Virus record (IMG/VR): IMGVR_UViG_3300026549_002453
Source of the DNA: a virus
Lineage: Duplodnaviria; Heunggongvirae; Uroviricota; Caudoviricetes
Direction: 5' to 3' (one strand)
Length of the DNA stretch: 29,078 nucleotides
The notes below the pieces were generated by a model that was given only the letters and a program-made list of their open reading frames with translations, did not search any database and was not told where the DNA came from. The stretch's first letter is position 1; each line of letters starts with the position of its first letter. The translations under genes and the position numbers were made by a program. Shown one piece after another: positions 1-29,078 of this stretch.

Positions 1-1
1 T

Positions 2-592
2 ATAATTGCAAAGAGAGATACCGAAGGAGGTAGTTATATCCACGTTTATGATAAGTGGATAGAGTTTGATACTCAGGAATTTTTTGGAGAAGGACTATTT
101 AAGGATGAGTATGAGGTCATAACTGAAAAGGAAGCTAGCAGGTTAATTGCCACATATAATAAACAAATTAAAGGTTTGTATAATAGAGTAGAAAGTATTG
201 CTAAAGAGTATCACAAAACGCAGGTAGACCTAGGAGGTAACCCTTATATAAATCATGTGTGCAGTGTCGTGGATGGGGTGGAACTTCTAGAGGAAAAGAT
301 TATTGCTTATCTACATGATACTCTAGAAGATACTCCTATGACTATAGGTAAGATGAGACGACACAGAATACCTGAGTTCATTATTGCTCACGTTAATATT
401 CTTACCCACGATAAAGAGGGTAACTACCTTGAATATGTAAGAAGATTACGACACTACCCTCTTGCAAAGAATGTTAAACTTTCTGACCTAAAAAATAATA
501 TGGACACATCTAGATTAAAGAAGATTACTGAAGAAGACAAAGAAAGATTAAAGAAGTATAAAAAAGCATGTAAAATTTTGAAGGAGAATTAA
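2..592 (+). CDS. HD-domain (Mesh1/Aph1-like) alarmone hydrolase with an N-terminal immunity-like domain; 5'-truncated by the window edge
   Basis: The frame of ORF 176..592 is open back to base 2 (IIAKRDTEGGSYIHVYDKWIEFDTQEFFGEGLFKDEYEVITEKEASRLI...). The C-terminal part has SpoT-type HD motifs PYINH, AYLHDTLED and AKNVKLSDLKNN. Confidence 0.8.
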   Translation: MIAKRDTEGGSYIHVYDKWIEFDTQEFFGEGLFKDEYEVITEKEASRLIATYNKQIKGLYNRVESIAKEYHKTQVDLGGNPYINHVCSVVDGVELLEEKIIAYLHDTLEDTPMTIGKMRRHRIPEFIIAHVNILTHDKEGNYLEYVRRLRHYPLAKNVKLSDLKNNMDTSRLKKITEEDKERLKKYKKACKILKEN

Positions 593-593
593 A

Positions 594-1334
594 ATGGCCA
601 ATCCGTATCATTATCCAGCAGGAGATAGCAGAGGAGGTCAATTCGCTCCCAAAGGCACAGATGTAATAGTTTCTTTAAATGCAAAGTTTGGCAAAGATGT
701 GATAGAATCCCGCAGCGAGACTATAACAGAAGTCTTAGGTGATTTAACAGGTAAGTGTAGAGTGGATGACATTAAGAAGGAAAGAAGAGCCTTGGAAAAG
801 ATGTCGGAACCTGACTATATTGATTATCTTAAGATTACTACCAGTGAAGCAAAAACTACAGGAGACCTTAGAGAAAATATAAACGGGTTAATAAGTTTAG
901 AAACAAGGGTAAAATCACCAAGCTCTACTTATGAAAAAATTTATGAGCGTGAGAAGTATGGTTCTGTTTCTGAGTTAAGTGACATTCTTAGATACACCAG
1001 TATAAAAGATAAGGACACTTATACAAAATCAGTAAAAAAAGATATTTCGAAGATGAAAAAATTAGGTTACGTAGTTATTAAACAAACCAATTATTGGAAG
1101 GATACTACAACCGGATACAACGGCATTAATTATTGTCTTTTATCTCCAGATGGAGTAAAGGTGGAACTACAGTTTCACACAGAAGAAAGCCATAGCTGCA
1201 AAGAAACTGAACTTCATCGTTTATATGAACAGGAGAGAGTTGAAAAGGACCCAATTAAGAAAAAAGAATTACAGTTAGAGCAAATTAGGGTTGGCTCTAA
1301 AGTAAGTATGCCTGATAATGTGCATACTATATGA
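594..1334 (+). CDS. RelA/SpoT-family small alarmone synthetase-like nucleotidyltransferase (Apk/Tas1-like toxin candidate)
   Basis: Synthetase motifs RVKSPSSTYEKI, DILRY, GYNGIN and ELQFHT; RBS AAGGAG upstream; N-terminal NPYH..GGQF peptide. Confidence 0.75.
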   Translation: MANPYHYPAGDSRGGQFAPKGTDVIVSLNAKFGKDVIESRSETITEVLGDLTGKCRVDDIKKERRALEKMSEPDYIDYLKITTSEAKTTGDLRENINGLISLETRVKSPSSTYEKIYEREKYGSVSELSDILRYTSIKDKDTYTKSVKKDISKMKKLGYVVIKQTNYWKDTTTGYNGINYCLLSPDGVKVELQFHTEESHSCKETELHRLYEQERVEKDPIKKKELQLEQIRVGSKVSMPDNVHTI

Positions 1335-1348
1335 TAATAAGGAAAAGT

Positions 1349-3181
1349 ATGAAAATAACATTCAAAAATATTGAAATTCACAATTTTATGTCGTTTACTG
1401 ACAGTTATATTACTCTCAATACCCCAGGTTACATATTAGTAAAGGGTGATAATGAAAACCCTAGTGATAATAGTAGTAGTAATGGGGCAGGTAAGAGTGG
1501 AATTTTCGAAGCCATCTTATTTTGTCTAACAGGAGAAACCCAACGAGGTATTTCCGGAAAGTCAGTTATCAAACACGGTTCAAAAGAGTGCAGCGTTACT
1601 CTTTCATTTTCTATAGATAAGGATGAGTACACTCTTACAAGAGGAATGTCACCCTCCCAAAGTCTCACCATAATTAAAAATGGTGAAGATATATCAGGTA
1701 AGGGTGTAACAGATAGTAAGAAAATTCTAGAGGAGCAGTTACCTGACCTCACTATGTCGTTGCTTTCTAACCTTGTTATTCTTGGGCAAGGATTACCCAA
1801 TAGATTTTCTCTTAATTCCCCTAGTGGTAGAAAAGATGTACTTGAAAAGCTGTTCAAGGCAGACTTTATGATAGAGGATATAAAGACCAGAATAGGCGAT
1901 AGGCTTAATGAGTTAAAGGATAAAAAAAGAAGCTATGAGGATAGACTCCTTGGTCTCACTACTAAAAAAAGTATCGCAGAAGAAAATATAACTGCTTCAG
2001 AAACAGAGCTTGCTACTATGGAAGATGTATCTAACCTTATGCTTTCTTTGGATGAACTCTCACAAGAAATATATAACTTAGAGAATCAAATTAAAGAAAT
2101 AAATAAGAGTAATAAAGAGATAATAGTAAGCAATGAGGGTATAAATGCAAAAATACTCACACTTACAGAAAATCAAATAGAAGTAAATAACAGTGATTAT
2201 CTTGTCAAAGAAATTGAGGAAGTTAAGGAAAAGGGTCTTGCCTTAAAAAGTGAGGTCATTGTTTTAGACAAAGAAATAGAACGAAAGGATAAAATCACTG
2301 ATACTTGCCCCACTTGTGGCCAGAGACTTGTTGGTGTGGAAAAGCCGGATACCTCTAAAGAAAAAGAGCTTTCTATGATGATAAGGTCTAATCTAGATGG
2401 CCTTAGAGAAACTCTTAGGGGCTTGCAAGAAAAGAGGCAAGATAAATTAAATACAGAACTCGACCAGATAAATGAAGATATACTCAATCTCAAGTCACAA
2501 CTGAGGTCTATTACAGACATTAGTTCTCTAGAATCTAACCTCTCCATTAAAAGGAATGAGTATACTAATATAGAAAGTGAAATAAATATTCACGATGTTA
2601 AGAAAAAAGAGATTGAAACGAATATAACGAAAAATAAAGAAATTGTGGATAACTCAACAAGAGAGATAGAGGGTATAGAGGTAGAAAAATTAAAATTAGA
2701 AGCACACATAGATGTAGATAACAAAATAAATAGTATTATAAAGAGAGATTTTAGAGGATACCTACTGTCTAACATTATTGAGCTCATAGATAGTAAATGT
2801 AAAGAGTTTGGTCAACAACTATTTGGCCACACAGATATTGGAGTTTCTCAGGATGGCAATAATATCAGTATTACTCTAAACAATAAAGAGTATGAATTAT
2901 TAAGCGGAGGAGAAAAGCAAAAGCTTGATTTAATCACTCAACTTGCAATAAGAGATGTACTTATTAAGTATAGTGGATTTAACTGCAGTATGTTAGTGTT
3001 AGACGAAATCTTTGATAACTTGGATGATATAGGCGGGGAGAAAGTGCTTAATCTTATTGCTAACAATCTTAATATTCCTAGCATATATATTATAAGTCAT
3101 CATGCGGATATTCAAATTCCTTACGATTCTCAAATCATTGTTAAGAAAGATAGTTTTGGTAGTAGGGCTATACAACTATAA
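1349..3181 (+). CDS. SbcC/Rad50-like (T4 gp46-like) recombination ATPase
   Basis: Walker A ...NGAGKS, coiled coil, zinc hook CPTCG, signature LSGGE, Walker B LVLDE, H-loop ISH. ATG at 1349 chosen because of the upstream AAGGA. Confidence 0.92.
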   Translation: MKITFKNIEIHNFMSFTDSYITLNTPGYILVKGDNENPSDNSSSNGAGKSGIFEAILFCLTGETQRGISGKSVIKHGSKECSVTLSFSIDKDEYTLTRGMSPSQSLTIIKNGEDISGKGVTDSKKILEEQLPDLTMSLLSNLVILGQGLPNRFSLNSPSGRKDVLEKLFKADFMIEDIKTRIGDRLNELKDKKRSYEDRLLGLTTKKSIAEENITASETELATMEDVSNLMLSLDELSQEIYNLENQIKEINKSNKEIIVSNEGINAKILTLTENQIEVNNSDYLVKEIEEVKEKGLALKSEVIVLDKEIERKDKITDTCPTCGQRLVGVEKPDTSKEKELSMMIRSNLDGLRETLRGLQEKRQDKLNTELDQINEDILNLKSQLRSITDISSLESNLSIKRNEYTNIESEINIHDVKKKEIETNITKNKEIVDNSTREIEGIEVEKLKLEAHIDVDNKINSIIKRDFRGYLLSNIIELIDSKCKEFGQQLFGHTDIGVSQDGNNISITLNNKEYELLSGGEKQKLDLITQLAIRDVLIKYSGFNCSMLVLDEIFDNLDDIGGEKVLNLIANNLNIPSIYIISHHADIQIPYDSQIIVKKDSFGSRAIQL

Positions 3182-3211
3182 AATATAAGGTGTAAAGGTA
3201 GGTAAACAATT

Positions 3212-4216
3212 TTGAAAATTTGTATATATACCGATGTACATTTTTCACAAACTTCTTCTATAGTAAGAGGTAATGGAAAAAAGTATAGTACGAGATTAGA
3301 ACAGTTAATAGAGAGCGTTAATTGGGCGGAGAATCTTGCAGTTGAACATAACTGTGATGCAGTGTATAACTTGGGCGACTTTGTAGATAAGTCATCTATG
3401 AATGCACAAGAAATTTCAGCTATATCTGAAATACAGTGGGCAAAGGTTCCCCATACCTGTATATTGGGTAATCATGAGATAAAAGATAGAAATAAGGATT
3501 TTTCCAGCCTTCATGTCCTTAAGTTACTAGGGTTTGACCTCATCACGGAACCATCCGAAGTAGAATGTGGAAACATAAGTCTTTGTTACTTACCCTACAT
3601 GTTTGAATATAAGTCTCTTGATGAAATTTTTCCTGACAGCGTGGGAAAGAAGAGAATAGTATTTAGCCATAATGATATTGAAGGTATTCAGTTAGGTGGG
3701 TATATTTTTGACAAAGGTTTTTCTCTTGTAGACATATCTAAGAGTTGTGAACTCTTTCTTAATGGTCATATTCATGCTTATGGAGAGTATGGCAACCTGA
3801 TTAATCTAGGTAACCTTTGTGGTCAAAACTTCGGAGAGCACAATGTACCTCACAGAGCTTATATATTGGATACTGAAACATTAGAGCTAACTCATTTTGA
3901 AAATCCATATGCATTGAATTTTTATAAAATAGATTGTACAACTAAAATAAAAGACATAAAATTAAAAAATAATGCAGTACTAACAATAAAAGCAACTGAG
4001 GATAACATAGAGGAAGTTAAAAATATATTTAATAATAAGAAAAATGTTATTGATATAAAATACACAGTTGTACCTAAATTGATAAATAATAACGAAAATA
4101 AACCTGCAGAAGATATAATTCAGATAGACCACCTTCAGTCTTTGAGAGAGTATATACTTAAAGAACTTGGCGAAACAGAGGTAGTAAAAGAAGAGCTGAA
4201 TATTTTAACAAAATAA
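3212..4216 (+). CDS. SbcD/Mre11-like (T4 gp47-like) metallophosphoesterase nuclease
   Basis: Motifs DVH, LGD, GNHE, SHN and GHIH; adjacent to the SbcC-like gene. Confidence 0.9.
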   Translation: MKICIYTDVHFSQTSSIVRGNGKKYSTRLEQLIESVNWAENLAVEHNCDAVYNLGDFVDKSSMNAQEISAISEIQWAKVPHTCILGNHEIKDRNKDFSSLHVLKLLGFDLITEPSEVECGNISLCYLPYMFEYKSLDEIFPDSVGKKRIVFSHNDIEGIQLGGYIFDKGFSLVDISKSCELFLNGHIHAYGEYGNLINLGNLCGQNFGEHNVPHRAYILDTETLELTHFENPYALNFYKIDCTTKIKDIKLKNNAVLTIKATEDNIEEVKNIFNNKKNVIDIKYTVVPKLINNNENKPAEDIIQIDHLQSLREYILKELGETEVVKEELNILTK

Positions 4217-4226
4217 GGAGAAGTTA

Positions 4227-4478
4227 ATGAATGTAGAATTTGAATTTCATGAAATTATAAGCTATGGAATTATTATTTTATCTGTAATTTTTGCTATTAT
4301 CAAAAGACCCAATACTACTCAAAAGTCTAAAAATAATACTGAAAAACCTGTTATAAATGGAAAGACAATAGAGATTAAATCTATTAAATTACCGTTTTTT
4401 GACAGTTCAGATGATAGCCTGAGCAGTGAGTTTAATGGTAAATCTAGTAAAGAAGATAATAATCCGTTTGAGGTATAA
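4227..4478 (+). CDS. small membrane-anchored hypothetical protein
   Basis: RBS AAGGAG; N-terminal hydrophobic helix. Confidence 0.6.
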   Translation: MNVEFEFHEIISYGIIILSVIFAIIKRPNTTQKSKNNTEKPVINGKTIEIKSIKLPFFDSSDDSLSSEFNGKSSKEDNNPFEV

Positions 4479-4480
4479 AT

Positions 4481-4681
4481 ATGAGAGATAAAGAAAGAAT
4501 ATCAGAAATATTAGGATTATTGCAATATTATTGGGAAGATAGGCCTGACATGAGATTTTGTCAGATTGTGTCTAATCTTACTTTTTTCAATGAGCTTGAT
4601 ATTTTTTATATAGAAGATGATGTATTTTTAGAAAGTCTTAAAAATGCTATTGAAAGAGATAAGGTAGTTATGCCTATGTAG
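4481..4681 (+). CDS. YihD/DUF1040-like small phage protein
   Basis: MRDxxRI...W...PDMRFxQ pattern; RBS GAGG. Confidence 0.55.
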   Translation: MRDKERISEILGLLQYYWEDRPDMRFCQIVSNLTFFNELDIFYIEDDVFLESLKNAIERDKVVMPM

Positions 4682-4693
4682 AAAGGAGAAATA

Positions 4694-4969
4694 ATGAACA
4701 AATATCTGATGGAATTTTGTGGGAAAAACTGCGTAAGAATTTTTGAGTGGACCAAAAATAATGACATTTGGTTTGAAGACTTTAATTATGATATTAATGA
4801 AGACAACGAAGATTACGAAGAGTGTATAAAAAAGTTCTTTGATGAAAAGGCACATCTTTGTGAAATGGTAGCATGTGTTGAGGAATATATAGATAAAACA
4901 ATAAGTGATAATTTTTCTTGGGATTTCGGTTTTGATATTGATGTACAAGCACTAAAGAATAAAAAATAA
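4694..4969 (+). CDS. hypothetical acidic protein
   Basis: RBS GAAAGGAG; tight gene packing. Confidence 0.65.
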   Translation: MNKYLMEFCGKNCVRIFEWTKNNDIWFEDFNYDINEDNEDYEECIKKFFDEKAHLCEMVACVEEYIDKTISDNFSWDFGFDIDVQALKNKK

Positions 4970-4982
4970 TAAGGAGAGAGCC

Positions 4983-5447
4983 ATGCCAGGAAATGCACAT
5001 GCAAAAATGCAGATTGTAGTTGAAGTTGAAATATCAGTAAAAGATAAATTATCAGAAGCACAAACAAATGTTGCGTTTGATATAGTTGAGGAGTCTATTA
5101 CTAAAATTCTAGATTATAATAATTTTGAGATAAAAGAAGAAGATTGTAGAAGTCTTTCTTCTGTACATAATAACTATATACTAAAAACGCAGTATAGTGT
5201 TACTCTACTAATTGAATGTGACCTTCGTATCATACCTGGTACTTATCAGGAACCATCTGAAGTGGATTGGAGCGATACGATATTTTATGAAAACGTGGAT
5301 GATTTTAATAGTATGAAACTAGGTATGGAAAATTATATTAAGGAGCGCTTCACTAAAGATGAATCATTAAAAAATCTGGGCTTTGTAGAAAGTTTAGTAA
5401 ATTTTAGAGTAGTAGGAGCCCCTCATTTTGAATGGAAGAGAGTATGA
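4983..5447 (+). CDS. hypothetical protein
   Basis: RBS AAGGAG; 154 aa; overlaps the next gene (ATGA). Confidence 0.65.
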   Translation: MPGNAHAKMQIVVEVEISVKDKLSEAQTNVAFDIVEESITKILDYNNFEIKEEDCRSLSSVHNNYILKTQYSVTLLIECDLRIIPGTYQEPSEVDWSDTIFYENVDDFNSMKLGMENYIKERFTKDESLKNLGFVESLVNFRVVGAPHFEWKRV

Positions 5448-6001
5448 CTACAAAATTAAGTATTACCAAAAACAAAAGTAAAGAAACACAGAACACCTCG
5501 GTAATAGAAAAAATTAAAAAGAGCCCTTGGTCAGCCCTAGCGGCAAAATTACTCATAACTATAGTAATAATTTTAGGGTTGCTTAAATTTGTCATTGGAA
5601 TAAATATTTATTACGGTAACAATATGTTTCCAGCTATGAACGATGGCACCCTTATCATTACATACAAATTAAATAAAAATATATATTCAGAACTTATAGT
5701 TGCTTATAATGTAAATGATAAAACAAGGTTTGGTAGAATAGTGGGGGTCCCCGGGGATATTATATATCTAGACGATACCGGCAAATTTACTATTAACGGT
5801 AACATTGTCTCTGAAAATAATATTTTTTACAATACCTTTGAGGGCGAAGGAGTGATATACCCGTACACCGTGCCTGAAAATAGTTATTTTATATTAAATG
5901 ACTACAGAGAAAACACAGAAGACAGTAGAACCTATGGGGCAATAAATAAGAAAGATATAGCGGGTCAAGTTTACCTAGAACTTCAGAGGAGAGGATTTTA
6001 G
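5444..6001 (+). CDS. signal peptidase I fold protein, SipA/LepA-like with non-catalytic residues
   Basis: TM helix followed by S26 boxes: GNNMFPA (Ser replaced by Asn), RFGRIVGVPGD (Lys replaced by Gly), YFILNDYRENTEDSRTYG. Confidence 0.8.
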   Translation: MTTKLSITKNKSKETQNTSVIEKIKKSPWSALAAKLLITIVIILGLLKFVIGINIYYGNNMFPAMNDGTLIITYKLNKNIYSELIVAYNVNDKTRFGRIVGVPGDIIYLDDTGKFTINGNIVSENNIFYNTFEGEGVIYPYTVPENSYFILNDYRENTEDSRTYGAINKKDIAGQVYLELQRRGF

Positions 6002-6005
6002 AGCA

Positions 6006-6578
6006 GTGTATAAATCAACCATACGAAAAATACTTATACTATTCATTATTTACTCCATAGTGGGGTGGCTATATGAATTTACACTATGGTCGTTTGAATT
6101 ACATCAACTTATGAATAGAGGATTTTTATTTGGTCCATGGCTCCCCATATATGGTTTTGGGGGACTTATTATATATAGGTTTTGTTACAAGTACGCAACT
6201 AAACCCGTAGAAATAGGAAATACCAACGTTAAACCTTTAATGGTGGGCATTATTATTTCTATAGCGGCTGCACTAATCGAACTGGTCTCTACTTTAATTT
6301 TAGACAAGGTAGGAATAGATTGGACATCACTCTGGAAGTATGATGATTATTCTATTAACTTTCAAGAGAGAGTGGCCCTTTTACCCTCCATAAAATTTGG
6401 TATTCTAGGGTGCATTATTATTTATGGGGTACAGGCTAAAATAGAAAATTTCGTTAATAATCCTAGTAAAAGGCAAGAATATGTTCAATATATAATATTT
6501 GCAATATTCATTATAGATTTAATTTATCATTTAATAAATGGAAGTCATTATACAGACATACCGTTTTTACTTCTATAA
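6006..6578 (+). CDS. CmpB/TMEM229-family membrane protein (putative ABC permease-like)
   Basis: YSIVGWLYE, NRGFLFGPWLPIYGFG and LWKYDD..NFQERV motifs; several TM helices. Confidence 0.8.
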   Translation: MYKSTIRKILILFIIYSIVGWLYEFTLWSFELHQLMNRGFLFGPWLPIYGFGGLIIYRFCYKYATKPVEIGNTNVKPLMVGIIISIAAALIELVSTLILDKVGIDWTSLWKYDDYSINFQERVALLPSIKFGILGCIIIYGVQAKIENFVNNPSKRQEYVQYIIFAIFIIDLIYHLINGSHYTDIPFLLL

Positions 6579-6616
6579 CCAAGAAATATTTTGAAGTATA
6601 GAAAGGAGAGAAAAGC

Positions 6617-6871
6617 GTGATATTTTTTACTGAAGACGCAGTTAAAAGAAGATTTAAAGATGACACTGATGATAGAGTATATAAGCTCTATAAAATGGAA
6701 AATTATGACATTGTAAATAATGATACTAGTTTCACAATTACACTAATGGAAGATATTGAGGATGAAGACAACGCAGAATTTATGACAGTAACTTTCTATC
6801 CAATGATTGAATCTGTTCAAGAAGCATTAGAAGCTCATGATTTGAAAGAAGTTAAAAAGGAAGTTAACTAA
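6617..6871 (+). CDS. hypothetical acidic protein
   Basis: RBS GAAAGGAG, GTG start. Confidence 0.6.
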   Translation: MIFFTEDAVKRRFKDDTDDRVYKLYKMENYDIVNNDTSFTITLMEDIEDEDNAEFMTVTFYPMIESVQEALEAHDLKEVKKEVN

Positions 6872-6960
6872 AGAGAAATATATGGCATTTAATTTAGACG
6901 CATTAAAAGCAATGAAGGCTGGAAGAGATAATATGCTCGTATTTAGAATTAACTTGAATT

Positions 6961-7743
6961 TTGATTAACAATGTAATTTATATGAAAAAATTAGGAAATA
7001 CATTAAACAATACGTATGATAGAATATTGGTAGGGGTGTTTGTCTTATTGCTCCTACTTTCTTGCTATATGGCTTATGACACTTGGTATGTTAGGTATGT
7101 TTCTGCGGGGTCTGATTACAATGCGTATAAACCAAGTTTAGACAATCCTGATGCTTATAATGAATTATCTGACGAGTGTATAGGATGGATAACTCTAGAC
7201 CGTACGAGCATAGATTACCCAATTATGCAGGCTAAGGACAATAATAAATATCTTAATACTAATCCGTACGGTGAATATAGCTTAGCGGGCAGTATCTTCC
7301 TTGATTATAAAAATAGTCCTGACTTTAGTGACCCTTTTAGTCTAGTATATGGTCATCATATGTCTATGAGGCAATCTGTATTTTTACAAAATCGTAATGA
7401 TGAGTCATATGATATAGCGAAAGACCCTGGCAGGAACTCCATGTTTGGAGCCCTGGACCTTTTTAATGAACTAGAATACTTTAATGAACATACCACTGGA
7501 ACTCTGACTGCTGAGGGAAAAGTTTATAATCTAGAAATATTTGCGTTTACTATAACGGATGCTAATGAGAGTATCATATTTGACCCTACTAATTACAAGG
7601 GTCAGTATGAATGGGTACAGAAAAATAATATATACTTTAGGGAGCCTCTGTATAAGGATAGAATAGTAGCTCTAAGTACTTGTAAAGACCCAGGCACAAC
7701 AGAAAGAACAATACTATTTTGTAGTATAAGTGAGTACCCATAA
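6961..7743 (+). CDS. srtB: class B sortase
   Basis: N-terminal TM; GWI, IDYPIMQAKDNNKYL, GSIFLD, catalytic YGHHM, LSTC and a downstream Arg (TERTIL). Start uncertain (6961 TTG or 6982 ATG). Confidence 0.88.
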   Translation: MINNVIYMKKLGNTLNNTYDRILVGVFVLLLLLSCYMAYDTWYVRYVSAGSDYNAYKPSLDNPDAYNELSDECIGWITLDRTSIDYPIMQAKDNNKYLNTNPYGEYSLAGSIFLDYKNSPDFSDPFSLVYGHHMSMRQSVFLQNRNDESYDIAKDPGRNSMFGALDLFNELEYFNEHTTGTLTAEGKVYNLEIFAFTITDANESIIFDPTNYKGQYEWVQKNNIYFREPLYKDRIVALSTCKDPGTTERTILFCSISEYP

Positions 7744-7789
7744 TTAAAGACAAACTTATATAGAAAAAAAAAATACTGAAGGGAAAACC

Positions 7790-8575
7790 ATGAATAAACG
7801 AATTAAATTAAAACTATATAGTATTGGAATTTTATTTTTACTTATATCTATTACATTAATTTCAGTACTAGCTCAAGGTAATCAACTAGAAGAGTTTGGA
7901 GGTACGGGATATTATGAAAGTTCTATTAAGCACATTAAAACTAAGCAAGATGACTTAAGCACAAAACAAAGTCAACTTAACAAGTTGCACCTTCAATCCA
8001 ATAAAAGTAAATATGAAAAACACACTAGTAACAAAGATGCAGAAAAAATTTATGAGAGTGACCTAATGCTGTATGCAACAGAAAAAGTGGACCTCTATGA
8101 AGAATCAAGAAGTGACTCAAAGGTGATATCTACCTTAGACAAGGGTACTGAAATTCATATTGTGGGATTGACCTCCACGGGATACTGCAAATGCGAAGTT
8201 GATAACCTTGAGGGATACATCCTGTCTGAATATCTAAAAGATAAAGAAATTGAGATAACCGCCACCGGAAATACAGGAGATTACCAGAGGTACGCCTGGT
8301 CATTTTTTGACAGTTATGGGTGGGATGCCGAAGACTTTAATTGCCTTGTAAAACTATGGAATAGAGAGAGTGGATGGAATCCCTCAGCAAAAAATCCTAG
8401 TTCAGGAGCATACGGAATTCCACAAAGTCTGCCCGCCAGTAAAATGGCAAGTGAGGGTGATGATTATCTAACTAATTATCAAACTCAGATAAGATGGGGA
8501 TTGAAATATATTAGTCAAAGGTATGGTAGTCCTACAGGTGCGTGGTCACACTCAGAGGCAACAGGTTGGTATTAA
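7790..8575 (+). CDS. secreted SH3 + lytic transglycosylase (SLT-like) cell-wall hydrolase
   Basis: Signal/TM segment, SH3b-like segment (VISTLDKGTEIHIVG...EGYILSEYL), LWNRESGWNP, SSGAYGIPQ, C-terminal GWY. Confidence 0.85.
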   Translation: MNKRIKLKLYSIGILFLLISITLISVLAQGNQLEEFGGTGYYESSIKHIKTKQDDLSTKQSQLNKLHLQSNKSKYEKHTSNKDAEKIYESDLMLYATEKVDLYEESRSDSKVISTLDKGTEIHIVGLTSTGYCKCEVDNLEGYILSEYLKDKEIEITATGNTGDYQRYAWSFFDSYGWDAEDFNCLVKLWNRESGWNPSAKNPSSGAYGIPQSLPASKMASEGDDYLTNYQTQIRWGLKYISQRYGSPTGAWSHSEATGWY

Positions 8576-8599
8576 ATAGAAAATAGAAAGGAGAAAATT

Positions 8600-8791
8600 A
8601 TGAGCGTTAGTGATTTATTGGAATTGTTTGTAATGACAGAGGACATCGTAATATGGGACTGCAGTTCCGAAGAGGAAGTGTTTAGAGGAGAAATACATGA
8701 TATTCCTACTGAACTAGAATACACAACAATACAATCCATAGACTGGCCAAATGGTAAAGAATTAGTAATTAACGTAGATTTAGATGAGTAA
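8600..8791 (+). CDS. hypothetical protein
   Basis: RBS GAAAGGAG; 63 aa. Confidence 0.6.
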   Translation: MSVSDLLELFVMTEDIVIWDCSSEEEVFRGEIHDIPTELEYTTIQSIDWPNGKELVINVDLDE

Positions 8792-9095
8792 TAAAGAAAT
8801 ATTAGATTTTATAAAAGAATTTAGTTTCTTCGGTAAACAAGTAAGAGAGTGTTTTACTAGAGGAAATTGTTACTGGTTTGCTTTTATTCTTCATGAAAGA
8901 TTTGGCGGAGAAATTATGTACAACGATGTAGAAGGGCATTTTGCTTGTAGAATAAAAAGAAAACTATATGATATAACTGGTTGTTGTGATAATCTTTATT
9001 ATGATAGTTGGACTAAATGGGAAAACTATAAGAAAGTAGAAAATAGTCATAGTAAAGGTATTATTAGAGATTGTATATTGAAGAAGAAAGGATAG
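8784..9095 (+). CDS. hypothetical phage protein with possible Cys-His-Asp triad
   Basis: FTRGNCYWFA...GHF...YDITG pattern. Confidence 0.6.
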   Translation: MSNKEILDFIKEFSFFGKQVRECFTRGNCYWFAFILHERFGGEIMYNDVEGHFACRIKRKLYDITGCCDNLYYDSWTKWENYKKVENSHSKGIIRDCILKKKG

Positions 9096-9121
9096 GTAGT
9101 ATAAAATTGGTGGAAAAATAA

Positions 9122-9607
9122 ATGAATGATGATAAGCAAGTGAAAAGAAAGTTAATATTGAAAATATTTATTGTTCATGGAATAATAGCTATATTATTAT
9201 GTTTGTGTATGTTGTTATTATATAGAACCATGGACAATATGGAAGGCGGAATTGATGCAATTGGAAAAGCTATTGCTTATGCTATAGTTTATCGCATAAG
9301 TGCACTTTTACTTATAGTTAATTTATTTGTTTTCGGTGCTCGCATGTTAAATGCGTGTGTAGAAAATAGTGTAGCTAAACTGATAACATATAGTGTTGTC
9401 GGATTAATTAGTTGTCTTCTTTGTGTGAGGTATGCGTATAGTTTTATAAGTCTTTATAACTTTACATGGGGGTTTACTGAGTTTTTTACGCTTGTATCTT
9501 TTATTTTGTTTTTAATTTTTTTGGCATTAAGTGTTTGGTGTATTTATAAGATTTCAAAAATCGTTAAGAAAATTAAGGAAGAGCGGAGTATCGGTTCACA
9601 AGAGTAG
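9122..9607 (+). CDS. multi-pass membrane protein
   Basis: About four hydrophobic segments. Confidence 0.65.
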   Translation: MNDDKQVKRKLILKIFIVHGIIAILLCLCMLLLYRTMDNMEGGIDAIGKAIAYAIVYRISALLLIVNLFVFGARMLNACVENSVAKLITYSVVGLISCLLCVRYAYSFISLYNFTWGFTEFFTLVSFILFLIFLALSVWCIYKISKIVKKIKEERSIGSQE

Positions 9608-9646
9608 AACGGACTTACATAAAATTATAGAAAGAGACCATATTAA

Positions 9647-10099
9647 ATGATATTAAACATAATAACACTAATAGCAATAACAATAATAGGAATAATTTTA
9701 ACTATACAAGATTATATAGATAGAGAAGTAGATAGTATCTATTGTTATACACATTTATTTCTTATCACTATCTTTTTGTTTAATAAAACTGCATATTGGC
9801 CATTATTTTTAGTTCTTGCTATGTTATGTGTTATTATAGTAGGATTTGATTTGGCAAACGGCGACAGCAATAAAATAAATTTTATAGATTTTATATATCT
9901 CATAGAAGTAGCTGGTGTAATAATGATACTAAAAGATGTAGAAGATTCTAAGTTAATGTTGTTGCCGTTGTTAATAATATGGTTTATATATATTTTAATA
10001 GAGAAATTAATAAAGCAAAAGTTTGAGGATAAAATACCTTTTCTAAGTGTATGTTGTCCTTTAATAAGCGTGTATTTAATATGGTATAGTTTTGTTTAG
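9647..10099 (+). CDS. membrane protein resembling an A24 prepilin peptidase
   Basis: QDYIDREV (first Asp), INFID (degenerate GxGD position), KIPFL near the C-terminus; multi-TM. Confidence 0.5.
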   Translation: MILNIITLIAITIIGIILTIQDYIDREVDSIYCYTHLFLITIFLFNKTAYWPLFLVLAMLCVIIVGFDLANGDSNKINFIDFIYLIEVAGVIMILKDVEDSKLMLLPLLIIWFIYILIEKLIKQKFEDKIPFLSVCCPLISVYLIWYSFV

Positions 10100-10165
10100 A
10101 AAAGGAGCAAGTGAACAACGAACGCAGTTGGCTAATGGATGGCGTAAATAATTTAGGAGAAAAAT

Positions 10166-10432
10166 ATGATTACAACGTTATTATCAAATTTAATGGATTT
10201 TGTACTTTCAGTTCCTATTAATCTTGTTATAATAGGAATTATTTGTTTAATATTAAAAATAGCAGGAAAAACAATTAAAACTATAATTAAAGTATTTGTT
10301 GGATATTTTATTATATGCTTTATCTTAGCGGTTTTAGGATTGAGTTTACCTTCGATACCTGCTTTAGTTATATGGTTAAAAAATATAATCATCTCAATAG
10401 GGGCTTGGTTATCTAGTTTAGGCATACTGTGA
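10166..10432 (+). CDS. small hydrophobic membrane protein
   Basis: RBS AGGAG; 2-3 TM segments. Confidence 0.6.
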   Translation: MITTLLSNLMDFVLSVPINLVIIGIICLILKIAGKTIKTIIKVFVGYFIICFILAVLGLSLPSIPALVIWLKNIIISIGAWLSSLGIL

Positions 10433-10461
10433 TCTATAAAAAATATAGGAGATAATATGAA

Positions 10462-11046
10462 ATGAGTAAATTTAGAAGAAACATTACAGCAAGAGAATTA
10501 GCCAGTGAAATTGTGCCTGATGTTACGGGAGCATACAGTGAACTGTTTGATATGTCTTTTTATTTAGATGCATTGAGGCAAATTGACGCAGGTGAATTAG
10601 ATAATGATTCTATTACGTTTGATGGACTTATTACAAATTCTGACGAGTTTATATATTTTCAAACTTGTTGTACTGGACTATTTTTAAAAGAGGAAGTTGA
10701 TGTTTCCTCAATGAATATTTCCCAAGAAGTATTAAACGCATGTGATGATGAAACTGGATTTTTTGAATCTGTAGATTATGATTTTCTTGAAAGTGTGATA
10801 AAAAGAAAAATAGAAAATGAATTAAAGGAAGGAGAAGAATTATCAGAAGAAGAAGAAGAAAAGCTCACAGCTCTTCTTGCACAAATTGTAGATTACATGA
10901 TGGAAGAAAGGTACTATGCTCAGTGGATAAAAACATTTAAAGATAGGATTAACATTACTTATAAACCTGATTTTGAACACCCCAGAGCACTAAAGGGTAG
11001 CAAGGAAGAAGATATGAGTTTAGATGAGGGCACTAGATGGTGGTAA
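10462..11046 (+). CDS. hypothetical acidic protein
   Basis: RBS AGGAG; 194 aa. Confidence 0.65.
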   Translation: MSKFRRNITARELASEIVPDVTGAYSELFDMSFYLDALRQIDAGELDNDSITFDGLITNSDEFIYFQTCCTGLFLKEEVDVSSMNISQEVLNACDDETGFFESVDYDFLESVIKRKIENELKEGEELSEEEEEKLTALLAQIVDYMMEERYYAQWIKTFKDRINITYKPDFEHPRALKGSKEEDMSLDEGTRWW

Positions 11047-11295
11047 GCTATTCTTGGAGCTTAATTGTATGAGATTAAAAAAGACAAGGTTAAAAGCTAA
11101 ATATCTTCTTAACTAAGAGGTGTAAATTTTTTAATAAAGTAAGCAGAGCTCACAAGAGTAAAGAATCACAAAACAAGATGAGAAGTAAATAGTAACTCTA
11201 CAACCTTTATGGAATTAGTCCCTTTAAATACATATATAGAGACATTCAAGGAGTATACGAAAAGGATACAGAAAATTTTAAGAAAGGCAAAATTT

Positions 11296-11682
11296 ATGTC
11301 AGTAGACCTAAGTAAATATTTAACCACCCAGAAAAACATATATACCCAAACTTATAGTGATATATTTAATAAAAAGTATGATTCAGGCTGGATAGATTAT
11401 ATTTTCCCCAGATTAGAAGAGCAGTGTGACAGTCCCAGAAGCAAAGGTACAGGATTAAAAAGTAAAAAAGAAGTAGAAAAATTTTGGAATACTCAATTAT
11501 TACATAACAATTACATAGAAATGTTAAAACTATTAAATAATTACACGGTTGAAGAATATAAATCTATTATATCTGAACGTGGAAGATATAAAATAAAACA
11601 GAGTCTTAATATATTTATACATCAGAGTAATTATGATGATTTTTATTTGATAAGTAAATTTTTAGAGGAGAAATATGCATGA
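11296..11682 (+). CDS. DUF1810-family protein
   Basis: DLSKYLTTQKNIY...SGWIDYIFPRL...SPRS..GL resembles the DUF1810 pattern (dL.RF..aQ..Y...sHWmWyiFPQl). ATG 11296 follows GAAAGG; the frame is open from 11209. Confidence 0.6.
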   Translation: MSVDLSKYLTTQKNIYTQTYSDIFNKKYDSGWIDYIFPRLEEQCDSPRSKGTGLKSKKEVEKFWNTQLLHNNYIEMLKLLNNYTVEEYKSIISERGRYKIKQSLNIFIHQSNYDDFYLISKFLEEKYA

Positions 11683-11999
11683 AACCAATAAATGGAACAC
11701 TTAAAGATTACGATTTTCAAGGATTGATGGACAGAGTAAAGGAAGCCAGAGAGTCCTTATATACAACTCTGGAGTACAATAGCAAATACTATGACTTTAC
11801 TATTCGTACAATGGAACTTATCACGGTGCTTGATGAGAATACTTTATGGCAATTCTATGTGCATGAAATTTATGAGGATGGTGATGGCAGGTTGTTAAGT
11901 ACTTATAGTGAGTGCAGTAACTTATTAGAAAAAGATTTAGTTATAAAAATGATGGATGAATATAGAGCCAGGATTATTGATGGTGAGTTTGAGAGGTAG
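11679..11999 (+). CDS. hypothetical protein
   Basis: RBS GAGGAG; ATGA overlap with the upstream gene. Confidence 0.6.
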   Translation: MKPINGTLKDYDFQGLMDRVKEARESLYTTLEYNSKYYDFTIRTMELITVLDENTLWQFYVHEIYEDGDGRLLSTYSECSNLLEKDLVIKMMDEYRARIIDGEFER

Positions 12000-12005
12000 G
12001 AATGG

Positions 12006-12899
12006 ATGATAAAGTTAGCTATAATAGGATTGGGCGATATTGCAAGATATTATGTCAAAGGTTTGAGAAATTCGAAATTGTATGAAGTAGTGGCAGTATG
12101 TGATATAAACGATAATGCAACGGCTAAATCTGAATATTTTGTTCCATTCTTTAAAAGTTATACAGAAATGACAAAGGTAGCTAAACCAGATTGTTGCCTT
12201 GTAACTGTAAATGAACAATTTAAATATCCTATTATTGTGGACCTTCTTTCTATGGGTATGAACGTTCTTACCGAAAAACCCCTAGCTTTAACAAAAAATC
12301 AATTTAATAGTTTATTTTCCACTGCGAAAGAAAACAACGCCATATTAGATATAATGTACCACTATCAGTATGGAGGTGAAGTACTTTTTCTAAAGGATTA
12401 TGTAAAAACTATGGGTGCTTTAAAAACAGGCACTATTTTATTGCACGAAAGTTATGCTTATAACAAAAATTGTGAAATAGATAAAAATTTTAATCATAAG
12501 GAAGCCTGGATAGATAATGGCATAAATGCAGTAAGTGTATTTGACCTGTTGGTGAATTTAAACGATTATAACTTATTTTATAAGAACGATATACGAACCA
12601 CAGCTCTGGATTGCATAGCTACAGAAAGAGTGTTTAAAGACAACCAAGGTAATATGTTAAAAATACTAGTAGATTGGAGAACGCCCAGTAATAAAAAATA
12701 TTTCATATTTGAGTATGAAGGGGGTATAATATTAGTAGACTCCAAAGAGTTGAAAGTATATAAAGATGGTGAGTGCATATATAACCAAAGTATAAATTAT
12801 CCTAGAATGTACGACCAGTACGACTATTATTTTAATAACTGCGAAATCCAGAATAATTATGAGAAACATCAAAGGATACATAGATTAATATATTTATAA
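12006..12899 (+). CDS. Gfo/Idh/MocA-family NAD(P)-dependent oxidoreductase
   Basis: Rossmann motif IIGLGDIA, VVAVCD, NVLTEKPLA. Confidence 0.85.
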   Translation: MIKLAIIGLGDIARYYVKGLRNSKLYEVVAVCDINDNATAKSEYFVPFFKSYTEMTKVAKPDCCLVTVNEQFKYPIIVDLLSMGMNVLTEKPLALTKNQFNSLFSTAKENNAILDIMYHYQYGGEVLFLKDYVKTMGALKTGTILLHESYAYNKNCEIDKNFNHKEAWIDNGINAVSVFDLLVNLNDYNLFYKNDIRTTALDCIATERVFKDNQGNMLKILVDWRTPSNKKYFIFEYEGGIILVDSKELKVYKDGECIYNQSINYPRMYDQYDYYFNNCEIQNNYEKHQRIHRLIYL

Positions 12900-12923
12900 T
12901 TGATATAATTTATAGGAGAAATT

Positions 12924-13835
12924 ATGGAACAATTTGAAAAGAATTTATTAGAAAAAATTAATACCAGACTTATGCAGAGTACCGGGTCTAGAATAACTGA
13001 TACATATTTACACAAAATACGTGAGAATGTATATAATCTGAATTTAAATGATGAAAATTTGCTATTAGAGATAACAGACCCAGATTTAGAAGAACCCATA
13101 ATACAAGTTACTCTTGGTGACAGAATTCTCACAACTGATTTGTTAGGTGAGGGCTGTGGAATGTTAGATATTACTGGTCTAGTAGAAAAAGAAGTAAGAT
13201 ACATTAGAAGCATTTTACGAAAGAAATATCTAGAACAGCTAGGTGTAACAATTCGCAAAGAGTTTATGACAAATAATTTTCACAATGGAAGGACAGCTAA
13301 ATCGAGTGACTATGAATATAATATAGTCCCAATCGGGCATTGTCAAATTTCACTTGTAGATTTTGAAGATTCCTCCATAGGTTTATTAGAAATAAATTTT
13401 GAACATTATTGTGGATGTCATATTAATTTTGACAGTAATACAAGGTACTACTCTATAGCTCAAGAACTAAAATTTTTAAACCCAGGATATAGTGGAGGAA
13501 GAATGGTCACGACCAAATTTAAAAATACAGCCGTAGCAGAATTTATAGCAGATTGTTATAAATTTCCAATAAAAATTACAAATCTTAGTGAAAATCAACA
13601 AAAACAATTAAGCCTTCAAGCTAATAATTTTAGAACTTGGGGAATTACCATTATTGAGGATAAACATCCCTATGATTCTAGCAAAAATGTTTATATATTA
13701 GATAACACTCATACCTATGACATTAGTGAAAATACTAGAGAAGAAAGGCTTAAGGGTGTTTGGGATGTCACAAAACAAATGATAGTAAATATTACTGGAA
13801 AAGTAGTAGCAAGTTATATTACAAGTCTGATGTAA
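12924..13835 (+). CDS. hypothetical protein
   Basis: RBS AGGAG; 303 aa. Confidence 0.7.
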   Translation: MEQFEKNLLEKINTRLMQSTGSRITDTYLHKIRENVYNLNLNDENLLLEITDPDLEEPIIQVTLGDRILTTDLLGEGCGMLDITGLVEKEVRYIRSILRKKYLEQLGVTIRKEFMTNNFHNGRTAKSSDYEYNIVPIGHCQISLVDFEDSSIGLLEINFEHYCGCHINFDSNTRYYSIAQELKFLNPGYSGGRMVTTKFKNTAVAEFIADCYKFPIKITNLSENQQKQLSLQANNFRTWGITIIEDKHPYDSSKNVYILDNTHTYDISENTREERLKGVWDVTKQMIVNITGKVVASYITSLM

Positions 13836-13867
13836 ATGCCAGAGGTAATATTAGAAAGAGGTAACAA

Positions 13868-14248
13868 ATGGCCAAACCAAAAATAAGACATTATCCAAGC
13901 AAACAGGATTATGAAGAAGGTTTTAAAGCGTGGTTAAAAGACCAACGTGGAATATACCATAAGATGCTATTGGACAAATTAAATTACGAAAGTATGGAAC
14001 AATTAAGAGAGGATGAGTATGCAGGAAAATTCGGCTTCTGCTGTGGATATGTTAATCTTATACCTAAAAATGAAGAAATGTTTCACGAATGGGGATTAGA
14101 CAACGGAAAATACGGTGCTAAGATTCACGATATAGGTTTTTACGGAATATCTTCTCAACTAGTAATTTTAAAAGAGCCTATAGTTAGACAAATGTTAGAA
14201 GACATGAATTTGGAAAATGAGTTTAGTGTAGAAATAAAATTAGATTAG
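13868..14248 (+). CDS. hypothetical protein
   Basis: RBS AGAGG; 126 aa. Confidence 0.65.
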   Translation: MAKPKIRHYPSKQDYEEGFKAWLKDQRGIYHKMLLDKLNYESMEQLREDEYAGKFGFCCGYVNLIPKNEEMFHEWGLDNGKYGAKIHDIGFYGISSQLVILKEPIVRQMLEDMNLENEFSVEIKLD

Positions 14249-14257
14249 GAGAAGTTA

Positions 14258-14551
14258 ATGTTTTTAATAAAGGATGGAAAACCTATGACAAAAGAATTAA
14301 GAGAATTAGCTGAGAACATTGCAAATGTGCATGTAGAGTCTTACCTGGCTTATAAGCCTATATTAGAAGGGTTAATGAATACAGTGGTAAGCGAAAAAGA
14401 ATTCGAGTTTATTATGGATAGGTTTGTTGGTTTTTGTGGCTATGAAAAAAATGAAGAACTGTTTAATGAGGTGTGTTCACAATATAGCACTATCTATCCA
14501 GAAGCGGTAGCTTTTCAAAGAAAACAATTACAAGAACAGTTTTATGAGTAA
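14258..14551 (+). CDS. hypothetical protein
   Basis: RBS AGGAG; 97 aa. Confidence 0.6.
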   Translation: MFLIKDGKPMTKELRELAENIANVHVESYLAYKPILEGLMNTVVSEKEFEFIMDRFVGFCGYEKNEELFNEVCSQYSTIYPEAVAFQRKQLQEQFYE

Positions 14552-14563
14552 AGGAGAAATGTA

Positions 14564-15211
14564 ATGCCAAGAATTATAGAAGAATCAAGGGAAATTTACT
14601 CTTATGAAGAATTATCAGAAGAGGCTAAATCCAATGCCCGATGGGGAGAAATGGAAGATTATCCAGAGGATATCCTATATGAAATAATGGAAGATATAGG
14701 TAAAGCTTATCTTGGGGATACTCTCAAGCAGGCACAGTTCGAACGGGTGAGTTACGACCTTTCATATAGTCAAGGGTCAGGGGCTGTAATTGAATTTAAG
14801 TATACTAACCTAGCTGACTTTGTAAAGGATTTCCCAGAAGTAGATAAGTATTTAAACAATAAGCTCCCGAATTATAAAAAGGAAGCAGAGTTAGATAGTC
14901 TATATTTTAAGTTTTCTTGTAAGTGTGACAATAGATATTGCTTTGAAGTTCTAGACTACACAGTAGATGGCTACGATGACTATACAGACAATCTTTGTAA
15001 TTGGTTAGATGAATACTTGTATGAAAATATCAGCACTCGAGGTGGAAGATCCAATGGAAATATTGCAGAAATAATAAAGGATATACAAAAGGAATATACA
15101 TCCAAATGCTATGAGGCTTATGAAGGACTATATTCCAAACCGGAAGACTTTGAAGATATGTGGTTCTATAGTGATGGTACCTTTGCATACTGGGAAGAAG
15201 ATTTACAGTAA
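14564..15211 (+). CDS. hypothetical phage protein
   Basis: RBS AAGGAG; YSYEELSEEAK...WFYSDG pattern recurrent in phage/MGE proteins. Confidence 0.65.
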   Translation: MPRIIEESREIYSYEELSEEAKSNARWGEMEDYPEDILYEIMEDIGKAYLGDTLKQAQFERVSYDLSYSQGSGAVIEFKYTNLADFVKDFPEVDKYLNNKLPNYKKEAELDSLYFKFSCKCDNRYCFEVLDYTVDGYDDYTDNLCNWLDEYLYENISTRGGRSNGNIAEIIKDIQKEYTSKCYEAYEGLYSKPEDFEDMWFYSDGTFAYWEEDLQ

Positions 15212-15236
15212 TATATTATAGAAAAGAGGAGAAACA

Positions 15237-15476
15237 ATGTTTAATTATGATGAAACTATGTTATCAGAGAGAGATAACAAACTTATAGATATTTGGAGTA
15301 ATATCTATAACGCCTTTAATTCCATCGACTATGAAGATGGAGTATGGCACGTGCATGGACCAGACTATGAAGAAAAATTTAGCTCTTCTGAGGCTATGAT
15401 AAAAATGATAGAAGATGACGTTAAAGAAAGTTTACTAGTTTATGCCCTAAACGATGAACTAAGTGAACTAATATGA
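15237..15476 (+). CDS. hypothetical protein
   Basis: RBS GAGGAG. Confidence 0.6.
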   Translation: MFNYDETMLSERDNKLIDIWSNIYNAFNSIDYEDGVWHVHGPDYEEKFSSSEAMIKMIEDDVKESLLVYALNDELSELI

Positions 15477-15493
15477 TATGAAAGGAGTATATT

Positions 15494-15898
15494 ATGGCCA
15501 CCAACAGTTATATAGGAAAAGAGTATGGAGGTATAATCAAAGCGGTATACTGTCATTATGACGGTGATGTGGCAGGTGTAGGTGAAGCTCTCAAGCAATA
15601 TTATACTCATGATGATGTAATTGACAAATTAATAAATTTAGGAGACTTGTCTTATCTTGGTCAATATGTAGGACCTAAGGAAGGTCAGCCTCATGACTTT
15701 AATCACCCCGCTGAAGGAGTTACTGTTGCTTATCATAGGGACAGGGGTGAATCCCTGCTCATTAAACAGTTTGGAGATGAGACAGAGTACTCAGAGGATG
15801 CGAAAAATAATTATATAAAATATGTCTACTTGTGGAAGAACGGGACCTGGTTATTATCTAAACCACAGGATGAGGGTGCACAGTTCAAACCTTTTTAA
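15494..15898 (+). CDS. conserved phage hypothetical protein
   Basis: MAT.SYIG...VYCHYDG...LGDLS...AYHRDRGE pattern typical of large-phage proteins; RBS GAAAGGAG. Confidence 0.7.
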   Translation: MATNSYIGKEYGGIIKAVYCHYDGDVAGVGEALKQYYTHDDVIDKLINLGDLSYLGQYVGPKEGQPHDFNHPAEGVTVAYHRDRGESLLIKQFGDETEYSEDAKNNYIKYVYLWKNGTWLLSKPQDEGAQFKPF

Positions 15899-15916
15899 CA
15901 AGAGGGTTAAATTTTG
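15888..15916 (+). terminator. possible weak intrinsic terminator
   Basis: AACCTTTTT/AAGAGGGTT stem with G-U pairs over the stop codon; poor U-tract. Confidence 0.3.
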
Positions 15917-15929
15917 TTGTAATCTCAAT

Positions 15930-15975
15930 ATACGGGGTTATAAAATTATTTATTTATAATATACATGCCCCGTAT
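15930..15975. repeat. inverted repeat / long stem-loop
   Basis: ATACGGGGT...GCCCCGTAT enclosing the AT-only inner palindrome TATAAA...TTTATA. Confidence 0.65.
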
Positions 15976-16033
15976 GGATATTATAAATATATCTTTCTTA
16001 TGGAGGGAACACTAGAGTGTGAACTACAGAAGA

Positions 16034-16075
16034 AAGATAGTTATTAGAAGATAGTTATTAGAAGATAGTTATTAG
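16034..16075. repeat. 3 x 14-bp perfect tandem repeat
   Basis: AAGATAGTTATTAG at 16034, 16048 and 16062. Confidence 0.95.
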
Positions 16076-16282
16076 ATAGAAAGGAAAATTATAATCATCT
16101 CAGTTTATCAAAGGAACCACTATATTGGTGCTTGTACGATAGAGAATAATGGACAGAGGTGTAAAGGAAATAATAGTAAACAAAAAAAAATGTTAATAAT
16201 GTTTTTAGAACGATTTTATTTGGATGTACATACTCCAATACTAAATGGTTTTGCCTCAGGGCTAAACATATAGGAGGAACTT

Positions 16283-17353
16283 ATGCATATACTTATTACA
16301 GCAATAGCTTTTATTTTTATGCTTGGACTAATTGTGTTAGTTCATGAATTTGGACACTTTATAACGGCCAAAAAGTTTGGTGTGTATGTGCACGAGTTTT
16401 CCATTGGAATGGGTCCTACTCTATGGTCTAAACAAGGAAAAGAAACCAAGTATAGCCTTAGGGCCATTCCCATAGGAGGATACGTCTCTATGGCAGGTGA
16501 GGATGTAAACTCCGATATAGAAAAAGACAAAAATATCGAGGAAAACAGAAAGTTTTACACTAAAAAATATTATCAAAAAGTAATCATTCTCATAGCTGGT
16601 GTGGCTATGAACTTTATTCTAGCGATATTTATTTATAGTGGGTTACTAATGTCAGAAGGTTCGTACTATGAACCCATACCTGCCACTATATCAGCAATAC
16701 GAGAGGATAGTAATGCAGAACAAGTAGGCATCCTGCCTGGAGATGTAGTGATTAATATAACCAAAGAAGACGGTTCTTCCTCGGTTATATCCGATTTTTA
16801 TGATATCAGTTTATTTACCTATGATATAACGAATGAGTCATTAATATACACAATTGATAGAAATGGAGAAATTCTAGATTTTAAAGTTACTCCCAAATAC
16901 TATGAGGAGGAGGATGACTGGCTTATTGGATTGCAGTTTGAAACTGACAAAGAGCACACAGTGACCTGGTATAACTCTCTATATTATGGTGGAAAGTATG
17001 CTAAAGATAATTTCCAACAAATGATAAGGAGCTTTAAATTATTACTGCAACCCAAGGGCTACGAAATGGTGTCTGGTCCTGTTGGTATAGTATCCATAAC
17101 CTCCCAGTCAGTGGAGTATGGGTTATTTTCTTACTTAACCCTCATTGCACTTATAAACTTAAATATAGGTTTGGTAAACTTATTGCCTTTACCTATTTTG
17201 GATGGGGGTCAAATAGTTTTTATAACCATATCAAAACTTATGAAAAAAGAGTTACCGGAACGCATAAAATCAGCTATTATGGTTGGAAGTTGGGCCTTGA
17301 TACTCATGCTTATGGTTGTTATTACTTATAAAGACCTTATGAATTTAATTTGA
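16283..17353 (+). CDS. rseP: RseP/RasP-like site-2 intramembrane metalloprotease (M50) with PDZ domain
   Basis: HEFGH, FSIGMGP, IPIGGYV, AGVAMN, PDZ segment, SGPVGI, NLLPLPILDGG. Confidence 0.92.
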   Translation: MHILITAIAFIFMLGLIVLVHEFGHFITAKKFGVYVHEFSIGMGPTLWSKQGKETKYSLRAIPIGGYVSMAGEDVNSDIEKDKNIEENRKFYTKKYYQKVIILIAGVAMNFILAIFIYSGLLMSEGSYYEPIPATISAIREDSNAEQVGILPGDVVINITKEDGSSSVISDFYDISLFTYDITNESLIYTIDRNGEILDFKVTPKYYEEEDDWLIGLQFETDKEHTVTWYNSLYYGGKYAKDNFQQMIRSFKLLLQPKGYEMVSGPVGIVSITSQSVEYGLFSYLTLIALINLNIGLVNLLPLPILDGGQIVFITISKLMKKELPERIKSAIMVGSWALILMLMVVITYKDLMNLI

Positions 17354-17371
17354 TAACAGTAAAAAAATTTA

Positions 17372-17400
17372 TTTACAAAAGAGCTTTGGCGCTCTATACT
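17372..17400 (+). promoter_or_regulatory. sigmaA/sigma70-type promoter
   Basis: TTTACA-17 bp-TATACT upstream of the RBS of ORF 17421. Confidence 0.75.
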
Positions 17401-17420
17401 TAACTAAGAAAGGAAAACTT

Positions 17421-17732
17421 ATGATACAGGAAGTACAAGCCTACCTCTATGATAAATTTGGAAATGCAGAGGTTACTAAATTGTCCGATAAGGTTACCAA
17501 TATAATAGTAACTTTTAGAGATATAACGGTTGTTTATACATTTACTACTGACGAGTCTACTCATAGAACTCAGTGTGGTTTACAACTTAGATCATCTACG
17601 GAGTTTAAGTTTAATGAACTGGGTGTAATGGAGTCCTTTATAAGTTCTATGAAAGTAATTTTAGAGTCATACTATAAGGTTGATGAATTAGTATTAGTGT
17701 CTAATAGTTCAGTAAACAAACTCAGAATATAA
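17421..17732 (+). CDS. hypothetical protein
   Basis: RBS GAAAGGA; promoter upstream. Confidence 0.65.
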   Translation: MIQEVQAYLYDKFGNAEVTKLSDKVTNIIVTFRDITVVYTFTTDESTHRTQCGLQLRSSTEFKFNELGVMESFISSMKVILESYYKVDELVLVSNSSVNKLRI

Positions 17733-17758
17733 ATAATTTAAAATTGAAAGGAGAAATT

Positions 17759-18553
17759 ATGACTGACAGAGAACTTAATAAGTTTAAACAAATTTACGTC
17801 AGGTGTGTTGAGGGAAACTCAGAGTTGCCCATTGAAGGAGTGGAATGGGTTACTGTAGAAAAGTGGATTCCCAAGATATATATTGAGGCATGGGAAGCTT
17901 TTTTACACTCTAATAGACTTTTTCATCAGGATGATTATGATGAGTGGCTTGAAGGTCTAGAAGACATTAAGAGCGTTTCCGAAGAAAGATTTTCTCAAGG
18001 GCTACCTTCAGACAAAATTGATGTGATACTATCTCCATCTAAGATATTATTTGGTGAACTTACAGAATTATTTAAAACTCAACTAAACAAATTAAAGGCC
18101 AAACTAGATAAAATTGAGCAAGAGGGTGGATATAACGGCCTAGATTGTAACTATACAGTAGATAAAACTCAAATAATGTTTGCAATATTTTCTATGAATA
18201 CTAGCCCTGGTAGTATAGAGGCCAGTGCTCCTATTAACCCTATTAAACAAGAAAACTTTATGGCGATTAAAATATATAATGAAACCCAAAAAGAAGCGGA
18301 AAATATAGTTAAGAAATTTAATGCAAACCAAGGAGAAATAGGAGTGCAGGCTAAGGTTGTATCTCATAGAGATGGGTCTGACTCAGACGACTACTTTATG
18401 GAAGGGGCTGCTTTTGAAAAAACTTTAATAATAGAATTTTTCATCATGCCTACTAAAAATTCTAGAAGACTGCTCACCTTTGAGGAACTTCAGGAATTCG
18501 TAAAAGATATGCCTGAGTCTTATGGATATATAAAAGATAATGTGTTTAGATAA
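17759..18553 (+). CDS. hypothetical protein
   Basis: ATG 17759 follows GAAAGGAG. Confidence 0.7.
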   Translation: MTDRELNKFKQIYVRCVEGNSELPIEGVEWVTVEKWIPKIYIEAWEAFLHSNRLFHQDDYDEWLEGLEDIKSVSEERFSQGLPSDKIDVILSPSKILFGELTELFKTQLNKLKAKLDKIEQEGGYNGLDCNYTVDKTQIMFAIFSMNTSPGSIEASAPINPIKQENFMAIKIYNETQKEAENIVKKFNANQGEIGVQAKVVSHRDGSDSDDYFMEGAAFEKTLIIEFFIMPTKNSRRLLTFEELQEFVKDMPESYGYIKDNVFR

Positions 18554-18570
18554 AGATAAGGAGAAATACA

Positions 18571-18909
18571 GTGACTAAAGAAATTTTTATTAACGATATA
18601 TTTAATCGTATGACATCTTGTGATGGATGCCTTACAGAGTGGAACTCCACTAATGAGGATTGGGTTAAGAAATATATGGAAAGGTACATCTATGAAGACC
18701 TAACATTTTATGATACTGAGGAAAAGAAAAATGACCTTGCTGATAATCTTGCTCATCATTTTATAATTACCTCTAAGGATGACCCTTCGGGGTACTATGA
18801 GACTCTGGAAGAGTTGTATAATGAAGGAGCTTCCTCAGATGGAGAAAATGATATTCTTGACAAGCAGGGAGATAAAATATTAGTGTACAGTATGTATTAT
18901 TTACCTTAG
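18571..18909 (+). CDS. hypothetical protein
   Basis: RBS AAGGAG, GTG start. Confidence 0.6.
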   Translation: MTKEIFINDIFNRMTSCDGCLTEWNSTNEDWVKKYMERYIYEDLTFYDTEEKKNDLADNLAHHFIITSKDDPSGYYETLEELYNEGASSDGENDILDKQGDKILVYSMYYLP

Positions 18910-18930
18910 TAGTTAAAGGAGTTTTCTTAT

Positions 18931-19548
18931 ATGATAGTAAATAAAATTGTAATCGAGGGTGATGTTGCTAGTTTATATCAAGATGAAACTTTGCTCTACA
19001 CTGTAACTAAGGATGGAAAACATATTATAGACTGTAGAAAAAATCAAGAGTTACCGCAGACCCCTGACGGTACTCACCAAAATTATTTAAGGATTTCTCA
19101 AGACATAACTATTAACGGAGTTAACTACAGAAGAACTCATAGTATAGTGTACAGATGTTTTTCTGGGGGAGAGCTTAACGACCAAGAAATACATCACATA
19201 GATATGGATGAGCATAACAACGACTTCAGTAACCTGATACCTGTAGAAAAAGAGGTGCATAAAGCTTATGACAGAATTTCAGACAGACATCTTAAATTAA
19301 AGAGCGGTCAACCTATAGATGGCCGTGAACTAACAGAATTTTTCACTTCTTCTAAATATTCATCATTTAAGGGCACTGATACCTTATTTACTAGTGAAGA
19401 TTCTAATATGTACACTAAAAATTCTTTATTAGAATTGGTAGACCGTGAACCCTCAACGAGACTTAAGTTATTTTTTGATGAGGACATTATGGAAAACTTC
19501 AAAACTGGTAAAGATGGTCAATTGTTTACTAGAGTGGAAATCCTATAA
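18931..19548 (+). CDS. HNH (homing-type) endonuclease
   Basis: HSIVYRCF...IHHIDMDEHNNDFSNL...H motif. Confidence 0.8.
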   Translation: MIVNKIVIEGDVASLYQDETLLYTVTKDGKHIIDCRKNQELPQTPDGTHQNYLRISQDITINGVNYRRTHSIVYRCFSGGELNDQEIHHIDMDEHNNDFSNLIPVEKEVHKAYDRISDRHLKLKSGQPIDGRELTEFFTSSKYSSFKGTDTLFTSEDSNMYTKNSLLELVDREPSTRLKLFFDEDIMENFKTGKDGQLFTRVEIL

Positions 19549-19576
19549 AATATTTTGTACTTGTGTTAAATATTTA

Positions 19577-19605
19577 TTTACAAGTGTGTCTATATGCGAT
19601 ATAAT
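19577..19605 (+). promoter_or_regulatory. sigmaA/sigma70-type promoter
   Basis: TTTACA-17 bp-TATAAT. Confidence 0.8.
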
Positions 19606-19631
19606 GTATGTATATAGACGTGGAGGGAATT

Positions 19632-20081
19632 ATGATATACTTAGTTATAGGCAGCGAAGCCTACAGAGGCCGATTTTTTACTAGAACTATTATAGCTAGT
19701 GAGTTTACTGTTTATCCATCTTTCGACACTTACGATAATAAAGAAGAACTGTCAGCCTATATGGAGAGTCATCCTGGTAATTATGCCTTGGGGTGTTCTA
19801 CCGTATCTGAGGAATGGTTAACAGATAAACTTTTTAACTTGGTGGATGAAATAGTAGTTGAAAAGGGATATAAATTATCCGACCTAGAGAATAAGTTGGT
19901 AGGGTTAGATGAATCTATTTCCAAGGTGGAACCCATGATATGTGTATATAAAGAAGGTCAACCATTATACTACCACTTAAATGGAATTGCTCTAGGAGGC
20001 AAATACTATGACTCTCAGATTCACAGGTGGATAAAGTCACATAAGAAAGACATTAAAGAATTATTTTATGAGCAGTCTTAA
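19632..20081 (+). CDS. hypothetical protein
   Basis: ATG 19632 follows GGAGG, downstream of the promoter. Confidence 0.65.
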   Translation: MIYLVIGSEAYRGRFFTRTIIASEFTVYPSFDTYDNKEELSAYMESHPGNYALGCSTVSEEWLTDKLFNLVDEIVVEKGYKLSDLENKLVGLDESISKVEPMICVYKEGQPLYYHLNGIALGGKYYDSQIHRWIKSHKKDIKELFYEQS

Positions 20082-20664
20082 TATGAATAAATTTGATATG
20101 AATAAAATTGAATCTTTTTTAATATCTTCGCTGTTGTGCATAGTGGGAAAATCTGGAACTGGCAAAACAACTCTAGGTAAAGGATTGACCAAAGTATTTC
20201 CTTCACTAAAGGAGGTAGTGCCTTATACTACCAGACCTCGTAGGTCAGAGTCAGAAGATTGTTATGTATTTATCACAAAAGAAGAGTTTAATAACTTGCA
20301 ACCTTCTTTAGTAGAGTACACTTCATTCGGGGGCAATTACTACGGAGTAACAGAAGAAACCCTAGATACTCATCACATATATGTTATTGAACCTGAGAGT
20401 TTAGCGAGACTAAAGAAGAAGTATCATAATAAACCTATTATAACAGTTGGATTGGTTTGTGATGATGAGGTACTTAGAAATAGGTTCCTTCAAAGAGGCC
20501 AATCTGACCAAGATTACCTTAACAGAAAACTTACAGACGAACAAAAGTTTAGTGAAGGTTATCTTAACGATTGTGATATTGTTCTTAATGCAGAGGCATC
20601 AGAAGAAGACGTATTACAAGAGTGTATAAACAGCCTTGAAAATTTTACAAATGGTAGAAAGTGA
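20068..20664 (+). CDS. guanylate kinase-like nucleotide kinase
   Basis: P-loop GKSGTGKT, YTTRPRR, YVF, NYYG. Confidence 0.85.
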   Translation: MSSLNMNKFDMNKIESFLISSLLCIVGKSGTGKTTLGKGLTKVFPSLKEVVPYTTRPRRSESEDCYVFITKEEFNNLQPSLVEYTSFGGNYYGVTEETLDTHHIYVIEPESLARLKKKYHNKPIITVGLVCDDEVLRNRFLQRGQSDQDYLNRKLTDEQKFSEGYLNDCDIVLNAEASEEDVLQECINSLENFTNGRK

Positions 20665-21053
20665 GGATATTCAATGGTATGTTAACACTTGAACAATTTG
20701 AAAAATATATAACCTTGATAAAAAGAGAAGAAGAGTATTGTCATAAGAAATGCGCATTAGCAAGAGAATATGATGATATAGATATGAGGTACCCTCCCTC
20801 TAATAATCTTCTCACCTCCATGGTTGAGTTATTAAGTTATGCTATGGAGTTAAAAGATTATAAGTTACTTTCATGGTGGATATGGGAAGCAGAGTGCGGT
20901 AAAAAAGAGGACTTTGCAAAATCTGTAGAAGATAGAAATTTTCCTATAAAATCTGATTTCTATAATCCTGATTTAACAACCATTGAGGGGTTATATAAAT
21001 ATATTGTAGCCTGTTCTAATAATAAAAAATATTATGATATAAAACACAAGTAG
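20661..21053 (+). CDS. hypothetical phage protein
   Basis: GTGA overlap with the kinase gene; WWIWE..CG pattern. Confidence 0.6.
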   Translation: MRIFNGMLTLEQFEKYITLIKREEEYCHKKCALAREYDDIDMRYPPSNNLLTSMVELLSYAMELKDYKLLSWWIWEAECGKKEDFAKSVEDRNFPIKSDFYNPDLTTIEGLYKYIVACSNNKKYYDIKHK

Positions 21054-21056
21054 GTA

Positions 21057-21085
21057 TTTACAAATTTTTTGAGATAGTTTATAAT
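21057..21085 (+). promoter_or_regulatory. sigmaA/sigma70-type promoter for the RNA/tRNA cluster
   Basis: TTTACA-17 bp-TATAAT. Confidence 0.8.
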
Positions 21086-21109
21086 TATATTTAATAATAA
21101 GAAAAAAGA

Positions 21110-21255
21110 ATTAGTGCTCTTTGCCCAAGAGGGTTAAATGACTAATGTGGCGGTTAGTAACAGCTAAATCATAGCGAACCTCCTTTCGCAGATATAATGG
21201 TTTATGGGGTTTGGTAATATTACCTGGATAACTATTCTTAGAATGTTAGTCCCCA
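21110..21255 (+). ncRNA. putative structured ncRNA(s) upstream of the tRNAs
   Basis: Hairpins CTCTT/AAGAG, ACTAAT/GTTAGT and GCGAA/TTCGC, plus a three-way junction closed by TGGGG/CCCCA; no ORF. Confidence 0.45.
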
Positions 21256-21293
21256 CAGAAAAGTATAAGTTCTGAAAAATCCCATCATAATAT

Positions 21294-21366
21294 GCAGTTA
21301 TAGTTTAATGGAAAATGTCGCTTTCCCAGGGACGGATGCAAGTATCAAACCTTGCTGACTGCTCCA
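21294..21366 (+). tRNA. tRNA-Gly (TCC, possibly CCC), degenerate
   Basis: Acceptor GCAGTTA/TGACTGC, discriminator T plus CCA, D loop AATGG, anticodon arm GTCGC-TTTCCCA-GGGAC with a G-G mismatch, 8-nt T loop TATCAAAC. Confidence 0.65.
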
Positions 21367-21369
21367 TAC

Positions 21370-21459
21370 GGAGAATTACTCAAGAGGCTAAAGAGGACGG
21401 TTTGCTAAACCGTTAGAACTATACTGGTTGCGTAGGTTCGAATCCTACATTCTCCGCCA
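21370..21459 (+). tRNA. tRNA-Ser (GCT)
   Basis: GGAGAAT/ATTCTCC acceptor, ACGGT-TTGCTAA-ACCGT anticodon arm, long variable arm, GTAGG-TTCGAAT-CCTAC T arm, GCCA end. Confidence 0.95.
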
Positions 21460-21641
21460 GAATGATAATTATATTTAATAATAAGAAGTTGAAGAATTAA
21501 ATTGTTATTTCTTTTCATTATATAGTTTTTTACTTATCACCTCGGTAAAAAGCATATAACTTATTACAAACTTAGATAGGTTCTTTGTAAAATAACATCC
21601 TATCAAAATAATTTATCAAGTTAAAGAAAGGATTAAACAAA

Positions 21642-22076
21642 ATGAAAGTAGTAAACACAAATGTATGGATTGGAATTGGAAGAATTGGACAAGACCTTGA
21701 ACTTAAGGAAACTAAGAATGGACAAAAACAAGTAATGTTCTCTCTTGCAGTAAATGAAGATTATACTGATAAGAATGGAAAAGAACAAAAGCTTTGTAAC
21801 TGGGTACCTTGCGTGGCTTACGGGGCTCAGGCAGAAAATCTTAGTAAATATAAGAAAAAGGGAGACCTCATTCTTGTAGAAGGTGCTATTACTGTTCGTG
21901 AGGGTGAAGATAAGAATGGTAATAAAAGAAACTTCGTTAATGTAAGAGTGAAGAATACTGAATGGTTGCCTAGTGGAAGTAATACTACATCCTCGGATAC
22001 TTCACAAGATAATCAGTCTAATGAAACCAGTGACAATTATGAACCATACGCAGCACTAGACGAAGATATATTCTAA
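21642..22076 (+). CDS. ssb: single-stranded DNA-binding protein
   Basis: IGRIGQDLELK, FSLAV, WVPCVAYG.QAE, KKGDLILVEG; acidic tail ending DEDIF. Confidence 0.92.
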   Translation: MKVVNTNVWIGIGRIGQDLELKETKNGQKQVMFSLAVNEDYTDKNGKEQKLCNWVPCVAYGAQAENLSKYKKKGDLILVEGAITVREGEDKNGNKRNFVNVRVKNTEWLPSGSNTTSSDTSQDNQSNETSDNYEPYAALDEDIF

Positions 22077-22129
22077 TTTCCAAAATAAAATAACTTAGTC
22101 ACGTGGAAATTTAGAGATATAAAATTGGG

Positions 22130-22209
22130 CCCGACACTGTAAGTAGTGGGAGTCATTCGTTTACTCAGTATAGGTGGATGATTCGGGATTGTGTGAGGGT
22201 AACACACAA
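22130..22209 (+). ncRNA. putative structured RNA
   Basis: Stems CACT/AGTG, GAGTCATTCG/TGGATGATTC and TTGTGTG/CACACAA. Confidence 0.4.
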
Positions 22210-22214
22210 CTTTA

Positions 22215-22291
22215 GTGATTCTAACTGCAATTTTACAAGATAACAGTACAAATTTTCTTAGAATTTGAATAAGACCGGAGATAGAATCATG
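22215..22291 (+). ncRNA. ACWGCAA stem-motif RNA, copy A
   Basis: GTGATTC-TA-ACTGCAA...GAATCATG. Confidence 0.6.
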
Positions 22292-22295
22292 TAAT

Positions 22296-22456
22296 AAGAA
22301 TTAAATAATAGAATTGCTCATATATTGGTCTATATGGAAGATATTAATCCATAGAATTTCCTCCTATAGTAACAAACACAGAAATAATTGATACTAATAA
22401 AGAGGTAACGTCAACAGGTAAATAGGTCATAGATATAAGTACTATATTTAATTCTT
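22296..22456 (+). ncRNA. putative rod-like ncRNA containing an anti-SD tract
   Basis: 12-bp closing stem AAGAATTAAATA/TATTTAATTCTT, inner stems TGCT/AGTA and TGGTCTAT/ATAGGTCA, CCTCCT in the central loop. Confidence 0.45.
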
Positions 22457-22459
22457 CTT

Positions 22460-22583
22460 TTAGAACTACTCGGCGGTTTAGCTTAAGTCTTTCAACTGCT
22501 TGGGTGGTGAACAGCAATTACTAAAGCACTAACATCGTAAGTTAGAGATGAGAGTTTGAGTCCTTGTTCACTAGTAGTTCTAA
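22460..22583 (+). ncRNA. tRNA-like RNA nested in a closing stem (ACAGCAA variant)
   Basis: 11-bp stem TTAGAACTACT/AGTAGTTCTAA; inner GGTGAAC/GTTCACT, arm CTAAC-ATCGTAA-GTTAG, degenerate T loop TTTGAGT. Confidence 0.5.
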
Positions 22584-22588
22584 TTTTT

Positions 22589-22665
22589 CGGAATGTGGCG
22601 CAGTTTGGTAGCGCAACTGCTTTGGGAGCAGTGGGTCGCAGGTTCGAATCCTGCTATTCCGACCA
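22589..22665 (+). tRNA. tRNA-Pro (TGG)
   Basis: CGGAATG/TATTCCG acceptor, GCGC D stem, ACTGC-TTTGGGA-GCAGT, GCAGG-TTCGAAT-CCTGC, ACCA end. Confidence 0.96.
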
Positions 22666-22811
22666 TCGCCCTCAAACGTGCGAAAAAGAATGCCCTCTAC
22701 AATCTGTGGATTGGTATAACACTGTAGGATGCGTCCTATAAGATTGGGAGATTATTAGTTTCTCGTGAAAGCTCGCTCTTTACGGAGAGAATGAGAAAGG
22801 CAAAGGTTTAT

Positions 22812-22885
22812 GGATTCTTAGTTCAATGGTAGAACATGCGGCTGTTAACCGTAGAACGAAAGTTCGACTCTTTCAGAATCCGCCA
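22812..22885 (+). tRNA. tRNA-Asn (GTT)
   Basis: GGATTCT/AGAATCC acceptor, GTTC/GAAC D stem, TGCGG-CTGTTAA-CCGTA, GAAAG-TTCGACT-CTTTC, GCCA end. Confidence 0.94.
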
Positions 22886-23296
22886 TACTGAAAAAGAAAG
22901 ATTAGGGTTGAAAGTAGCCCTACATTCTAGATATCATTTCTTTTTCGGTTGTATATTAATTCCAATGCAACTTAATAGATATAGTGCACTTTGTTTATTA
23001 AGAGAAGTTCACCTTGATGCACCAAGGCTATCTAAGGCGTAGGATAGATAGAACAGTACCCGTACATATGAATTCAAGAATTTCCCTATAACAAAATCGG
23101 GGAGGGATGCAAGAGAACTGAAGGAATTAGTGTAACATCATACGCAGTTACGTCACTGCGTCATATCCCACAATATGTGAGGAGAAATTAAATGAGTCGC
23201 GTTGATTAACCGCAAGTTCGCAATAGTTAATCTTTTGTCCGACAAGGACACTTCCTATACAGGAAGATAGGATATAGAGAATTCTATATCCTTCAT

Positions 23297-23409
23297 GGAG
23301 AATAAGCTAACAAAAATGATGCATGAAAGATGTAACATACACAAAGGATGTGCGGTAACAAACGACGGAGAAATTCGTCTGGCGAGTGGTTCGACTCCAC
23401 TATTCTCCT
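23297..23409 (+). ncRNA. tRNA-like RNA (acceptor + T arm, expanded non-canonical middle)
   Basis: GGAGAAT/ATTCTCC and AGTGG-TTCGACT-CCACT; about 80 nt between them with small hairpins; no encoded CCA. Confidence 0.65.
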
Positions 23410-23468
23410 TAGAGAGGTCCTGCTTTAGTGGACGATTCAGAAATTAGGCAGATATTTTTTCTGCCTAT

Positions 23469-23521
23469 GGGTTCAAGTTACAAGCCTCCTCGTGGCGAAC
23501 CTGGGTAGCTCTAATTGTAAC
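23469..23521 (+). ncRNA. minimal HDV-like (theta-type) self-cleaving ribozyme
   Basis: P1 GGGTTC/GAACCT (G1-U wobble), P2 GTTACAA/TTGTAAC, P3 GCC/GGC, L3 TCCTCGT, P1.1 CC/GG, J4/2 CTAA with the catalytic C at 23511. Confidence 0.85.
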
Positions 23522-23528
23522 AAGTAGT

Positions 23529-23585
23529 GTGATTTGTACAGCAAATACAAGAACAGATATGTAAGGGTAACATAATCAAATCATG
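23529..23585 (+). ncRNA. ACWGCAA stem-motif RNA, copy B
   Basis: GTGATTT-GT-ACAGCAA...AAATCATG. Confidence 0.65.
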
Positions 23586-23588
23586 GAT

Positions 23589-23677
23589 ATTTTCAAACTT
23601 CTATAGTGACTCAAACAGCAACTATTGCAAGTATTGATAAGGTTTAATGCAGAGTCATGCATAATAAGTTTGAAAAT
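23589..23677 (+). ncRNA. ACWGCAA stem-motif RNA, copy C (core 23606-23659) within a 12-bp outer stem
   Basis: GTGACTC-AA-ACAGCAA...GAGTCATG enclosed by ATTTTCAAACTT/AAGTTTGAAAAT, ending just before the RBS of the next gene. Confidence 0.65.
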
Positions 23678-23697
23678 GAAAGAAAGGAAAAAGAAAT

Positions 23698-25158
23698 ATG
23701 AAGTTTGAAGATGCAATTAAAAATGAAGTAAGAGAAACAGTTACAGAGAACGGTCAAAGAGCACTTAATTCTACAGGAAATAATTGTCTTGACTTTTTTG
23801 CTGTGGCAGGAGCTTTAAGACAGGCAGATAAGGATAGAATAACAAGATTGTTTGAAGATGCATATAATGAAGATGCTCTTCTTGCTACTAAGACATTGTT
23901 CTATCTTAGAGATGTTCGTGGGGGTCTCGGAGAAAGAGATACCTTTAGAACAATCTTAAATTACGCTGCCGATAATCATCCAGAAGCAGTAATTAAGAAT
24001 CTTAGACTTATTGCTGAATTTGGTCGTTGGGATGACTTATATTCTTTGGTTGGTACTTATCTTGAAGATGCTATGTGGGCTCTTGTTAAGGAACAGCTTG
24101 ATAAGGATATAACTAATATGTATGCTAAAAAGCCAGTATCTCTTCTTGCTAAGTGGTTAAAGACTGCTGATGCAAGCTCTGAAAATACAAGAAAGCAGGG
24201 CATAAATACAGCGATTAAACTTGGTTATAAAGTATATGATTATAAGAGAATAATTAAGGCTCTTAGAAAGTATATTGATGTAACTGAAGTTAAAATGTCT
24301 CAAAATAAGTGGGACGAAATAAACTATAGTGCAGTTCCTTCTAAGGCTATGACCAACTATAGAAATGCTTTCTATAGACATGATGAAGAAGGATTTAGAG
24401 ACTACACAAATAAGGTGGTTAGAGGAGAAGAAAAGATTAACGCTTCTACTCTGTATCCTTACGATATTATTGAGAAGTTCATATACTACAATATGAATGG
24501 TATCGATGATAATGAGAATAAAATTCTTAATGCACAATGGAATGCTCTTCCTAACTATGTAGAAGAAGGTAATGTTATCGTTATGGCAGATACTTCTGGC
24601 TCTATGACAGGCAGACCTCTTAATACTGCTATTTCTTTAGCTATCTATTTTGCCCAGAGAAATACAGGTGCTTATCATAATTTGTGGATGAGTTTCAGCA
24701 GAAACCCTAAGTTCCACAAGATTAAAGGTAAAGGACTTGAGCAGATTATTAAAAGCATTGACTATAGGGATTGGGAAATGAACACTGATTTAAATAAGGC
24801 TATGGAAAAGATATTGGAAGTAGCTATAAAAAATCATGTGGCTCCAGAAGACCTTCCTAAATCACTTGTAGTTATTTCTGATATGGAAATCGATGCTTGT
24901 ACAGGTGAACTTTTCCATGACCATCTTGTAGAAATGTATGAAAAGGCTGGATATGTACTACCAAATATTATATTCTGGAATGTACAGTCTAGACACGATA
25001 CTTTACACGCAGATGCAAAGAGAAGAGGGGTACAGCTTGTATCTGGAAGTTCTCCTTCTGTATTTGCACATACGATGAAGATAATTGACATGACTCCAGT
25101 AGAAGCCATGCTTGAAATATTAAATAGCGAAAGATACAGTTGTATTGAAGTCGCTTAA
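23698..25158 (+). CDS. DUF2828-family protein (TROVE/Ro60-like helical domain + vWA/MIDAS domain)
   Basis: TENG..AL.STG..CLDFF, FYLRDVRGGLGER, FGRWDDL, LLAKWL, VPSKAM, INASTLYPYDI, MIDAS ADTSGSM, ISDMEID, IIFWN, VSGSSP. Confidence 0.88.
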   Translation: MKFEDAIKNEVRETVTENGQRALNSTGNNCLDFFAVAGALRQADKDRITRLFEDAYNEDALLATKTLFYLRDVRGGLGERDTFRTILNYAADNHPEAVIKNLRLIAEFGRWDDLYSLVGTYLEDAMWALVKEQLDKDITNMYAKKPVSLLAKWLKTADASSENTRKQGINTAIKLGYKVYDYKRIIKALRKYIDVTEVKMSQNKWDEINYSAVPSKAMTNYRNAFYRHDEEGFRDYTNKVVRGEEKINASTLYPYDIIEKFIYYNMNGIDDNENKILNAQWNALPNYVEEGNVIVMADTSGSMTGRPLNTAISLAIYFAQRNTGAYHNLWMSFSRNPKFHKIKGKGLEQIIKSIDYRDWEMNTDLNKAMEKILEVAIKNHVAPEDLPKSLVVISDMEIDACTGELFHDHLVEMYEKAGYVLPNIIFWNVQSRHDTLHADAKRRGVQLVSGSSPSVFAHTMKIIDMTPVEAMLEILNSERYSCIEVA

Positions 25159-25176
25159 TTTGGTATAGTAATTTAT

Positions 25177-25212
25177 GGGATACATGGCGTTTGCTGTGTA
25201 TCCCTTTTATTT
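25177..25212 (+). terminator. Rho-independent terminator
   Basis: GGGATACATGGC-GTTT-GCTGTGTATCCC followed by TTTTATTT. Confidence 0.88.
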
Positions 25213-25224
25213 AAAAGAAAAAAG

Positions 25225-25692
25225 ATGAAAACCGCAATTAAAACAATTATAATTATTTTGTTAATAGGAATTATTATAGCAATAGGATTTGTAACTTATC
25301 TTAAGTTTATTCCTTTTGATATAGATAGTATAACTGTAGAAGATTCAATTCCTTGTGATGCAATATTTCCTTATGAGGAAAGTAATAAAATAAACGCTTT
25401 TTGTCAAGATGAAAATTCAGTACTATCTTATAAAGTATCACTATATGAGAATAAAACACTTATAGATACATTAGTATTAAAGAAAGCATGTAGAAGAGCA
25501 TATGAAGATTATGGAATATCTAATGAAGTAGATGATTTCTACAAAGGAAAATTTGAAGTAATTGCAGAGGATTTTAAGGTCAAATGTATATACTTTGATA
25601 AGGTTATAGTAATTATAAAAGCAGGAAATACTGCTTGGGAATATTTTTTAGAGGATGAGGTAAATAAGATAGAAGAAAAAATAGGAGTGTGA
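25225..25692 (+). CDS. membrane-anchored hypothetical protein
   Basis: N-terminal TM helix; 155 aa. Confidence 0.65.
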   Translation: MKTAIKTIIIILLIGIIIAIGFVTYLKFIPFDIDSITVEDSIPCDAIFPYEESNKINAFCQDENSVLSYKVSLYENKTLIDTLVLKKACRRAYEDYGISNEVDDFYKGKFEVIAEDFKVKCIYFDKVIVIIKAGNTAWEYFLEDEVNKIEEKIGV

Positions 25693-25697
25693 TACTT

Positions 25698-25862
25698 GTG
25701 AAAAAATGTCCTATATGCAAAAGAACAATGAATAGAAATATGGTATATAACTACGGGACTCCACTTATAACCTTCAGGTGTAAGTGCGGTTATGAGGAAG
25801 GAAAATTGTTTAATGGACAACAAGAGAATAAATCACATTTTCGAAGAAAGATGAAAAAGTAA
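25698..25862 (+). CDS. small zinc-ribbon protein (not in the ORF track)
   Basis: GTG start after GGAG; MKKCPICKRTM...FRCKCGYEE..., 54 aa. Confidence 0.6.
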   Translation: MKKCPICKRTMNRNMVYNYGTPLITFRCKCGYEEGKLFNGQQENKSHFRRKMKK

Positions 25863-25872
25863 GGAGGAAGTA

Positions 25873-26049
25873 ATGACTGGAAAAGAAATAATTAAGAAAA
25901 TTAACAAAATCACAGGAATTGTGAATGAATTATCTGAACAAAAGAATGTAGATGGTAAATTAATTACCAAAGCAATAAGAGAATTAAATGCTTATCAAAA
26001 AATTCTACAAGATGCTTTAGATAAGATTGATATAGATGTAAATGTATAG
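25873..26049 (+). CDS. small hypothetical protein (not in the ORF track)
   Basis: RBS AAGGAGG; MTGKEIIKKINKITG..., 58 aa. Confidence 0.65.
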   Translation: MTGKEIIKKINKITGIVNELSEQKNVDGKLITKAIRELNAYQKILQDALDKIDIDVNV

Positions 26050-26069
26050 TTCATACGAGAGGGATATAT

Positions 26070-29000
26070 ATGAAGAGAGGAAAAAGACTAGTAACATATT
26101 TACTATTATTTACAATGATTTTTACTTCTGTAATAGGAAGTAATTTTTCTGTTTTTGCAGAAGATAATACCAAGGAGCCTATTTTTTATTGTGATAAAGA
26201 AGAACATACTCACATAGATACTTGTTATAGTATATATAATGTTTTTGATTGCAAAGAATCACATGTGCATGAGGGCTCCTGTTTTTCTGAGTACAAATTT
26301 TTAGATTGTACCGAAGAAGAACATGTTCACGATAAGAATTGTGAGAATGAAGATTATAAAGAGCCAGAACCAGAGGTAGTTGAACCTACTGAAGAAGAAA
26401 AGAAAATAGAAAAAGCTCTAAAAGAAGAAGATAATTTATATATATCCTGTGAAGATGAAGAACATACTCACGTTAAAGAATGTTTTAAAGAGTATGATTT
26501 ATTAAATTGCGAAAAAGAGCATGAACACACAGAAGACTGTTCCACAAAGGCATTTGAAATTATATGCGAAAAAGAAGAACACGCTCATACCATTGATTGT
26601 GTTAGTGAAAAAGAAGTTATAGAAGAAAATGAAGAAACCAAAACAGAAGAAATAATTGTAGAAAAAAATGTTATAGAAGAAACTAAAGAAGAACCTAAAG
26701 AAGAAATTATAGAAGAATTATTAACAGAGCCAGATGTTACATTTATAGAAGGTGATAAAGAAACTGAAGCACTTATAGCTGAAAATCTAGATACTGAAAA
26801 AGAAGTTATAGAAGCATTAGTCGAACAAGAAAATATGACTAAGTCTCAGGCTAGGTCAGTTTCTAGAAATCTTATGAATACACCTATGAAATCAGGTCTT
26901 GCTCCTGAAGGTATAGAAAGACAAGGGGATGGTTCTAATATAGAAAATATATCTGCCAAATGGATAACAGTAGATACAGAAGACAATGATGACCCGGCTC
27001 TATTATATGTAAAACCACCAGGATATACAGATAATGAACAAATAGTTAAATTACAAATTAACTACGCTCTTTCTGGTGAACATGATTATGAGCCAGGCGA
27101 TGTTACCATTACTGTTCCTGCACATATTTTTAAGGACAGAGATGGAAATGATTACGGTAAACTAATTATTCCTTACGCAGAAGAACCAAGCACAAAGAAT
27201 GATTTTAACTGGAAAAGAATTGGTGATAATTATATTCTAACTAATACAAGAAGAATGAGTGCTGCCACAAAGGGATATATTCAATTTGCTATTTCTGGAC
27301 TTATTCCTCATGAAATTGTAGATATGGAAGAAACAGCTCCATTTAGTGCTTATATTGAAGTAGTAACTCACAGAGGAAATATTATTGGTCTTGAAAGTAA
27401 TGACCTTACCGCTCAAATAGACACAGAGGCAAAAGTAACCTCTGCAACAAAAAGAGTACAAGGAGAACCAATGAGAGTTCCAGCATCTGAAATTCCTGAA
27501 TCTCAAAGAATATCAGGAGAAGAAGAGTACATAGTAATTAACTGGTCACTTTGGGGAAGAATCCAAAGTAATACTATGTATGACCTTAAAATGGAAGATG
27601 TCATTATAGATGATTATGAAGGATTTATAGTAGATATCACTTCTGGATATACTACTAATCGTAATTTAATAGATGAAAGAAATGTCGAAGATGACATTTA
27701 TGATATTTATAGAGGTGGGGATACCCATACTTGGAATATTAAATCAGCATATCCTGCATCACAATTTGACCCAGATGTAGAATATGAGTTTAATAATAAA
27801 GTCGTGTTAACTCTTACAGAAGAAGACCCTGAAAGAGGTAGTGACCCACAATTAGTAACTACAGCTGAAGCAACCGTTAATACTACATTTATTTGGCATT
27901 TACCAGAATGGAAAGACCCAACTGGTCATTTTATGGTATGGAAAAATGGTAATGACGATAATGTAGGAAAGTCAACATACACGACACATAAGTACTATGA
28001 TTATTATAACTATAGTGATAGAAATTTAAGAAACAATGGATATTGGGGAATATATAACAAGGCTCTTAATGATTTAAGAGATGGAGCAGAGACATATGAA
28101 ATCGCATATACTGTAAATACTCTTGGCTATATTATGCCGTGGACATATGAAAGTGATGGCACTCCAGAAGGGGCTAGAAAATTAGACAACTATGGTAGAC
28201 ATGAAGTTACTATGGTTACCGAAGAAATGGGAGTAAGAATTGTAGGAGTAGGAGACCTTACTTTACATGAAGATTACGAATACAAGGCTATAGAATTCCC
28301 ATATGTGCCTATTATTTATTCAGCAGTACCACATAACATCAATCCTGATGGTTCTTGGGTAGCTTTAACTGCAGGCGATGGAACATTTCTATATTCAGAA
28401 GATACTGATGTTACTCATATTCCAGAAGTTATTTTAGAAATTTATAAAGATAATGAATGGATAGAATATGCAAAGGCAAATTATACTACAGGAGAGCCTG
28501 TTGTTTCTCTTATCGATGGGACTCCAGTAGAAGGCATAAGAGTAGAGTTACCAGAAGGTACAGAAAACTTTAGAACAAAAACAACTACTAATCTTGCGGG
28601 TATGTCTTATGACATGAGACCTATTATTGTGCTTAAAAATGTAAATAAAATTAGTACGCTTGTCGAAAAAGCATTCTCTACTTCTAACGTACCGACTATC
28701 AATGTGTATAATACTGTCAATATGAAAGCCTATGTAGATGATAGTACAGAAAGTCTATTATATTTACAGAAAGACGGATTTGATAAATTAAGAGGATATA
28801 AAGTAGATACAAAAATTGTGCCTAAAAAATCTTCAAGACAAACACTATCTGAAGATGTAGATTTTGAAAAGAGACTTGTTACTATTCACTATAGTGCTCA
28901 AGTTGAACAAAGAAGTTATATTAATGATAAAATAGTGTATGAAGAGGCTATAGCAGATGGAAGTCTTTCTCATGAAACAAGTGGTGTATGGAGAGACCTT

Positions 29001-29078
29001 TTACCGAAGGGTGTAACTCCTATTTTAGACACGGTTAGACTTCGCAATAAGGATAAAATAGTTAATGCGTACACTATT
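26070..29078 (+). CDS. large secreted surface/adhesin-like protein, 3'-truncated by the window (not in the ORF track)
   Basis: Signal peptide MKRGKRLVTYLLLFTMIFTSVIGSNFSVFA; six C-x3/4-H-x-H-x3-C repeats; Glu-rich linker; beta-rich region. The frame appears open to the window end (about 1000 codons). Confidence 0.8.
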   Translation, partial: MKRGKRLVTYLLLFTMIFTSVIGSNFSVFAEDNTKEPIFYCDKEEHTHIDTCYSIYNVFDCKESHVHEGSCFSEYKFLDCTEEEHVHDKNCENEDYKEPEPEVVEPTEEEKKIEKALKEEDNLYISCEDEEHTHVKECFKEYDLLNCEKEHEHTEDCSTKAFEIICEKEEHAHTIDCVSEKEVIEENEETKTEEIIVEKNVIEETKEEPKEEIIEELLTEPDVTFIEGDKETEALIAENLDTEKEVIEALVEQENMTKSQARSVSRNLMNTPMKSGLAPEGIERQGDGSNIENISAKWITVDTEDNDDPALLYVKPPGYTDNEQIVKLQINYALSGEHDYEPGDVTITVPAHIFKDRDGNDYGKLIIPYAEEPSTKNDFNWKRIGDNYILTNTRRMSAATKGYIQFAISGLIPHEIVDMEETAPFSAYIEVVTHRGNIIGLESNDLTAQIDTEAKVTSATKRVQGEPMRVPASEIPESQRISGEEEYIVINWSLWGRIQSNTMYDLKMEDVIIDDYEGFIVDITSGYTTNRNLIDERNVEDDIYDIYRGGDTHTWNIKSAYPASQFDPDVEYEFNNKVVLTLTEEDPERGSDPQLVTTAEATVNTTFIWHLPEWKDPTGHFMVWKNGNDDNVGKSTYTTHKYYDYYNYSDRNLRNNGYWGIYNKALNDLRDGAETYEIAYTVNTLGYIMPWTYESDGTPEGARKLDNYGRHEVTMVTEEMGVRIVGVGDLTLHEDYEYKAIEFPYVPIIYSAVPHNINPDGSWVALTAGDGTFLYSEDTDVTHIPEVILEIYKDNEWIEYAKANYTTGEPVVSLIDGTPVEGIRVELPEGTENFRTKTTTNLAGMSYDMRPIIVLKNVNKISTLVEKAFSTSNVPTINVYNTVNMKAYVDDSTESLLYLQKDGFDKLRGYKVDTKIVPKKSSRQTLSEDVDFEKRLVTIHYSAQVEQRSYINDKIVYEEAIADGSLSHETSGVWRDLLPKGVTPILDTVRLRNKDKIVNAYTI

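Follow-up and report, generated by a model that had tools for sequence, protein, structure and literature searches.

An orphan toxI-like repeat beside a predicted theta ribozyme in a viral tRNA cluster

Introduction

Cleavage by HDV-like ribozymes leaves a cyclic phosphate on the upstream product and a 5'-OH on the downstream one. Minimal HDV-like ribozymes, the theta class, have been catalogued in phage genomes (Kienbeck et al. 2024, PMC10879173), where 742 of the 1,281 occurrences are tRNA-associated, with the cut no more than 5 nt from the tRNA 3' end, and 526 are not. Among the latter, 493 are intergenic and >96% lie sense to the nearest gene; the accessible part of the paper gives no function for them. 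All four theta ribozymes assayed in that work cleaved.

Type III toxin-antitoxin systems are defined by the succession of a repeat array, a terminator, and a toxin gene (PMC3401426, PMC5086642). According to the accessible text of the sources, the toxin ToxN cuts its own repeat RNA, is blocked by it, and processes its own precursor (PMC5086642), and is freed once phage shut-off drains toxI (PMC13728456). Pectobacterium phage TE carries a pseudo-ToxI, an intergenic toxI-like repeat without toxN; selection raised its 1.5 repeats to 4.5 to 5.5, and abortive infection was suppressed by expanded or hijacked loci alone (Blower et al. 2012, PMC3475682). Finally, among the Ro60/Y RNA loci (PMC4201824, PMC12135203), the Ro60 protein of phage phiLo binds RNAs encoded upstream of its own gene (PMC12135203).

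Here we describe a locus that touches on all these systems. It lies in a stretch of 29,078 nt (IMG/VR record IMGVR_UViG_3300026549_002453), referred to below as the window. From its tRNA cluster, PHROG matches, sortase, and signal peptidase, we infer that the window is a portion of a large phage with a Bacillota host; it is covered for the most part by metagenome and metatranscriptome runs from the bovine gut. Its other genes include those for a RelA/SpoT-domain protein, the sortase, and the signal peptidase (among 594-1334, 6961-7743, and 5432-6001), and from 26070 to the end runs a long acidic ORF, open-ended and rich in His/Cys at its start.

Results

The ribozyme is a catalogued theta ribozyme

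An earlier note on this DNA had reported an HDV-like ribozyme upstream of a DUF2828 gene. Its elements are as follows.

23469..23521, plus strand: minimal HDV-like (theta) ribozyme, Theta7888; predicted cut 5' of G23469, catalytic C23511
23469-23474/23497-23502, plus strand: P1, 6 bp, with a G1-U wobble
23475-76, plus strand: J1/2
23477-83/23515-21, plus strand: P2
23484-86/23494-96, plus strand: P3, with L3 at 23487-93
23503-04, plus strand: GG of P1.1
23505-10, plus strand: linker of 6 nt, no real P4 helix
23511-14, plus strand: J4/2, with C23511 in the first position

Every element of the nested double pseudoknot is where the note had placed it, except that the stretch taken for a rudimentary P4 is a mere linker. 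The fold is real and beyond chance: P1, P1.1, P2, and P3 form the nested double pseudoknot without P4 of the published descriptor, with G23469 at position 1 and C23511 first in J4/2. A 7-bp P1 starting from U23468 is formally possible but consumes a G required by P1.1, and the published parse of Theta7888 begins at G23469 (PMC10879173). In a descriptor search of both strands of the window, the ribozyme was the sole match, and 1,000 dinucleotide-preserving shuffles gave no match to the minimal descriptor and one to the loose descriptor. Decoy descriptors with A and G had no matches; the U decoy matched the ribozyme site via a 5-nt reading of J4/2. The descriptor search suggested in the note thus recovers 23469-23521 and nothing else. 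Rfam has no ribozyme match in the window at E <= 1.

The 53-mer is identical to number 7888 (row 6136 of Supplementary Data 2, one occurrence), listed among 7,704 non-tRNA-associated examples (PMC10879173); in the accessible part of the tRNA-associated table of the same paper, no row has its closing P2 strand. The ribozyme itself is already known, and the earlier note overrated it in this respect, as both the sequence and the non-tRNA class are published (PMC10879173). Besides sequence and parse, the locus shares with the theta ribozymes of that catalogue an origin in the mammalian gut, an intergenic position, and, like most of the class, an orientation sense to the next gene. It differs in having no suppressor tRNA called in the window, where ORFs read through in code 11, and in having an antitoxin repeat in its upstream product, whereas the published non-tRNA class comes without a given function in the accessible text. 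Judging by titles and the starts of abstracts, none of the later theta ribozyme papers listed in a search concerns the non-tRNA class, and two exact-pattern scans of the viral collection for the window ribozyme returned no matches. We predict that the ribozyme is very likely an active self-cleaver.

A pattern scan of viral contigs yielded 117 ribozyme loci from 36 of the 64 parts of the collection; together with three from DUF2828 loci, these gave 57 distinct ribozymes, 31 in the tRNA register and 26 not. In 25 of the 31, the T-loop G and G1 are 21 nt apart, which places G1 directly after the discriminator. A stem-loop ending no more than 5 nt from the cut is present in 11 of the 26 non-tRNA ribozymes versus 18 of 246 control positions (Fisher p = 8e-6, with controls that are not independent). 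A hairpin 5' of the cut, which might have seemed special to this locus, is therefore a feature common in the non-tRNA class; its possible roles are the insulation of folding and 3'-end protection. Two non-tRNA theta ribozymes (L097 and L109, among loci L050-L165) adjoin tmRNA 3' ends.

A toxI repeat fills the gap upstream of the predicted cut

The ribozyme is preceded by a block of tRNA and noncoding RNA genes, the last parts of which are listed here.

22589-22665, plus strand: tRNA-Pro (ARAGORN, Rfam), in the cluster upstream of the ribozyme
22812-22885, plus strand: tRNA-Asn (ARAGORN, Rfam); with tRNA-Pro, the nearest canonical tRNAs upstream of the ribozyme
23297..23409, plus strand: tRNA-like RNA, 113 nt, with a 7-bp acceptor stem, a T arm at 23385-23401, and the discriminator at 23409
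23409..23442, plus strand: single toxI (type III antitoxin) repeat, 34 nt; no toxN in the window
23445..23467, plus strand: hairpin, 8 bp, in the toxIN terminator position, without a U-tract and not called as a terminator

In the tRNA-like RNA, an acceptor stem of the usual open form surrounds an 81-nt interior that is not tRNA (fold z = -3.4). ARAGORN makes a poor call of this RNA, at a lowered threshold only, and in 22 of 24 nt its acceptor 3' strand and T arm agree with tRNA-Tyr/Ser genes from other phages. It was rejected as a Y RNA, a kind marked by a GNCGAA motif and a permuted T-acceptor-D order, because its acceptor stem is ordinary and open and the window has no Rfam YrlA match. For large RNAs of the ROOL or GOLLD kind and for tmRNA, this block yielded no Rfam match, and ARAGORN made only guesses at a low threshold. 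Positions 22077-22588 and 22886-23296, between the tRNAs, have few ORFs and many hairpins, are covered by RNA contigs, and have no Rfam match. A relative (X16) is without 23132-23295 and has 22318-22444 replaced, so blocks between tRNAs look modular. Further upstream, a degenerate tRNA-Gly-like gene (21294-21366, with an anticodon-stem mismatch and an 8-nt T loop) stands directly 5' of tRNA-Ser, and a 23-nt exact direct repeat (21081-21103 and 21465-21487) brackets this pair; it is possibly a promoter or a recombination scar.

The distance from the tRNA-like end to G1 (23409 to G1) is 59 nt, in agreement with the roughly 60 nt given earlier and with the view of a theta-type ribozyme away from a tRNA end; thus, the locus falls outside the tRNA-associated category. 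The hairpin reported at 23445-23467 is present, with a pair probability of 1.0. What had been overlooked is the RNA directly upstream of the cut, which is not the tRNA-like RNA but an orphan toxI repeat with this hairpin. Homology to toxI begins at 23409, the discriminator position; the repeat ends 26 nt before the ribozyme, and the hairpin begins ~2 nt after the repeat.

The window repeat is identical in 33 of 34 positions to that of the bacterial locus L287, in 31, 31, and 26 of 34 to the copies in L283, in 30 of 34 to that in L288, and in 30 and 32 of 34 to the two copies in the viral locus L251. In L251, L283, and L287, this 34-nt unit is arrayed before a terminator and toxN. Because such near-identical copies stand in loci with the repeat array-terminator-toxin layout, we take the window unit for a toxI repeat, and by sequence it is almost certainly toxI-derived. 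A CRISPR reading was rejected, as the copies abut without spacers and precede toxN. An H-type pseudoknot can be drawn for the repeat (23417-20/23430-33, plus a short stem to 23423-26); its 4-bp stem is invariant, lies inside the search pattern, and shows no covariation.

The window does not hold a complete type III locus. There is one copy, no U-tract, and no toxN in the 29 kb by tblastn, the window being part of a phage genome; comparison with the leaders of 22 viral toxN loci and of L283 and L287 disclosed no further toxI-type repeats in it. Rfam gave no ToxI-family match to the repeat on the loci scanned, the plasmid and cultured-phage collections had no real match, and the repeat is not among the rows of the accessible part of the Blower 2012 type III table. 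Compared with the described ToxIN/AbiQ loci (PMC5086642, PMC3401426, as far as their accessible text goes), the window has the same 34-nt repeat followed by a hairpin, and differs in having a single copy, no toxN, no promoter of its own found, no U-tract, and no Rfam ToxI match. A promoter scan of the window found 17 sites versus 17.4 expected, no excess over chance; between the repeat and the DUF2828 ORF, the scan, itself not above chance, gave no plus-strand promoter-like site, and there is no true terminator.

The same repeat occurs in native toxIN loci and as orphans

A search of viral contigs for the exact 21-nt core of the repeat returned 14 loci in seven groups by flank. In one group, which is native (L246, L251, L252, and L255), the repeat is present twice at a 34-nt spacing, with a -10-like box ahead of the pair and, after it, a hairpin whose tail is rich in U, and the ToxN gene follows. 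ToxN of L251 matches PF13958 (E = 1.2e-32), AbiQ in PADLOC (E = 6.7e-33), and ToxN of Bacillus thuringiensis (4ATO; E = 2.2e-14). Thus, as in the ToxIN/AbiQ systems (PMC5086642, PMC3401426), the cognate toxin is a PF13958 ToxN, and its closest solved relative also comes with 34-nt repeats. Complete toxIN loci on viral contigs (L246, L251, L252, and L255; L261-L282) have several repeat types, of 34 to 37 nt.

Among bacterial genomes, the repeat core was found in 2 of 401 sampled from the family of a Lachnospiraceae genome and in 1 of 401 sampled from the class of a Bacilli genome. In L283, three copies at 34-nt spacing and a terminator precede a toxN-like gene split in two. A copy of the repeat and a terminator come before a toxN 73% identical over residues 4-103 in L287 and before a toxN remnant in L288; the repeat of L284 stands alone, toxN being absent from the 1.5 kb around it. 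Where toxIN is native, no more than ~2 nt separate the end of the last repeat from the start of the terminator hairpin. The window hairpin is in the same place and is followed by the ribozyme, with no U-tract.

The remaining 10 of the 14 viral loci, in six groups (L247-L250, L253, L254, and L256-L259), are without a ToxN-like match. PF13958 was absent from the whole records of all 10, four of which are 93 to 100% complete, and was found in the L251 record, used as a positive control. Two of the six orphan groups are beside tRNA genes, and several orphan repeats are followed by hairpins or terminators. In L249, a complete 394-kb genome, the repeat precedes an ACAGCAA motif, tRNA-Asp, and a DUF2828 gene, without a ribozyme; the tRNA cluster that holds this orphan repeat also has a GOLLD-like RNA (4037-4473, minus strand; 90.9 bits, below the gathering threshold). 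None of the 14 viral repeat loci has a ribozyme within 2.5 kb.

Judged on the window, the locus is a phage-borne toxI-like repeat without toxN, like pseudo-ToxI. With that of phage TE (Blower et al. 2012, PMC3475682, accessible text), it shares the intergenic position, the absence of toxN, and a low basic copy number; a possible tandem expansion, with two copies on one phage-matching RNA contig (X2, see below), would be a further parallel. In contrast to the TE repeat, which is degenerate, the window repeat is near-identical to a toxI repeat (33 of 34); its neighbors within a tRNA cluster are a tRNA-like RNA on one side and a ribozyme on the other; and it recurs in six other environmental viral groups without laboratory selection. 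Activity has been demonstrated for TE and is putative for the window locus.

The DUF2828 gene and its leader

Downstream of the ribozyme, the window has the following features.

23530..23585, plus strand: first ACAGCAA stem motif, a 6-bp stem round a variable insert, starting 9 nt after the ribozyme
23607..23659, plus strand: second ACAGCAA stem motif
23698..25158, plus strand: DUF2828/vWA gene (Pfam), 486 aa, predicted Ro60 (TROVE) fold
25177..25204, plus strand: intrinsic-terminator-like hairpin after the DUF2828 gene

The DUF2828 protein matches phrog_850, RNA-binding protein (E = 1e-134). Its model (pLDDT 89.9) displays the helical-repeat ring and vWA domain of Ro60/TROVE proteins, and the 12 best Foldseek matches listed are all Ro60/TROVE structures, including the phage phiLo protein (Foldseek E = 9e-9 and TM 0.55-0.60 against Ro60). 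We therefore predict a Ro60 fold. As in described Ro60/Y RNA loci, including that of phiLo (PMC4201824, PMC12135203, accessible text), structured RNAs and a tRNA-like RNA lie upstream of the protein. The differences are the 11 to 16% identity to solved Ro60s, the lack of a YrlA match in the window, and a leader motif in which a stem holds ACAGCAA in place of GNCGAA or CGAA.

Proteins 72 to 99% identical to this one exist. A locus search by single sequence found nothing; an alignment search fetched 128 DUF2828 loci at the DNA level, with relatives at most 58% identical, and 112 of them have at least 300 nt upstream. None of these 112 has a ribozyme within 1 kb upstream of DUF2828. The counter-example, L126, comes from the ribozyme-first search (1 of 80 ribozyme loci with long flanks); it has a small ORF, two similar stem motifs, and DUF2828 ~380 nt downstream, and its ribozyme is in the tRNA register, with the T-loop 21 nt upstream. 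Hence, the claim of a ribozyme in the DUF2828 leader is true of the window, but the ribozyme is not a regular part of such leaders, and the association, although real, is uncommon and probably secondary. Ribozymes and DUF2828 leaders are both common in phage tRNA clusters, so the two can meet by proximity.

The ACAGCAA motif is present in 55 of 92 distinct DUF2828 leaders (L001-L048 and L166-L245) versus 6 of 92 inside the gene, and a 6-bp stem whose pair types vary is closed by 76 of 100 copies (control mean, 12). A leader often has several copies, and a tRNA-like insert is present in some cases. ACAGCAA also follows the ribozyme, 38 to 197 nt downstream, in four further ribozyme loci. An Rfam scan of five leader loci gave no family for the motif and a weak YrlA match in L235 (E = 0.018, below threshold), and literature searches did not turn up the motif. 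These stems are candidate Y-RNA-like ligands or autoregulatory sites and merit separate study; the RNAs upstream of the phiLo gene to which its Ro60 binds have a different motif (PMC12135203, accessible text).

DNA and RNA contigs around the predicted cut

Contigs from an independent DNA run (X4) show the same arrangement as the window over 23337-23720, with all listed differences 3' of the ribozyme, and DNA contigs of both X1, possibly the run from which the window derives, and X4 bridge 23468/69. By contrast, none of the RNA contigs of X2, X3, and X16 (two samples, two studies) bridges this site: those holding the DUF2828 leader start at 23483 (X2), 23509 (X3, same sample), and 23500 (X16, another study), 14 to 40 nt past the predicted cut. 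With RNA ends judged from assembled contigs, this is a weak hint of a break at the predicted cut. X3 has no cover at 23250-23483, to which we attach no weight, and the loose ends of the X2 and X3 RNA contigs resemble sequencing adapter. Another X3 contig, matching 23484-23516, belongs to a second, different theta ribozyme with one extra P1 base; this RNA contig also ends inside the ribozyme, near its 5' end.

Contigs branch at 23411-23442, within the repeat. One X2 RNA contig is identical to window 22598-23439 and then continues with five letters, a second repeat copy, a different hairpin, and ~211 nt unlike the window. The depths of the X2 contigs, 150 upstream versus 28 downstream, are not taken as an expression ranking. 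The X2 ribozyme core is on the DUF2828 contig, apart from the tandem repeats. Because the tandem repeats lead to other sequence and the ribozyme core stays with DUF2828, the adjacency of repeat and ribozyme is not fixed. This suggests that, in the X2 strain, the repeat has expanded in tandem and does not adjoin the ribozyme; possibly, the tandem copy is an assembly chimera with a bacterial array. Loops from 23442 to 23411 in X1 were not counted as phage repeat expansion, since bacterial arrays in the same sample could yield them.

Discussion

We see about an even chance that the orphan toxI repeat is a decoy for host ToxN and that a predicted ribozyme cut frees the hairpin-capped repeat RNA from the mRNA of the Ro60-fold protein. 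A single transcript would run from the tRNA cluster through the tRNA-like RNA, the toxI repeat, the hairpin, and the ribozyme into DUF2828. Self-cleavage at 23468/23469 would yield two RNAs: the upstream one would end in the repeat and hairpin and bear a cyclic phosphate, and the downstream one, starting with a 5'-OH, would comprise the ribozyme, the two stems, and the DUF2828 ORF. By HDV chemistry, the cut would thus do what the earlier note proposed, ending an upstream noncoding RNA and giving the DUF2828 side a 5'-OH; the adjoining RNA, however, is the toxI repeat with its hairpin. In bacterial toxIN operons, a leaky terminator ends most of the antitoxin RNA. Here, the ribozyme would supply a terminator-like 3' boundary while transcription into the next gene continues. 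The repeat might gain its 5' end through 3' processing of the tRNA kind at 23409, or ToxN itself might cut at the A-rich junction. The released repeat would then bind and neutralise ToxN, and tandem expansion might follow under high ToxIN pressure.

The two halves of this proposal differ in strength. Phage shut-off frees ToxN by draining toxI, so repeat RNA made by the phage would replenish the toxI pool; a decoy role of the repeat is somewhat favored as a putative function. The window copy is near-perfect and lies among tRNA genes, which we presume to be strongly expressed; as only expanded arrays suppressed abortive infection in phage TE, a single copy may be a latent reserve. That the ribozyme is retained for the sake of the decoy is rather doubtful, because the other orphan repeat loci manage without one. 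With no ribozyme near any of the 14 viral repeat loci and a ToxN that processes its own precursor, a decoy would not need it, and the pairing of repeat and ribozyme may be incidental.

The start of toxI homology at the discriminator and the cassette that fills the gap to G1 would also suit a ribozyme that once adjoined the tRNA-like RNA, in the position usual for the tRNA register (25 of 31), until a 59-nt toxI-plus-hairpin cassette from a host toxIN was inserted between them, so that it now ends a longer RNA by accident. Relatives do gain and lose modules hereabouts, as in X16. We nevertheless consider such a displacement unlikely, as no cassette-free relative was found (the tRNA-like end pattern matched only 2 ordinary tRNAs in the viral collection) and X4 has the arrangement of the window.

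In the view of the earlier note, the ribozyme belongs to the downstream unit. It would define where an RNA begins that holds the Ro60-fold ORF and two ACAGCAA stems, with the toxI repeat as a mere neighbor. The X2 contigs, in which the ribozyme core stays with DUF2828 and the repeat leads elsewhere, are in its favor, as are the layout of L126, the ACAGCAA copies downstream of four further ribozymes, and the phiLo precedent (PMC12135203, accessible text). Yet DUF2828 leaders that so often carry ACAGCAA had a ribozyme in none of 112 loci, and the L126 ribozyme is in the tRNA register, which makes this view improbable.

The repeat could, in turn, be a neutral recombination relic of a host or prophage toxIN with no anti-defence role, and the ribozyme an ordinary separator that ends the noncoding RNA block. 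A single copy would fit, 1.5 copies being inactive in phage TE (PMC3475682, accessible text), as would the lone repeat of bacterial L284 and a hairpin that is generic for non-tRNA theta ribozymes. This seems quite improbable given the tandem copies in X2 and a repeat core that six further viral groups share to the letter, in unrelated flanks and, for two of these groups, beside tRNA genes, an exactness that is partly by construction of the 21-mer search. Finally, it is highly improbable that the ribozyme is misfolded or inactive in its context, as could follow from the ~6 bp that nested-structure folding places between the repeat region and the ribozyme (P2 probability falls from 0.56 to 0.19 in a model without pseudoknots) and from the standing of Theta7888 as a single occurrence outside the four assayed theta ribozymes (PMC10879173, accessible text), because the published descriptor parse is matched perfectly with all stems intact, X4 lists no difference there, and RNA contigs do not bridge the site.

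In the open-licence literature, we found no earlier report of orphan toxI repeats in environmental viral groups or of one bounded by a ribozyme. What is new here, then, is a variant of pseudo-ToxI: orphan toxI repeats in several environmental viral groups, one of them ribozyme-bounded. The orphan repeats would be natural examples of RNA antitoxin mimicry, which our searches otherwise found only as the laboratory-selected case of phage TE, and the context offers a testable job for one of the many non-tRNA theta ribozymes. More tentatively, Bacillota phages of the gut and rumen may widely carry captured, near-perfect toxI repeats as RNA decoys against ToxIN, expressed from tRNA and noncoding RNA clusters and expandable in tandem, with the window lineage maturing its decoy by a theta ribozyme in place of the terminator U-tract. 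If true, this would be the first link of a self-cleaving ribozyme to an anti-defence RNA. Scanning phage tRNA clusters systematically for type III repeats that are orphans could uncover anti-defence RNAs of a class invisible to protein-based screens.
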